Part shown: in pieces, positions 1 to 64,000 of the stretch
How positions within the stretch are numbered: position 1 is the first letter of the stretch
Layout of the letters: each line of letters opens with the position of its first letter
Source of the DNA: a virus
Taxonomy: Duplodnaviria > Caudoviricetes
IMG/VR virus record: IMGVR_UViG_3300026549_000032
Coordinates: 128,001 to 192,000 of that record
Reading direction: 5' to 3' (one strand)
Length of the DNA: 64,000 bases
Made by a program: the position numbers and the translations under genes
Notes under the pieces: model-generated
Seen by the model: only the letters and a program-made list of their open reading frames with translations
Databases searched by the model: none
What the model was told of the DNA's origin: nothing

Positions 1-26
1 GTAAGCGAAATAGGTTGTCCAAATCT

Positions 27-2323
27 TCATTTCTTTTTCTTTAAGGCCCGCCAATTGGGTACTTCATCCTCCGCACCAGCTTTGATGTTTATAGCTGGTT
101 TAATGAAGTACAAGATGTCGGCGGTCGGTTTAATATTCTCAATGATTTCCTCCATTGGTTTATATGCCATAGGGGATTCATCGATTGTACTTATGTTGAC
201 GGACGTCGAGTAGATACCTTCCATAGACTTTTCAAAGTCCTTTAACTTCAAGGTATCTTTTGCCTTTGCTCTCGACATAACACGCCCTGCGCCATGTGAG
301 CAGGAGTAGTTCCAATCAGGATTTCCTTTCCCCACACAGACTGCCATACCGTCTCTCATGTTGAATGGGAGAAGGAATGTCTCATGAAGATTAGCTCGTA
401 CGGCACCCTTTCTAATCATAGGAATACCATCAACTGTATCAAAGTCTATATAGTTGTGAGTAGTAGTTACCACCCCAACTTTCTTAGCCTCTTTGACAAT
501 CCCTTGATAAATCTCCTCAGCTAAGCGAAGGATAGTTTGATGATTATAGGCTGCATAAGCCTGTGCTATTACCATATCTGTCAGGTAGTAGCGAAGATCT
601 TCTCCTTCCAAGTAGCCAGGATTTCCCTGAGATTTATACTCGGCTATAGCCTTGTCTATCTCCTCACGAATCTTAGTTTTATCTTTGGTTCTTTCGCGAA
701 CCTCTCTTGTGATTTGTCTTTCGACTTGTTTATCGAGTTTAACTTTATTGGCTATGTCGTGCCACTTTCTCCATACCCTCTGGCCTAGGTTTCTAGAACC
801 AGTATGAATGGTAACGGCCTGGATTGGTGTCATCATATCTCCTCCTACACCACCAAAGATGGCAGTAGATGGAGAAACGCCCGTTCCATACTCGATAAAG
901 TGATTCATTTTTGTTACTTAAATACAATCTTATTATTATGTTCTTTTAGGAATAATCCTTTTCCAATTTTGTATTTCCATAGCTTTTTTATATTTTCTAT
1001 CAATATATAAATCGCTATCTATATACAATTTATGAGCAATAATTACAGCACTCTCATTTTTTATAACAATGTTGTAAACATTATCTCTCTTATTTCTATT
1101 TACTTTTTTATCTATGTTTAGCTCTTTCTTCAAGAATTTTAAAAATTCTTCTTTTAAAGACTCACTTTTAGTAACTAAACTTACAAAGGGTTCTGGATTT
1201 TTAGCTCTTGTAAATCCAATACTACCATCACCATCTATTACTCCTCTCCAGAAAGAATATTCATCGTATTCTACTTTTGGAGTAGAGGCATTTATCGTTT
1301 TATCTGATGTTGGAAATCCAAATGAGATCAACTTATCTCTGAACTCTTTTCTATGGTTTGTAAAAATTTTTGTTTTATATCCATTTTTGAAATTGGTATT
1401 TCTAGTTCTTTCACGTATTCCAGAATTAGGAATCACGCTGAATAGTTTCATTACAATATCTTCGTCTTTTTCACCAACCTCAAGAGTCACTTTACCTCTA
1501 TTTCTAGTAGTTAGATAAAGTGAACCATCAGTTATGAGCAGACCATAGATATAGCTTTCTATTTTATCCATTCAATTTAATTAATTTTATGTATTTAAGG
1601 CTAGATCATTTCTGTCTAGCTCTGCCAGTTCTTAGTTCCTGACAGATCGGAGCACACCTTCAGCCTTTATAGACTGCTCAAGTCCCTCTGCTCTCTACGG
1701 GGGTATTTAAACCTTCCCTCGGCGGTTAGCATCACAGCTTTCCCCGATATGGACGAGTTTTACAACTACTAGCTATTAACTAGTATGGAGGCAATCATTT
1801 CCTCACCTCCACCGATAGTTCCTATTGATTTATAGAATGTGGCTGGATCTATACCAACATCCTTCATCCATTCCTCCAAGTCATCTTCGTCTTGGAATTC
1901 TGGGACTATTGTTAGACCACCTGTTTTCTGATAAGCCTTTCTTAAGGACTCTCTAAGGAATTTTAAGAAATCCTTAACCTCAAACATCCTTTGTTCCTGA
2001 AGTCTCTTCCCTAAGGGGAACGTTTTCTTCAGGCGGTGTTCGAAAAGTGGATATTTATCGGCCGGAATAGGTTCGCTCATAAAAAGAGCACTAATGGAGC
2101 AACCTAGGTCGCAACCAACATGATCAGGATTAACCCAATCTCCGAGAGGAGCAGTAAATCCAATCACTATTCCTTCTCCTGAATGCACGTCAGGCATCAC
2201 TCTAACCTGTTTTCCTTCAAATGCTTTGTTTCTACAGACTTCGTAAATGGTTTCCATAGCTCCAGGTTCTACATAGTCTGTGAATATTTTACAATTAAAA
2301 TTCTCTAGTTCAATCATAGTCAT
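27..2323 (-). CDS. rtcB: RtcB-family RNA ligase, two exons (2323-1805 and 905-27), about 465 aa spliced
   Basis: Motifs MPDVHSG, VGCDLGC, IHTGSR, HNY, RKGA, SCSHGAGR and DESPMAYK are present. The conserved GT(L/I)GGG-NHFIE motif is split between ORF 1769..2404 (..IGTIGGG) and ORF 27..908 (NHFIE..) and rejoins in frame when 906-1804 is removed. Confidence 0.95.
906..1804 (-). mobile_element. Group I self-splicing intron in rtcB (899 nt)
   Basis: The 5' exon ends in U (GGAGGU) and pairs with GCCUCC in the intron, giving P1 with a U.G pair at the splice site. The intron ends in G (..AAAAUG). UGAUU in the P1 loop can pair with AAUCA of the 3' exon (P10). Core-like segments lie at about 1640-1770. 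Confidence 0.92.
936..1571 (-). CDS. Intron-encoded double-motif LAGLIDADG homing endonuclease
   Basis: YIYGLLITDG and FWRGVIDGDG motifs. It lies wholly inside the intron and is more AT-rich than the rtcB exons. Confidence 0.93.
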   Translation of the reverse strand: MDKIESYIYGLLITDGSLYLTTRNRGKVTLEVGEKDEDIVMKLFSVIPNSGIRERTRNTNFKNGYKTKIFTNHRKEFRDKLISFGFPTSDKTINASTPKVEYDEYSFWRGVIDGDGSIGFTRAKNPEPFVSLVTKSESLKEEFLKFLKKELNIDKKVNRNKRDNVYNIVIKNESAVIIAHKLYIDSDLYIDRKYKKAMEIQNWKRIIPKRT

Positions 2324-2525
2324 CAAGTGATCTTTCTTGTTTTCTATACTCTGCCATTCTCTCCTCGTATTTAGTACCAGCCAAGAATCCTTTTCTGAAA
2401 GCAAAATTCATGGCCTTTGTTACGATGGAGTTTATATCCAGTCCCTCTGCAATAAACTTCTTGACTGGTTCGTCAGTATCCTTGAAGTGATTCTGCAGGT
2501 CTGGTTTCTCTGGTTCTCTAATCAT
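2310..2525 (-). CDS. Hypothetical protein
   Basis: 71-aa ORF overlapping the rtcB start, in operon orientation. Confidence 0.6.
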   Translation of the reverse strand: MIREPEKPDLQNHFKDTDEPVKKFIAEGLDINSIVTKAMNFAFRKGFLAGTKYEERMAEYRKQERSLDDYD

Positions 2526-2627
2526 TGTTTATTTTCTTTTGGTTTATAGAACGGACAATTCATATAGGCTAGTGGACTATGTTCAAAGCATTCACTTTGA
2601 TTCCACGCCTCAGCACAGTTTCCTGAT

Positions 2628-3029
2628 TCAATGCACATTGTTTAGGTATATATTACTTAAAATTAGCCAAGTTACTACAATCTGGCACATATGTACTATT
2701 TGATCTGTCCAAAGACTAATCTTTTTTTGATTTGCTTTTAGATCGTCTATTATGTAGTGTGCCGTTGCATTTAATACAAATATTACGGTCACAGTCTCAT
2801 TAATTCCCTCCCATCCCCAAGTTATAACTAAGAATGGAAAAAGAATCATGATTGACCACGACATACTATGGATAGCTAGTGCCATTTTATAGTCGTTCTT
2901 ATAAAGATCGTCAGGGGCGTTCTTTTCCCACCAACACCTCTGTTTCATACTGCTTAGGCAGATTGGTTGTAACACAAAATCATCAATGATATGTGCTAGG
3001 ATCATAAATAGTAGGAGCTTAGTCATCAC
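2628..3029 (-). CDS. DUF3307-like membrane protein
   Basis: LAHIIDDFVLQ, HYIIDDLK and DQIVH motifs with hydrophobic helices. Confidence 0.75.
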   Translation of the reverse strand: MMTKLLLFMILAHIIDDFVLQPICLSSMKQRCWWEKNAPDDLYKNDYKMALAIHSMSWSIMILFPFLVITWGWEGINETVTVIFVLNATAHYIIDDLKANQKKISLWTDQIVHMCQIVVTWLILSNIYLNNVH

Positions 3030-3220
3030 TTATTAGCAATAATGTAACATAACACTACAATTCCAGCTACCATAACTGCTGGCCAGAATAACCAGGCTCC
3101 AACTGGGATTAGATTCCTTTTCCACCAAGAATCAGCTTCTTCAACTAAGACTCTTCCTATAATTAGAGCCCAAATTCCAAATACTAGATAAAGTATTGTT
3201 GCAATGATAATAGTTAGCAT
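3026..3220 (-). CDS. Small two-TM membrane protein
   Basis: Two hydrophobic segments, overlaps both neighbours. Confidence 0.65.
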   Translation of the reverse strand: MLTIIIATILYLVFGIWALIIGRVLVEEADSWWKRNLIPVGAWLFWPAVMVAGIVVLCYIIANK

Positions 3221-4254
3221 AATACTCTTGTTATTCTATTTAAAAATTTAACAGGTTCTCGGTTTTCGAAGTAGAATAGGAGGTCGTAATCGTCGGGCTG
3301 AGGAGGAATACCATGTAGGTCTTCATAGATTTGAGCCATATAATTCTTCGTCACTCCTTTCATTTCATAGGTTCCGTCAGAGAACTCCTTGAGGTATGCT
3401 CTGACACTCTGATCTGTAACTGTCTTGTATTCGACTGACTTCAGGAAGAATATCTGAGGATTCACGTAGGTCTGTTGTTCGGCAGCTACCCAATCACGAA
3501 CCTCTAAGAGGCCTTTCCAATCGATCTCTACTGGATCTGGTCCGAGGGCGAAGATAATTTCGTCGTTATCACGGGTAATAATCTCTCCCTTATCTCCAAT
3601 GAATTCTTTAATCGGTCCAGCAGCCTTGGTTATCATCCACTTCTCAATAGTCATCTGTCTGGAGGGATTTGTATTTCCAAAGACAACCACTCTAAGGTGT
3701 TTACTCTTCTTGATGTAATTCTTCACTGACTCCGGACACTTATCCCCAATGATAGCATCAACCCACTTATCGTAGAGTTCTTTAGGTTTCTTACCTTCCT
3801 CTGGTCCGACCGGAACTCCTGTGAAGAAGTCTGGAGAGATAGAAGATAGGGCTTGGTAATTAGCTCGAGACATATCTATACTCAGATAGTATTGCCCTAC
3901 CTTACTTTCATTATAGATATTATTCTTTGGGAGTTTCTCGGGGATATAATCAAACTCCTTGTTCGTAGCGGAGTACTCTTGAAGATCTTTCTTATTGAAA
4001 ACATCATACCAAGGACTCTGCAAAATACCTTGTAATAGAGCTTCTCGACCTTGGAAGTAGGAATCTATAAATGCCTTCGGATTTCCACCAAAGTCTTTCT
4101 CTACTCCTTGGAGAATCTCATCCCAGAGGGTTTTAGTTTTAAACATACCCTCATAAAGGTTCACCAGGTATTCAAAAGGACCATCTTCCATAACTGTAAT
4201 TGGAAGTTTCATGTCCTCAATAAATCTGTACTTTAATTCTCTATTTTCTATCAT
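3214..4254 (-). CDS. Hypothetical protein (346 aa)
   Basis: Long ORF directly after the promoter-like motif at 4263-4267. Confidence 0.8.
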   Translation of the reverse strand: MIENRELKYRFIEDMKLPITVMEDGPFEYLVNLYEGMFKTKTLWDEILQGVEKDFGGNPKAFIDSYFQGREALLQGILQSPWYDVFNKKDLQEYSATNKEFDYIPEKLPKNNIYNESKVGQYYLSIDMSRANYQALSSISPDFFTGVPVGPEEGKKPKELYDKWVDAIIGDKCPESVKNYIKKSKHLRVVVFGNTNPSRQMTIEKWMITKAAGPIKEFIGDKGEIITRDNDEIIFALGPDPVEIDWKGLLEVRDWVAAEQQTYVNPQIFFLKSVEYKTVTDQSVRAYLKEFSDGTYEMKGVTKNYMAQIYEDLHGIPPQPDDYDLLFYFENREPVKFLNRITRVLC

Positions 4255-4291
4255 ATCATAGGTAAGGGGAACAAAAGAGAAAGGAAGTGTT

Positions 4292-4906
4292 TTATACTTC
4301 CTCTATCTTTCTTATCTTAACATCACTCCATATATCCATAGGTGCTCCTACTGGTGTAAGGATATCCACACGATTAGTAAACCTTGGATTCATAGTATCA
4401 TGTACGATGTACCGACCATTGATTCGTTTGTTTCCTTTAACGACGGTCAATTCAATAATGTTCCCGTAGCTGTACTTATCAAGTAAGTCTCTACTAACGG
4501 CAACCCACCGAATTTGTCCTCGCTCAAGTTTCTTTAGGTCTATCTTACTATTATCCGCAGTCACTAGTGGATCTTCATCACATTGTAATACCACTGGATT
4601 ATACTGAGTAACTGTTACTCTTCCTCTGTGTTTCTTTTTCTTCTGAGCAACCATAGCCGGTTTGATTGTTTTCTTCACGGCTGGTTCTTCCCAGAGTAAA
4701 CACTCATCTATGGCTTCAGGATCAGGTCCATCATACTTACCAATGGATGCAATAGCTCCCTCCAGCCACTCTTTCTCCCGTTGTTCCTTGCTTTTAGGTT
4801 TGTCGGGGTTCAAGTTATGCCCGAATAGACAAAACATGAACATAACTGTTAGGGTGAACATTAATCTGTCGTCCCTCTTTTCATCTTTTGTCATACTTCT
4901 TGGCAA
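4292..4906 (-). CDS. Membrane-anchored 3D-domain (MltA-like) cell-wall protein
   Basis: N-terminal TM helix and 3D-domain motifs VTQYNP, VAVSRDLL, VHDTM and RVDIL. Confidence 0.75.
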   Translation of the reverse strand: MPRSMTKDEKRDDRLMFTLTVMFMFCLFGHNLNPDKPKSKEQREKEWLEGAIASIGKYDGPDPEAIDECLLWEEPAVKKTIKPAMVAQKKKKHRGRVTVTQYNPVVLQCDEDPLVTADNSKIDLKKLERGQIRWVAVSRDLLDKYSYGNIIELTVVKGNKRINGRYIVHDTMNPRFTNRVDILTPVGAPMDIWSDVKIRKIEEV

Positions 4907-5219
4907 TTATTTTAAGTTCATCATTCTTGCCATTTAAAGTACTCTTTAAGAGTGCGTCGGCAAGTAAAATTAGCGTATCAACTCCGACCGTATTTTTTAC
5001 TTTCGGAATATTCTCTTCTGTATATACCGTTCCATCGGTATCTTTATTATTAAACTGGAAAGAGGTATTTTTGTCCATTTTAATGGTCCTCTTTTTCAGT
5101 CGCTGTACGTAATACTGACAAGTTTCATTTACGAAACCTACCATCTCATCAATGACTTTACGTCTTTGTATGTCGAACTTTGCCCAGTTCTCATACCTTT
5201 TTCTGAAATAATTTTCCAT
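4881..5219 (-). CDS. Hypothetical protein
   Basis: 112-aa ORF after the promoter-like motif at 5251-5255. Confidence 0.7.
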   Translation of the reverse strand: MENYFRKRYENWAKFDIQRRKVIDEMVGFVNETCQYYVQRLKKRTIKMDKNTSFQFNNKDTDGTVYTEENIPKVKNTVGVDTLILLADALLKSTLNGKNDELKIIAKKYDKR

Positions 5220-5442
5220 ATTATTCTTCGTTTAATTATTCTACTATATATAAGGCGCTGATATACTTTTCAGACGGTCGAAATTAAAATACAGGACTCG
5301 ACACCTCCTTTCAAAAGATGTTGTCGTCTCTGTATACACAAACACAAACTACTTAAAACTCACTAAAAACCGGAACAATTATCATCGTTAATCGTTATTA
5401 CATTATTAGTTTTCACATTAATAAGGGTTTGAAGGGGAAGAC

Positions 5443-6372
5443 CTAAATCTCCCCTCCTATAATTAATTTTTCGAAGTCTTCCAAGCTAAGCTGTGTACCA
5501 GCTGCTCCAGCATGACCTCCTGCTTTGTCTGCTCCGAAACGACTTTGTAGGTATTCGCCACAGTTGAATTCTGGTCGTCTACCATTTTCCATGTACATAC
5601 CGAGCGTGAAGTATACACCGCCCGTAGTCTCGTCGGTTTTTCGATTGGCAGTCATGTAGATGTCATAGTCATCCTTAACTGAATCGAAAATCCTAGAACC
5701 CATGCTATTGGTCAGGATACAAATTCCTTTGTATCTTCCTGCAACAGTGACAGGGAATGAATACGTCTTCACGGCGGCCTTGAATTGCTGCTTCTCATAC
5801 TCATTGATCATTCGACCGGCCTCTAACATGTGATCCATAGAGAAACCATCAGTCATAAAATTATCGAAGTTCTCATAGATCTTGTCGAAGTTCATTCCGT
5901 ACTGTGCTTTTAGCGCGAGTTGGAATGGAACAATCTCTATGTCCCAGCTGAAACGTCCATGATCCCAGACGTCGTAGGCAGAGAGATATTGGATAGTCTT
6001 CGGAGGTTTAGCACCTCTGGTAAAGAATTCCCAGGCAAGTTCACACGCCCCCTGACCAATTCGTCTCAGGCCATCAATATCGTTATAGCCGTTGCTATCA
6101 GCGAGGTTTAGGGCAGTTACATGATGATCAATCCAGATCACGTCTACATTTCCCTTTAACCATTTCATAATGTTGGGAGGGAATGATATGTCAACCAGAA
6201 TGGCAGCATCAAACTCCATCTCATCGAACTTAGGCATTGGATCACCGTGTGTCCATCCTAGCATCTCAATTTCATCCCAATAATTCTCCTTAGTGAGGGC
6301 CCACTTAGTGACTCCCGCACTGAACAGTCCATCGTAATCTACTCGATGGTAAACTATAATTACTTTTTTCAT
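5443..6372 (-). CDS. DHH/DHHA1 phosphoesterase
   Basis: YH..D.DG, VDIS, WIDHH and C-terminal GGHAGAAG motifs. Confidence 0.9.
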   Translation of the reverse strand: MKKVIIVYHRVDYDGLFSAGVTKWALTKENYWDEIEMLGWTHGDPMPKFDEMEFDAAILVDISFPPNIMKWLKGNVDVIWIDHHVTALNLADSNGYNDIDGLRRIGQGACELAWEFFTRGAKPPKTIQYLSAYDVWDHGRFSWDIEIVPFQLALKAQYGMNFDKIYENFDNFMTDGFSMDHMLEAGRMINEYEKQQFKAAVKTYSFPVTVAGRYKGICILTNSMGSRIFDSVKDDYDIYMTANRKTDETTGGVYFTLGMYMENGRRPEFNCGEYLQSRFGADKAGGHAGAAGTQLSLEDFEKLIIGGEI

Positions 6373-7163
6373 ATTATATCAAGGAAGGTAGAATCTCCGT
6401 CGTAGACTCTCAGAAGGATTAACTCTTCATTGAAAGCGGTTCTCTCAATGTTTTCTTGAGTCACCACCATGCCACTCCAGGTGGAGATATCTTCGAATAC
6501 TTTATCCGTCCCACCAACGGTAGCGAAGTCACACTCTAAGAGATTGGAGATAGTCTCTCCATAGCGTTCACCAAAGAAGGACTTCTGACTATCCGTCAAG
6601 TCGCGAGCTACAAACAGGGCTATGGCTGTGTGGAAGTAATTCCTGATGTGCTCGGGATCTGAGAAGAGAGGATAGGATTTCATCTCCTTAAACTCCATTT
6701 TCTCCTTAAACTTGTCCTTCGAATAGAGAATTCTCTCATTGGCTTTCTGTCGATCGGGAGTTGAGATAGCTGAGCAAAGACTGCGTTCTGCCTCTTTGAT
6801 TTCCCACTTCCAAGTGGCAGCCTCTAAGACACAATCTGATAATGTGTCTATGTACCTGTCGATCAGTCCATTGGCAGCCTCCAAGGAATCAAACCAATAG
6901 TCATCAGCCTTAGTCTCGGCACCAACCCAGAAGTCTTTCCATGGGGCTGGGATCTCTAATTTCTCAGCAGTCTCCCTGACTTCCGCATATTTTCTACGGC
7001 AATGCACCTTGTACTTGTCCAGCTCTAGTGTTACGTCTATGAGCTTATCTTGGAAAGCACTAATTTCACGTCTGGCTGCATTTGCCTTCTCAAGTTCTTT
7101 CTTCTTAGTACTTAATAGTCGATCTAATTCATCGGTACTAATTTCTTTGTTCTTGAATTTCAT
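6369..7163 (-). CDS. Hypothetical coiled-coil protein
   Basis: 264-aa ORF with a charged helical N-terminus. Confidence 0.75.
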   Translation of the reverse strand: MKFKNKEISTDELDRLLSTKKKELEKANAARREISAFQDKLIDVTLELDKYKVHCRRKYAEVRETAEKLEIPAPWKDFWVGAETKADDYWFDSLEAANGLIDRYIDTLSDCVLEAATWKWEIKEAERSLCSAISTPDRQKANERILYSKDKFKEKMEFKEMKSYPLFSDPEHIRNYFHTAIALFVARDLTDSQKSFFGERYGETISNLLECDFATVGGTDKVFEDISTWSGMVVTQENIERTAFNEELILLRVYDGDSTFLDII

Positions 7164-7259
7164 TTGTCTTGTTTTGTTATTTGTTTCTCAAAGGTAAGGG
7201 GAACCTATGACTTTGTAGGTCTAAATTCCCCTTAGTGAATTCCTTCGTAAGTATGGCAG

Positions 7260-8327
7260 CTAGGAATTCTTTTGTCTAAGTTTGGTATAACTCTGCTTCC
7301 CTTTCGCCACTGACGAGGGATCAATGAGTCTCCAATACCTATTATTTTTGTTTTCAAATATGTTATCCGCGTACTCTGGAGGACGTTTATCGCTTTTAGA
7401 AGTTTCATGTACGGATTCTCCATCCTGCTTTATTCCAAAAGCATTGTCCCAAGAAACGTCAAATATGTCGCCTGCCTTACGACCTGTTAATGAGAGTGGT
7501 GATATTCCTCCACCATTCTTTACTAGTCGGATGATAATATACATATTACCTTCAATATCAATGAAGTCCGACTCTTTTACTTTTTCCGATCCTTTAAAAT
7601 CCCCTGTTATCATAGTCCAAGGAACATCTTCTCCCTTCTTATAGCCCTGATAAGAGCCTATTCCCTGAATATCATTCTTTATGGATATTCTGAGGGATAC
7701 AAGGAAGAGTTCCGCATCTAAGAAGTCACCACCTGGGGTTTGGATTATATTCTTATCGGAGGTATTCTTGAAACCACTAAGCTTCAATACCATGTACCGA
7801 ATTGATCCTCTCCATTCTTCCAAGGCGGAAGTTGGATACGTACTCAGGTCTAGGTTATCAAAGACCTTTTTCTCAGGATCAAACTGTCTCCAGGCAATGA
7901 TGTCAGCTGGGAAGATGATGAGTTTTGGCTTATATTCAATTCCGAAATACTCACACATCTTTTCTGAGAGGAACTTCTTGTGACCTATCTCACCGGTCTG
8001 ATGAGACATTATCACAGAATTGAACTTCTCCGTCTGAACAACCTTTTCCAGCTTATAGACTGTCTTAAGTCCATTCTCGTAGAGGTGTCCAGGGATGAGT
8101 TCTCCACTAGAATCCTCTACGGCAGGGAGGGGAAGTCTTGGCTTCTCAAGACGTTGATCGAGGAAGGATAGATAGCGATCCGTTGGGATAACATCTATCC
8201 TATCTCCCTTTAATCTAACGTAATGTGTTGCACGAGACCTATAGTGAAAGACGGGATATCCTTTCTCATCTTTCCCCTCGGTTACTCTAATCGTATCAGT
8301 ATCGTTATAACAATACATCCCTGCCAT
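7260..8327 (-). CDS. Hypothetical protein (355 aa)
   Basis: Long ORF coupled to the TelA-like gene by a 1-nt overlap. Confidence 0.8.
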   Translation of the reverse strand: MAGMYCYNDTDTIRVTEGKDEKGYPVFHYRSRATHYVRLKGDRIDVIPTDRYLSFLDQRLEKPRLPLPAVEDSSGELIPGHLYENGLKTVYKLEKVVQTEKFNSVIMSHQTGEIGHKKFLSEKMCEYFGIEYKPKLIIFPADIIAWRQFDPEKKVFDNLDLSTYPTSALEEWRGSIRYMVLKLSGFKNTSDKNIIQTPGGDFLDAELFLVSLRISIKNDIQGIGSYQGYKKGEDVPWTMITGDFKGSEKVKESDFIDIEGNMYIIIRLVKNGGGISPLSLTGRKAGDIFDVSWDNAFGIKQDGESVHETSKSDKRPPEYADNIFENKNNRYWRLIDPSSVAKGKQSYTKLRQKNS

Positions 8328-9523
8328 TACTTAAGCTCATCTGCTGTGATAGCTGCCTTACCAGTACCGTACATTTCTTCGAGGTCCTTGGCAATACCAC
8401 GGAGTTCCTCGCTGGTTTCTTTATTAATCCTAGAGATTTCTGCACGAGCTTCTGCTCTCTTCTGAGCAGCTTCACGTATATTCTGGGCTGATGTCTTGAG
8501 GGCCTCCACAACACTGGTATTAGCCTGACGATAGGCATCGAGATCGATGATATCACGCATGGCATTCTCCTCTACCTTGATGGTGATGTTCTTCATGTTC
8601 TCAGCATTCTGAACAATCATCTTATTGTGCATATCCTTGATGAGCTTCTGAGATTCTGCAATCTCTTCACTTCTCTGGTCAATGATAGCAATGGCGATAG
8701 AGGTTTCCCACTCTGGGAGCACATGATTCCTGATGTTCTCCGCACTGGAGGCCAGGATCTCAGTATTATCCTTCATCTTCTGGATCTGCGGGAGAAGGAT
8801 GTGGCCATTATATTGAGCTGCCATGAACAGCTGGTGACCACGCTCGTCGATCTTCTCAAGAAATCTCTTCTTAGAGATAAGTTCCTGATCAGACCACTTG
8901 CCCGGAGTTTCCTTGTTTTCCTCAAGCATTCTGTTATACTCGTCCTCAGTATCCTTAAAGAGCTGAGCGAGGGCAACGTAATCCATACCAAGCTGCTCTA
9001 TATAGGAGACAGTCTTTCTCTGAATCTCGTCCAAGGTATTGTAATCCTGGAAGAGGTCAGCCTGTTGTGTTGCCAGAGAGTCAGAGACACGGCCAATAGT
9101 CTTCTTAGCGGATTCGTGTTTCTGAATGAGTTTATCTACACGAGCTGCTGCCGGGACTCCGATAAAGGGGAGTTTGGCTACGAATTTCTTCCAACCGGTC
9201 AGTTTGTCGGGATCTGCGAGCTGAGACTCATTAATGACGTCTACAATCTCCTGAATATAACCACCGACAGGACCGGCCTTATCTATCTTGTTCATTTCCA
9301 GCAACTTCGCCGAGCACTCACTCTTTGTGGACTCAAGCTTAATGCCGAAAGATGACAAGGTCTTCTCGTCTTTTACGTGGCGAGTGATCTCACGACACCG
9401 AGCAACTGCCTCTGGAGACAAGCTACTGACGTCAACGCGACCATCTTCACCAACAACACGACTAAGTTTCACCAATGCGTCGTCCGCACTTTCTCTTACT
9501 GTTTTTACAATTTCGTTTGCCAT
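8327..9523 (-). CDS. Toxic anion resistance protein (TelA/KlaB family)
   Basis: All-helical 398-aa protein with family-like segments LSSFG, PQIQKMKDNT..L, VLPEWETSIAIAI and IIDLDA. Confidence 0.8.
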   Translation of the reverse strand: MANEIVKTVRESADDALVKLSRVVGEDGRVDVSSLSPEAVARCREITRHVKDEKTLSSFGIKLESTKSECSAKLLEMNKIDKAGPVGGYIQEIVDVINESQLADPDKLTGWKKFVAKLPFIGVPAAARVDKLIQKHESAKKTIGRVSDSLATQQADLFQDYNTLDEIQRKTVSYIEQLGMDYVALAQLFKDTEDEYNRMLEENKETPGKWSDQELISKKRFLEKIDERGHQLFMAAQYNGHILLPQIQKMKDNTEILASSAENIRNHVLPEWETSIAIAIIDQRSEEIAESQKLIKDMHNKMIVQNAENMKNITIKVEENAMRDIIDLDAYRQANTSVVEALKTSAQNIREAAQKRAEARAEISRINKETSEELRGIAKDLEEMYGTGKAAITADELK

Positions 9524-9576
9524 ACTTTAAAATAGTTTATGTTTATCACACCTATAAGGAAATTAAAACCCAAGGA

Positions 9577-10260
9577 TTATTCCAAGGGTTTTGTCATGTC
9601 ATACTTATAAAGTTCAGCCGGAGAGACGAGATGTTTCTCGAAGAATTCCTTACATCTCTTCTTTCTAAACTCTAGTTCTCCTTCTGGAGTTCCATAAGTT
9701 TGCTGAAGCCAGCCGTAGGAAGAAAGTTCTTTCTTTTTCTTCTTCTCAGATTTCCAACGTTTCTTGATCTTCTCAAGGAGGGCAGCCTCTTCTTTCAGTT
9801 CTTCACGAAGTTTGATCATCATGGGCCAATCCTCCATGAATTCAATGATTTCATAGGTCTGTCTCTCTTCGGGTTTTAATTTCTTAATCCATTCCCGCTC
9901 GTCTTTGGTGGGTCTCCGGATAAGACGGCCATTATCGTCCTTGATATAGAAATAGTCGGAGTCGATAACATAATAGTTCTTAAGGAGGTAGTCTATGACA
10001 TCGTCCTTAGCTTCATCAATGTCAAGCATGGACCAACCTTCGGGGATCCAATCATAAGTGTCACCCCAATCTTTATTTGCCGGACTTGTATTATCATAAA
10101 TAGACAATTCTCCTCCCATGCCAGAACTTTTCCCGGAGTCAATAGACTCAAGGTCCTTCAAGATGTCGGCCACACTCTTTCCGTAGTTTCTAAAGATGAA
10201 AACTTCTGAGGATGAGTTGGTAATGACATCTGTCTTACTTCTTACTCTTCTTTTTGCCAT
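9577..10260 (-). CDS. TNSS-tag family protein 1
   Basis: N-terminus VRSKTDVITNSSSEVFI. Shares SGMGG..[IV]YDN with 10993..11547. Confidence 0.85.
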   Translation of the reverse strand: MAKRRVRSKTDVITNSSSEVFIFRNYGKSVADILKDLESIDSGKSSGMGGELSIYDNTSPANKDWGDTYDWIPEGWSMLDIDEAKDDVIDYLLKNYYVIDSDYFYIKDDNGRLIRRPTKDEREWIKKLKPEERQTYEIIEFMEDWPMMIKLREELKEEAALLEKIKKRWKSEKKKKKELSSYGWLQQTYGTPEGELEFRKKRCKEFFEKHLVSPAELYKYDMTKPLE

Positions 10261-10538
10261 GTTGTATCCTTTACTTTACTTTTACCAAATGCTCTCTTTA
10301 AGTGCTTCTCAGTATCAATCAGACCACAAGGGCCATGGAGATACTCTATATCAACGGCAGTCCCATCGAAGGTATCACTGAAATCTGCCGTAAAGATATC
10401 CGGTTTCTTTGGGTTATTCCTAGTTCCAAATGTACCAAGACCTTCTAGGTAATCATACCAAGTTTCCATGACGGTTTCCCAATCACCGCTCTTTTGGATT
10501 CGGTACGATTCTATAACCTCGTCGTATTTGTTGATCAT
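10242..10538 (-). CDS. Hypothetical protein
   Basis: 98-aa ORF overlapping both neighbours. Confidence 0.7.
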   Translation of the reverse strand: MINKYDEVIESYRIQKSGDWETVMETWYDYLEGLGTFGTRNNPKKPDIFTADFSDTFDGTAVDIEYLHGPCGLIDTEKHLKRAFGKSKVKDTTWQKEE

Positions 10539-19669: not shown

Positions 19670-20847
19670 ATTCGATAATAAGGATATCGTCTTTGGCGTC
19701 TCTCGTTAGTGAGGAAGATAGCCTGACCGAATAATCCTATGAAGGACAGTACCACGACCGTCCAGAGTATAGTGGATCTTTGTCCACTCGTCAGGAAGGA
19801 CTTAATATAGTCAAAGTCATGGAAAGGCTTACGATTCCACATGGATAAGTTTCCCTCAATCCAGTAAGATAACTTTTCTAAGTCAAACCTCGGATTAGAC
19901 AAGAGAAATTCTTTACACTGAATGTCCATGGTGATGTCGTCTTGCCAAGAGAAGCACCTAGCCCATCTAATGGAATCTCTTGAATCCTTTCCGATACAAA
20001 CTACGAACTCATTCTTATTGCCTCCCTGCCAATAGGCTCGTTGGTCTTCACTAATGGAAGCTCCTTTCTCCCAAGGCCAGACTAAGACGAACACATGAAT
20101 CTGCTTGTTCATCCCGTAATAGGCATTGATGAAGTTAAATCTTTGAGTGTCGTAATGAGAGGCCTTGATTCCAATGATTGGTGAATTCTTTGCGGTAGGA
20201 TAATCGTAGAGACCTAGTTCTTTCGCTTCCTCCTTGGAGACTTCTCTTAAGCGGAAAGCACTTTGACTTCCTAAGAGTCGATTTTCATAGGAGTGAGTCG
20301 TGGTGAAGGTTTCACAGGTCTGCCAGGATCCATCCCAATCGTACTCTTGTGCATCACCATCTATTCGATAGTAGTTTCGATGCATATCAATGAACCTCAT
20401 TGGTGTACCCCATCTTCTTCTAAGTTCCTCGAACTCCTCTCGATCAATATAAATGTCATCACCTTTATTGTCATATTTCAGCCATCTCTCTGGGTGATAT
20501 TCTCGATAGGAACAATCATAGGTCTCGGTTCTGTACTTAGTGTTTCCTTTGCTGTCAGTTCCATCGGGAACTTCTCTAGTACAAGTCCTATGAATCCACT
20601 CATCCCATTCGTCGGTATGGCGGATCTTTGTGATGTAGTAAGAGAGGTATTCAGTATCACTGAAGTTACTGTGCCTCATTCCCAGAGACATCCCCAGCAC
20701 GATCAAACCTATAATAAAGGTTGGAGCTAAGCCAATCACAATAATTGATCCTAAGGTATGATCCTGATGAATATGGTTTCCTTGGTATAAGTAATAAACT
20801 AATACTCCTGATAATACGAAAGGAATTAATAATACTAATGCTTCCAT
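19666..20847 (-). CDS. Membrane protein with a large extracytoplasmic domain
   Basis: Two N-terminal TM helices and one C-terminal TM helix, near the LemA-like gene. Confidence 0.8.
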   Translation of the reverse strand: MEALVLLIPFVLSGVLVYYLYQGNHIHQDHTLGSIIVIGLAPTFIIGLIVLGMSLGMRHSNFSDTEYLSYYITKIRHTDEWDEWIHRTCTREVPDGTDSKGNTKYRTETYDCSYREYHPERWLKYDNKGDDIYIDREEFEELRRRWGTPMRFIDMHRNYYRIDGDAQEYDWDGSWQTCETFTTTHSYENRLLGSQSAFRLREVSKEEAKELGLYDYPTAKNSPIIGIKASHYDTQRFNFINAYYGMNKQIHVFVLVWPWEKGASISEDQRAYWQGGNKNEFVVCIGKDSRDSIRWARCFSWQDDITMDIQCKEFLLSNPRFDLEKLSYWIEGNLSMWNRKPFHDFDYIKSFLTSGQRSTILWTVVVLSFIGLFGQAIFLTNERRQRRYPYYRI

Positions 20848-20890
20848 ATAAAAATCCCCATGACCCGTTTCCAGGCCACAGGGCTTTGTT

Positions 20891-21010
20891 TTATGTTAAT
20901 GAAGTGTTGCCTTGTTGGTTATTACCATTGTTGTCCATAAACCACATAGCAACGACCATAGCTATAAATATCGCAAGATAGAATCCCCAATCAATTGAAG
21001 AGATCGACAT
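20891..21010 (-). CDS. 39-aa single-TM microprotein (not in ORF track)
   Basis: Hand translation MSISSIDWGFYLAIFIAMVVAMWFMDNNGNNQQGNTSLT fills the intergenic gap. Confidence 0.5.
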   Translation of the reverse strand: MSISSIDWGFYLAIFIAMVVAMWFMDNNGNNQQGNTSLT

Positions 21011-21533
21011 TGTCGTCTACTTTAGAGTCCATTACGCTCTTTGTAGTAGTTGAGGAGATAACCTCCCACTCGAGTTTCTTTCGTCCTCCTAAGAACCACT
21101 TAGAGGGAACGACGTCAAGCATGTTGTTGTGCTCTCGAACAATGTCTATGATCTTAGTCTGCGCATTCAAGAACTTCTGGCGTTCCACTTCAATAGCTAC
21201 TGATAGGTCTTTGTACAAGTCTGCCGTAAACTGAGGATTAGACTCCTGAATCCAATTCATCAGGACACCATCATTCTTGTCATACCTAGCGGAAGTGATG
21301 TGAGTATAGATGCTGTCAAATTGAGCAGCATACTCCTTACTTACACCAGCCTTCTGTTGAATTGTTTTCCACATGTTGTCGTGGACAGCCTCAATCTTAG
21401 ACTTCTGAGACTCAAACTCGTTAACGTACCGAACTTCATCATTCTGATAACCCCAGGCAGTAGCCATAGTGATAACAGCGAAAACAATGATTCCGGCAAG
21501 GGCGATTAACCCAATCAATAATTTCTTACTCAT
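20991..21533 (-). CDS. LemA-like membrane-anchored protein
   Basis: N-terminal TM helix, helical body, WIQESNP and C-terminal HN..L..VPS.WF. Confidence 0.7.
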   Translation of the reverse strand: MSKKLLIGLIALAGIIVFAVITMATAWGYQNDEVRYVNEFESQKSKIEAVHDNMWKTIQQKAGVSKEYAAQFDSIYTHITSARYDKNDGVLMNWIQESNPQFTADLYKDLSVAIEVERQKFLNAQTKIIDIVREHNNMLDVVPSKWFLGGRKKLEWEVISSTTTKSVMDSKVDDNVDLFN

Positions 21534-21979
21534 CTTCTTTTAAATTTTCTTGGACGATCAAACTTACGAATATCTGCTCTCAACTTATTCTGAATCTCAT
21601 ACTTAAGCTCGGGAATGAGAATACTTGTATCAACATCCCAGACATAAGTCTTGTGCTGGTTTCCATGAGTACCAAGGACCTCGATCTTATACAAGTTCTT
21701 TTCCTTCTCCTCATCATAACCAACCAAGTTAATTCTAAGCTTATCAGCATACCAGAACTCACCGTTTCCGATGGATTCTAGATAAATACGACCCTCTAGG
21801 CCGGTGTCAATGTCTATGACCTCTCCTATCTTTCCTTCCTGGTTGAAGTAGTTGATAAGATTTCTAGTCACATCTTTGTCGATGCCTACCATGGCTCTGG
21901 CATAAGCATCTCTAATGTTTCCCATCTTCTTTCGAAGATCAATTAGGACATACTTTCTGTCTTCGTTTTTTCTGAACAT
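21530..21979 (-). CDS. Hypothetical protein
   Basis: 149-aa ORF in operon. Confidence 0.7.
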   Translation of the reverse strand: MFRKNEDRKYVLIDLRKKMGNIRDAYARAMVGIDKDVTRNLINYFNQEGKIGEVIDIDTGLEGRIYLESIGNGEFWYADKLRINLVGYDEEKEKNLYKIEVLGTHGNQHKTYVWDVDTSILIPELKYEIQNKLRADIRKFDRPRKFKRR

Positions 21980-22230
21980 ATATACGATTTATAACTAACA
22001 TGTTCGTGGAACTTTGATCCACCTTTCTTTTGTCTGGCTCCCTTCGATTGGTATTTATCCCATCTCTGGTAAAGACAACCATCCTTCTTTGAGACATGTT
22101 GTTTTAAAGTCACAAGTCGGAAATACCAGGCAACGGCTATTCTCCACTTCCTGATCTTACCACTACCCGTCTCAAAGGAGAATTCAATTTCCGGAGGAGT
22201 TCCCTTCAGGTATCTTATTCCTACCTTCAT
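21943..22230 (-). CDS. Hypothetical basic protein
   Basis: 95-aa ORF in operon. Confidence 0.6.
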   Translation of the reverse strand: MKVGIRYLKGTPPEIEFSFETGSGKIRKWRIAVAWYFRLVTLKQHVSKKDGCLYQRWDKYQSKGARQKKGGSKFHEHVSYKSYICSEKTKTESMS

Positions 22231-22825
22231 TCTTTCTGATTATGATAAGTTCATTTTCACCGTAATTAAGGAGGAGAGTCCCAAGTTCTCCTAAGACGCT
22301 CTGTCCCAAGAGGTTAGGTGACTCTACGCTCCTTCCGACGAAGACTTTCACACCATGGACAAGTATATTGCCAACGGAAAGTGAATCCACGGTAACTACG
22401 GCCTTCGTATGTTCAAAGCCATCAGCATTTACAGTCACGACGGAGTCCTCATCAAGAGTGGTCTCCTTAATGAAACCATTTCTCAGGAGGAAAGCATACT
22501 CTGCACGTCCAATCTGAACGTCACTACAGCCCGTGTCAAGGATGAACTTTGTTGGAACACCATTAACGTGGACTAGGAGATACGCCGTTCGACCTTCTAC
22601 CGTGAGAGGCACACGAATCGTATCAAGCGGACTCTGTATTGTTGCGACAGGTTCCACTTTCACTGTGTCTGTAACAGTAGAGTCTTTCTTAGTTCCGAAG
22701 TGATCTTGGATAAACTGCATACTCTGCTGTGGCCAAGTAGTCATTATAAACGCTATACAACCTATTATAATAAATAGGATCAACCAAAATTTAATGTGAT
22801 AATTTTTCTTTTTACCGTATTTCAT
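22184..22825 (-). CDS. Membrane-anchored retropepsin-like aspartic protease
   Basis: TM helix, FILDTGCS catalytic motif and LLGQS. Confidence 0.88.
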   Translation of the reverse strand: MKYGKKKNYHIKFWLILFIIIGCIAFIMTTWPQQSMQFIQDHFGTKKDSTVTDTVKVEPVATIQSPLDTIRVPLTVEGRTAYLLVHVNGVPTKFILDTGCSDVQIGRAEYAFLLRNGFIKETTLDEDSVVTVNADGFEHTKAVVTVDSLSVGNILVHGVKVFVGRSVESPNLLGQSVLGELGTLLLNYGENELIIIRKNEGRNKIPEGNSSGN

Positions 22826-22827
22826 AT

Positions 22828-23118
22828 CTACACATAAGGCTTTTCCCTCGGACGAAAAGAAAAAGAGTCCAAGTCAATTCGCTTGTCTCTCTTTCTATCG
22901 TATTTCTTCTTGTCCTTGTAAACTCGGTTCATGGCTACCCACTTACCATCATTTCTCTCAAGTTCCTCATCACGGGCAATCATTCTCAGTATCTTATACT
23001 GGTCATTGCTCTTAGTTGGTTTGCTCTTTTTCATTTTCTTGTTGCTGTTGAGCTTTAACCCTGGCCGCCCAGGCTGCTGCTCGTTGTCTTTGTAGTTCTT
23101 CGGCCTTTTCTTTTTCAT
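22828..23118 (-). CDS. Small Lys/Arg-rich protein (start uncertain)
   Basis: Basic ORF. The true start is probably at the internal MKKSKP. Confidence 0.5.
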   Translation of the reverse strand: MKKKRPKNYKDNEQQPGRPGLKLNSNKKMKKSKPTKSNDQYKILRMIARDEELERNDGKWVAMNRVYKDKKKYDRKRDKRIDLDSFSFRPREKPYV

Positions 23119-23494
23119 GCATCAATGAATCTCTGACTTCTCTTTTGCCTCTTGCCCATCCACGAGACTCAGCAAAGATGACTTGCTGTTCCATGGAATC
23201 TTCTATCTCGTACTTAACTTTTCCTACCATATCCTCTGCCATTCTAGCCTTCGAATAGAAATATACACTAGGGAAGAATCCGACAAGTATGATAATAGCT
23301 ACTTCTACAGCGAGACCCAAACATGGAATCTTTACACGGAAATAAGCTAGGTATACGAAACATTCTTTAATGAATAGGACAAGGTTCTTTATAAAAAGCC
23401 ATATAGATTTCAATATCATCCTGCCTCTTGTTTTTACTTTTGTTGACTTTAATACGTCGTCAATGTGCTGTTGAATTATTTCTTTACTTTCCAT
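23012..23494 (-). CDS. Membrane protein with coiled-coil C-terminus
   Basis: TM segment. ATG immediately follows the promoter-like motif at 23501-23505. Confidence 0.75.
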   Translation of the reverse strand: MESKEIIQQHIDDVLKSTKVKTRGRMILKSIWLFIKNLVLFIKECFVYLAYFRVKIPCLGLAVEVAIIILVGFFPSVYFYSKARMAEDMVGKVKYEIEDSMEQQVIFAESRGWARGKREVRDSLMHEKEKAEELQRQRAAAWAARVKAQQQQENEKEQTN

Positions 23495-23633
23495 CAGCTA
23501 TAAGGCAGTGAAGGAAAGGAAAGGACCTATTAATATAGATCCTCATCCCCGAATGCAATATTCGGTGTTGTTTATTGAAAGAACACATACGAGCTATGGA
23601 CTTTTGACAACACTTTATACTTCTGCATTCTGT

Positions 23634-24779
23634 TCATCTGTTAATGCTAGTAATGGCAGAAACAGAATTTGTGACCAACTTTGTGTTCGTAGTGAACTGC
23701 TGCAGGTCCCTTGCTCCTGCATATGACATCGCTGATCGTAGGTAATCTGTGAAATTCTCGACCCAAGCCTGCATGGTATACTCAACATCAAGTGTTGTTT
23801 CAATGCCCTCGCTCGTATGAGTCTTTTTACCGTTCATGGCTAACTGGCCACGTTTGGAAGCCATGCCATAGAACGTCTTCTTGATAGTGACCGGCCCGAG
23901 AAGGGTATTATCATCCTTCCACGCCATAAACTCGCCACTACCAAAGGTAACCCTATAGGTACCCATGAATTTCGTTAGATCATCTTGTTGTTGTTTGTCC
24001 TCGGGATCAACCCAAGAGACGGTTCCGGGAGCTGCGCTTTCTAGCATCTTAGTGAAGACAGAGCCAATCATGACTCGATCCGCACCCAAGGCTAAAGCTT
24101 TGATGGCGTCACTATATCCACGTACTCCTCCATCAGCCACTATGAGCGGAGTAGTATGGACCAATTGACCGCCTTCAGTTAACAGCCGCTTCTTAATGGA
24201 AGAAATCTCATTCAGGAGAGATGCCATAGGATATCCTACCCCAGTATTGGAAGAGGTTATGCAACCACGACCAACCCCTATACCGACTCGTACGTAATCG
24301 GCACAAGCTCTAGCGGCCGCTAGATAGGTTTCGGGATTCGCTATGTTCCCTACCATGACAATAAGATTCTTCGTCTGGGCCTTGGCTGAACGGACTAGGT
24401 TGTATAACTTTTCCATATGACCGTTCGCTATGTCAATGAGGACACGGAAGAACTTTCCATCCCATCCGTCCCAGATTGACTTTACGAAATACTCCTCAAA
24501 CTCTCCCAACGACATAGCCACCCAATACCCAAGACTGAGTAATTGGAGACGATCTGTAAGGGATTCCGTTCGAGGGATGATCGGTGTTATACCCTGAGCG
24601 ACCCAGAGATCCATATTATTAATCCCAATAACCGAATCCATCGGTGCCGTGAAGAGAGGAAGTTTATTAGTTCCTTCCTCTACGTAGGGATTGCAGTCTT
24701 TTCTTGAATCAATGGGGCTGACTGCTGCCGGTACAATTGAAACATCTTTATAGGAAAATTTCAATTCTGTATCTAACAT
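23634..24779 (-). CDS. IMP dehydrogenase / GMP reductase family enzyme (no CBS domain)
   Basis: TAPMD, IDIANGH, VGNIA, RVGIGVGRGCITS (catalytic Cys), ADGG, FYGMAS, SEG and LRSAMSY.G. Confidence 0.92.
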   Translation of the reverse strand: MLDTELKFSYKDVSIVPAAVSPIDSRKDCNPYVEEGTNKLPLFTAPMDSVIGINNMDLWVAQGITPIIPRTESLTDRLQLLSLGYWVAMSLGEFEEYFVKSIWDGWDGKFFRVLIDIANGHMEKLYNLVRSAKAQTKNLIVMVGNIANPETYLAAARACADYVRVGIGVGRGCITSSNTGVGYPMASLLNEISSIKKRLLTEGGQLVHTTPLIVADGGVRGYSDAIKALALGADRVMIGSVFTKMLESAAPGTVSWVDPEDKQQQDDLTKFMGTYRVTFGSGEFMAWKDDNTLLGPVTIKKTFYGMASKRGQLAMNGKKTHTSEGIETTLDVEYTMQAWVENFTDYLRSAMSYAGARDLQQFTTNTKLVTNSVSAITSINR

Positions 24780-24874
24780 AACTTGTTCTTTATATTATAT
24801 TTTATTTTCCATATATAAGTAAAATAGAGGGACCGAAACGCGTTTCCTTGATTTCAAAGACCTTATTGATGACT

Positions 24875-25756
24875 ATGAAAGATAAAATAGTAGAAATCAT
24901 TGAAAAAATTAGGTGTTATCCTTTTAGTGATAACAGTATTGATTATGCAGAAAAAGAACTCCTGAATGAGTTGGAATGGGGTTGGACTTGGGAAGTAAAG
25001 AATTCCCTGAAACGACTAGAGGAACTTTACCAATTCGGAACAAGTTTCGATACCTCTCTGGAAGGGGATGTAGAGAAAATTAATAAGTGGGATAAGAAAT
25101 ATGATCAGCTAATGGACGACATATGTGATCGCTCACAGAGGTGGTATAGGAAATACGCCGAGGAGATGACCGATCATAAGAGACCCATCCTCCCCTTTGA
25201 TAAATGGGTTGTTGCGACCGATGAGGAACAAGCTATCTTCACAGAAAAGGAGAGGTTTATTATGGAGAGGGAACTTAGGTTTAGGTTAATCTCTCAAACT
25301 TTAAAAGTACGTAACCTAATGCATGAAGAAGATACTCAGGTAACTAGAATGATTGGTCTTCGGGAGATTCAACCTTATGGTATGTTTCATATCCTGGTGG
25401 GGGAAGGTGACGAACCTGAAACTGATTATGAGAATATGTATGCCTTCATAGAGGATCTTCGACCGATTCTCTGGCCCATGTCTTGCTTGACTGAATGGGT
25501 GACTGTTGGAGGAAAGAAGGTGTGCTGGTTATATGAGATGAAGAAGCATCTTTTCGGCCCAAAGAAGGTGGAAAACATAATCCCAGAGAGCGGTAGTGTA
25601 TGTGTTCAGTTCTTTGACAACACCTGTCAGTTCCTCGACCCACGTCGTATTAGTATAGAAGATGTTAATTTCATGTACGAGCATGACATTGATTGTAATG
25701 GGTTGATCCCTAAAGGGTTAGCTATGAACGCACTAGAGGAGAAAGTTTATGAGTAA
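24875..25756 (+). CDS. Hypothetical protein with C-terminal LRP..GLI.KGLA domain
   Basis: Shares a C-terminal motif with 25749, 44274 and 44648. Start placed at MKDKIV after the promoter-like motif at 24861. Confidence 0.75.
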   Translation: MKDKIVEIIEKIRCYPFSDNSIDYAEKELLNELEWGWTWEVKNSLKRLEELYQFGTSFDTSLEGDVEKINKWDKKYDQLMDDICDRSQRWYRKYAEEMTDHKRPILPFDKWVVATDEEQAIFTEKERFIMERELRFRLISQTLKVRNLMHEEDTQVTRMIGLREIQPYGMFHILVGEGDEPETDYENMYAFIEDLRPILWPMSCLTEWVTVGGKKVCWLYEMKKHLFGPKKVENIIPESGSVCVQFFDNTCQFLDPRRISIEDVNFMYEHDIDCNGLIPKGLAMNALEEKVYE

Positions 25757-26477
25757 AGTAAGTGAGGCTTGGTACTTCGGAAACAGAGAATATTTAAGTG
25801 AGGAAGTTGAAAAGAACGCCCTTGACTTCGAAAAACTAATTGACCCTAAGCTCTGGGAAGAAGATGATGAAGCTGACACCAATGTAACTGGTTGGGGCAC
25901 AGTTACTCTGGACTTCTATGTTCCTGATAATGGGCTAGTATCGGCGGAGGTCGGCAAGACAAAAGTTGGTTATTTTACGGACTTCGATCACGGAATTAAT
26001 TATGGGTCAGACGGATTTGATTGGCCTGATCATACAAAAGTAAGCGACGAAATGTTAGAATGGTTTTTGAAAGGAAAGAATAAGAAGATGGAAGAAGAAA
26101 AAGAATTCCTCAAGCAGAGAGCAATTTTCTGTGGTCTACCCAACGTTTGGGTTATGTATAAAGATACTCCATACCTTGTCTTTGGATATGGGGCTGGAAG
26201 ACTAGAACTCTTGACTAGTCCGCTTAGTTCGTGCACATACCCAGAAGCTCCTCTTATCAAAGAAGTTCAAGTTATCCTAAGAAAAGAGGAAGACCTAAAC
26301 GAAGAGGAAAAGAAAGAGTATGCTAAGATTGGTATGACTGACGAGCTTGAGGACTGGATGAATATACATTGTGTGGATCATCGAGACTTAATTTCACGGG
26401 GCTGGGCCGTTGATGCTGTTAGTCTAGGAGACAAGAACCCGTATAAATACGGAGTATGCTTTGGAGGCTTGATATAA
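25749..26477 (+). CDS. Hypothetical protein with a related C-terminal domain
   Basis: DWMNIHCVDHRDLISRGWAV resembles DWLNKHHFDYRGLIEKGLA of 44274. Confidence 0.75.
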   Translation: MSKVSEAWYFGNREYLSEEVEKNALDFEKLIDPKLWEEDDEADTNVTGWGTVTLDFYVPDNGLVSAEVGKTKVGYFTDFDHGINYGSDGFDWPDHTKVSDEMLEWFLKGKNKKMEEEKEFLKQRAIFCGLPNVWVMYKDTPYLVFGYGAGRLELLTSPLSSCTYPEAPLIKEVQVILRKEEDLNEEEKKEYAKIGMTDELEDWMNIHCVDHRDLISRGWAVDAVSLGDKNPYKYGVCFGGLI

Positions 26478-26830
26478 TACATATCGAAGTAAACGATTGG
26501 GATCCGACCGACAAAGAAAAAGAGTTAATAGAATACATAGAAGAGCAGGGCAAAGAGAATGACGGCTATAACTACTGTTGGACTATGTACGACATGGCTC
26601 AATACTACTTAATAACTACAACAAAGAGGTGGTTAATGGAACATGGATTTGAATCCTTGATTTCTCATGCTGCCGATTGGGGTTATCACTTATATTCACT
26701 CAGAATGTATCCCACTAAATTTACGGGAGAATTCTTAGATGGATTTGATAACGAGATTTATGCTGGGAAGGAAGAGATAAATAAGTGCCTCCTGAGAGGG
26801 ATAGAATTAGGATATCGTAAAAAGAAATGA
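26456..26830 (+). CDS. MxW-tag protein (MLWRLD)
   Basis: ORF track plus N-terminal tag. Confidence 0.75.
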   Translation: MLWRLDIIHIEVNDWDPTDKEKELIEYIEEQGKENDGYNYCWTMYDMAQYYLITTTKRWLMEHGFESLISHAADWGYHLYSLRMYPTKFTGEFLDGFDNEIYAGKEEINKCLLRGIELGYRKKK

Positions 26831-26857
26831 TATCCTTTTCTTTTTCTTATAGGTGAT

Positions 26858-27247
26858 ATGATATATAAATTTAGAATAAAACCAGAGTTAATGTGGTGGA
26901 GGTCTGGAAAAGATTATGCAACAGACAATCCACGTGACCTCTGGGAAGTAACTAATTATTTAATCGAAAGATCATTGAAAGAGTTTTTCGAATATAGGCC
27001 AATGACACTTACAGCCAAATATGAGATGGAACGTACTATAGAAGTAGCCATCGAAAAGTGCATACGAGGATATACAGGTAAATGTTCTATTGAACCTGAT
27101 TGGTTTGTACACCTAGTGGGAAGTTGGTATCCTGAAGCACTTTCAAATTATGGTGGGAGTATGGACTTGGTTATCTATAAGCCGGAGGAGTTAAAAGTAA
27201 TCATCAACTCTCTGATGGTGGCGAAGTACATGCAGAAACTCTTATAG
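26858..27247 (+). CDS. Mx[WFY]-tag protein (MIYKFR), possible tail-sheath-like segment
   Basis: LIERSLKEFFEYRPMTLTAKYEMERTIE weakly resembles tail sheath C-terminal helices (recalled). Confidence 0.7.
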   Translation: MIYKFRIKPELMWWRSGKDYATDNPRDLWEVTNYLIERSLKEFFEYRPMTLTAKYEMERTIEVAIEKCIRGYTGKCSIEPDWFVHLVGSWYPEALSNYGGSMDLVIYKPEELKVIINSLMVAKYMQKLL

Positions 27248-27251
27248 GTGT

Positions 27252-28195
27252 ATGGAAGAAAAGAAAATAAAAGACCTAGAAAAAGAACTACGAGAAGTAG
27301 ACGAAAGAAGAAAAGAAATCATTAAAGAAATGGCTGATCTCAGAGCTAAGATTGCTACTAAGAAGTTTAAAGATATGATAGGAGGGTGTTATAAGCATCC
27401 TAACTATTACTGTGGCAGTCCGAGGTCAGAGCATTGGTACATATACTCAAGAATAACTGGTATCTCTGGGATGGATTCTCTAGGGGATCCGATCTACGTG
27501 ACGGAATCTATTCAGAAGACTTGTGATGGAAGGATTGAATATAACCCGAATAATCATGAGACTATGAATAGTAATGACGTGGGTGGTTGGATCAAGATAT
27601 CCTTTGAAGAGTTTATGAAAGCAAGAACAGAAATCTTATGCTTGACTTAAATTATAGGAACACAAACCCTGGGGACCTGGTACAGGGGAAGAAAACAGGA
27701 ACACTCCTCAGAGTCTTGAGGGTTGAGAAGGATGGCCTTTTCGTGGAGGGTTTCAAACAGAAAATTCAATACGAAGACGTAGAACCTTTCTGGATCTATC
27801 CCATTGAGAGGGTTGAAGCCCTAAAAGATATAATCATGGCTGACCCAAGAGAAGACATCGATGGAAAAGGAGATAAGAAGTATGAGTTCTGGTTTGGGGA
27901 TTATAAAGTTTTAACTTTCATGAAGTCGGTAGGTAATAAGGTTAGTGCTTCATGGAGAGAATATCTCCAGACGCCTACCAACCTAGATATTACCACAGAT
28001 CGTTTCAGTGATGTTCAAAGGATGTTCTTTGAGGCAAGTGATGGGTACAGAGAACTACCACTTACCCTTCCAAAACTACCAACCTTAAAGTGGAGGTGTT
28101 TGGGTTGTGGTCGAGTAATGGCTGAGCCTGGACCTCATAGATGTGGTAGTAACTTCCAAAAACATCACTTGACTTGGGAAAATTTGATACTATAG
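27252..28195 (+). CDS. Two hypothetical proteins (27252-27650; 27638-28195 with C-terminal Cys/His cluster)
   Basis: Overlapping ORFs in operon. Confidence 0.7.
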
Positions 28196-28241
28196 GGGAC
28201 GTAAAACACGTCCTTTTTCTTTTCACTCCCTTACCTCTGAA

Positions 28242-28918
28242 ATGAGATTTAATTTAATTTATAAAAGAATTAAAGATACAGATCCAATAGAGATTCCTAG
28301 TCTGGTGAGGGATGATGAAGGAGGAGCATTATCAGGACCAGAAGCTTATAAAGCATTCTGGAAAGCCTATAATGAAACTCAACGCACCATAAACGCGCTG
28401 ATATATCAGTTAGAGATGGTACGTGACTCACTTAACAAGGAATCTAATCAAACAAATAATATATGCTAATCCGGATAACAAATCAGAAACTGATTCGTGA
28501 TGCACTGAATAGATTAGCAGACTTAATGTACGAAACTAATGGACACTACCTCAGGAAGGTTCTTTACGTGGACGATTACTTGTATCTAGGGCGACACGGT
28601 AATAATCTGAAGTACTCTGATAGGTTGGGCATAGTATGTGTAAAAGCATGGCAGAAAAATTGGAGAGAAGGTTACTTCTTAATGAAAGAATTAGCGACCG
28701 TCTTAAATTCTCAAACCCTCGCTCTACCTTTCGAAGAAGTTCAGAAAAGAATCTGGCAGGAAGCTGTTAATAAACCTTCTAATGTAGATTACCTAGAGTA
28801 CTTAGATAATGCTTACATAACTGTTATGAAGTTTAATAGCATTGTGTTCAATTGGTTTTGGGCTAACTTTTTACATCACTGGGACAATGTTGTGGCAGCC
28901 TATAGAAAGAAAACCTGA
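28242..28918 (+). CDS. Two hypothetical proteins (28242-28469 MRFNLI; 28463-28918)
   Basis: Follow the promoter-like motif at 28229. Confidence 0.7.
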
Positions 28919-29393
28919 TGTTGTTATATCTATGGGGAGGTCCTATGTAGAGGATTTCCTCGCCTCAAAAAGAAAGATGAGCGAACAAATTCCCTCCTGG
29001 ACAACAATAGCTAGGTGGAGAGGTCATCCCGGAAGGGGGATAAGAGATTTTGGTTTAAATATAACAGATGCTCCTTTTACGAGAGAACTCTTACATGACT
29101 GGTGGGTACATGGAATCGTATCAAACCAGTGGAGAGGTGTCGATGGTACAAAAGCTTTGGAATTATTACCAAACAAAACTATTCATGACGCACTCCGTGA
29201 ATTTATCTACCCAGAAGTGAGTGGTGATTGGAGTGCTAGAGAGGAAAGAGAGGAGAAAGCTTTTGCGTTAGCAATTGTTAGGATAGACTCTCTATGGACT
29301 AAGTTTTGTGAATATTTTATAATTAGAAGATTAATATATGATAGAGTACAAAGAAGGGAACATTTTCACATCTCTAGCGCAGACTATTACTAA
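28887..29393 (+). CDS. MxW-tag protein (MLWQPI)
   Basis: Internal ATG of ORF 28842..29393. Confidence 0.7.
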   Translation: MLWQPIERKPDVVISMGRSYVEDFLASKRKMSEQIPSWTTIARWRGHPGRGIRDFGLNITDAPFTRELLHDWWVHGIVSNQWRGVDGTKALELLPNKTIHDALREFIYPEVSGDWSAREEREEKAFALAIVRIDSLWTKFCEYFIIRRLIYDRVQRREHFHISSADYY

Positions 29394-29967
29394 TACAGTA
29401 AACCTGATGGGAGTCATGGGAGCTGGCTTGGCGTTAGTCCATAAAGCCATATTTCCAAGGATGTATCAAACCTACAGGGACTACTGTAAGGCTGGTCAAT
29501 TTAAAGCAGGTCAGCTTTGGGTATGGGATCAGTCCTGGAAATGGCAGGTCTTAAACTTCCCGACGAAACGACATTGGCGTGATTGGTCAGAGATCCCTCT
29601 CATCGAAATGGGACTAATGAACTTAGTGAGAACGTATCAGGAGAGAGGAATAACTTCTCTGGCAATACCACTCCTGGGTTGTCAGAATGGTCACCTGAAA
29701 GAGAAGGATGTACTGCCAGTCATGGAGAAGTGGTTAGGACAGATGAATATCCCCGTAGAAATATGGAGACGAAATCCTGATGCCCCAAATCCAATCTGGA
29801 ATGAGCTTAAGTTTAAGTGTTCGGCAGGGAAGACAACTTTCGAGAGAATAGTTCTGGAATGTGAATCTTTCGAGGACTTGGTTAAACGACCAGGTATAGG
29901 AAGAGACTCTTGGGCTAAGGAAACAGGTAAAATACTAGGGATAGAGAAAGATGATATTCAGAATTAA
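29338..29967 (+). CDS. Macro domain protein (DarG/Poa1-like ADP-ribosylhydrolase)
   Basis: GNIF, NTVN..GVMGAGLA, NFPTK.HW and SLAIP.LGC.NG.L motifs. Confidence 0.9.
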   Translation: MIEYKEGNIFTSLAQTITNTVNLMGVMGAGLALVHKAIFPRMYQTYRDYCKAGQFKAGQLWVWDQSWKWQVLNFPTKRHWRDWSEIPLIEMGLMNLVRTYQERGITSLAIPLLGCQNGHLKEKDVLPVMEKWLGQMNIPVEIWRRNPDAPNPIWNELKFKCSAGKTTFERIVLECESFEDLVKRPGIGRDSWAKETGKILGIEKDDIQN

Positions 29968-30097
29968 TAATGATATATCTGACCTTGTCGGTTGGTATAA
30001 CGGAATACCTGTCATCCGAGTAGATCGAAGGGAATTGAAAAGAAAATATCTGACCTTCTTGACGATGCGAGATTTATTCGGAGTTCAGTTTATATGA
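29951..30097 (+). CDS. Microprotein MIFRIN (48 aa) with capsid-like G-x-Y-x-G-x-x-V segment
   Basis: Hand translation MIFRINNDISDLVGWYNGIPVIRVDRRELKRKYLTFLTMRDLFGVQFI, ATGA overlap with the next ORF. Confidence 0.75.
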   Translation: MIFRINNDISDLVGWYNGIPVIRVDRRELKRKYLTFLTMRDLFGVQFI

Positions 30098-30204
30098 AGT
30101 GGAAATTGAAAACGATAATTGCATCTTGGAAAGGGAAACAGCCCGTATTCCATGCAGAAAGATTTCCATTTCGTTTCTGGAATGAAATTTGGTTACCGGG
30201 ATGA
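30094..30204 (+). CDS. MxW microprotein MKWKLK (36 aa)
   Basis: Hand translated, ATGA overlaps at both ends. Confidence 0.75.
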   Translation: MKWKLKTIIASWKGKQPVFHAERFPFRFWNEIWLPG

Positions 30205-30368
30205 TTTGGAAAATAAATCAAACAGAAGAAATTGGGTACTCTATAACCCATGATAGACCTGTCTATAATTTTAGAAGGGAATATGGCCAAACAACTAGTA
30301 GCAATATATCTGATTGGTTTAAAGAATGGTATGGGAAGTTAAAAATACTAGAAGGAAACTTAGAGTAA
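30201..30368 (+). CDS. MxW microprotein MIWKIN (55 aa)
   Basis: Hand translated, ATGA overlap upstream. Confidence 0.75.
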   Translation: MIWKINQTEEIGYSITHDRPVYNFRREYGQTTSSNISDWFKEWYGKLKILEGNLE

Positions 30369-30508
30369 CTGTTAAGATACCTTTTGGCAAAGTATCATCC
30401 AATGGGATAATATATAACAGTGAAGCTCTTCTTGAAGCGATCAAAAGCTGTAATGGCCTAGGAGAGATAACTCATAAAAGTTCTGACGGACTATGGTTTG
30501 GAGTATAA
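30326..30508 (+). CDS. MxW microprotein MVWEVK with prohead-protease (gp21-like) fragment
   Basis: VSSNGIIYNSEALLEAIK...LGEITH resembles gp21-family N.NGRIY...L...LGEL.H. Confidence 0.75.
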   Translation: MVWEVKNTRRKLRVTVKIPFGKVSSNGIIYNSEALLEAIKSCNGLGEITHKSSDGLWFGV

Positions 30509-30726
30509 GCCAAGAGGTATTGTTTAGTGAAACCGTCGATAGATTCATGGGAGAATGGCAGAAAATACTTAGAGCGAGTATGCGTGCCTTCAGTGCTTCC
30601 ATGACAGTTGACTTGAATCCAAAGAATATAAACTATGTCACGAAGACTTCGACAGGAACGTGGATTCCAAGTCAGTATGACATAGATACGACTTTGGGAA
30701 ATAACAATATAGGATATTCGACATGA
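30493..30726 (+). CDS. MxW microprotein MVWSIS (77 aa)
   Basis: ORF track. LFS..VDRF is shared with the next ORF. Confidence 0.8.
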   Translation: MVWSISQEVLFSETVDRFMGEWQKILRASMRAFSASMTVDLNPKNINYVTKTSTGTWIPSQYDIDTTLGNNNIGYST

Positions 30727-30884
30727 CTTGGGAAGTAAATGCGATACTGTTTAGTAGGAAAGTTGATAGATTCTCTACTAAATTTAGAAGCTCTTTCCGA
30801 AAGGCAATGATGCTTTCCTACATGTATGGTGGGGATGGACATGTCGTATTTGATTACGAAACAGCAGGATGGAGTGGAAGTTAG
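30723..30884 (+). CDS. MxW microprotein MTWEVN (53 aa)
   Basis: Hand translated MTWEVNAILFSRKVDRF.., paralog of 30493, ATGA overlap. Confidence 0.8.
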   Translation: MTWEVNAILFSRKVDRFSTKFRSSFRKAMMLSYMYGGDGHVVFDYETAGWSGS

Positions 30885-31123
30885 CGAAACTAGGAATGCC
30901 TAAGCGTTTTTATGATAAGTTAGTCAGAGATGGGAATATAATATTTGCTCCCTACATGCCACTAACTAGTACGCCAACCATAGGCAACTTCAGCAATCCC
31001 GCGCAAACCGTAAATACCAAATATTATTGTGCGGATACTACTATCTGGTCTTCTAAGAAGATACATACTATCCGTCCCTGCACGCTTGACGAGGGAGGAG
31101 ATAGTGACGTTAGTGAAACATGA
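30869..31123 (+). CDS. MxW microprotein MEWKLA with major-capsid C-terminal-like fragment
   Basis: DGNIIFAPYMPLT...TKY resembles gp23-family G.YYAPYV.L...TRY. Confidence 0.8.
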   Translation: MEWKLAKLGMPKRFYDKLVRDGNIIFAPYMPLTSTPTIGNFSNPAQTVNTKYYCADTTIWSSKKIHTIRPCTLDEGGDSDVSET

Positions 31124-31290
31124 CTTGGAACTTTTCAGACACAATGACCATGGCGATAGAACAGAGGGGAAAGATGGGAAGAGGTCCTAAAAGACCTAAC
31201 CTACTCTACTGTTTTAAGACTTGGGTTGAATTGAAAGAGAAAAATGAAACGCTTTTCAAGGCGTGTGAGAAGGAGCTTTTGAGGAAATGA
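31120..31290 (+). CDS. MxW microprotein MTWNFS (56 aa)
   Basis: Hand translated, ATGA overlaps. Confidence 0.75.
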   Translation: MTWNFSDTMTMAIEQRGKMGRGPKRPNLLYCFKTWVELKEKNETLFKACEKELLRK

Positions 31291-31391
31291 TTTGGAGGAT
31301 CAATCCAAGAAAACGGACAAGGACTAGTGGTGTGTTTATCTTGACCAAGGATGGACTTAAGCCTATAAACATTCCGAGGACATGGAAATGA
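31287..31391 (+). CDS. MxW microprotein MIWRIN (34 aa)
   Basis: Hand translated, ATGA overlaps. Confidence 0.75.
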   Translation: MIWRINPRKRTRTSGVFILTKDGLKPINIPRTWK

Positions 31392-31513
31392 AGTGGAATA
31401 TAGACATAGATATTTCAAAAGTCCTCCGCCTACGGAGATTAGAATTGATGATGTTTGAGTATTACATTAATCATGATCTGGGACGTATTAATCGAAGAAA
31501 TAGGACTTGCTAA
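31388..31513 (+). CDS. MxW microprotein MKWNID (41 aa)
   Basis: Hand translated, ATGA overlap. Confidence 0.75.
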   Translation: MKWNIDIDISKVLRLRRLELMMFEYYINHDLGRINRRNRTC

Positions 31514-31598
31514 ACTAACCATCACTACTTCAACTAAAACAACAACTCATACATGTAAGTTGACGTTAATAACCTCCAGCGATGGTGTTAAACGTTGA
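31473..31598 (+). CDS. MxW microprotein MIWDVL (41 aa, Thr-rich)
   Basis: Hand translated. Confidence 0.7.
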   Translation: MIWDVLIEEIGLAKLTITTSTKTTTHTCKLTLITSSDGVKR

Positions 31599-31606
31599 AA
31601 GAAGAT

Positions 31607-31816
31607 ATGAGGTGGGAGTTTAGTGAACTGGTTAATAGATATGTTAGTCCTCCTATCCCAACACTAGATGATATGTCTAACTTAACCTTCTGGGAAAACA
31701 CCAACAGTAATCTCAGAGATGGGATAAAGGCATACAAACAATTATTACACGTTTACAATGCTTTGGGAGTTAAACCTGATTTTGAAACCCATCCTGTGGT
31801 GGGCGAGGGATTCTGA
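31607..31816 (+). CDS. MxW microprotein MRWEFS (69 aa)
   Basis: Internal ATG of ORF 31595..31816. Confidence 0.75.
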   Translation: MRWEFSELVNRYVSPPIPTLDDMSNLTFWENTNSNLRDGIKAYKQLLHVYNALGVKPDFETHPVVGEGF

Positions 31817-32024
31817 GATTTTCATAGTAGACAGAACCACAGATCCGGTCACCCAAGTAATAGAAGATACAGATGCAGCCTGGAATAGCTATCATGAATA
31901 TCAAGCAAAGTACGGGACAAGACTCTTTCCAGAGTACCCAAGCAGGAATGACTGGTATTTTGCAGTAGCTATGACTATGCTTGAGAATGGTGATTATAAA
32001 CTAGAAGTATGCAGTGGGAAATAA
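31758..32024 (+). CDS. MxW protein MLWELN (88 aa)
   Basis: ORF track. Confidence 0.8.
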   Translation: MLWELNLILKPILWWARDSEIFIVDRTTDPVTQVIEDTDAAWNSYHEYQAKYGTRLFPEYPSRNDWYFAVAMTMLENGDYKLEVCSGK

Positions 32025-32392
32025 GAATAAATCCTAAGAAGTCAGCTAAGATACTAAATGATGAGGTGAGACTGATGGATATGATCCTAGAAGCTGAGAA
32101 AACTGGAGTTCGTCCAGACACTCTCTACTTTAAAAATCCTTTCGGCGGAAATAACCTTGATTACTCTCACTTCAAAGACCTACAGTCTTGTAGAGACAGG
32201 TGGGACGATGTTGAAGAACTAATCCTTAGGAAAAATGTAGTCATGCATAGTTACGTCGCAACTGTCGGCAGGAACTATGAAGGCTATGTCAAGTTTCTTA
32301 AGAGATGGAAATGTGATAGGAGTATAATCTCTGAAGAGAACTTTAATAAGTGGTGTGATGAGGTGGAAAATAGATCAAGCGAAGATGTTTAA
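32009..32392 (+). CDS. MxW protein MQWEIR (127 aa)
   Basis: ORF track. Confidence 0.8.
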   Translation: MQWEIRINPKKSAKILNDEVRLMDMILEAEKTGVRPDTLYFKNPFGGNNLDYSHFKDLQSCRDRWDDVEELILRKNVVMHSYVATVGRNYEGYVKFLKRWKCDRSIISEENFNKWCDEVENRSSEDV

Positions 32393-32465
32393 TATGTACT
32401 TTGAATATTTTCGCGATAAGATCTTCAAAGCAGCGAAAATTCCAAAAGAACGTTTTAGTCAATGA
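32358..32465 (+). CDS. MxW microprotein MRWKID (35 aa) with portal (gp20-like) fragment
   Basis: Hand translated MRWKIDQAKMFNMYFEYFRDKIFKAAKIPKERFSQ. Confidence 0.8.
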   Translation: MRWKIDQAKMFNMYFEYFRDKIFKAAKIPKERFSQ

Positions 32466-32575
32466 CTTGGAAGCTCTATGACACCCCAGAAGACAAGGCT
32501 AGGTTTGCTTTGTGGAAGTTCTTGAAGGACGAAGCATTTAAGAAGCTATGGAATGGAAACTCACCGACGACCTAG
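32462..32575 (+). CDS. MxW microprotein MTWKLY (37 aa)
   Basis: Hand translated, ATGA overlap. Confidence 0.75.
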   Translation: MTWKLYDTPEDKARFALWKFLKDEAFKKLWNGNSPTT

Positions 32576-32721
32576 AAGGGAATACTCGTTTGATTCTGAG
32601 AAAGTACACTGGGTTGAAACTTACTGATTCAGTGAAGGCTAAAATGGAAGAAGACATAAAGAAAGCCGTTATCACAGAATGGTTAAAAGGCGGGCTTAGT
32701 TCGTTATGGTCTGGAAAGTAA
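32548..32721 (+). CDS. MxW microprotein MEWKLT (57 aa), possible tail-sheath-like segment
   Basis: Hand translated ..LEGNTRLILRKYTGLKLTDSVKAKMEEDIKKA.. Confidence 0.75.
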   Translation: MEWKLTDDLEGNTRLILRKYTGLKLTDSVKAKMEEDIKKAVITEWLKGGLSSLWSGK

Positions 32722-32816
32722 CTAATGTACTAAGACCACATCAGAAAGAGTTTTTCGGTTGGCTTAAAGGAGAAGTAGAAAAGAAAATGCAGGAATTAAT
32801 AAAGTTGGGTATCTAA
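32706..32816 (+). CDS. MxW microprotein MVWKVT (36 aa) with Q-motif-like LRPHQKE
   Basis: Hand translated. Followed by a terminator-like hairpin and the next promoter-like motif. Confidence 0.75.
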   Translation: MVWKVTNVLRPHQKEFFGWLKGEVEKKMQELIKLGI

Positions 32817-32843
32817 TCCCAATTTTATTTTCCTTATTCGTGT

Positions 32844-33170
32844 ATGATTAAAATATTAATTTCAGAATTACAACAGAGAGAGGACAACTTTGCGAAGATG
32901 CGCGAGTTGACAACAAAAAACGATGAAATCCGCGATCATGTCGCCTTTCTAGTTAGTCAGACCAACTTGAGAGGCTTGATTGTGGGAAAACTTGGTAAGA
33001 CTGCCGACTTTGATCCTGAGGTCGATGAGTTTGAGATTATCGGGTATGAGAAGTCAGAGGATGCTAAACAAGTCAGATTTAAAGTCAGCGTTAAAAAGAA
33101 CGAGATGGACTTAGGTCGAGCAAGAGCAACTATGCTTGATGTTCGTCTGACGGACTGGATTGACTTATGA
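32844..33170 (+). CDS. Hypothetical protein
   Basis: ATG 1 nt after the promoter-like motif at 32832. Confidence 0.8.
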   Translation: MIKILISELQQREDNFAKMRELTTKNDEIRDHVAFLVSQTNLRGLIVGKLGKTADFDPEVDEFEIIGYEKSEDAKQVRFKVSVKKNEMDLGRARATMLDVRLTDWIDL

Positions 33171-35855
33171 TCTTTCGTCTGAACAAAAAAGCGGCGGACT
33201 TATACTACTGGACCATGGGTTATAGGCATAGGAAGGGATTACTTCTCTTACAAGCTAAGCCAGGAGAGCTGTTTAAAGAGTTCTTGGTGGATGACCCAAG
33301 GTATTCTCTGAGAGGAATTGCTAAGAGAGTATTAAGGGTTGGGCCATGATTTGGAAAGACGTAGCTTTTACTTATAACTTCATTAACGAGGAATACTTAG
33401 CTATAGAAGTTATCAGGAACGAAAAAGAAACGGCAGAGGAATTGGGATATAATCCTTGGGGAATGCTAAGTAAAGTTAGCCTGGATGACGGACTTTGGTC
33501 TCAATTTCTTGGAAGATGCTACGAGACAATCGGAAAAGCACCTAGAATCAGGAGAGACTATTTCAACAGGCTCTTAGATACTATAATGCCTGATCCGAAA
33601 CTCATGTTTCATATGCCCATTGTTACTAATCTTTATACTTGTACGGAAGATTTTATCACAAACATGGGCTACTATTCGACCTATGAGAACTACATAACGT
33701 ATTTCACTGGAAAAGGGTGTTGGAAGAAAGCCCTAATGACTGAAGAAGAATTTACGAATCTGTCTAACCTGATTAGTACTACTTATGATACTAGAGAATC
33801 ATAAAATAGACGACTATAGTGATGATAGCATAGTCTGTGGATATTGTCCAGAGAACTTAAGGGAAGAGGAATTAAAGACTTTTGTTCCTCTTTTTACTGT
33901 TATCCAATATGACATAGGACTCCTGCGAGGACAAGAGTGGGAATCTGGAACTGGCTTGGAATGGTTTGTCTGGTATAAGAAACAAGAGAACCATTGGACC
34001 TATCCGGTCTCCACAAAACCAGACCCGTTTTATACATCAATGGACGCCGACGGTAAAATGGTCCGTGGATTTGTTGATGATAGATACTATCGAATTCACA
34101 TTCTCTCTATAAGTGGTGAAGGAGATAGATACTCTTCGTACGGCGGAGTTTCACTAGTCATAGATAGGTGGAATGGAGAACCGCATGTGGTAGGGATTGG
34201 TGAAGATGATGGTTGGTTCTTTCCAGAGACTCTCTATTGGAGGAACTTAGACAAAGAAGGAATCAATAAGTGGGAACTCTGGAGACTGTGTCAAGCTGTA
34301 GGAGATGTTAGGTGGGAAGCTTTCGGTGAGGAAGAAGACTACGGACAGAAAATAAAAGATTGGTTGTATGGTTTGGGGAATAAGTAATGTTTGGATAACC
34401 TATGCCATGTACCAGGGATACAGAACAGTTCCCATGAGAAGTGACCTGGATATCTTTGAAAGGTCTACTAGGGATAGTGGAAAGCTACTTAAGATCTATA
34501 TGGATGAACTAAAGGAACACTTTCCAAAGGCCTTTGAAGAGAACCCTTTGATAGGAACTTATAATAGTCCATATCAAGAGAGTTTTGAACAGTACAACCT
34601 TCGGTACCTAAGGTACATGAGAATATTCTCTTGGAACTCGGACCTGAGGGCAGCACTGTGGGATACTTACAAATACTCTGTCATGATTCCCTACAGGAAG
34701 AACAAACTTCTACGAAAGCTGGCAAAGGAATGCAATAGAACCATGCGAAGAGAACCAGACTTTATCAGGTACATCTTTAGCAGAGAAGACATAACTAAGT
34801 ATAAAGTGGTATAATTAAAAAAAATACAAGTATGTTGTTAATAGTAATGATTATTTTCTGGAGTATTGTATTAGTAGGACTCTTAGGATACACATTAATT
34901 AGTGAGTACAAAGATTGGAGAAGAAAGAAAACTATGGAAGCCAACTTAGAATACCCTCCTAAGACGCCCATCAAACTTTTCGCAGTCAAACATGTCCTTC
35001 ATTGGAAATTAGAGGGAGATGATTTTGACATGGGAAAGGTGAAGGAAGCTAAGAAGGAGTGCATCAGGTGGCTTAATGCGACGATCTATAAGGAACCTGG
35101 ACTGGAGAGTATAGTAGTAGTTTCTCCAGAAGACCTAAACAAATGGAGAGACAAGTTCCGTACCTTAGGCGATATGAAGGCTTGGATAAAGGAACAGGAC
35201 GAAATACTTGCCGAATACATAAAGATCAAAGAAGGAAACTTCGAATAGGTGTGAACTGGCTAGGGGTAAGAGATAAGAGAGTAATTTACGAATATCTTCG
35301 CCTGTACGACGATAAGTTCAACGACGGACTAGACAACATCTACGAACAAAGCGCTCTTGAGATTGCTCAGTGGTTTGAGAAGAGATGGCCAGATAAAGAG
35401 CTAAAGTCGAAAGGAACAGTTGCTCGAAGCTTATTGTATACTTTCGGTTACAATCAAATAGGAGACGTCTTGGCTGAACTAATAATCGACATAGAGGCAT
35501 TGGGCAGAGCTTTTGAAGAAGAGATCGTACCAGAAGCAAGGGGTTGGATATGAATTGGATGAGAGTTAAGAATAAGGACGTAATCACGGTTTACGTTAAT
35601 CTCTTCGAAGAGATCCAACCGAAAAGAGCTGGAAAGATACTTCTCGATTGTTTCCAAGATAATGTAGAGGACTTAGTAGAATGGCTCAAGGTGGAAAGAC
35701 CAGATATAGACATAACTAACCCAATAGGTAACTTAGAGGGAGATAAGAACATAATCGATGCCTTATGGTCGGTGAGGTCAATCTGGGATGCCTTCCTGGA
35801 GAGGATCGTAGAGCCGGTTAATGATGAACTGCCGGGGATGGTGCCAGTAATGTGA
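33167..35855 (+). CDS. Operon of hypothetical genes: 33167 (MIFRLN), 33346 (MIWKDV), 33785, 34368 (MVWGIS), 34832 (TM), 35251 (GTG start, MNWLGV), 35550 (MNWMRV)
   Basis: Overlapping ORFs, five of seven with the Mx[WF] tag. The last two are paralogs (NW..V..K.VI..Y..L). Confidence 0.75.
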
Positions 35856-35885
35856 GATGACTAAAGGCGGTCATCTTTTTTTTTT
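35855..35885 (+). terminator. Intrinsic terminator
   Basis: AGATGAC..GTCATCT stem followed by a long T run. Confidence 0.8.
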
Positions 35886-36420
35886 GGAGTTGGGAGTTTC
35901 CGTGGATCGACGTCTGGAGCGAAGCAGAAGACAGAGAGGAACAAAAGACATGAAAGACAAAGAGGTCCCGCCCACCGCGCCAACTCCACATGCTCCGCCT
36001 AATCGGCTACACATGTTCCGCGCCCGGGACCTCTAATGGGAAAAGGCCTTCGGCCAATCCCAGATGGATACTATGGGAGATTATATTGTCTCGAGCCTGA
36101 ACGAAGTGAGGGCGAAGAGAAAAGAAAACAAGGTAATTATTTTTTTAGGGTAGATAACCATTACATAGGATACTGGTAAGTTTTATCCTTAAAAATAATT
36201 GATCTCTAGTAGAAGGTATTTCTTTAGGTAATTTTGCGTAAAAATACTCTATATAGATATCTGTGTACTTTTACCCTTAAAAGTAACTATTTCTGGAAGG
36301 TATTTTTAGTAAGGTGGGGGATTTGGTTCGATTTTGGCTAATTTTGTCTCTATATAGGCCTAAATCCCCCATATTTTTAGCCTCAAAATTAATGAAAACC
36401 TTATACATGTAAAGAAGATT
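35886..36420. repeat. Inverted-repeat-rich non-coding spacer (origin-like)
   Basis: AGAGGTCCCG/CGGGACCTCT and GGGGGATTT/AAATCCCCC inverted repeats, an AT-rich inverted repeat, and GCGAAGC and GGCCTTCGGCC mini-hairpins. Confidence 0.6.
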
Positions 36421-36488
36421 ATTTGTTCAGCAGAGCTTCACGGAGGCTCCCAACTGAACATTTTTTAACGAAGTACAAATTTTATTCT

Positions 36489-38489
36489 ATGAATGTAAAA
36501 ACATTAGTTGTACCAAAAGGAATACGGTACATTTCACAGTGGGAAGGGTTTAGCCTTCCCGAGTTTCCAAACATTATTGATAAACAAATTCCTGGTTGTG
36601 GATTTACTGAGTATTGTATAACTAATAATCAGAATATTATTTTGGTTTCTCCAAGAAAAATTTTGTTACAAAATAAAAGAGATCAGCATCAAGGGGAAGT
36701 TTACTTAGTACAAAGTATTCTTCCTGAACTTGGTGTTGATTTAGATTTGACAGATAAGAGAACCGGTAAGAAATCTGCAACAAAAGAATTCTCAGAAGAA
36801 GATAAAGCAGCTATTGAAAGAAACTATATCCGAATTAGGGAGGAAGTTATTGGTCATTACTTAACTAGATCAGCTGTAGGACTTTCCTCTAAAATCCTAG
36901 TTACTTATGATTCTTATGGAAAAGTAAAAGAAGCATTAACTAGTATTGGGGTTTTTGATCAGTTTTATACTGTTGTAGATGAGTTTCAGTCAATTTTTGT
37001 TGATAGTAGATTCAAGTCTGAAACAGAGATTGAGTTTTTGAATTTCCTACAGGATGTTAACAGACTTTGTTATGTAAGTGCAACACCAATGTTAACTAAT
37101 TACCTTGAAGATCTTGATGAGTTTAAAAATCTTCCTTATTTTCAACTCGACTGGGAGACAGAAGATAAGTCTCGAACAATTAAACCTCACTTAGATATTA
37201 GATCTCTCAAGACAGTCCAATCTGATGCTTCTAAAATTATTGAATCATATAAATCTGGCAATTTTAAAACATCAGCCAGAATAGGGAGTGATGGAAAATC
37301 AGAAATGGTTAAATCTAAGGAAGCAGTTTTTTATGTCAATTCGGTAAATAATATTATCAATATTATTGATCGTGCAAATCTGAAGCCAGAGGAAGTTAAT
37401 ATTCTCTGTGCAGATACTCCAGAAAACTTAAAGAAGATTCAAAAGAAGCTTGGAAAAGGATTTACCATTGGAAGCGTTCCTTTGAGAGATGAGCCTCGGA
37501 AAATGTTTACCTTATGTACCCGTACGGTTTACCTTGGCGCTGATTTTTACTCTGATAATGCAAGAACATTTATCTTTAGTGATGCTAACATTGATTCTAT
37601 GTCAGTAGATATCACTCTTGATCTCCCTCAAATACTTGGTAGGCAGAGACTTGAATCTAACCCCTGGAAGAATAAAGCTCTGATTTACGTGAAGATTAGA
37701 TCTAGGGAAAAGATGATGCTAGAGGAGTTTAAGGAGCATATTAATAAAAAGCTAGAACTTACTAAACAGCTTCTTGAAAACTACGAAGTAGCACCTAATA
37801 AATCTGCAGCCACCATGGTATACGAAGATAGAGCCGCGTATAGAAAATATTCTTTTGATTACGTGGCAGTAAACAAAAAGGGTGGAAGTAATAAGTTTCC
37901 AGTCATGAATCAACTTGTTATGATATCTGAGAAACGAGCTTATGATATTCAGCAGATAGACTATGCCGATAGATTTAGTGTATTTAATACTATTCAAAAT
38001 ACTTTTGAGGTCGCTGATCTTGAAATTACTGAAGAAATTACCAAGTTTCAGGATAAATTTCAAACAGCCTCTACTCAGAAGAAGAAAATGAAAGTTTTAT
38101 GTACAGAGGAAATTTCAGAGGCAGCTTTACCCTCGATTTTAAATCTAGTTCCTGAATATATGAAGAAATTCTATATTCTTCTTGGCCCGGAGAGATGTAG
38201 ATCTCTTGGTTATGACTACAGTAAAATGACCTACGAAGTAGAGCATGTAAAATTAAAAGACGACGCTATCTTGAATAGAATTTATCAAGAATTTAGCGTA
38301 GGAATTAAAATTACTAAAGCCGAAGCTAAGGCAAAGCTAGTTAAGCTCTATCAAGAGGTTGGTTATGGTAAAACACCAAAAGCTGTAGATCTGCAAGAGT
38401 GGTTTGAAATAAAAAGGGCTCAGATTAAAGATCAGGTTACTGGTAAATTTTCAGAAGGTTTTGAATTACTAGCAAAGAAAATCAATTAA
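36489..38489 (+). CDS. Divergent SF2 (DExD-like) helicase-family protein
   Basis: Degenerate Walker A IPGCGFT, VSPRK, VTYDS, VVDEFQS, VSATP, T..LGADF and QILGRQR. Start placed at MNVKTL. Confidence 0.8.
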   Translation: MNVKTLVVPKGIRYISQWEGFSLPEFPNIIDKQIPGCGFTEYCITNNQNIILVSPRKILLQNKRDQHQGEVYLVQSILPELGVDLDLTDKRTGKKSATKEFSEEDKAAIERNYIRIREEVIGHYLTRSAVGLSSKILVTYDSYGKVKEALTSIGVFDQFYTVVDEFQSIFVDSRFKSETEIEFLNFLQDVNRLCYVSATPMLTNYLEDLDEFKNLPYFQLDWETEDKSRTIKPHLDIRSLKTVQSDASKIIESYKSGNFKTSARIGSDGKSEMVKSKEAVFYVNSVNNIINIIDRANLKPEEVNILCADTPENLKKIQKKLGKGFTIGSVPLRDEPRKMFTLCTRTVYLGADFYSDNARTFIFSDANIDSMSVDITLDLPQILGRQRLESNPWKNKALIYVKIRSREKMMLEEFKEHINKKLELTKQLLENYEVAPNKSAATMVYEDRAAYRKYSFDYVAVNKKGGSNKFPVMNQLVMISEKRAYDIQQIDYADRFSVFNTIQNTFEVADLEITEEITKFQDKFQTASTQKKKMKVLCTEEISEAALPSILNLVPEYMKKFYILLGPERCRSLGYDYSKMTYEVEHVKLKDDAILNRIYQEFSVGIKITKAEAKAKLVKLYQEVGYGKTPKAVDLQEWFEIKRAQIKDQVTGKFSEGFELLAKKIN

Positions 38490-38505
38490 CAGCCTTATTA
38501 ATGTT

Positions 38506-39033
38506 ATGGTAGAAAAAGTTTTAGAAAATCAATTTATTGAATTAGAGAACAAAGAAGAACAGTTTAGTATATTGACTACTTTTAATGAGCTTTACTTCGA
38601 TGCAAATCCTGCTATTGATGAGTTTCTCTTTCGGGTACAGAACTATGAAATGACAGATCTTCCTTTTGGACAGAGATATTTCATGCTGTCTCCTCTATCC
38701 CTTGAAGAATATTATGATGTAATAGGGTACTTCGTAAGGAATGGTTATAGAAAGAGGCTTAAGTTATCTATATCTAGTCCACACGAGTACAAGGGGACTC
38801 ATTATAAAAGAGAAATTTGGACTTTTGGTAGGATCCAAGAAGAAAAGAATTATTTTAAAAAAGCAATATATGTTTTTGAACCTTTTCAATATCAGCTTAG
38901 AATTTTTATCAAGGTAGACAGAAAACAACTTGAGGAATTTAGAGAATTGTTGAAGGGGCTGTCAGGATATAAAATTAATTGGCTCCTAGTAGATAGAGAG
39001 CCTCTGGCAGAAAGTGATTGGATTTTAAAATAA
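38506..39033 (+). CDS. Hypothetical protein
   Basis: ATG just after the promoter-like motif at 38493. Confidence 0.75.
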   Translation: MVEKVLENQFIELENKEEQFSILTTFNELYFDANPAIDEFLFRVQNYEMTDLPFGQRYFMLSPLSLEEYYDVIGYFVRNGYRKRLKLSISSPHEYKGTHYKREIWTFGRIQEEKNYFKKAIYVFEPFQYQLRIFIKVDRKQLEEFRELLKGLSGYKINWLLVDREPLAESDWILK

Positions 39034-39044
39034 TCTTAATTGAG

Positions 39045-39668
39045 ATGATAATTTTAAGAGATAAAAATTTTGCTTCAAGAGCTGAGATTGGAGCTAGACC
39101 CGATAAATGCGCCGAAAAGCAATGTGAAGGTGTTTTGATAGAACTTATCAAAGCACTTGAATTTTACGACCGCCAGAGTAATATGAAACACTGGTTGCTA
39201 GAAGAAATAGTTGGAAGATACTTTAAAGAGGCTGTAGTAGCAGGAACATCTATAACTGACTGTTTAATTAGAGGAGACGATGGTCCAGAGGTAAAGAGAC
39301 GAATCGGTATTAGACTTACCACAGGAGATAAATTTATAGAAGAAGTATTTGATCTTTTTAAACCAGGTAAAGAACAATATAGGAAATATGCTTCCTCTTA
39401 TAAAAACGAATTAGATAACCTAAATCTAGATGTTGATACTTATAAGAGGGTTTTGAAGTATATTTCCCTTACTTTTACTGGTCAGATTGATCCAGACGTA
39501 GACGACTTTTGGAATAATAAAATATCAACTATGAAGGTTGACTACAACTCCATATGTCCTTTAAATACCGAAGTGACTAAGAGAACCGAACACCTTTTGC
39601 TTCAATGTATAGTTAATATCAAATGCTATTCAACTCCAGAGATGGATAGACTATTGAGAAATTATTAA
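39045..39668 (+). CDS. Hypothetical protein starting MIILRDKNFA
   Basis: First ATG in ORF 39018..39668. Confidence 0.75.
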   Translation: MIILRDKNFASRAEIGARPDKCAEKQCEGVLIELIKALEFYDRQSNMKHWLLEEIVGRYFKEAVVAGTSITDCLIRGDDGPEVKRRIGIRLTTGDKFIEEVFDLFKPGKEQYRKYASSYKNELDNLNLDVDTYKRVLKYISLTFTGQIDPDVDDFWNNKISTMKVDYNSICPLNTEVTKRTEHLLLQCIVNIKCYSTPEMDRLLRNY

Positions 39669-39712
39669 AAATAAAAGGAGTTCAGTCCTAATTAAGGGCT
39701 GTTCTCCTATTT

Positions 39713-40096
39713 TTATCTTACTCCGACTTTATATACGGCCACTTTTATACCACTTACACCCTTCTCAATGAAATACATTACTCCTTTCCCTGGTGATATT
39801 TCTTCCTCCCTAAAGTAGTGTGGTTTTCCTTGTGGTAAAGTCTTCAAGGCCTCTGACTCCGAATTCAACATAGAGTACTCTAAGAAATCCGTTACGTATA
39901 CTGGCTTTTTAAAACCAAACTTTTCCGGGTCCCTAGAGATTTGTGATATTGTATCTAGGGTTTCTTCTGCTTCTAAGTCTTCGTAGAGTCGTCCACCAGG
40001 CCACTTAATTTGTTCGGCCACAAGGTAGTATTTCGTTCCTTTGTACTTAGTAAACAGGGCTTGAACCGCTGCCTGAAGATTATTACATCTCTTCAT
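39713..40096 (-). CDS. Hypothetical protein
   Basis: 127-aa ORF in operon. Confidence 0.7.
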   Translation of the reverse strand: MKRCNNLQAAVQALFTKYKGTKYYLVAEQIKWPGGRLYEDLEAEETLDTISQISRDPEKFGFKKPVYVTDFLEYSMLNSESEALKTLPQGKPHYFREEEISPGKGVMYFIEKGVSGIKVAVYKVGVR

Positions 40097-41107
40097 CGTC
40101 TATCCTCCTCTTAAAGTAATACTTACTTCCATGAATCGGACCACACTCGGGGCCACAGTTAATGGGATATGTCGTAGTGGGCTCTATCCCACACATTTCC
40201 CAACCCTGTTTGCCAAGGGATGTTAGGGTCTTGATGTCGAGAGAAGTCAGGGTCTTATATTCCCAAAGATCACCTTCGTAGTCATAATCTTCCTCATCCT
40301 CGTCGTCTTCATCCTTATTGTACTCGTCGAGAGGACCTAAGAGAGCCTCTAGTTCCTTTAACCTGGTGTAGAGAGTCTCATTCGTTACTGTATACTCGGT
40401 GTAATCCTTCTTATCGCCTTCAAAGGAAACTGTGATGTAGCTCTTGTAGAGTATCTCTTTGCTGTTTTCATTTACATACTTAATGCTCCCTAGACGAATG
40501 GCGGAGATAGGAACGATCTTTGAATTGAAAATTCCTTCCTTGTACATGTCCTCCTCTGCCTCCACTTTGAAGGGATAGTACCAGTGAGGTCTATATTTTT
40601 CACCTGCTCTAGCGACTAGTTTACGCTCAAAGTCACCATAAGATTCGTCCCAGTAGAGGTCTTTTATTTTACCACCACTGTCTAAGCGTTCCTTTATTGT
40701 TTCAACGATATTCTTTACTACCATATTACTTTTCGTTTAAGCCAAAACTTATTAGCATGTTTCCACTGTCCTTCCTTATTGTCCATGACTGGTTGAACAC
40801 TAACCAGTTCCCAACCAAGTTCCCCATACTCGTTGAGGTCTTTCTCAGTTATGTTTAGTCGGGTTATGTATTCGAACTTATCAGGCCTTCTACTGTAGTT
40901 GGAGGTTATGCTGGATCTGAAATTCCACTTATCATCCCAATCTTTAAACTCTCCATAGACTTCAGTCCCATCAAGTTCTTCTATGGTTAGTCCATAATGA
41001 CCTGGTCCATCTTTTATTCTAGCTACACGACTCGGACCATAATACTGTTTTTTGATAGGCTGTTTCTCTTCTTTACTCATGATCCCGTTCTGGTGCAGTA
41101 ATGCCAC
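40083..41107 (-). CDS. Two proteins with C-terminal DUF4177-like domains (40083-40724; 40718-about 41080)
   Basis: WEYKTL...LGKQGWEM...YYFKR and FEYITR...LNEYGELGWELVSV...FWLKR. Confidence 0.7.
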
Positions 41108-41937
41108 TCAGTCAGTTCCTCAATCTTCTTCCAGTCTTTGTCACTGGGGTTGCTACAATCATCAGCCCAGAAGTCCATGCAATCACCATCCAAGTCATTG
41201 GGAGTAGTGGGAATTTTGACGGAATTGGTTTTGAGGATTTCGTCGAATGGAGGAAAGTCCTTCTCATGTTCCTCTAACCAGTCCATTAGACCGTAATCCG
41301 CGAAGTTAAATCTGGCACTATAGTATAGGAAGTCTTTCTGCCTATCTGTTTCGAACCAAGACTTGCCTTCATCGTTGGTGTAAGTCCGGAGAAAGTTCTC
41401 CTTATGGTTCTTTTCCCATGGCTTCTCAGGATCAGGAACGATGGCTTTTACCTTCTGAATTACACTCACCACATAATTTCTGAACTCCTGAATTAATGGA
41501 GTTGGTGTCTCAAGTTCTGGGTAATATTTATACTCATGCTGCTTTCCGTCCCACTCAAGCATTTTTATTGCAATCTCAGGGACCTTCGGATCAAAGAGGT
41601 AGTTCAGAAGTGTATCCCAGTAGACTTTATTCTTGTTAACGGGGTCAGGGCAAGCTCCCCATATTTCTCGGTACATATCATTTTCATCCTCTTTGAAACC
41701 TGGGGCTTGGTAAGAATCTTCATAAACCCAATCCTCTTCTTCACCCTCTTCAGCCTTTTTCATAGCATCCTTGAGACTCTTAACCCACTCTTTATAGCGG
41801 TCATAAGAGAACTGGATAAGTCTAAAGAATGGGATCTTCTTCTTTAACTCCTCAAAGGTAATACCTTCCTTTGGTCCACATATAAAGACCTCAGTCGAGG
41901 AGTTAGTAATAACGTCTGTCTTACTTTTGATCTTCAT
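41077..41937 (-). CDS. TNSS-tag family protein 4
   Basis: MKIKSKTDVITNSSTEVFI. Confidence 0.85.
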   Translation of the reverse strand: MKIKSKTDVITNSSTEVFICGPKEGITFEELKKKIPFFRLIQFSYDRYKEWVKSLKDAMKKAEEGEEEDWVYEDSYQAPGFKEDENDMYREIWGACPDPVNKNKVYWDTLLNYLFDPKVPEIAIKMLEWDGKQHEYKYYPELETPTPLIQEFRNYVVSVIQKVKAIVPDPEKPWEKNHKENFLRTYTNDEGKSWFETDRQKDFLYYSARFNFADYGLMDWLEEHEKDFPPFDEILKTNSVKIPTTPNDLDGDCMDFWADDCSNPSDKDWKKIEELTEWHYCTRTGS

Positions 41938-42694
41938 TTCTTTTCTTGATTATATGATTCTTTGTATCTAATTCCCAAATCTCGTTTATGGCAATCTCAT
42001 CCATAAACTTCTTCACCTCTTCTGGAGTGGCTGGTCTTATATCATCCTTATCCATTATAGTCAAGGGACCATCTATCGCCCTGTCTAGTTGGAATCCACC
42101 GTCGTAGGAAGGATGATAGGTAGAGATTTTCTGTCTATCCTTTGATAACATGAGGACAAACCTAATCCCTTTGTAGGACTTTGTGAGTCGTTCCATGCTT
42201 TTATCGAAGAAAACTGTTACCATAGAACCATCATTTGGGAGACTCTCAACCAGACTCTGCATTCTTTCCTTATGCTTCATCTCTTTCCAGTCGTCGACCA
42301 GACTTCGTCCACCACATTCGGTATCATGAGATCCGAAAGCATAGCCAACGAGGTCCTTGTAATGATGTTTGGTCTTTTCCCAAATTTCGTCGATGGTCTG
42401 CCCTGGGTAGTCATAGAGGAAGTTTCCTTTCTCTTCCCATGGGTCCTCATCTGGGAGGGGAATTTTATCTATGTTGCCTGTTGACCACAAGTCGTTCCAA
42501 GCCCAACCTTTATAATCACGATCGGTTATGGTTTCCTTTAAGTCATCCAATGTATTAACTTCCCAGAGATCTAGCTCTTGGCCTTGTTCTTTAATCCAAG
42601 CCTTCATGTCGAAGTAGTCTTTGTCCATCTTGAATATGAACACTTCAGTACTACTATTCGTTATAACATCCGTTTTAGATTTAACTTTTATCAT
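41921..42694 (-). CDS. TNSS-tag family protein 5
   Basis: MIKVKSKTDVITNSSTEVFI, start at the internal ATG. Confidence 0.85.
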   Translation of the reverse strand: MIKVKSKTDVITNSSTEVFIFKMDKDYFDMKAWIKEQGQELDLWEVNTLDDLKETITDRDYKGWAWNDLWSTGNIDKIPLPDEDPWEEKGNFLYDYPGQTIDEIWEKTKHHYKDLVGYAFGSHDTECGGRSLVDDWKEMKHKERMQSLVESLPNDGSMVTVFFDKSMERLTKSYKGIRFVLMLSKDRQKISTYHPSYDGGFQLDRAIDGPLTIMDKDDIRPATPEEVKKFMDEIAINEIWELDTKNHIIKKRNEDQK

Positions 42695-42697
42695 ATT

Positions 42698-42708
42698 CCT
42701 TATTAAGG
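42698..42708. promoter_or_regulatory. Palindromic CCTTA-T-TAAGG at a divergent gene junction
   Basis: Reads CCTTA-N4-GG on both strands, a few nt from the starts at 42694(-) and 42722(+). Confidence 0.65.
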
Positions 42709-42721
42709 TAATGAAAAAGTT

Positions 42722-45181
42722 ATGAATCAAGAAAAATTTAAAATTACAAACACAACAGAACTAAAAGACGGTGAAATTATAAAAAGTGGAGACATCTGGG
42801 CGGCTTATAAAGGTCAGTCTCCGAAAGATCCGGAACAGATGTTAGTTCACTTCTCTATTAATATAGCAACTGGTACCCTCAGGAAAGAGGAGCATGAAGT
42901 ACCGAAGTGCTTGGGTTGGGGAAGAACGTCTCTGTTGATGAGATGTGAGTCCTTTCTTCCAGCCCTCGATAGGCACGGTTATGTATGGAATAATGTGATG
43001 AGAAAATTAATTGCATTCCATGGCTAAAAAGGAAAGAACTGAGAAAGTCAGAAAGTACTTAGAGTCTCTCGACAAAGGAGCACTCTTATCAATCATTAAG
43101 TACGGCTTGAGAGGAGATAGTAGTGCACCTCCTGAAGTTACTGTGGAGGACATATACGAAGTAATTGGTTGTCAATATATAAGTGAAGTAGTATGAAAGA
43201 TTACAGCGGAAAGAGTTTAAGCGAACTAAGTCGCGAAGAAGTTGCAGAGATTATTAAAGTTGGTGAAAAACTTCCTAAAGAGCTGTCCATTGTTGGATGG
43301 GATGATATCGAGGAGGATGAACTCGTTGATGACTCCGCCCTTGAGGAACAAGCTACCCACGAATGGGTTAGGGAGAATTTCGTCGGCAAGTGTTTCATGG
43401 ATACCCGCCAGACGATTGTCTTGAAGATACTCAGAGTTCGTGACAGTGACGGTCCTGATGAATTCCTGTTTGAGGAGTTTGACAAGGACGATAAGACTGG
43501 TTCTTGGGGACTCATGGAGTATTACATGTACGAGCAGCAGGGTGAACCTAAGCTTGATGTACATGGCCCTGATCACGTATTTGTTGAGCAGAACGTCTTT
43601 GATGGATACTGTATGGGCAATGATGGTAATTTGTACTTGGAGAAAGAGGAGTCAGGAATGTATATACCCCTCCGACCGATCGAGGAAGAGGCCTTCAATA
43701 AGATCAAGGCAGAAGTTTACGAGGACTATAAACTCGGCTATTGATGGACTGTAAGGGATGAACTAAGCAACTGTTACGATGGTCTATGTGAAATGATTAA
43801 AGTATATAAAGATGTTGACTGACGAACAGATTGAGGCACGTGCCTTAGAGATATTCCCCGTTCGAGAGAAGGAGAATAAGAAAGCGACTGGCACCTATGA
43901 TAGTAACTTTCCAAGGCGGAAGGCCTATATACAGGGTTGCAAAGACTTTAGGGATCAACTCCTAGCCAAAGCAGCGAGAACTACTTCCAAAGTTATCAAG
44001 GCTCAGGAAGAGGATACGTGTAGACCCTACTTGGCACTTGAGAATTTATGTTATATCCCCGCTCCAAAGTTTTGTGAGGAAGGGGATAAAGTTACGGTTA
44101 TAATGATTAAAGAAGATGTTTGAAGATGCAAAAGCAGCATTATCCGCTGCATATGGTCTCGTAGAAGACAGATTAATGCAACACGACTACCGGACTGGTC
44201 CTGGCAAGAAGGCTCGGAAAAAGAAGAAGGCTGCACGCCGTCGGGAGAAACAAGGACGAAGAAATAGTAGGCGATGAGCGATAAAGATAAGAAACTTCTT
44301 TTAATAGATCTAAGTGCCAGATTGCCTTATAGACAGTTTGTCTTATTAGGCGGAAAAGAAACAGTTATGCTGTGTGGCATTGATGGTGATGAAGTATACC
44401 TAAACATTGACTCAGATTCATTTCATGTAGAAAGCATCAAACCTTATCTCAGGCCAATGTCTTCAATGACGAGAGATGAATCCTATGAGTTAGATCACGT
44501 TGAAGAGAGATATGATAATCACTACGATTCGATAGTTGCACAAATTGATTGGCTCAATAAGCATCATTTTGATTATCGTGGACTAATTGAAAAAGGTCTT
44601 GCATTGGAGGCACCAAAGGGAATGTATGGTACGGACCTGCACAACAATTGAACAATCCAGAGAAGTGGTGGAAAGTCGGGAAGACAATATCACTTCTCCT
44701 ACCCTCCCTGTATTCTAGAGATATGAAAGAAGAAGATAGAGAATTATTGTATAGGGAACTATGTGCTAGAAAACCTTTTGGAGTAATAGCTAGTACTATA
44801 AAGGATGTAGATACTAGTGTGGATCTAGGGCATGGAAACTATAAGCAGGCCAAATTCACTGGAAGGATTAGTTGTATATCTTACCCAATAATTAGCATAA
44901 GTGATGAGACCCTTGAAGAGTCGGGTGATTCTCACATTGATAATGTCCGGCCTTATCTTCGTTCAATATCCTCATTAACTGCAGAAGAGGAAAAGGAAAG
45001 AAGAGAGTTAGGAATTTGGATAAAACAGATCTCGAAAGATAAAGTAGTATTCAAAGGAATAGAGTTAGAGTCAGATTTTACAAAAGCTTTAAACTGGATT
45101 TATCAGCACCACTTAGATATAAATGGGTTGATAGAAAAAGGTCTAGCTTATGAAGCACCAGATGGAATGTATCGATTATGA
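42722..45181 (+). CDS. Hypothetical genes 42722, 43011, 43193 (acidic), 43812, 44116-44277 (basic tail, hand translated), 44274, 44648
   Basis: Mostly overlapping ORFs. The last two are paralogs (PYLR..SS.T..E; GLIEKGLA.EAP.GMY). Confidence 0.7.
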
Positions 45182-45370
45182 AAAGACCAAATAGAGGATT
45201 AAAGAAGTACATTAGAGTGATGAGTATAAAATCAGGTGATAACTAGGAGAATACCCAAAGAGAAAAAGTCTTTATGAAAACGTCTGTTATGGTGGATAGG
45301 ACTGTGAAAGGGAGAAAACACTCTCCTTTTCTTTTTTGTACCTTAGAAATGAAAATAATAAATAAACAAT

Positions 45371-48300
45371 ATGATAGTAAATAGAAACCCAAATTTTATT
45401 GTCAAGACTGTAGAAGGTTTGACAATATGTATTGAAGATGAGTTTATTAAACGGACCCCTATCCCTGGTGATGGTGCAATTAAAATTAAAGTCGATTGGT
45501 CAACTTATGGAGAGGTTGCTAGTTGGCTTGCCGCGTATGATAAAGACGACATGGGTAAAATTACTAAAGATAATTTTGAGGAATTCAATGACGGTCAGTT
45601 TTTTGAGTGTGAGGAAAATATGATTCGAAACGGTGGTCTTTGGTTGTCTACTTTGTACGGAACTGGTGAAAAGTTTGACGCCCTGGATCACAATCAAAAA
45701 CTCCCACCTGATACACCTTTCACTAAAATTGTAGCAAAAGGATGTAAGGCAAAGTGGGACGAGGAAGTTAGGGTAATTTCAATTTATACAGGTCGACAGG
45801 GGCTACTGACTATTACTGTTTTCGATAAGGCCACTGGTCAGTGTATGTTCTCTTGGGCATGTCTTGAGTTGTTTTTAAATTATAGATCGAGATAGTATGA
45901 GCGACGATATGACTTATGAAGAGTACTTGAGGCACGTCCATCCAGAGGCCTATACTCTTGGCGATTATGGTAAGTGGGTTAAATTTGGAGACTCTTATCC
46001 TCCGATAAATCCAAAAGGAGGCACGACAGTAGAAGTACTCTACGAAAATGGAAATCCTGGTTATGAATGGATTAATATGCACGACGATGGAACCGTAAGA
46101 TGGAGGGATTTTGATTTTAACCAAGAATTTTCATGGGGAGAATATGAAGAACACTATTGGCGATTCATTCCAGAAGACCCGCCAGGTAATTTCGGATATA
46201 ACGTTGGGTAAGCGGTAACTTAGGTTACCGTTTTATTTTCTAATCGCCTTATGGATGTAATAAAATAAAAGTATGGTATGGCAAAGAAAATAATATTAGA
46301 TCCTATTTGGGAATGTGAAACTATTCCTGATATGAAATTTGAAACAGAAGAAGACGCTGACAAGTTTGATAGCGTGCTAAGAAACTATATATCAAATAAA
46401 GAGGCTATATCTGAATTTGAGAAAGCAGAGAATGGTTTTCCTTCTTGGGCTGCGTTATGGAGACAGATAAGTATTGGAGAATTCCATTTTAAACTTGAAG
46501 GAAAGTATTCAGATGAGCTTATCGCAGCTTGCGAAACTTGTTTTGAAGTTGGGGAGATTGCGATCATAGCGATTGCTATACTCCTGTTATGGCTTATATA
46601 TTTGATCACCTGCATCCAGATGTGGTTAAATTACTTCTTAAAGAAGGGCATAGATAAGAAAGAACAAATAAATAACTATTTAAAATATGGGAAGTTTTAA
46701 TCATAAGTGTAATTTTTCACAACTCCCTGCTAAATGCGGTGATCGTATTGTCGTTTTGGTAGGTGTACGAATGACTAAAGATGTAATGGATGCTGATGGT
46801 TTTGCACCTGGTAATTCTTTCACTCCGATTTCAGTTCCTATCCGAGGCGAATACAATGACTATGGTGGAATTGAGAATGTAGATATGACTCCGGGCATTG
46901 AGGCACTTGAGAAATACTTTGATATGGAGGTTGGAGAGCTAGTTGATCATGCAGAACGTATTACGTGTGGATGTGAGAGACAGATTGGTGATGATTATGA
47001 GAAGATATGTAATCTCATCAATTCAGTCAAAGGATCTTCATACCACAAAGAGCATGGCTTAGAACTCTCGTACATTATGGAGCATGAAGCTGTATTTGAT
47101 GATCTGATAGCTATGAATAACCTGGCTATTAAGGATAGAGAATACTGGAGATTACCTCATAGATTCTTGGAAGACCTCGGCTATACGAAGAATGTTATAG
47201 GAGAGCACAATCATTACGAAGTGATTAAGTGGACTCATGATAATCTTCCTGAGCTAAAAGAGGAGTGCTATGTTTGGAAAACTAAAGACTTTAATGACTA
47301 TGGTAAGACAAGTCATACTCTAGCAGACCTCTGTGAGTATATCGGAGCAGAAGTTCCAGAGAAATACAACGAGAAGTACTATGAAGAAAGATTTAAGGCT
47401 GATATCGCTTTCTTAAGAGAAAAAGAGCAGCACTCTGGTGACATTGACTGGATATTTAGACACTCCGAAGATAATAACGAATATTCATTCCTTCGTCATG
47501 CAGAGTTTGGTCTCTTCCATAGAGGCGAGAACTCAGGATGTACAGAATATCTCATCTGCTCGTTGGGCGAAAGAGACACTCATATGGACATAAAGTACAT
47601 GAAGGAGATTATTGAGGTTGGTCTGTTGTATGATGCAATGAATATGCTTCAGATGACTTGGGGAAATACGAATTATTATCGCCAAGATATTAACTACGAC
47701 CTTCATGTTAGGTTCCTTGAGAAGTGTTTGTCTGTGGTGAAGGAGAAGAAAAGAAAGTATGAAGAGGAGTAAGAAGATAACAGACAATTACGTACTCTTA
47801 GGTGATGATGTAACTAACGAAGATCAATCAGTAGAGCTGAGAGAAGCAGGATTAGACCTCTCTATAGCAGACCATACTTGGCGAGTAGTTTACTATGACA
47901 GAGAACTAGACATGGCAGATTGGGAGGTTGAGAAAGTTGAATACCGTCAGTCAGAATTTATCATTCAGGCTATGGGAAAAGATCCAACTAAATCAATATA
48001 TCCCGCCTGGTCATTACTGTCTCTTATGTCTTGGGTAGCTACTAAAGGAGAATGGACATTAGTATCGAATGGTACACTGAAGTTTAGATATAATGATCCT
48101 GGAATGTCTGGGATTACTTTGGAAAGTCCTAGAGAATGTGACTTATTGAATTTATTTGTGCAATTAACGTTAAAATTATTAAAGAAATAGGCATGATCGA
48201 TAAAGTATATATGACCGACTCTACTTTAAAAGAGAAGGAACTTAAAGTATTGGGAACTGATCTTTTTAGGTCAGACTTAATCCTTGTAGATGTCGGTAAT

Positions 48301-51300
48301 GGAACCTATGAACAAGTTAGTGCTAGATCCCTTGCTTACGGTGGCAGGTATTCATATTTTCGAAAGGACGGACTTGTGTATCTATCTGCTAAGCCTGTTC
48401 CCTCTGGGAGTCAGCGTTTAGATAAATTAAGACTTGAGGATAGGATTTCTTTTATACTAGTCGATAAATTTAACAACGGTGCATTTTTCTTAGAAAGAAA
48501 ATCTGAATCTAGTTTAAAAAGTACAGAGTCATCGTATAAAGAAATGAAAGCTAGAGTCTTTATCTTCCGTGACCCAGATAGATTACACAGATTTCTATTA
48601 GAGGAGGATCTGTGGGAGGATATGGTTAAGAGAGTAGATGCTGAAGTAGAGAGACGAAAAGAGAAAGTCAGAGAGAAAAAGACTTTAACCGAAGATGAAA
48701 AGAAATTCTTAAGCTCTCAGCAATCAGGATCCCTAGAAGAAGGGAAGACATATTATGTAAGTTACGGACAACAGATAGAGAAAATTACTATTAAAGAGAA
48801 ACTATTAGAGAGTGGTAATCTTTATCTCCTCGACAATGGTAGGTACTTCAGTTGGTGTTATGGACGTATTTATAATATGCCGCCGTTGGAAAATATGAGG
48901 CCTATTCCCGTAATAGCAGACTTAGCAGATCCTAATAACTATTTAGAGGATTCATTGGAAGAAGCGAAGGATAGATTAAAAACTCTCAAAAGTTTCTTTG
49001 ACGATCCATGGAAGAAGGATACCTTGGATGTTCGAGTACTAGGAAAATCAAAGATAATGAAATCTATTAAGAAGAAATATAATTATAGAATTTTTATAGA
49101 ATGAGTTTTGGCTCATTCTTTCTTTTCACTCCCTTAATTTTGTATGGAAAGAATAACAGATAGAAAATGGTTGCAGAAAGAAAACAACCTAATAGGAAAA
49201 ACGCTATGTATTATCTGTAGAGGATTTAATGGTGTAAATCCCGAAGACGGTGTGCACACCCTTAGATTCTCTAGCACAGAGTATGCTATTGATGTAGAGA
49301 GGATTGATCCTGATCATATGAAGGCAGTTGACTATATCTATGGCAAGAATGTGATTATAGTTGACTGTGCGCCTCCTACATTAGAGAGGGAAACTCCATC
49401 TATATCAACTACAGACTGCTTGATCATTGACTACTTCCACCCAGGCGAATTTGAGAAGTATGAATACTACATCATGACTAGGGAGGAAGCCATCGAGCAA
49501 ATAAAGAATTATAATCAGCAAATCGTTGGTGACTTGTTTAAGTTATGAAGAAAATACGAGTTGGCTTTGGTACTAATGGAGACATCTACGAAGACTTAGA
49601 GAAATGTAAAGCTTGTAACTTCTGTACTCACTTTATGGGTTATGGTCTTCATTGGTGCGCTGGAAAGTGCCTTAAGAAGAACAAAGAGATAGAGGGCGGT
49701 TATACTGGTAATTACAGGAAGACTGCCATGGAATGTGACTCCTTTGATTGTAGGCCAGACCTATTAGTAGATGTGTAGATACAAGGTTAAGCACAAGTGT
49801 ATTAAACAGGACAGTTACTCTGGGTTCTTGGATGGAGAGGTTTATAGTATTGAACCTGCCAAGGGACTTGAGAGTTGTGCTGTTCTAGTGAGAGGGAAAC
49901 TTGTGGTAGAAGTTAATGGGAAAACTACAATCACCGAAGGAGTTGTAATTCCGAACGATGTAATAAGTGAATATTTCAAAGTAAATGTTGATAGATAAGA
50001 TTTGTAGCTTATTTAAAGGCGACGAAGAAAAGATAGTAATATTTGATAACAAATATTCGATAAAAGACCTGGATAAGATACGAACAGGAAAGAAGGAAGA
50101 TTCAACCTTAGAATTTCTTGAGTCAGATCTAGATTATATCTGTGATTGTTCAACGGTTCCCTTCTTTGAAGATTACAGGTGGACATTTAAGAACAAACAA
50201 ACTGGTCAGAAGGTCGATGTCTATGTTAGGTATAGATCTGATCCAGGAACTATAGAATTTATGGATGGACAAGATAGTATACTCCTATATAAATTAAAAT
50301 CATGAAACCAACAGTAGCATCAATTTTATATCTAGTATTTATTATAATCCTATTTATAACATACCATACTCACAATTCTGACTTTGAATCCACAGTAGTC
50401 GGATTGCTTGTTATAATTGGGTGTCAGAATTTCAGTAGTCAAACTAATAATAACAGATAATATGATAGTAAAAGAACCGTTTACAATCGAAGGCTACTTA
50501 GGCGGTTATAAAGACGCAACAGTAGTCGACAAGAAAGGAAAGAAGGTCGATGTAGAAGGCCTGACTCTTCACGAACTTTCTAAGAAGCAGGAAAAGGAAG
50601 AACTGTTCTTCCAAATAGAAGTCCCAGACAGATCTCTATACCTCGTCAAAAATACAGAGGTGTCAGACCGAGCCAAAGATTTTATTAAAACTATGAGGTC
50701 TCGTGAAGATGTAGAGAAAATTGCAGGATGGTTTATGAGCCTGGTTGGCTATTTCGGCCACTATGCATTTTTCACAAAGGAACTTTGGAGAAAAGTTAAA
50801 GGCTTCGAAAAGGAAGACGAAGCAGAAGTCATTCTGGCCTTTATTCAGTGGTGGTTTAGAAATGAATTTGGCCTACAGACTCAACCCTGTGGTTGTGGGT
50901 GGTATGGTCACTTCTCAAAATACACTGAGGATGATGAAAGTTTTGAAGATTACATTGAGAGGTACAGACCTGTTTTTGAGGCCTTCACTGACTGGTGTTG
51001 TAAACGAAGATAAGACACGACTAACAATGTCGTGTTTATTTTTATCAGGCTTAACCTTACATATGATATGAGTAAAAATATGAAAATAGAAGACTTAGCA
51101 AAAGAGTATTCTGATAAAAGAGTAGCGGAGAGCCCTAACAACGAATACAAGAATTATTCTCAAACAAAACAGAAGGAACTTACACATTTCGATGGCTATG
51201 ATATTGAACAAGCCTATGAAGATGGAGGGAAAGCTGTTTTAGAGAAGATTATGCAGGCTATTCGCGATAAGAAGACAGGAACTAGATTTGGTGATGTGAT

Positions 51301-54160
51301 AGATTGCATTAGAGAACTTAGAGGAGATGATTGAGAAGAAATATATCTTAGACAAGAAAACCTTGACCTTTTTCAAGGCCTACATTGAGCCACAACATGA
51401 GTGGAGTAGGATGAGAATCGGTTCTGGGGAATGGGTTAAAGTTTTCAACGACATTAATCCTAAGACTGGTGAAAGAACTGGAAAGGGTTATGAAGAGGAT
51501 TGTATATTTGGATCGGCCAAGGAAGGTAAGAAAGGCCTGATTAAGTATATTGAAGGTCTGGTGAGTAATAATCACAATAAGATAAACCAACTCCGGGCTG
51601 AGAATTTAAAGTATTTGGAATTAATTGCTAAACTGAAAAATGAGTAACGAAGATTACATTAAAGAGTATCCCCACTTGTTTAAAGATGACATAGATAAGT
51701 GGTTATTTACTGAATGTAGTATCATGGGCGGTGCTTGCTCGTCTATTGAGAGCCTACGGTATTCTGTGGCAAGAGGAATTGCCGAGAAACTCTGGCGAGA
51801 CGATGCTCCACGAAAGCCAATCAAAGTATATCGCGTAGAAAATGAGGCTGAAGAGAAAGGTCTCTGGCGTAAGTTTGACGGAACGTGGGAACCACTGTTC
51901 GACATGCTGACGGATGGTAAGTGTAAGGACATGCCAATGGAATTTAGTCCCTTGTATAGCGAGGGCGGGAAGGCATGGTTTGCTAGTGCACCCAGTAAAG
52001 AAACCCTACAGGAATGGTTCAGTAGGAGAGACCTAGTAGAGCTCTTGAACGCTGGATTTACTATCTCCGAGTTCATTGTAACAAACTACAAGAAGGTCAG
52101 TGATTATGAGTATATCTTCACAAGAGATAGTATCTTATGTAGGTCCTACCTTGGCGTCGAGGACATATACCCGACAGACTTTGTTGGAAAATCAATAGAG
52201 TTCTGGACTGGATGTATAGAAGATTGCATGTCTAGGTACATGGAAACGTGGGACCCAGAGATGAAAGAGAAGACTATAGAGAACTTTCGTAAATTCTTAG
52301 AGAAAGATGACGCTGGCTGAGAAAAGAATAATTCAAGGTGAGATTAAGAGACTTAAGGGAAGTGGTTGTGCATCACCTCTGTCAGTCCTAGACGATCTTG
52401 ATGCTTTCGTTGAAAATTTGGCAGAGGAATTTATTGAGCCTGACTTCCAGAAACATGCTGAGATATGGTTGAACTACTTTGTCGAGAGAAACGACAGTGT
52501 TAAGCGGAAGTTAGTCTATGAGACGGCTAAGGAATTTGCTAAGTGGCAAAGAGAGCAGCTGAATAAAGTCTATATATTAGTTGGCTATAAAGCTGCCACT
52601 GAACCATATGGCCCTCAAGACAGTGATATTCTTGGTTATTGCTTTACTGAAGAAAAATGTAAAGAATTGCATGAGAGGCTCACTGATAAGTATATCCCAA
52701 AATACCTGGATCATTCAACCTGTAGTATGATAGGTTGGAAGTTTAAGGGTAAATTCGAAGACTTTCTCAAAAACCGAGATTATATTCTAAAGGACGTTAG
52801 TGATGAAGAGCTTAGGAAAGATTGGGATAAGTGCGGTAGAAGTACAAGTTTCGACCCAATATATGTAATGATAGGTTGGGAAGAGGTTGAACTAATTACT
52901 GATGAACTTCCTAAGTGCCGATATACTGGTGCTGTTTACGTAGAATAAAGAATTATGACAGACTTAGAAAAAGTAATAGCAGAGATTGAGAGACGTAGGG
53001 AGATTAACTTTAACGTCAGCCAACAGTGTAGATTACAAGAAGATGATGAAATTATCAGCTATATCAAGACTCTCATAAAGAGAAGAAAAGAGCCCGCCGA
53101 AGAAGGTGGTGCTAATCCTTCTCTGATCGAGAAAGCAACTAGGTGGTTTGATAATATCGTCGATGAGTGCCAAAAGCTGACGACCGGAAATGTATCTCAC
53201 ATAGGGACACAGATAAAAGGCATGGCTAAGAGGTCTGCCGAGTACTTACGCAGACACAAGGATGATCCTACTAACACAGATTTCAAGAAGGAGTTGAATG
53301 AATGGTGTAGATATACTCATCAGAATGCCATAGTTGCGACGGCTGTTCACTTCGCTAATTGGCAGAAAGAGCAGATAATGAGAGAAGCTGTTGATGGTTA
53401 TGTAAGTAAAGAAGATTCGTCTATTGTCTTTACCGATGCAGAGATGGGAACAGATAAAGTTAAAGTAATGGCTGTATGACTGAAAAAGAAATAATCAGAG
53501 AAGAGGTAAGGAGACGGAGAAAAGAGAATTTTGATCATTCTCAGCAGGCAAAAGCATTGGAGGACGATGATATTCTCTACTTCATTGACAATATGCCCAC
53601 CGAAGAAGAGAAGAAACAGTCACAGTGGTTGAAAGAACTCCAGGATAAACTGGATAATGCCACTGATGAAGAGATAAAAAAGTGGTGGGAGAAGTATTTC
53701 AAAGACAGAGAGGAAAAGAAACCTCTTTGGAAAAGAGTATTTAGCTGGATTAGGAGAGATGCTGTTTAAAAGTCAATACGATATTGGTCAAAGTGTGTGG
53801 GCAGTTCAGCAACAATATGAACCTGTTCGTAACGCCTGCAAGCTTTGTCATGGAAAAGGAATGGTTCAGATAGTTGGCTCAGAAAAACTAGCCGTCTGTC
53901 CAGAATGTAAAGGACATGGTTATTTCGACGGTGGAGCCATTTATCGATGGGTTCTTGGCATACACTCAGTGGTCGGTCAGATTAATATTAAAGCTGTAAA
54001 AACACCTAATAAAGGAATTATTACGACAGTTGAGTACATGCTGAGAGACTCTGGAATTGGAAGCGGGTCTATTTGGAAAGAAGATCAACTCTTCTTGACA
54101 AAAGAGGAGGCCGAAGCCTACTGTGATAGAATGAATGAATTGGAAAGTTCTAGCAAGTGA
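45371..54160 (+). CDS. Run of about 19 hypothetical genes, including 46687-47772, 48193-49104, Cys-rich 49545-49778, paralogs 52307/52955/53476 and CxxCxGxG zinc-finger 53759-54160
   Basis: ORF track, co-oriented and mostly overlapping, in units each preceded by CCTTA-N4-TG. Confidence 0.7.
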
Positions 54161-54545
54161 TTCGGTATCGCTGGCCTTCAGAGAATCCATAAAATTCTAT
54201 AACAGCCTTTGGAAAAAGGGTTTAGGACCGTATCCACCATATGTAGCAGGAGAGTATGTCTGGCAAGACATACGATTGATTCCTGGAACTAATATAATAA
54301 TATTAATTCCTTATGACTACCAAGATGGTACGTACGGAGTGATTGGGGAATTTGATGGCTGGAAATATGTGCAACCAATCTTAATTACATGTATTGCTGA
54401 ATTACATAGATATTTGAATGTGGTTAGTAATGATATCTACAAAGCGTTGGTTCATATACTGAGCGAACATACTGCGATAGTAGCAGATTATTCAATCTTA
54501 ACTACAGATATTCCAGACGCAATACCTATAACGAGCAATTATTGA
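54135..54545 (+). CDS. MxW-tag protein MNWKVL with a weak capsid-like segment
   Basis: YVAG...IGEFDG pattern matches neighbours. Confidence 0.7.
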   Translation: MNWKVLASDSVSLAFRESIKFYNSLWKKGLGPYPPYVAGEYVWQDIRLIPGTNIIILIPYDYQDGTYGVIGEFDGWKYVQPILITCIAELHRYLNVVSNDIYKALVHILSEHTAIVADYSILTTDIPDAIPITSNY

Positions 54546-54549
54546 TAGT

Positions 54550-55170
54550 ATGAAGTGGAAAAAGAAAATAAGATTCGAAAGGTTTGTTATTAACCTAAGA
54601 GAATTAGATGACGGTTGGAAACCTAAGGAGACCCTCGATTCCATGATAATTAAGGCTGAATGTAAGCTGGCAATTAAAACAGTTAAAGGAAATAGTCCAA
54701 ATCTGATTATAGCCGGATCGAGACTCCTAGAAGAGTTTAAGAAGAGTAGCCTATGGGATGACACCCTTAGCATTAACGTACTAGGGCCTATACCAGCTAC
54801 AGATATAGTTAATGAATTTGGAACTGAATGTGAAGGATTCTACAAAGGGATTACTGTTTACTCTTCTGATGATATCCCAGATAACGAAGGGTATCTAATA
54901 GGAAACTGCTCTGGTGTTAATCATGGGCCTGGAATATTGAGGTTAGTTTGGGAAGATGGTACTGAACCAGATAAGAAAGTCTCTATGAAACTAAGCCATC
55001 TTGAACTAACTATGCTCTTGGATTCTCCTAGATTAACCACTAGATTGAGAGAATACTTACTAGAGAAAGACCTCGGTTTCTGGGGAAAGGCTGGATTTTT
55101 CAGAAAGTATAACTGGGATCATTTCTCAACAGAAGAGTTGCTTGAAATCTATCAGGCAATAAAGGAGTAA
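54550..55170 (+). CDS. MxW-tag protein MKWKKK with a major-capsid-like internal domain
   Basis: IIKAECKLAIKTVKGNSPNLIIAG...GFYKGITVY resembles gp23 IDKEAVEIARQTGRGEGNFIIAS...GVLGGKYRVY (recalled). Confidence 0.8.
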   Translation: MKWKKKIRFERFVINLRELDDGWKPKETLDSMIIKAECKLAIKTVKGNSPNLIIAGSRLLEEFKKSSLWDDTLSINVLGPIPATDIVNEFGTECEGFYKGITVYSSDDIPDNEGYLIGNCSGVNHGPGILRLVWEDGTEPDKKVSMKLSHLELTMLLDSPRLTTRLREYLLEKDLGFWGKAGFFRKYNWDHFSTEELLEIYQAIKE

Positions 55171-55221
55171 ATCTCCTTTTTATTTTCACAGCCTTATAAG
55201 AGAAGATAAACATAAGAATAT

Positions 55222-56578
55222 ATGAAAAAGATCGAAAAATTAGAGAACGGTAAATTTATTTTTGATTTTGATAAATATTTTTCGTTGCCAGAGGCCATTA
55301 AGGGTCAACTACACGAAGAAGGTGACCTGAGTGACGAGGCTATCTTGAAACTTGTTACCTACTGCTATGGAACTAAGGAAGATAATCCAAGCTTTACTGA
55401 CAAGCAATGGAAGAAGTATCTAAACCAATGGATAGAGGATGTAAGAAACTACAAACCCGGCGAGAAGTGTGTATGCCAAACAGTGCATGAATATTCTGGC
55501 AGTACTAGGGTTGGTGAAGGTGGAAGATATACTTGTTTGAGTATGAACTCAAGCATTGACAATCAAACTGGAAAACGAAGCTATTACCTAGAAGCTTCTG
55601 GAGATGATCAAGATTTCTTAAGTATTCGATATTGTCCTATCTGTGGAAGAAAATTATGGTAGATAATTTAGTAAACCCTTTCATCGGATATAAACCGCCT
55701 TTCGAGTTTGACGGGCATAGTTATATATTTACAGATGAAGGTTCCATGGCTCTTTGTAGCCAGAACTGGGACGATGTAGAAGATATTCTTGAGAGAGTAG
55801 AAGGCCTCCTGAATAAAAAGAGAGAAGACTATTTTGAAGCTATTGGAACTACTGAGAGCGATCCTTGTGCATTGAAGATAGACAACGTTTGGTTTATCAT
55901 TCGTGGTTGGGGTCACCTGACGGGAACTGGTGCAATGAATCTCCCTCAGAAGGAGGCTTGTGAAATACAAGATGCTTTCAGAGATTGGCTTATCGCTCGG
56001 TTGAAAGGTAAGGAGAGTCCTTATGACATCTACTATCAGGAAGCTAAAGATAGAGTTATTCCAATCCCAGAACCCGAACCAGAACCTGAGATTCCCGAAG
56101 ATGCTAAGTATACAGAGATAATTTTGGAAGAAGGGGAAGAACTTCCTGATCTCTGGTCTACGGCGCAGATTCGAATTAAGAAAGTCCCTAAGGGTTGGAG
56201 AAAGAAACAGGAGAGGAAGAAACGGCTAGAAATGTTAGCCGTTCAACAGCCTTTCTATACTAGATTCTTGAGACTAAGGAGGAAGAAAAGATGACATTGA
56301 TAATTTACATAGTTGTTGCTTTCATCAATGTTGTACTTCACATACTCAGAAGCATACTAGTTATTAAGTCAGGTAAACTCCTGGCTTCTTTTGCGAACTG
56401 TGTCTGCTACACATTCTCGGCCGTTGTTATAAAGTTTATAGCAGAGGTTGATCTCATGACAGCCATTATTGTACAGGCGGCCACTAATTTCTTAGGATGT
56501 TGGGTTGGTATGACCCTCGGTGACTGGATAACAGAGAAATATGGTGTTCAAAGATTTAACAGCAAGAATAACACTTGA
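55222..56578 (+). CDS. Three genes: 55222-55662 (C-terminal CPICG), 55632-56294, and 56291-56578 (small multi-TM, DUF5698-like)
   Basis: ORF track motifs and hydrophobicity. Confidence 0.7.
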
Positions 56579-58989
56579 CCTGAGAAGATCAGAACCAGGG
56601 GCAGAGAGAAAAGTAGATTTCTTGAAACGCTTAGATGAGACTTTTGAGAAGAAAATCATTAACCACCTGAACAGGATGGGGTACAAGCCTTTTTCGATGT
56701 TTGTCAAAGAGAAAGATATGGGGCTTTTCTCATGTAGTCGTAATTTCGACAATGATGGAGGTACTTACTTTGGACTTAAAGTCTTTGCTTCTAACAACAT
56801 GATCAACCCAGAGTATGGAGTTTTCGTGACGGGAAGGAATCAAAAACGACCAACCCCAACAAAGATCATCAGCAGTTTAATACCTTACGACTTGTTGCTA
56901 TGATATTCAAATATCTAACTATACAATACCCACCCTTATTCGCAGATGATATAGACTACGAGATTGAGGAGAAGATATTTAACGTAAATCCCGGCGTCTT
57001 AACATTCTATGTAGGGAAAGAAGTATTGGAAGTTCTTAAAGAATCTCCATACTACATAAGACGAGGTAAGTATTGTTCTGATGGACGAACTGGAACTTAT
57101 GATAAGAGAGCAGTTTTCTTAGTCGATTATCTCCTACCAACGGTTCTTGTAGCAGAAGGTCCGAGGGATGAAATGACGTTTAGAGTCTGTAAGTAAGACT
57201 CTTTTCTTTTTGCCTTACCTATAGAAATTAAAAAATTTTAAGATATGTTTGAAGAAATAAAAGTAAAGAAAGTATTTCAGCTTGCACCAGAAAATGCACG
57301 CGAACCGATTATCACGACTACAGATGAAATAGAAGCTAGGAAAATGGCCGAACAGGCTAACAAAAATATAGCTTACATGAAAAAGATGCGAGAAGGATTG
57401 ATCTCTCGCCCTGACTGGAAGGAGGTTATGGAAGATTTTGAAGAGAATGGGAAACTTCCAGAAGACTTCTATAAATACTTTATGCTTTGTTATTTCAATT
57501 ATGATTTCCTCGCCAAAGAGCATCTGTTCAAGATGGACTATGAAACCAATATAGAATGGATGGAGTATGAGACCAATACTTGGGTAGCCCTAGATAAGCG
57601 TGAAGTAGATGAAGATGAACGACACCACGACTGGGTTTCTTGTGGCTGTAATTGCTATATTCTTAATACAAAAGATTACTATAAATTGTATATAGGAGAT
57701 GAACCGCAGCACAGATCTGTCAAAATACCGAAGGATTATTCTTATGAAGACTTTAAGAAGGAAATGTCTGTAAGGCATACCAACAAAGAGATGGCAGAAA
57801 ATCCAGTCTTAGACAGAATAGAACAAATTCTTACGTTTGAAGAGCATAGGATTATTTTCTGTGAACTAGATTAAGATGATATTTAAGAACATAGATATAG
57901 GAACACGGATAATCAAGATACCACATCTCTATAACTTAGAGCAATCGTTAAATCTTCTTGACTATGAGCTTGGAAGAGCTTGGTTTCTAGATTTTAAAAA
58001 GGGATTTAATAGAATACAAAGTATACTGTGTGGAATTAAAGTATACGACCTATTTGTATTCTATAATGATTTCAAGAAAACCAATCCTGCTTCTGGTTGG
58101 AATACTGGATCTAACCCAATTAGATTAAGTAAGAGGTTAAAACCAGACCACATTTCTATTACTCTTGAAAAACCAAGTACGAATCCAGCATCTGATTGCC
58201 AAGTTGTAGAACTTGAACTTAGAATAATAGAAATATGAAAAAGAAAAGAGATTATACACCCCTAACAAGGGAATATTTCGAGAAAGCAGGCTATGACATT
58301 AAACTCGAGGATAGAGAGCCTTTAATGCCAGGACTTGAACCTTGGAAAGAGTGGGTTGCATACCTGAATAGGAGCCTAGACAATGGTGATGAGGTCTATA
58401 TTAAAGGGTATGTCACCAACTCAATGTACGAAGGAAGATTTGTCTTCACTGGTAACATAGGAAGTGACTTGCATGCTTGTGTTAGACTTTATACAGTCAA
58501 TGACCTAATGAACTTATACGCTTTGGGTCATATAACACCAGATTTTAAACAAGTTCATGATAAACCCTATATAAACAAGGATATTAAAATATGATATTTA
58601 GTTTTTCGGAGCAAAATCTTAAACTTGCCACTCTTCCAACAATAATAACTTTAGATGTAACTGGACCTACTAAAAATTTTTTAGATTATAGATCTAAAAT
58701 TAAATGGTTTGAAGCCTGTATTGATATATTCTTATGGGAAGCTTTAGGACCAGTAATGCCAGGAATGCTTCGAGGTTATGTGTGTTGTAGAGAATTAGCA
58801 AATCTATTCCAAAAAACAAAACTCCTAGGTAGTTTCAAGGATAACTCCGCAGATCCAACAACTGTTGGTCAATATAAAGGTTTTGATGTTTGGTATCTCA
58901 GAAACGTACCGAATGGAGTCGGGTATGTTATGTATACACACGACGATATAACTAAAAAGCCTGGTTATCTTAAATTTGAAATTAAGTAA
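56541..58989 (+). CDS. MxF-tag proteins 56541 (MVFKDL), 56900 (MIFKYL), 57876 (MIFKNI), 58591 (MIFSFS), plus hypotheticals 57245 and 58235
   Basis: Shared M-[IV]-F starts. 58591 and more weakly 56900 share the G.Y..V segment with 54550. Confidence 0.75.
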
Positions 58990-59028
58990 TAGTTTTCTGC
59001 TATTACTTTTTCTTTCCTTATTAGTGTA

Positions 59029-59343
59029 ATGAAGAAAAAGAAAAGAATTATAACTAAGTTTAAGCTTAGATCAGTCGTATTAGATGCGAATGATAATGTA
59101 GAGAAGATTATTCGAGAATCCCCAGAATTCGGGAAAGATCAAATCTCTGTTGGCATTTATACTCTCCTCTGCAAAGATGCGCAGGAATGGGAATATCAGG
59201 AACTCCTTCGCCTAGACAGTGAGTATGACTTGACAACCTGGGATACACCTGATTTCAAAATCCTCGAGATCCAGATCAAGTATAATGATGAACCTGATTG
59301 GGAATATTTTGAAGATCCAATCGAAGGCTACTACAATCTCTAG
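59029..59343 (+). CDS. Hypothetical protein
   Basis: ATG just after the promoter-like motif at 59016. Confidence 0.75.
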   Translation: MKKKKRIITKFKLRSVVLDANDNVEKIIRESPEFGKDQISVGIYTLLCKDAQEWEYQELLRLDSEYDLTTWDTPDFKILEIQIKYNDEPDWEYFEDPIEGYYNL

Positions 59344-59446
59344 GCCTTACCCATGATATGGAAGAAGAAAATAAAGATTGGAAATCAAGTGCAATAGTAT
59401 TTGTAATTATGATGACAATATTGTTTTTATTAGCAGCTATATTTAT

Positions 59447-60019
59447 ATGAAAGAAAAAGTAGAGCTAGTGATAAGAGCAAACGATTACTCAACGGAAGAC
59501 TTGAAGGCACTTTATATCAGAAATAGAGATGCCTTGGTCCTCGATGAGAAGGCTAGTAATAGTAAAATAGAAGATTCTATCCGAGACTGTAAAGGAGCCG
59601 TGATGATGTTAGGTCATGGTACCGAGAATGGACTCTTAGGAGTTTTAAACCTAGATACCTTTGAATCTAATCGCTTCCTGATTTCCTCTAGACATGTCCA
59701 GTTTTTGCGAGGGAAGACCTGTGTAGGGATATGGTGTAATGCTAATGTCTTTGCTGGGAAGTATGGTCTTACTGGGTTGTTCTCTGGTATGGTCGTATCG
59801 GAGTTTGAAGAGGCTGTTATGCTATCTATTCAAGCTGATAAAGATGAAATCCTAGCCCACAATTACATCTGGTCTGGTGACTTGTCCTATTGTTTGGCGA
59901 ACTACGACCTGAAGGATGTTCCAGCAGCTATGCTAGAAAGAGATAAGTGGCATACTCCACTAACGGAATTCAATTATTCATCTTTATATTACTTCGAGAA
60001 TGGGGAAGAACTTTTGTAA
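59447..60019 (+). CDS. Possible caspase-hemoglobinase-fold (His-Cys) protein
   Basis: VMMLGHG and VGIWCNA motifs. Preceded by a 30-aa TM ORF at 59358-59450. Confidence 0.55.
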   Translation: MKEKVELVIRANDYSTEDLKALYIRNRDALVLDEKASNSKIEDSIRDCKGAVMMLGHGTENGLLGVLNLDTFESNRFLISSRHVQFLRGKTCVGIWCNANVFAGKYGLTGLFSGMVVSEFEEAVMLSIQADKDEILAHNYIWSGDLSYCLANYDLKDVPAAMLERDKWHTPLTEFNYSSLYYFENGEELL

Positions 60020-63000
60020 GGTGGAAGGCAAGTGGTGTAAGCTCCTGAGACGTGGAGTCTGTGGAGAAACAAAGACAGACCTGAATCAGGTTAACCGTTG
60101 TCCAAAGCTGGCTAGAATAGAGACAAGAAGATTGGCAGATCTCTTAAAGGAAGTTAGTTTTGATCCTGTCTTCTATAAGCTCTGCCACTGGTTTAACGAT
60201 CAGGAAGGTAGTCGAAATGGATATGAGAGTGTTTTTAATAAACTTGTTCTCATGAGTCCGAAGAAACATAGGCTCGATGACTTGTTTATTGAAATTCACA
60301 TAGTCAAAGAAGACGATGGTAGTGAATGGCTTAACGTCAGTGGTGTTAGTGTGCTTGGAAGCGATACCACCAGCTATGGAATTGAGTTTAATCCTTGGCG
60401 AGATTGGGTATCATCCTTCATAACCCAGAAAACTCTTGACACTCTTGATAAAGAGGACATTGTAGCAGCTTGCCTCTATGAAATGACCTTCTTTGGATTC
60501 GAGGAACAGAGAGTCCAAGACGAGAAGAACAAGATATTCAATAGTATAGAGGAATGTAAGAAAGCAGTTAAAGATGGGAAGATTTAAATACAAGGATAAG
60601 TTTACTGAAGAAGAGATCAAGGCTGATGCCAAGAGAAAGGAAGAAGAGGATAAAAGGAAGTATGGCGATAAGATGCCGAGACTTCTGACAGGAAAAGATT
60701 ATCTGAGACTTTCCAAGGAATGGTTTAAACTTGAAACCACGGTAAACTCCTATGCCAATTCCATGGATGTCCCTGAAAAATATTGGGATTTTTGGTTTGC
60801 GTATGGTCATTTTGATAACGATTTTGATGGTTATTTTGCAGAGGCAGCTGGAGAACTTTCTGAACAGTATACAACTGAGATGAGAAGTGCTGTCTTGAAC
60901 TATGCTTGGCATACATATAACAAGAAGGAAGGTGAGGAGATAACTTACCCAGCACCGACCTTAGAGAAATACTTAGACGATGTCTTTGAAAGAGAGCTTC
61001 GTGCATTCAGAGACGAAGATACCTTAGAGAAGATTATCCGAACATCTGTCGCCCTGAAAGCTGGTATCAGAGATGTTAATAACCAGAGCTTTGATAAAGA
61101 ATTCAACAATATTCTGAATTACTTCAAGCCGGGGACTGATGGTAGAGAACATTGCTATATTGGTAAGAAGAGAGTTTTTGAGTTCTTAAACGAAGCTCAA
61201 TATAACTCAGAGAAGATAAACATAACTCCGAAAAACTATAAGAATTGTTGGTGGAACGGAGACGTCATGGTTTGTCATATAAGTGGTGAAGAAATTGATA
61301 TATTATGAACAGCGAACAAGAACAAAAAGCAAGAGAAGTAAAGGATAAAGTAATATCCGACTTCAAAAAGATTAATGAGATGATGGTTCATGCATTACCT
61401 TTGAAAGATGTCATCTCTATCCTGAAGACTGTTATCCAAATACTGGAAGATCAAAGTGAAGGACAGGACCACGGAAGTACTTGTCTCTTCTATTCCTATA
61501 GAGAGGAGGAAGAAAGGTTCTCTATTAGTATCAGATTTGATCAGTCTTATAAAGTCTACTACAAGGAAGACAACTATCGAGTTGGAGTAGGATATAACTG
61601 TAAGTATGAAGATACTAAACCTCTTGACGAAACAGCAGGTATAGTTTTAAGATATATTCTAAGAGTTCTTATTGAAGACTTGTTAGAGAATTGTAATTCA
61701 ACAAGCTCTTTACTAACTTATATAATAGATCACAAAGATGAATAAGAAAGCGTTATTAGAATTACTCAGTTTTCCGTCAGAGAAAGTATTGCCAGGGACT
61801 GATGTAGAGAAGCTGAAAGTTTATGAGAAAGATCTTAATAAGATTCTTGATCAGTTAGCAAGCTATAAAGAGAAGATCAGAGAACAACTCAGAGAGAAAG
61901 AGGTTGAGCCCAGATTAAAAGAAGTGGCTCAAATAATCTTCGACGCTTATCCAGAAGTTGAATTTATCGCCATCTTAGAGAGATATTGTTCGGACGATGA
62001 TTCTGGTAACTGTTATTACTGCACAGAAACGACGAATAACGTATTTCCAGATATTAATGAAGATGATGATCCTTCTAGATGGACGAAAAAGGTGGAATCA
62101 GCGTATGAAGAACTGTGTAATCTCTTCACAGAGTTGTATCCAGATCTAAACTTTGATGATGAAGATAATGCAGCATTCTGTAGGCCAAAAGCTTACTACG
62201 GAATAGATAAAGAGTTTGATGCTGCCAGATGGGAAGAGGAGTAAATTCTTCTCTTCTTTTTCCTTACCTATGTGAATATATTTGGAATGAAGACTAGAAA
62301 ATGTAAGGATTGTCCCTTCGCACAAGCAATTGAAGGAATTAAGGATAAAGTTAAGTGTACCCTTCATATTGATAAAAAGTGGTACAATGAAAAAGAGCTT
62401 GATCATAAGTGTGACTTCTCAGAGGAAACCGTTAAGCTCCTGAGTGGTCAGAAACCTAGCCAACATAGGTTGTTTGTTCTTGTGAACGATAAGTTCAAAG
62501 GCAATATGACTGAAACTCTCAAGTGGGCTGGTAGAGCCATAGTCCAATATTATAGAGACATCATGGAGCTTTATGCCGATTATGCTTTCTCTAGTACAGA
62601 TGATGAGTTCCAAGACTACTTTGGGGAAGCTTGGGCTGGTCCAGCAGAGTTTGTATATCTTTGGTATCCAGAGGAAGACTTTAAGGGTTGGTCTAGGTGT
62701 CACTGGAATTTTAGGAACAATGGTCTTAAGTATATTACCGCTAGTAATGCTGAGGATGAAAATAATCAGATTATGTCCGTCGCTATCTGGGAAGATGACA
62801 TCTATGATAAGAACAACTATGATTACTGTGACTATGACTGGGGTATTGAATATGCCCTGAAGATATTGGAGAAAGAATTAAAGAGGATTACATAAATAAT
62901 GGACTAATGGTGTATAGCATTGACCCAATAGTATTAAGCAAAGGCTCAGAGATACTCATGTATCTTACAACTAGGATAGTACGGGACTTAGAGCAACAGA

Positions 63001-63161
63001 AGATTAGCGCAGTCCAAACTACTTATAACGGAAGTGGATCTTCGGATATTTCTATTATCCCTATTAGAGGAGGACTGAGAACATTTCACTTCTACGATGG
63101 AAAAGACAAAGAGAATAAGGATGAACTCGAAAGCTTGAGGAAATTCTTAGGTTGGAAATGA
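60000..63161 (+). CDS. Hypothetical genes 60000 (DUF6557-like), 60574, 61305, 61738, 62272, 62907 (MVYSID)
   Basis: ORF track. 60000 has YGIEF.PW..W and CLYEMTFFGF. Confidence 0.7.
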
Positions 63162-63329
63162 ATGGTCTGGAATTTCACTAAACAGCTAAAAGCTATTCGT
63201 TCTAGGACAGGAGCAGGAATGGCTAACATTAAACGAGCTTTTTTCAAGAATAGATGTAATGTAGATAGAGCCGTAACAGATATTAATGGATTTCCGGATA
63301 GTGGATATGTAATCTTAAGTACGAAATGA
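63162..63329 (+). CDS. MxW microprotein (55 aa) carrying an EF-Ts N-terminal-domain-like segment
   Basis: Hand translated MVWNFTKQLKAIRSRTGAGMANIKRAFFKNRCNVDRAVTDI.., compared with EF-Ts [30 protein letters not shown]. Confidence 0.8.
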   Translation: MVWNFTKQLKAIRSRTGAGMANIKRAFFKNRCNVDRAVTDINGFPDSGYVILSTK

Positions 63330-63463
63330 CTAGGAAAGAAGAGATAGAGAAACAGATTGCAGAAAATGCAGAAGCCTTTAAACGTGGTGATATGACCTAT
63401 GAGGAACTTCACAGTGAGCAATACCTCCTGTTTAAAGAGCTGAGGGAGATAGAAGGAGAATGA
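63326..63463 (+). CDS. 45-aa acidic helical microprotein
   Basis: Hand translated, ATGA overlap. Confidence 0.65.
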   Translation: MTRKEEIEKQIAENAEAFKRGDMTYEELHSEQYLLFKELREIEGE

Positions 63464-63506
63464 TATCTCCTTTTTCCTTATCTGTGGAATAAAACAATAA
63501 TAAGAT

Positions 63507-63887
63507 ATGAAAGCAGCAAATTACGGTATTAGTAACAAATTTCCTTGTGCTGTATTTATTTATCAGGTAGAATCACCTGACGGAGGAAATGACAGAACTA
63601 GGGCAATAGCTAGAACTTGGGAAGAACTTAGTTATTATGTGGTTCAAGCTCTCCTCGATGAGCAAGATAGCTATTATATCAAGCTTGGAGACGAGAAGAT
63701 TGACTTAACTGATGAAGAGCTCTTTAAGAAGATTGATCAGAAGTGGCCACAGACTACTAGATATCAGGCTATGGTCTACCTCTTAGAGAGATCCATCCGA
63801 GAGGGTACTGAGGAAGATATAGAGAACGCCTTGAAGGATTTCAACAAAACTTACCCAGATCTTAAGTTCAAATGGATAAAGAGATAA
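63507..63887 (+). CDS. Hypothetical protein
   Basis: Follows the promoter-like motif at 63476. Confidence 0.75.
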   Translation: MKAANYGISNKFPCAVFIYQVESPDGGNDRTRAIARTWEELSYYVVQALLDEQDSYYIKLGDEKIDLTDEELFKKIDQKWPQTTRYQAMVYLLERSIREGTEEDIENALKDFNKTYPDLKFKWIKR

Positions 63888-64000
63888 AAGTAATTGATAA
63901 CCTATTCAATGTTATCCTACAACTAGGCTCGGAGAAGGCTAGGACCGTATGGAATAACTGGGAAGGAAGACGAGCCGTCCTACAATACATGATGATGCTC

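Follow-up and report, generated by a model that had tools for sequence, protein, structure and literature searches.

The 64,000-nucleotide stretch of phage DNA analysed here (the window) carries an array of 18 overlapping micro-genes, of which 17 consecutive members begin with the same Met-x-Trp-x-hydrophobic start, followed by bodies that are almost all unrelated to one another. We tentatively read this locus, at a little under an even chance, as a hypervariable cassette array in which a shared N-terminal docking strand is mounted on variable bodies for a putative common reader. The window belongs to a 218-kb phage record that is about 60% complete.

The ORF listing and a print-out of the junctions show that 18 ORFs of 34-127 aa tile positions 29951-32816 on the + strand. 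The array sits in a non-structural operon and follows a Macro-domain gene in every array-bearing relative (L005, L007-L010, L130). The features of the array and its surroundings are as follows.

26456..26830, + strand: larger tagged gene, 124 aa, M-x-W start (relatives)
28194-28216: terminator-like hairpin upstream of the unit, similar to that at the array end (consensus scan only)
28887..29393, + strand: larger tagged gene, 168 aa, M-x-W start (relatives)
29338..29967, + strand: Macro-domain gene directly upstream of the array (Pfam PF01661, E 7.5e-9)
29951..30097, + strand: ORF1, 48 aa, M-I-F-R-I, the Phe variant of the tag; orthologues in L007 and L009, paralogue at 33167
30094..30204, + strand: ORF2, 36 aa, M-x-W, ATGA overlap; dN/dS 0.09-0.20, homologue in L005
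30201..30368, + strand: ORF3, 55 aa, M-x-W (comparison with relatives)
30326..30508, + strand: ORF4, 60 aa, M-x-W; found in 5/5 relatives (L005, L007-L010)
30493..30726, + strand: ORF5, 77 aa, M-x-W, 16-nt overlap; paralogue of ORF6
30723..30884, + strand: ORF6, 53 aa, M-x-W; paralogue of ORF5
30869..31123, + strand: ORF7, 84 aa, M-x-W; one of two cassettes common to the distant relative L130 (E 1.6e-11)
31120..31290, + strand: ORF8, 56 aa, M-x-W (comparison with relatives)
31287..31391, + strand: ORF9, 34 aa, M-x-W (comparison with relatives)
31388..31513, + strand: ORF10, 41 aa, M-x-W; missing in L008 (motif-to-motif deletion)
31473..31598, + strand: ORF11, 41 aa, M-x-W (comparison with relatives)
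31607..31816, + strand: ORF12, 69 aa, M-x-W; sole junction with a gap
31758..32024, + strand: ORF13, 88 aa, M-x-W; common to L130, AF2 model pLDDT 65
32009..32392, + strand: ORF14, 127 aa, M-x-W; two homologues only, both with an M-H-W start
32358..32465, + strand: ORF15, 35 aa, M-x-W; Portal_T4 hint below threshold
32462..32575, + strand: ORF16, 37 aa, M-x-W (comparison with relatives)
32548..32721, + strand: ORF17, 57 aa, M-x-W (comparison with relatives)
32706..32816, + strand: ORF18, 36 aa, M-x-W; same protein in five phages (dN 0, dS 0.11-0.17)
32798..32829, + strand: terminator-like hairpin and T-run at the array end (consensus scan only)
33346..33804, + strand: larger tagged gene, 152 aa, M-x-W start (relatives)
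34368..34814, + strand: larger tagged gene, 148 aa, M-x-W start (relatives)
35550..35855, + strand: larger tagged gene, 101 aa; tandem paralogue in relatives
63162..63329, + strand: isolated tagged gene, 55 aa; body weakly like the EF-Ts N-terminal domain (PDB 1efu_B, E 0.57, not significant)

The 17 consecutive overlapping ORFs from 30094 to 32816 each begin ATG NNN TGG and encode M-x-W-x-hydrophobic; the ORF at 29951, the first of the array, starts MIFRI, with Phe at residue 3. For five ORFs we took the M-x-W ATG, the start codon conserved in relatives, over default calls further upstream at a TTG, GTG or ATG (30189, 31382, 31455, 31595, 32355). At seven junctions the genes overlap by ATGA, and at another four by 16 nt in the form ATGNNNTGGRANNTAR; the remainder overlap by 28-59 nt, except for one 8-nt gap (31599-31606). 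The original prediction of an M-x-W micro-ORF array is borne out by its enrichment: Trp occupies residue 3 in 17/17 of these starts compared with 3 of the 253 predicted genes outside 26.4-36 kb in the 218-kb record. The + strand of the record contains 30 copies of the string ATGNNNTGGRA, of which 18 fall within 20 kb. The tag also extends past the array, to at least eight larger neighbouring genes, with M-x-W gene starts at 26456, 28887, 33346, 34368, 35550, 54135, 54550, and 63162; Phe or Tyr versions of the start are found in the genes at 26858, 28242, 29951, and 33167.

These ORFs are intact and in frame in six related metagenomic phage contigs (L005, L007-L010, L130). Selection on them, on which the original prediction depended, is evident: over the concatenated ORFs, the named frames give a dN/dS of 0.17-0.23, compared with 0.9-1.5, or about 1, for shifted frames. 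ORF18 has accumulated synonymous changes only, its protein being identical across five phages (dN 0, dS 0.11-0.17). A frame-specific Markov score ranks the named frame best of six for 16 of the 18 ORFs; it is ambiguous for those at 30094 and 31287, but both are nevertheless conserved in relatives. As judged from these substitution patterns, the array micro-ORFs code for real proteins on which purifying selection acts.

The start motif is equally well preserved. Trp3 is kept in 109/109 orthologue sequences from 22 families, while residues 2 and 4 vary and codon 5 remains NTN, and thus hydrophobic, despite first- and third-base changes. This pattern indicates that selection holds the common start as amino-acid sequence, as had been proposed from the variation at codon 2. 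A nucleotide logo of the starts contains information only at ATG, TGG, R10, A11, and T14; there is no signal upstream of the ATG, and codon 2 and the third positions are free. Even bases 10-11 are not constant in L005 and L130, whose tagged proteins may have G, A, L, Y, T, Q, or C as the fourth residue; residue 4 of the tag is acidic as often as it is basic. The occurrence of Phe or Tyr in place of Trp in four neighbouring genes indicates that an aromatic residue, not the bases TGG, is what matters. The motif was found in one phage clade only; a pattern scan of IMG/VR gave, among the matches listed, chance ones only.

Could the motif instead act in RNA, with AUG NNN UGG RA..U serving start selection or reinitiation of coupled genes in a non-Shine-Dalgarno host? 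The genome does lack Shine-Dalgarno signals, having A/T-rich leaders and an SD-like site in only 18/226 genes; the array genes have no A/T-rich leaders and overlap the gene upstream, and UGG has no synonymous alternative. However, Trp3 is found in just 1 of 113 coupled (overlapping or adjacent) genes elsewhere in the genome, and in none of the 45 that are ATGA-coupled, so the motif is not a general reinitiation signal. It is also present at the one start preceded by a gap (31607), its conserved positions track codon structure, bases 10-11 are not fixed in L005 and L130, and Phe and Tyr replace Trp. We consider an RNA signal improbable.

The arrangement recurs with different bodies in a more distant relative, as the idea of a tag plus a variable body would lead one to expect. 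L130, whose Macro protein is 55% identical and which is syntenic over 11 kb, carries 14 tagged micro-ORFs at the same site after the Macro gene, all 14 with the start motif. Twelve of these have no detectable relative among the genes of the window's clade, and two are homologous to ORF7 and ORF13. Among closer relatives, identity to L007 is mosaic, ranging from 54% to 100% gene by gene, and in L008 ORF10 and ORF11 have been lost by a deletion that spans exactly the interval from one ATGAAGTGG start to another. These comparisons indicate that the tag persists while the bodies turn over between lineages.

We compared the bodies as 32 family profiles with the first 7 residues removed. In 495 of 496 profile-profile pairs they are unrelated, in keeping with what had been claimed from the letters alone; the single related pair is ORF5/ORF6, at 77%. 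A few further starts are joined by short 5' DNA repeats, several sharing 20-27 nt, and frame-shifted DNA paralogy among the cassettes was not found beyond the starts. The bodies vary from helical to apparently beta-rich sequences of 33-36 aa, which makes one common fold needing the same first strand unlikely. Structure models from AF2 are poor (pLDDT 60-65), and Foldseek returned no match for those of ORF13 and ORF14. In the low-confidence model of ORF14 the N-terminus is not packed (residues 1-11, pLDDT < 50); this protein has only two homologues among 1.84 billion representatives, and both begin M-H-W.

These data bear on an alternative history, in which one micro-gene was tandemly duplicated, the N-terminal strand is an intrinsic element of folding or self-association (such as homo- or hetero-oligomer pairing) with no external reader, and the bodies drifted beyond recognition. 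Tandem paralogues are indeed present (ORF5/ORF6, the pair formed by the gene at 35550 and one upstream of it, and a 34368-like pair in L009 and L010), and motif-to-motif recombination would yield duplications. Some cassettes are paralogous or match over as much as 27 nt at their 5' ends, so the likeness of the starts is due in part to common descent. By eye, several short members read as strand, Pro or N-cap, and helix, like ribbon-helix-helix proteins, which are strand-helix-helix obligate dimers of about 45 aa; we rejected that identity given that 10 members have no RHH match in Pfam at E <= 5, nor any other, and several are 33-37 aa or look beta-rich. The unrelated profile pairs, sizes from 33 to 206 aa, the mixture of helical and beta-rich bodies, and the restriction of DNA paralogy to the starts all argue against a drifted family, and absolute retention of Trp3 amid a randomised remainder would still require a function common to all members. 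We regard this history as unlikely, though a serious competitor.

The original prediction had gone further, proposing a tag-plus-bait decoy system; real genes, a protein-level tag, and mostly unrelated bodies are supported, whereas the bait half is not, no body having a match above threshold to virion or host proteins. Under that proposal, the bodies are fragments or mimics of such proteins that the tag delivers as decoys for immune sensors (Avs, CapRel, Lit). No body has a match above threshold to Pfam (at its cut-off), PHROGs, PDB, longer proteins, or the phage's own proteins, the last all at E > 0.01 against this one genome. Two hints fell below threshold: ORF15 resembled Portal_T4 (E 0.044, 12.9 bits against a cut-off of 22.9), a likeness that vanished when its family profile was searched against PDB, and ORF17 resembled EF-Ts_N (E 0.038) until its family profile was used. 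Scanning roughly 30 proteins should give about one match at E 0.04 by chance. The 63162 protein shares RTGAGM with EF-Ts at E 0.57. No T4-type portal was found in the phage record (~60% complete), searches for longer relatives of ORF7 returned none, and nothing ties the array to Avs-, CapRel-, or Lit-type sensors. A Macro-domain neighbour would be compatible with a counter-defence locus. At the level of sequence the decoy proposal is largely refuted, and we give it very little credence.

We return to the docking strand. The array would be a set of hypervariable cassettes encoding micro-proteins of 33-127 aa, plus some larger neighbours, in an accessory operon of an uncultured giant phage clade, probably early or counter-defence, with the Macro-domain gene at its head. 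Each protein has two parts: a five-residue N-terminal element, Met1-x-Trp3-x-hydrophobic5, whose alternation would turn Met, Trp, and residue 5 to the same side of a short beta-strand, and a body that differs per cassette and per lineage. The strand would be a common handle, docking by strand addition onto one shared putative partner from phage or host, and the variable bodies would provide different activities or targets. Cassettes are gained and lost as whole genes, the start motif providing the microhomology for deletions in register and probably also for duplications. Counting against docking, a motif of five residues would be very short for specific binding, and because Trp is encoded by one codon only, it is formally conceivable that the bases TGG themselves play a role. 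Separately, the Macro-domain gene before the array is the only hint of an anti-defence role, and it comes from context.

A bolder version, which we hold to be doubtful, is that the tag is an address label through which a single machine could treat over 30 unrelated phage micro-proteins collectively, the candidate readers being the phage's own ClpC-like unfoldase with ClpP or the capsid interior. If so, a protease would clear the early arsenal on schedule, or the capsid would package an arsenal for injection, in the manner of the T4 capsid targeting sequence (CTS); the array after Macro would be a plug-in library of effector bodies evolving by motif-to-motif recombination.

Known systems offer partial parallels. 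In AAA+ proteases, N-terminal signals allow many substrates to be read by one machine, and ClpS reads residue 1. Like ClpX N-motifs and the ClpS/ClpA N-degrons (Leu, Phe, Tyr, Trp), the M-x-W tag is a very short N-terminal motif rich in hydrophobic and aromatic residues, and the phage has genes of its own for a ClpC/ClpA-like unfoldase and a bona fide ClpP. We rejected ClpS/ClpAP N-degron substrates as an identity: Trp is at residue 3, not 1, a search of the phage record gave no ClpS gene, and residue 2 is variable, so no uniform processing would expose a destabilising residue at position 1. Chaperone-usher pilins are secreted Ig-like subunits with signal peptides, whose N-terminal extensions act as donor strands in beta-strand complementation. 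The tag resembles these in principle only, as an alternating hydrophobic N-terminal strand that would fit another protein's groove; the tagged micro-proteins are neither Ig-like secreted subunits nor equipped with a signal peptide.

In T-even phages, a short N-terminal CTS is the sole feature common to a diverse, fast-evolving set of internal proteins (IPI, IPII, IPIII, Alt), several of which are anti-restriction factors, and it addresses them to the scaffolding core (PMC3012670). The M-x-W tag is likewise a short N-terminal peptide common to diverse small phage proteins, but its array lies in a non-structural operon. The CTS has about 10 residues and ends at a prohead-protease cleavage site (Leu/Ile-x-Glu), whereas the tag has 5, with only residues 1, 3, and 5 in common and no conserved Glu or cleavage motif after it. 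Neither PF03420 (T4-type prohead protease) nor PF07230 matched in the record (~60% complete), and the PF03420 control was also without a match. In organisation the array is like the hyperplastic regions of large phages and their cassette arrays of small accessory genes (T4-type PeSL-mediated shuffling, anti-defence islands): packed, overlapping small ORFan genes with whole-gene gain and loss between close relatives, mosaic identity, and recombination at short repeated boundaries. Unlike in those regions, the boundary repeat of the M-x-W array is not an intergenic promoter or stem-loop but lies inside the coding sequence, where it is conserved as protein.

On the + strand, 18 ORFs between 34 and 127 aa in length (ORF1 to ORF18) tile 29951 to 32816, directly downstream of a Macro-domain gene (29338..29967, +). 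ORF1 starts MIFRI; all 17 that follow start with ATG NNN TGG, then mostly a polar residue, then I, L, V, or F. The ORF listing thus bears out both the tiling and the run of 17 consecutive Trp3 starts described in the original prediction. We call the start motif (Met1-x-Trp3-x-hydrophobic5) the tag, the remainder of each protein its body, and each tagged micro-gene a cassette. Junctions within the array include seven ATGA overlaps, four 16-nt overlaps, and one 8-nt gap. At the 16-nt overlaps, codons 5-6 of the downstream gene supply the stop of the upstream gene, and the tag codons fix the upstream C-terminus as W/C-x-G-x-stop; that ending is conserved too.

The enrichment is clear: compared with 17/17 consecutive array starts, only 3 of the 253 predicted genes outside 26.4-36 kb have Trp at residue 3. 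The sequence ATGNNNTGGRA occurs 30 times on the + strand of the record, with 18 copies inside 20 kb; the motif clusters locally instead of being spread over the genome. The motif is confined neither to the predicted limits of the array nor to micro-ORFs; tagged genes of 101-206 aa lie at 26456, 28887, 33346, 34368, 35550, 54135, and 54550, and a tagged gene of 55 aa at 63162-63329. Four neighbouring genes have Phe or Tyr at the Trp position. Even with the tag disregarded, Trp content is high in proteins of the 26.4-36 kb block (3.0%, compared with 1.2-1.9% elsewhere), and coding scores there are below those of the rest of the genome. The block contains four hairpins:

26809-26836, terminator-like hairpin in an intergenic gap
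28194-28216, terminator-like hairpin in an intergenic gap
32798-32829, terminator-like hairpin in an intergenic gap
35854-35877, terminator-like hairpin in an intergenic gap

The block has few intergenic gaps, and the hairpins fall precisely within them, which suggests units of ~1.4-4.6 kb, with the array closing a unit at 28.2-32.8 kb.

The record is a single IMG/VR virus sequence of 218,381 bp, ~60% complete by CheckV, whose first ~68 kb carry structural genes with very long ORFs; the window covers bases 128001-192000 of it. The genes lack Shine-Dalgarno (SD) sites, with an SD-like site at 18 of 226 genes, the leaders being A/T-rich instead; the leader type, taken alone, suggests a Bacteroidota host, and a Bacteroidota-type promoter motif was not enriched. 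Genome leaders are A-rich, and array starts prefer a purine at -3. No tRNA genes were found in the record; given this, the mixture of TGA, TAA, and TAG among array stops, and long ORFs that are open under table 11, we rejected an alternative genetic code or suppressor tRNA. An Rfam search of the window gave no match. Two IMPDH/GMP-reductase-like genes lie at 15930-17030 and 23634-24779 (- strand), the second kept at the same place in a distant array-bearing relative, L130.

Comparative evidence shows that the array ORFs are genes. A frame-specific Markov model favours the named frame for 16/18 of them. An exhaustive HMMER search of 1.84 billion representatives returned two homologues of ORF14, both starting M-H-W, and the contigs of these two, together with one metagenome scan, yielded five syntenic relatives: L007 (~98% identity), L008, L009, and L010 (~60%), and L005 (~45%). 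In each of the five the array is present and keeps its reading frames. Across 17 concatenated ORFs, dN/dS (Nei-Gojobori) is 0.17-0.23, with single genes ranging from 0 to 0.58; in contrast, the aligned DNA gives 0.9-1.5 when translated in the two shifted frames, confirming purifying selection on the named frames. The ORF18 protein is identical across five phages while its DNA carries synonymous changes. In L009 (9470-9520), the ORF11 homologue, which contains a run of A10, looks degenerate or frameshifted. Such micro-ORFs can therefore be firmly established as genes by comparison alone.

Within these genes, Trp3 is retained in all 109 orthologue sequences of 22 tagged families. Residue 2 varies freely (e.g., Q/H, R/I, T/I, K/T, L/T), as does residue 4 (K, E, N, S, G, A, D, R, L), and residue 5 stays hydrophobic despite first- and third-base changes such as TTG/CTT, ATA/GTA/TTA, and CTT/ATC. 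In a nucleotide logo of the starts, information is confined to ATG, TGG, R and A at bases 10-11, and T at base 14; the upstream bases are unconserved, and neither codon 2 nor the third positions are constrained. When residues 1-45 of 29 tagged proteins were aligned with MAFFT, only M-x-W came into register, and we did not use this alignment as a profile. These substitutions indicate that the constraint acts on the protein, as predicted. A signal read at the level of RNA or translation would be an alternative explanation for a motif at closely coupled starts; we consider it improbable, because Trp3 occurs in only 1 of 113 coupled (overlapping or adjacent) genes elsewhere in the genome and because Phe or Tyr can substitute for Trp in the four neighbours. 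A general reinitiation signal is excluded by the same count and by the ATGA-coupled subset, where Trp3 occurs in 0 of 45.

The bodies, in contrast to the tag, are mostly unrelated to each other, as originally proposed. When 32 family alignments stripped of their first seven residues were compared profile to profile, one of 496 pairs was credible (ORF5/ORF6, at 77%), all others falling below 25%. BLAST added two weak pairs, short 5' DNA repeats connect a few cassette starts, and no frame-shifted paralogy between cassettes was found outside the start regions. Duplication therefore contributes but cannot account for the whole set.

The strongest support for a tag that outlives its bodies comes from L130, found, like other Macro-bearing contigs, through homologues of the Macro-domain gene. 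Its Macro protein is 55% identical, and the contig is syntenic with 20.5-31.9 kb of the window. Directly after Macro, L130:10615-12475 encodes 14 overlapping micro-ORFs of 33-71 aa, of which 13 start M-x-W and one M-A-T-W; 13 of the 14 have I or V at residue 5. Two of these cassettes are homologous to ORF7 and ORF13, and for the other 12 bodies no relatives were detected in the window clade. On this comparison, the tag persists while the bodies turn over. Genomes of large phages consist in their majority of small ORFans, often missed by gene callers, and gene calls in the L130 source record cover just 3 of the 14 tagged genes; such arrays are thus largely invisible to public annotations. No array lies beside the Macro gene in L126, L127, and L128 (47-50% identity) or in L132 (63%).

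Close relatives differ by gain or loss of whole genes. Identity to L007 swings from 100% to 54% between adjacent genes, pointing to mosaic exchange. L008 lacks ORF10 and ORF11 (L008:4898-4960, corresponding to 31360-31640) through an exact deletion between two ATGAAGTGG start motifs; at the junction, precisely a single copy of the motif is fused to the ORF12 body. Repeated starts thus offer microhomology through which genes are deleted in register and, by symmetry, duplicated; this documents microhomology in coding sequence that makes gene gain and loss precise at the whole-gene level.

What do the bodies do? The original prediction read them as baits, several resembling pieces of virion proteins, that would divert immune sensors or host factors. 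This reading is unsupported, and we regard it as very improbable. No body matches Pfam above cut-off, PHROGs, the PDB by sequence, or the phage's own genome, whether as proteins or in any reading frame; among members and neighbours, Macro is the sole Pfam or PHROG match. The portal-like match of ORF15 (12.9 bits, cut-off 22.9; E 0.044) and that of ORF17 to EF-Ts_N (E 0.038) are both lost with family profiles, and with ~30 proteins scanned about one match at this level is expected by chance. No T4-type portal was found in the record (~60% complete), and no longer relatives of ORF7 were found. The 63162-63329 protein shares RTGAGM with the EF-Ts N-terminal domain, at a non-significant PDB E of 0.57 and without a Pfam match. 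The AlphaFold2 models are weak (pLDDT 60 for ORF14, whose first 11 residues are unpacked, and 65 for ORF13); Foldseek searches with both against the PDB gave nothing at E <= 0.001, and the ESM Atlas held no usable match to ORF14.

Variable, mostly polar residues separate Met1, Trp3, and residue 5, the pattern expected if a short beta-strand presented one hydrophobic face. More than 30 families whose bodies differ in size and character keep it without exception, which calls for a function common to all. The most likely such function, which we put forward tentatively, is docking: the N-terminal strand would be a common handle for one partner, and each variable body would supply its own activity. 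The main rival, that the tag is an intrinsic folding or oligomerisation strand within a very diverged paralogue family, is rather unlikely.

If the tag docks, its readers might, speculatively, include the phage's own ClpC/ClpA-like unfoldase with ClpP. The former (record 80030-82732, -, outside the window) is a 900-aa double AAA+ protein whose N-domain has diverged and whose linker is acidic, and the distant relative L128 also encodes it; a bona fide ClpP (203 bits; record 84895-85431, +, outside the window) is encoded ~2 kb away. No ClpS, peptide deformylase, or GNAT acetyltransferase was found in the record (~60% complete), and the latter two were rejected as N-terminus readers. As context, the array's constant association with the Macro gene suggests that the locus serves counter-defence or host takeover; in L128:8184-10615, which carries no tagged array, Macro stands in a row with PARG-like and NUDIX genes of ADP-ribose metabolism.

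DNA searches found no close relatives among GenBank phages, and IMG/VR yielded no true relatives when searched with ORF14, the Macro protein, or the A1 profile; L001 was rejected as a chance match without the array. The searches run found no array outside this clade. Scanning IMG/VR for a pattern of three spaced start motifs gave at least 114 stretches; among the matches listed none is an array, with at most 0.48 tagged starts per kb compared with 6.3 per kb here. We found no description of the M-x-W motif in the literature. Should the tag prove to be a handle for a single partner, experiments would have an easy way in: a peptide and a point mutant (W3A) would make a whole class of uncharacterised phage proteins accessible, and could reveal a new means by which phages arrange their arsenal of accessory proteins, deliver it, or time its use. 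Hypervariable arrays of small genes and short addressing peptides are both already known. The closest described principle is the capsid targeting sequence of T4, the sole feature common to very diverse internal anti-restriction proteins (PMC3012670); in the array proteins only residues 1, 3, and 5 are common, with neither a conserved Glu nor a protease-cleavage motif behind them. Here, dozens of unrelated micro-proteins are linked by a five-residue N-terminal element retained without exception over deep divergence.

Follow-up and report, generated by a model that had tools for sequence, protein, structure and literature searches.

A run of tagged micro-genes behind a Macro-domain gene

The window, by which we mean the whole stretch of 64,000 nucleotides analyzed here, covers bases 128001-192000 of a 218,381-bp IMG/VR virus record (CheckV completeness, 60%) and has a GC content of 39.7%. 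It contains a long run of very small open reading frames (ORFs), one of which encodes an 84-residue product that we refer to as q84. The features of this locus are as follows.

28194 to 28216, plus strand: terminator-like hairpin upstream of the q84 unit (consensus scan, pattern match only)
29338 to 29967, plus strand: Macro-domain gene at the head of the micro-ORF run (Pfam PF01661, E = 7.5e-9)
30869 to 31123, plus strand: q84, an 84-aa micro-gene with a MEWKL tag, a variable N-terminal part, a capsid-like core and a conserved C-terminal part with an acidic tail
30869 to 30883, plus strand: N-terminal tag M-x-W-[KE]-[ILV], which reads MEWKL in q84
32798 to 32829, plus strand: terminator-like hairpin just past the last micro-ORF of the core array (consensus scan, pattern match only)

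Approximately 24 to 26 consecutive and mostly overlapping ORFs at 26456-35855 (+) of the window start with the pattern M-x-[W/F/Y]-polar-hydrophobic. Beyond this tag they show no resemblance to one another, two weak pairs (30493/30723 and 32009/35550) excepted, and no protease cut-site consensus follows the tag in these ORFs. The tag is conserved in the arrays of relatives. Upstream of 26 tagged ORFs we found no Shine-Dalgarno-like element; the base at position -3 is a purine in 22 of the 26. The unit with q84 and the Macro-domain gene is bounded by the two terminator-like hairpins, and the Macro-domain neighbor is also present in the relatives L011, L012 and L024 and on the contig carrying P0125. 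When positions 31287-31600 of the window are set against L011:10419-10617, micro-ORF content differs exactly at ORF boundaries, with the MKWKVYYPTI ORF found in L011 only and the MKWNIDIDISKV and MIWDVLIEEIGL ORFs in this phage only. Such boundary-exact differences suggest a cassette-like turnover of micro-ORFs.

No GenBank phage is close to this virus, at the DNA level included, and IMG/VR scans with q84 and with the Macro-domain protein returned no relatives. For a well-conserved 731-aa protein, the best counterparts are those of an uncultured 462-kb phage and of Cellulophaga phages. Another genetic code is not needed, as table 11 leaves reading frames as long as 2653 aa uninterrupted. The 218-kb record starts within a tail-fiber gene and its head module is missing. 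Capsid, portal and prohead protease were not recognized in it (PF07068, PF05065, PF07230 and PF03420 are all absent), and PHROGs and Pfam searches on approximately 40 of its large ORFs recognized no capsid protein. The missing head module explains why q84 had no match among all ORFs of the record. Elsewhere, the record carries a phage-encoded Lon-like ATP-dependent protease of 900 aa (G000:C1:80030-82732 (-); phrog_4871, E = 1e-179) and, near its end, a transposase-like ORF (G000:C1:207751-208959 (+); phrog_10081, E = 1e-21) and a reverse-transcriptase ORF (G000:C1:216549-217892 (-); phrog_1423, E = 7e-53).

Conservation of the q84 gene

The peptide quoted in the preliminary description of this locus is indeed encoded by the plus-strand ORF at 30869-31123, as translation confirms. 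The gene starts at the first ATG past an in-frame stop, overlaps the upstream ORF by 16 nt and meets the next ORF in an ATGA overlap. Its conservation indicates that q84 is a real, independently translated protein of 84 residues, because orthologues with 35-95% identity occupy the same position, comparison with the L011 orthologue gives a dN/dS of 0.32, and M1 is conserved as a start among orthologues (M10 is not). The closer orthologues are 95, 76 and 70% identical to q84; three small and more remote relatives (35-43% identity), which came from a profile search covering 1.84 billion proteins, also start with M-x-W. Every q84 relative closely follows a Macro-domain gene and belongs to a run of M-x-W micro-ORFs, and all seven family members share M1 and W3.

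The best-conserved stretch of the family, residues 34-52, falls within the capsid-like core. The C-terminal part (residues 53-84) is conserved as well and has no capsid counterpart. Residues A27, Y29 and T50-K51, which form part of the motif singled out in the preliminary description, vary among orthologues. Searches of Pfam (E <= 1), PDB, the ESM Atlas and PHROGs gave no match to q84. The AlphaFold2 model of q84 has a pLDDT of 38, too low for mapping a fold.

Four large repeat proteins (P0126, P0129, P0130 and P0131) were rejected as q84 relatives, their scores being sums of weak repeat matches of 7-15 bits each. P0126 and P0129 are long surface-type proteins with repeats of about 71 residues (..GSWKSLGNTPTAG..YYEDTYI..). 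Their E value of 1e-11 with the q84 profile arises only from summing over near-identical repeats, none of which exceeds 12 bits by itself.

Resemblance to T4 gp23

The likeness that first drew attention to q84 was to the C-terminal part of T4 gp23, and the T4 genome (NC_000866) confirms the segment: gp23 residues 445-477 hold DAGIYYAPYVALT...KTRY, and the spacing is 20 residues from APY to TKY in q84 and 21 from APY to TRY in gp23. Residues 21-52 of q84 align with this PF07068 segment with 12 identities. A Smith-Waterman comparison of q84 with T4 gp23 picks the same alignment, with a score of 41 that is reached by 1.5-2% of shuffles (p ~0.015). Because 24 peptides and more than 20 T4 proteins were comparable, one such match is expected by chance. 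BLASTP of q84 against T4 gave a best E of 4, with an alignment that differs from the earlier one.

Family-level comparisons gave a similar picture. The PF07068 gathering score is 24.4 bits, which q84 does not reach, and our own Gp23 profile (15 diverse members) scores it at 4.8 bits. With hhalign, the probability of q84 against Gp23 was 12%, with P = 0.0024 over only 13 columns, and none of 400 column shuffles reached the score. These 13 columns match part of the Gp23 C-terminal motif (DAGI[FY][FY][AC]PY[VI]PL ... F.P ... KTRYG..NP[FL]); the TRYG..NPF continuation and the GYKG motif are absent from q84. The close orthologues P0003 and P0004 lose the likeness to T4. An unbiased tblastn search of 50,697 phage genomes returned nothing below E = 4, and its best Gp23 match had E = 8. 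This match, one of four match groups, is to the same C-terminal segment in the Gp23 of Ralstonia phage RSP15 (16 of 34 identities), and the q84 profile aligns to the homologous C-terminal segment of RSP15 Gp23 at 11 bits.

The T4 gp23 likeness is thus not significant by itself once the search space is counted. Judging by these alignments and profiles, q84 is not a PF07068 Gp23 member and at most contains a fragment: it has 84 residues, is not a capsid protein, lacks a Pfam match and shows profile likeness over 13-34 columns only. A resemblance by chance, with q84 unrelated to any capsid protein, would fit the T4 match being at chance level after multiple testing, the loss of likeness in P0003 and P0004, and the tblastn result. 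The comparison with the lineage's own virion proteins, described next, bears directly on this possibility.

A probable major capsid protein of the lineage

Since the phage's own capsid gene falls outside the 218-kb record, our comparison uses the capsid protein of close relatives. The route to their virion module led from the record's tail-fiber gene to an 88%-identity homologue on another contig and from there upstream (L030 and L031). The genes of the module encode, in L030 and L031, proteins of 824, 481, 73, 377, 125, 202, 99, 388, 145, 102, 69, 224 and 881 aa. A weak tail-sheath match (phrog_23, E = 1.1e-4) was obtained for the 881-aa gene, which lies downstream of the 481-aa gene. Terminase, prohead protease and portal were not identifiable in the virion-module loci of the relatives. 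The 102-aa protein of the module (L030:10001-10309) occurs with identical sequence in 235 assembly-collection blocks, on contigs of up to 0.2-1 Mb, and the lineage is therefore abundant and widespread.

The 481-aa protein is probably the major capsid protein of the lineage, of the gp23 type. By protein-language-model features, its nearest Atlas clusters carry PF07068 Gp23, with scores of 0.97-0.99 and with the family present in 27 of 30 matches; the share of cluster members with PF07068 is 22%, 30% and 87%. The protein carries the same segment as T4 gp23 residues 445-477, and the q84 profile links it with the corresponding homologous stretch in an established Gp23 protein. Its gene (L030:3996-5441) has the strongest expression-type codon bias in the module: CTG makes up 70% of Leu codons and CGY 100% of Arg codons, compared with approximately 10-20% in most neighbors, and GC3 is 0.58. 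Five relatives, of which three have a completeness of at least 92%, each carry a single copy of it. Conservation within the family is 66-99%, as judged from more than 80 contigs of 350-400-kb phages that yielded 31 distinct sequences. The N-terminus of the protein also holds K-M-F-S (residues 35-38).

HMMER, hhalign and AlphaFold2 with Foldseek do not demonstrate a Gp23 or HK97 fold for the 481-aa protein. Searches of PDB and Pfam with phmmer gave nothing, and hhalign scored it as Gp23 with a probability of 0.5-0.8%. The AlphaFold2 model, from a shallow alignment, has a pLDDT of 41; Foldseek with this model found nothing at E <= 1e-3, with the head of phage P1 at rank 1 at a non-significant 8e-3.

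Tagged ORFs match different pieces of the 481-aa protein

Significant matches to the profile of this probable capsid protein were found in four ORFs, all of which begin with M-x-W or M-x-F. The matching regions, numbered on the 481-aa protein, are as follows.

29951 to 30097, plus strand: 48-aa M-I-F micro-ORF, of which residues 9-26 (29975-30028) correspond to capsid residues 390-407 (profile E = 3.8e-5, rank 2)
30953 to 31036, plus strand: capsid-like core of q84, residues 29-56 (YMPLTSTPTIGNFSNPAQTVNTKYYCAD), corresponding to capsid residues 436-463 of 481
54550 to 55170, plus strand: 206-aa M-K-W ORF, of which residues 28-114 resemble capsid residues 337-413 (hmmsearch E = 5.6e-4, 14.6 bits)
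58591 to 58989, plus strand: 132-aa M-I-F ORF, of which residues 21-87 resemble capsid residues 319-386 (hmmsearch E = 1.1e-4, 17.0 bits)

The relationship of q84 to the 481-aa protein is seen in both search directions. By blastp, residues 29-53 of q84 match capsid residues 436-460 with 64% identity (E = 3.6e-8). A profile of the q84 family matches the C-terminus of the 481-aa protein at 29.3 bits (E = 1.3e-8) and the same protein in five further genomes at E = 3e-9 to 4e-8. Conversely, we searched a capsid-family profile (alignment A4; eight members, 69-99% identity) against all 1035 ORFs of the genome, and q84 ranked first (26.6 bits, E = 1.3e-7; residues 29-56 against 436-463). An independent search of the phage's own record recovered the q84 core at G000:158953-159036 (E = 1.4e-6) and the 29951 ORF (E = 8.1e-4). 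The match is local: q84 is a fragment copy with respect to the capsid family and not a full member.

A second capsid-like piece had been pointed out in the 29951 ORF, and we find it there: this ORF contains LVGWYNGIPVIR, which falls on capsid residues 390-407. By blastp, its residues 9-23 match capsid residues 390-404 with 80% identity over 15 residues (E = 3.6e-7), and its L011 orthologue keeps the capsid match (E = 3e-3). The pieces in q84 and the 29951 ORF map approximately 30 residues apart on one protein. The 54550 and 58591 ORFs belong to a second group of M-x-W/F ORFs at 54135-58989 (+) of the window, where they alone are significant against the capsid profile. The suggestion that separate capsid pieces are carried on separate micro-ORFs therefore holds in an extended form, with two micro-ORFs and two larger tagged ORFs carrying different pieces of the C-terminal third of the probable capsid protein.

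Controls were clean. Among the reversed ORF sequences, the best match to the capsid profile had E = 0.18. Profiles of the neighboring 824-, 73- and 377-aa virion genes found nothing at E <= 1 in the genome's ORFs, and the profile of the 125-aa virion gene gave best matches of only E = 0.15-0.17. When 20 proteins of the L030 module were compared (five through family profiles and the others with single-sequence blastp), significant fragment copies were found for the capsid protein only. A library covering all virion parts was thus not seen among these 20 proteins, of which the capsid protein alone is copied.

The sequence relationship between q84 and capsid protein is, on this evidence, significant and specific to the 481-aa protein. 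Chance is refuted for this protein, since searches in either direction, covering six genomes and backed by clean controls, gave E values of 1e-7 to 1e-8, and we consider it extremely improbable that q84 is unrelated to any capsid protein. The original identification of a major capsid C-terminal segment therefore stands against the probable capsid protein of the relatives (blastp E = 3.6e-8; profile E = 1.3e-7) and falls for T4 itself, where neither the gp23 match nor the Gp23 profile (4.8 bits) is significant.

An old copy held at the protein level

The copy in q84 does not look recent. At 15 identical residues with degenerate codons, q84 and the capsid gene, whose DNA was taken from a relative, use the same codon in four cases, with 5.9 expected from codon usage, and q84 lacks the codon bias of the capsid gene. 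Recent DNA duplication or gene conversion was rejected by this codon test. As synonymous sites are randomized, the copy is old and the likeness is held at the protein level. On the capsid side, the segments concerned are near-invariant in the 31 distinct capsid sequences of the lineage. Orthologues in L011, L012 and L027 retain the capsid likeness. Where the capsid protein of the lineage has G-I-Y, q84 keeps A-P-Y, as in Gp23 proteins.

Distribution is narrow. The capsid segment is also present in five more distant relatives, three with a completeness of at least 92%, in which we found the full capsid gene only and neither a q84 gene nor any fragment ORF at E <= 0.01. The fragments are therefore an innovation of one sub-lineage.

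An old copy with randomized synonymous sites could also be a relic of a partial gene duplication, in which a capsid-derived stretch was recruited as a stable element for a function unrelated to the capsid. The A-P-Y in place of G-I-Y and the conserved C-terminal part (residues 53-84) without capsid counterpart would suit such an origin, and T4 itself keeps small ORFs, annotated as alt.-1 and alt.-2, from a partial duplication of alt. These resemble our ORFs in being small and in deriving from part of a larger gene that the phage itself carries. They differ from the present case, where a large distance separates the pieces from the parent gene, four ORFs are involved, and the pieces share a tag and evolve under purifying selection. 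Against a relic, the capsid-like stretch is the best-conserved part across the whole q84 family, and four ORFs independently retain capsid pieces. We therefore think recruitment for a capsid-unrelated function quite improbable.

Position of the copied segments and possible modes of action

In T4 gp23, K420 lies in the A domain and the A-P linker comprises residues 486-502, and A-domain elements make subunit contacts within the capsomer; in the T4 prohead, an extended 'A loop' touches the adjacent subunit (PMC9546572). From these positions, T4 residues 445-477, and so capsid residues of approximately 430-463, fall in the A domain, at the core of the capsomer. We infer, by position only, that the whole copied region (residues 319-463) corresponds to the A domain.

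The explanation that we favor, and hold to be likely from the sequence relationships above, is that the core of q84 is an old, selection-kept copy of a capsid segment presented behind a shared tag, with competitive mimicry as its most likely mode. In outline, q84 belongs to a sub-lineage of uncultured 350-400-kb phages in which a near-invariant 28-residue segment of the probable capsid protein (residues 436-463) was copied long ago and is kept alike by purifying selection. The core is carried behind the short M-x-W tag that is common to approximately 25 neighboring micro-genes. The free peptide may then engage whatever the capsid segment normally contacts, and candidate partners would be a neighboring capsid subunit, an assembly factor, or a host protein that recognizes the capsid protein.

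These partners lead to different predictions of function. If the partner were the capsid itself, an A-domain-like peptide would bind capsid subunits as a modulator of assembly or as a docking piece; it may slow down or direct the building of capsomers, disrupt assembly in co-infecting relatives, or fix the tagged protein inside the head. The correspondence by position of region 319-463 to the A domain points this way, as do the short N-terminal tags on unrelated small proteins, which recall the capsid-targeting sequence of T4. However, no protease cut site follows the tag, and a dominant-negative peptide would also hit the phage's own assembly, because the capsid segment is invariant across the lineage. 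We regard such a role in assembly or docking as a tentative option, with the odds against it.

The T4 internal proteins IPI-III and Alt, which bear a capsid-targeting sequence, are the closest comparison for the tag: a short N-terminal tag sits on unrelated small proteins in a variable cluster, and here 26 ORFs share the tag with no paralogy beyond it. The differences are that the tag here has approximately five residues without a recognizable cut site, and that the T4 cargo proteins are not fragments of the capsid protein. Capsid-derived dominant-negative factors are familiar from retroviruses, as with Fv1 and enJS56A1, and satellites encode capsid-redirecting proteins such as PICI Ccm. By analogy, the likeness would be one of principle, namely that a capsid-derived protein acts on capsid assembly or recognition. 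Those factors are whole domains or homologues supplied by the host or a satellite, whereas here we see phage-encoded fragments of 18-90 residues.

Alternatively, the tagged micro-proteins may be immune decoys that occupy a host sensor of the major capsid protein without triggering it. There are precedents for short capsid peptides as immune determinants, namely the T4 Gol peptide with Lit, and capsids are sensed by CapRel. Four separate ORFs presenting different pieces of one capsid region, adjoining a Macro-domain gene among small accessory-type genes, would be in keeping with such a role. On the other hand, a free capsid peptide could equally trigger the sensor; five related genomes, of which three are at least 92% complete, have this capsid segment and lack the fragments; and the capsid protein alone is copied among the 20 virion-module proteins compared. 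By analogy with known sensors, a decoy is conceivable, and we rate it as unlikely. The same low standing applies to a broader proposal, in which the tagged micro-proteins would each present a different invariant A-domain piece and antagonize either capsid-sensing immunity or the assembly of co-infecting relatives.

A literature search on capsid-fragment decoys or M-x-W tags returned nothing relevant, and to our knowledge no phage has been described whose tagged micro-proteins derive from parts of its own capsid protein.

Implications

Our results hold a lesson for the reading of divergent phage genomes: a by-eye likeness to T4 gp23 that fails standard tests echoed a strong match to the very divergent capsid protein of the lineage itself. 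Among the unexplained parts of phage genomes, small genes of unassigned function make up the largest. Significant and controlled sequence matches tie four such genes to particular segments of a single abundant virion protein, a likeness that selection maintains, and the 84-residue protein and its 28-residue core are defined reagents for further work. If the broader proposal above, of antagonists that each present a different A-domain piece, is true, it would represent a strategy of protein-fragment mimicry that we have not seen described for phages. The matches offer a concrete hypothesis, that peptides mimicking the capsid protein may be aimed at capsid assembly or at capsid-sensing defense.

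Follow-up and report, generated by a model that had tools for sequence, protein, structure and literature searches.

No bacterial protein is more abundant than elongation factor Tu (EF-Tu), which is also a hub in the conflict between phages and their hosts: it is cleaved by Lit and by type IV Thoeris, acts as a scaffold for Avs7, is modified by toxins and is borrowed by the Q-beta replicase (PMC12803255, PMC9825190). Both EF-Ts and the ribosomal protein L7/L12 contact EF-Tu at helix D, and EF-Ts largely protects EF-Tu from being modified by the toxin Tre-Tu, for which anchoring on helix D has been modelled (PMC9825190). The interface between EF-Tu and EF-Ts is negative on the EF-Tu side and positive on the EF-Ts side; in Mycobacterium tuberculosis, R13 in helix 1 and K24 in helix 2 of EF-Ts bond P114/E155 and D144/D145 of EF-Tu domain I (PMC9529903).

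Some phages encode pieces of EF-Ts. For example, gp247 of the Caulobacter phage Colossus is a truncated EF-Ts of 98 aa that includes core subdomain N and, within it, the catalytic Phe (PMC3556154), and gp21 of the Lactococcus Ceduovirus is a truncated EF-Ts consisting of the C-terminal part (PMC7150918); both were proposed as translation boosters. Also, a 59-aa protein of the Sinorhizobium phage phiN3 (A0A0F6WCQ0) is named "Elongation factor Ts-like protein" in UniProt/BFVD.

By description, the Colossus and Ceduovirus proteins carry other pieces of EF-Ts than the 55-aa protein described here (the mini-protein), and the closest system to the latter is the N-terminal domain of EF-Ts (residues 1-54 in E. 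coli, 1EFU chain B; M. tuberculosis, 7VMX chain A; the first ~50 positions of TIGR00116). The mini-protein and this domain share an in-register match over 35 residues, the T-G-x-G-M turn, a three-helix bundle and the position at the N-terminus of the polypeptide. Unlike EF-Ts, the mini-protein stands alone at 55 aa without the core, the dimerisation module or the C-terminal module; and unlike the EF-Ts N-domain, which is near-neutral or acidic, it is strongly basic and adds a set of invariant residues and a short conserved tail of its own.

The stretch of DNA that was analysed, called the window, is 64 kb long and covers bases 128001-192000 of a linear IMG/VR virus record of 218,381 bp. Coordinates refer to the window unless another record is named.

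The mini-protein gene and its relatives

The mini-protein gene (P0001) lies on the plus strand at 63162..63329 including the stop codon, begins with ATG and encodes 55 aa. Its translation equals the peptide quoted in the original prediction, followed by a tail of 17 residues. The first five residues (63162..63176) read M-V-W-N-F, an instance of the start motif M-x-W-polar-hydrophobic. Residues 7-43 (63180..63290) are predicted to form the EF-Ts N-terminal-like (TS-N, UBA-like) three-helix domain, which is supported by TIGR00116, alignments to PDB sequences, our own hidden Markov model (HMM), AF2, Foldseek and VIA, and which contains the T-G-A-G-M turn and the Arg13 and Lys24 positions. The C-terminal tail, residues 44-55 (63291..63326), is predicted to be disordered, with pLDDT below 50 at residues 47-55 in the AF2 model, and is partly conserved among orthologs as P-[DE]-x-G-Y-V; the G-Y-V is retained in ortholog P0005, and the tail of ortholog L017 is shorter and different.

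The gene is packed tightly between plus-strand neighbors. The stop codon of an 84-aa gene upstream (62907..63161) abuts its start (TGA ATG), and its own stop overlaps the start of a 45-aa gene downstream (63326..63463; ATGA), which is probably helical. Next in synteny is a gene of 126 aa (63507..63887). In the related contig L009 the orthologs of these three neighbors are 59%, 82.5% and 42% identical, respectively. The 45-aa gene is the best conserved neighbor, and all related contigs have it 3' of the mini-protein gene. None of the three neighbors matched a Pfam or PHROG family, and no match to the mini-protein was found in PHROGs. On the opposite strand, a 109-aa ORF (63092-63421, minus strand) spans the whole mini-protein gene and displaced it in the longest-ORF tiling; its frame is broken by stops in L009, and it is unlikely to be a gene.

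Word-based and exhaustive protein searches, together with a metagenome scan, gave orthologs of 49-55 aa at 51-98% identity. P0002, P0003 and L014-L016 have 55 aa and are 93-98% identical to the mini-protein; L017 and L018 have 49 aa (63%), and the most distant, P0005, has 53 aa (51%). The contig of P0005 carries the 84-aa, 45-aa and 126-aa neighbors (59%, 82.5% and 42% identity) and one additional gene upstream. The pairwise dN/dS of the mini-protein gene is 0.04-0.43; in the comparison with L017, dS is saturated and dN is 0.18. Gene calls in four independent assemblies contain the gene. Because the orthologs keep the same neighbors, dN/dS lies in this range and L009 has stops in the antisense ORF, we take the ORF, as far as sequence comparison can tell, to be a conserved protein-coding gene.

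Outside these relatives little was recovered. A DNA search of the phage collection gave nothing, tblastn of the mini-protein against the same collection gave only noise at E=4 in ICP1 phages, and scans of IMG/VR and GTDB genomes with the family patterns gave no relative. No fused form of the domain was found in a search of longer proteins. Three proteins that had appeared in the representative search (P0004, P0007 and P0008) were rejected as spurious; they are long repetitive proteins that score through summed low-complexity stretches.

Sequence similarity to EF-Ts

The original prediction had taken the body of the protein for a mimic of the EF-Ts N-terminal domain, citing the hexapeptide R-T-G-A-G-M, and had proposed a profile search. 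The alignment confirms that the hexapeptide is identical to residues 14-19 of E. coli EF-Ts, and the profile search came out positive, in support of the body being a homolog of this three-helix domain. The tsf model TIGR00116 matches the mini-protein with E=0.0031, P0003 with E=0.00035 and P0005 with E=4.4e-6. These matches are in register, running from positions 6-8 to positions 39-48 of both protein and model (7-39 for the mini-protein). When all six frames of the record were scanned with the same model, a single site was found, at model positions 7-40.

The other sequence searches point in the same direction. When the mini-protein alone was compared with the PDB, all five matches at E<10 were EF-Ts. 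With the family profile against 177,635 PDB sequences, the best six matches were all EF-Ts (E=7e-5 to 5e-4), and with a four-member family profile the first match after EF-Ts came at E=0.58. We also built an HMM of the EF-Ts N-domain from residues 1-55 of EF-Ts from eight bacteria, taken from mislabelled bacterial records within the phage collection, and ran it unfiltered on every stop-to-stop segment of the 218-kb record (3,240 in total). The mini-protein ORF scored E=4.8e-6 and the runner-up segment E=2.5. In Pfam there was no significant match for the mini-protein itself; of the six family members, one is matched by PF25025 (EF-Ts_N), a model of mitochondrial EF-Ts, with E=0.053, under its cut-off of 33.2 bits, and the HMMER filters drop weak hits.

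The family keeps the turn T-G-x-G-[ML] between helices 1 and 2, followed by x-x-K-[KR]-A. T16, G17, G19, K24 and R25 are invariant in the six members, A26 is present in five of them, and residue 20 is M or L. R13 and K24 of M. tuberculosis EF-Ts align with R13 and K24 of the mini-protein, and both are invariant across the family. Taken together, residues 7-43 are very probably homologous to the N-terminal domain of EF-Ts, and we hold this with high confidence. The description of the domain as a host-derived piece did not fare as well. Compared with the EF-Ts N-domains of eight bacteria from different groups, the mini-protein is 20-34% identical with no clear nearest group, so that no nearer donor emerges and a recent capture from the host is conjectural.

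The differences from EF-Ts are also marked. The net charge of the family members is +4 to +7 with pI 9.7-10.6, and that of the eight bacterial EF-Ts N-domains is -2 to +1. The invariant W3, F5, F27, F28, N30 and C32, and the partly conserved G-Y-V tail, are without counterpart in EF-Ts. The match to TIGR00116 covers model positions 7-40 of 293 and reaches 16.8 bits against a cut-off of 104.05, and neither the tsf scan nor our own HMM found any other EF-Ts segment in any frame of the 218-kb record.

Predicted fold

The AF2 model, which is of moderate confidence and was built on a shallow alignment, has helices at residues 2-16, 20-29 and 34-43 followed by a disordered tail, with a mean pLDDT of 71.5. 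In Foldseek, EF-Ts chains align with this model at 0.9-1.2 A rmsd over 34-36 residues with 30-35% identity, and the UBA domains of NAC fit equally well at 19% identity (TM 0.6-0.65, 0.5-0.7 A rmsd over 35 residues). In VIA-align the top rows are the EF-Ts chains 1xb2_B (Z=8.2) and 1aip_C (Z=7.2), tied with UBA domains at Z~7. Structural searches with this predicted model do not separate EF-Ts from other UBA-like domains.

UBA and UBA-like domains, such as the C-terminal UBA of NAC alpha, those of HHR23A and Cbl-b and the Pfam UBA families, have the same compact three-helix fold as the mini-protein, but they are only 13-20% identical to it and no sequence profile of a UBA family matches. The fold is UBA-like, and the sequence points to EF-Ts specifically. 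As far as is known, there is no ubiquitin system in bacteria or their phages that a UBA domain could read.

Other phage pieces of EF-Ts

Two further phage ORFs with an EF-Ts N-terminal-like domain were found, neither of which is annotated. In the Ralstonia phage RSP15, a 70-aa ORF (L019:1444-1656, which is ~110782-110994 of NC_030948.1) consists of a solo domain of this type (..LRERT..) and sits between ORF136 and the gene of a ssDNA-binding protein. In the uncultured phage LR745208.1 (485 kb), the last ~40 residues of a 105-aa ORF (L020:1300-1617) are EF-Ts N-terminal-like (..VKELRKRTNVGILDCKRAL..). With hhalign probabilities of 84-91%, both ORFs carry the same N-terminal domain as the mini-protein. 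In the phage collection, tblastn gave no direct sequence match between the mini-protein family and the other phage pieces of EF-Ts.

The proteins of Colossus, Ceduovirus, phiN3, RSP15 and LR745208 resemble the mini-protein in being small, in having one piece of EF-Ts and in coming mostly from large phages; the M-x-W start is absent from all of them. The RSP15 ORF resembles proteobacterial EF-Ts far more than the mini-protein does: it is 63% identical to the E. coli peptide, which suggests that it was captured separately and more recently. As judged from these comparisons, several large phages that are not related to one another carry independent solo copies of the EF-Ts N-domain, and one such copy lacks annotation in a RefSeq genome. 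Charge, the M-x-W start and the tail set the mini-protein family apart from the other copies. In the ESM Atlas there are also clusters of ~50-aa viral proteins in which about 10% of the members are labelled EF-Ts_N or UBA.

Ordinary EF-Ts N-termini were seen in eight records of the phage collection (AFYI01000001.1, CAKLQF020000002.1, OQ572403.1, OR844988.1, OR846595.1, OR846775.1, MT838987.1 and MT835604.1). Only two of these are annotated, both with a full-length tsf, and one of the two belongs to Salmonella according to its own taxonomy; of the six records without annotation, three bear the flag UNVERIFIED and the other three UNVERIFIED_ORG. Since these records look like bacterial DNA, the matches to them are not counted as phage EF-Ts genes.

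Proposed role and alternatives

The reading that we prefer, to which we would give about an even chance, is that the mini-protein is a small basic accessory protein, a diverged solo EF-Ts N-domain, which docks non-catalytically on the EF-Tu of the host. It would sit on the helix-D face of the EF-Tu G domain without catalysing exchange, and could act there as a competitor of EF-Ts or L7/L12, as a shield, or as a handle. The docking is put forward on the strength of the retained contact residues R13 and K24. An isolated EF-Ts N-domain makes up just one part of the surface with which EF-Ts meets EF-Tu, and its affinity alone may be low; the excess positive charge of the mini-protein may compensate for the missing contacts of the EF-Ts core. 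No gene of an EF-Tu-type GTPase (GTP_EFTU) was found in the 218-kb record, which is itself an estimated 60% complete, so any EF-Tu partner would be that of the host. That EF-Tu is the actual target is, on the sequence evidence, about as probable as its opposite or slightly less so. Co-folding of the family alignment with the EF-Tu of Flavobacterium johnsoniae (EFTU_FLAJ1), used as a stand-in for the host, gave no verdict in a run without controls (score 0.01, mark 0.32), and speaks neither for nor against binding. The original prediction had also brought in Lit, and this link is speculative.

The homology to EF-Ts could be real and the domain nevertheless re-used as a UBA-like binder of some host or phage protein other than EF-Tu. 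Candidates for such a partner are the product of the coupled 45-aa or 84-aa neighbor, or a reader of the M-x-W peptide. We regard this as rather unlikely, though it deserves to be taken seriously. UBA-like folds have many partners and their scores in the structural comparisons match those of EF-Ts, the clusters of ~50-aa viral proteins in the ESM Atlas bear mixed UBA-type labels, and W3, F5, F27, F28, N30 and C32, invariant in the family and absent from EF-Ts, could form a different binding surface. The neighbors are moreover conserved and translationally coupled, most strikingly the 45-aa gene. On the other hand, the sequence searches give EF-Ts specifically and no other UBA family, and both of the residues that touch EF-Tu in EF-Ts are invariant here despite their surface position.

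A role driven by charge, for example as a basic helical binder of RNA or DNA, is improbable in our opinion. In such a role the likeness to EF-Ts would reflect distant ancestry or convergence without functional meaning. Three independent profiles agree in register and the glycine turn and the helix pattern fit the TS-N domain, which argues against it, and the Pfam and structural searches returned no nucleic-acid-binding family or fold. What favors it is the pI and the net charge of the family, which at its upper end of +7 would suit a nucleic-acid binder, along with the lack of a Pfam family and the modest E-values that each single sequence obtains.

It is very improbable that the mini-protein is a phage substitute for EF-Ts that speeds nucleotide exchange on EF-Tu and thereby boosts translation, although the idea has published precedent (PMC3556154, PMC7150918). 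The catalytic part of EF-Ts, that is, subdomain N with the conserved Asp and Phe of the TDFV region (PMC9529903, PMC3556154), is absent, the match being confined to model positions 7-40 of 293, at 16.8 bits against 104, with no other piece of EF-Ts in the record. As the whole core of EF-Ts, which also contacts EF-Tu domain III, is lacking, the mini-protein, to go by its predicted domain content, cannot catalyse the exchange, and we exclude this activity. Finally, that the ORF is a chance open frame or is not expressed, as the overlapping antisense ORF of 109 aa in the window might suggest, is scarcely credible with frame, length and start kept down to 51% identity, dN/dS well under 1, stops in the antisense frame of L009 and calls of the gene in four independent assemblies.

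If solo EF-Ts domains do bind helix D of EF-Tu, as the docking reading has it for the mini-protein, they would be simple and portable phage factors for tuning or protecting the translation machinery, and could serve as ready-made EF-Tu ligands of 40 residues.

The M-x-W start motif

The original prediction had described the mini-protein as an M-x-W tag fused to the domain. The motif part of this description holds: the motif is real and is common to ~20 other small ORFs of the record. The part about fusion goes too far: the motif is not a separate module but simply the first five residues, at a place where EF-Ts has a short N-terminal lead of its own, and N4-F5-T6 of the mini-protein align with N-F-T of M. 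tuberculosis EF-Ts.

Among ORFs of at least 30 aa, 22 starts of the form M-x-W-polar-hydrophobic are present on the plus strand of the record, against 1.2 in codon-shuffled controls, an enrichment of about 18-fold. Most of them lie at 30094-32816 (plus strand) of the window, in an array of 17 back-to-back and mostly overlapping ORFs of 34-127 aa, all with M-x-W-(polar)-(hydrophobic). Further copies are scattered at 26456, 33346, 34368, 54135 and 54550. In the related contigs L029-L031, Trp-3 and the M-x-W pattern persist while residue 2 changes; and in the mini-protein family MVW[N/D]F is found in all six orthologs while the remaining protein falls to 51% identity, with codon 2 varying synonymously (GTC vs GTG). 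From the retention of Trp-3 beside a variable residue 2, and from the synonymous changes in codon 2, we infer that the constraint acts on the M-x-W peptide.

The proteins that share this start have little else in common. An all-against-all BLASTP of 29 M-x-W ORFs gave only three weak pairs, none of them with the mini-protein, and the AF2 models of two M-x-W proteins differ, with three helices in the mini-protein and a two-helix hairpin in the ORF at 32548-32721. The latter (plus strand) is a 57-aa ORF starting with M-E-W that is 81-98% identical in 25 database proteins. It was considered as a second EF-Ts-like domain because of scores of E=0.038 with PF25025 and E=2.5 with our own HMM, where it was the runner-up, but was rejected: its hhalign probability is 2%, it has no TIGR00116 or PDB match, and its model is the hairpin.

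The shared peptide may give ~20 small phage proteins a common handling step, be it a partner, a localisation or a turnover route. A more elaborate version, which we consider a long shot, makes M-x-W a linear tag with one reader, the ~20 mini-proteins a toolbox of binders or decoys, and the 55-aa member a handle for EF-Tu. EF-Tu may then be brought to the reader, or hidden from Lit, type IV Thoeris, Avs7 and ADP-ribosylating toxins. Shortly upstream of the array is a gene for a 209-aa Macro-domain protein (29338-29967, plus strand; PF01661, E=7.5e-9), separated from the array by a 48-aa ORF (29951-30097); the same arrangement is seen in L029-L031. The Macro-domain protein could be an ADP-ribose-removing counter-defence gene product, and its position just before the array would fit a counter-defence cluster.

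Genome context

The 218-kb record is estimated by CheckV to be 60% complete and has 40% G+C. Its relatives are metagenome contigs of up to 419 kb. For a conserved protein of 731 aa, the best matches come from an uncultured 462-kb phage, at 44% identity, and from Cellulophaga phages, at 36%; by this one protein the Cellulophaga phages are the nearest cultured relatives. The record yielded no tRNA genes, and neither Bacteroidota-type nor sigma-70 promoter motifs are enriched in it; Shine-Dalgarno-like motifs are present upstream of only 34 of the 303 ORFs.

Several other genes of the window were noted. The block of small plus-strand genes to which the mini-protein gene belongs also contains a DUF6557 protein (60000-60587, plus strand; E=4e-30). 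On the opposite strand to the mini-protein gene is a gene of the IMPDH/GMP-reductase family (23634-24779, minus strand; PF00478, E=4.5e-35). At 9577-11547 and 41077-42730, both on the minus strand, at least five genes share a near-identical N-terminal peptide (..SKTDVITNSS[ST]EVF..) and diverge afterwards, and they form a second family of the source phage whose members have just their N-terminus in common.
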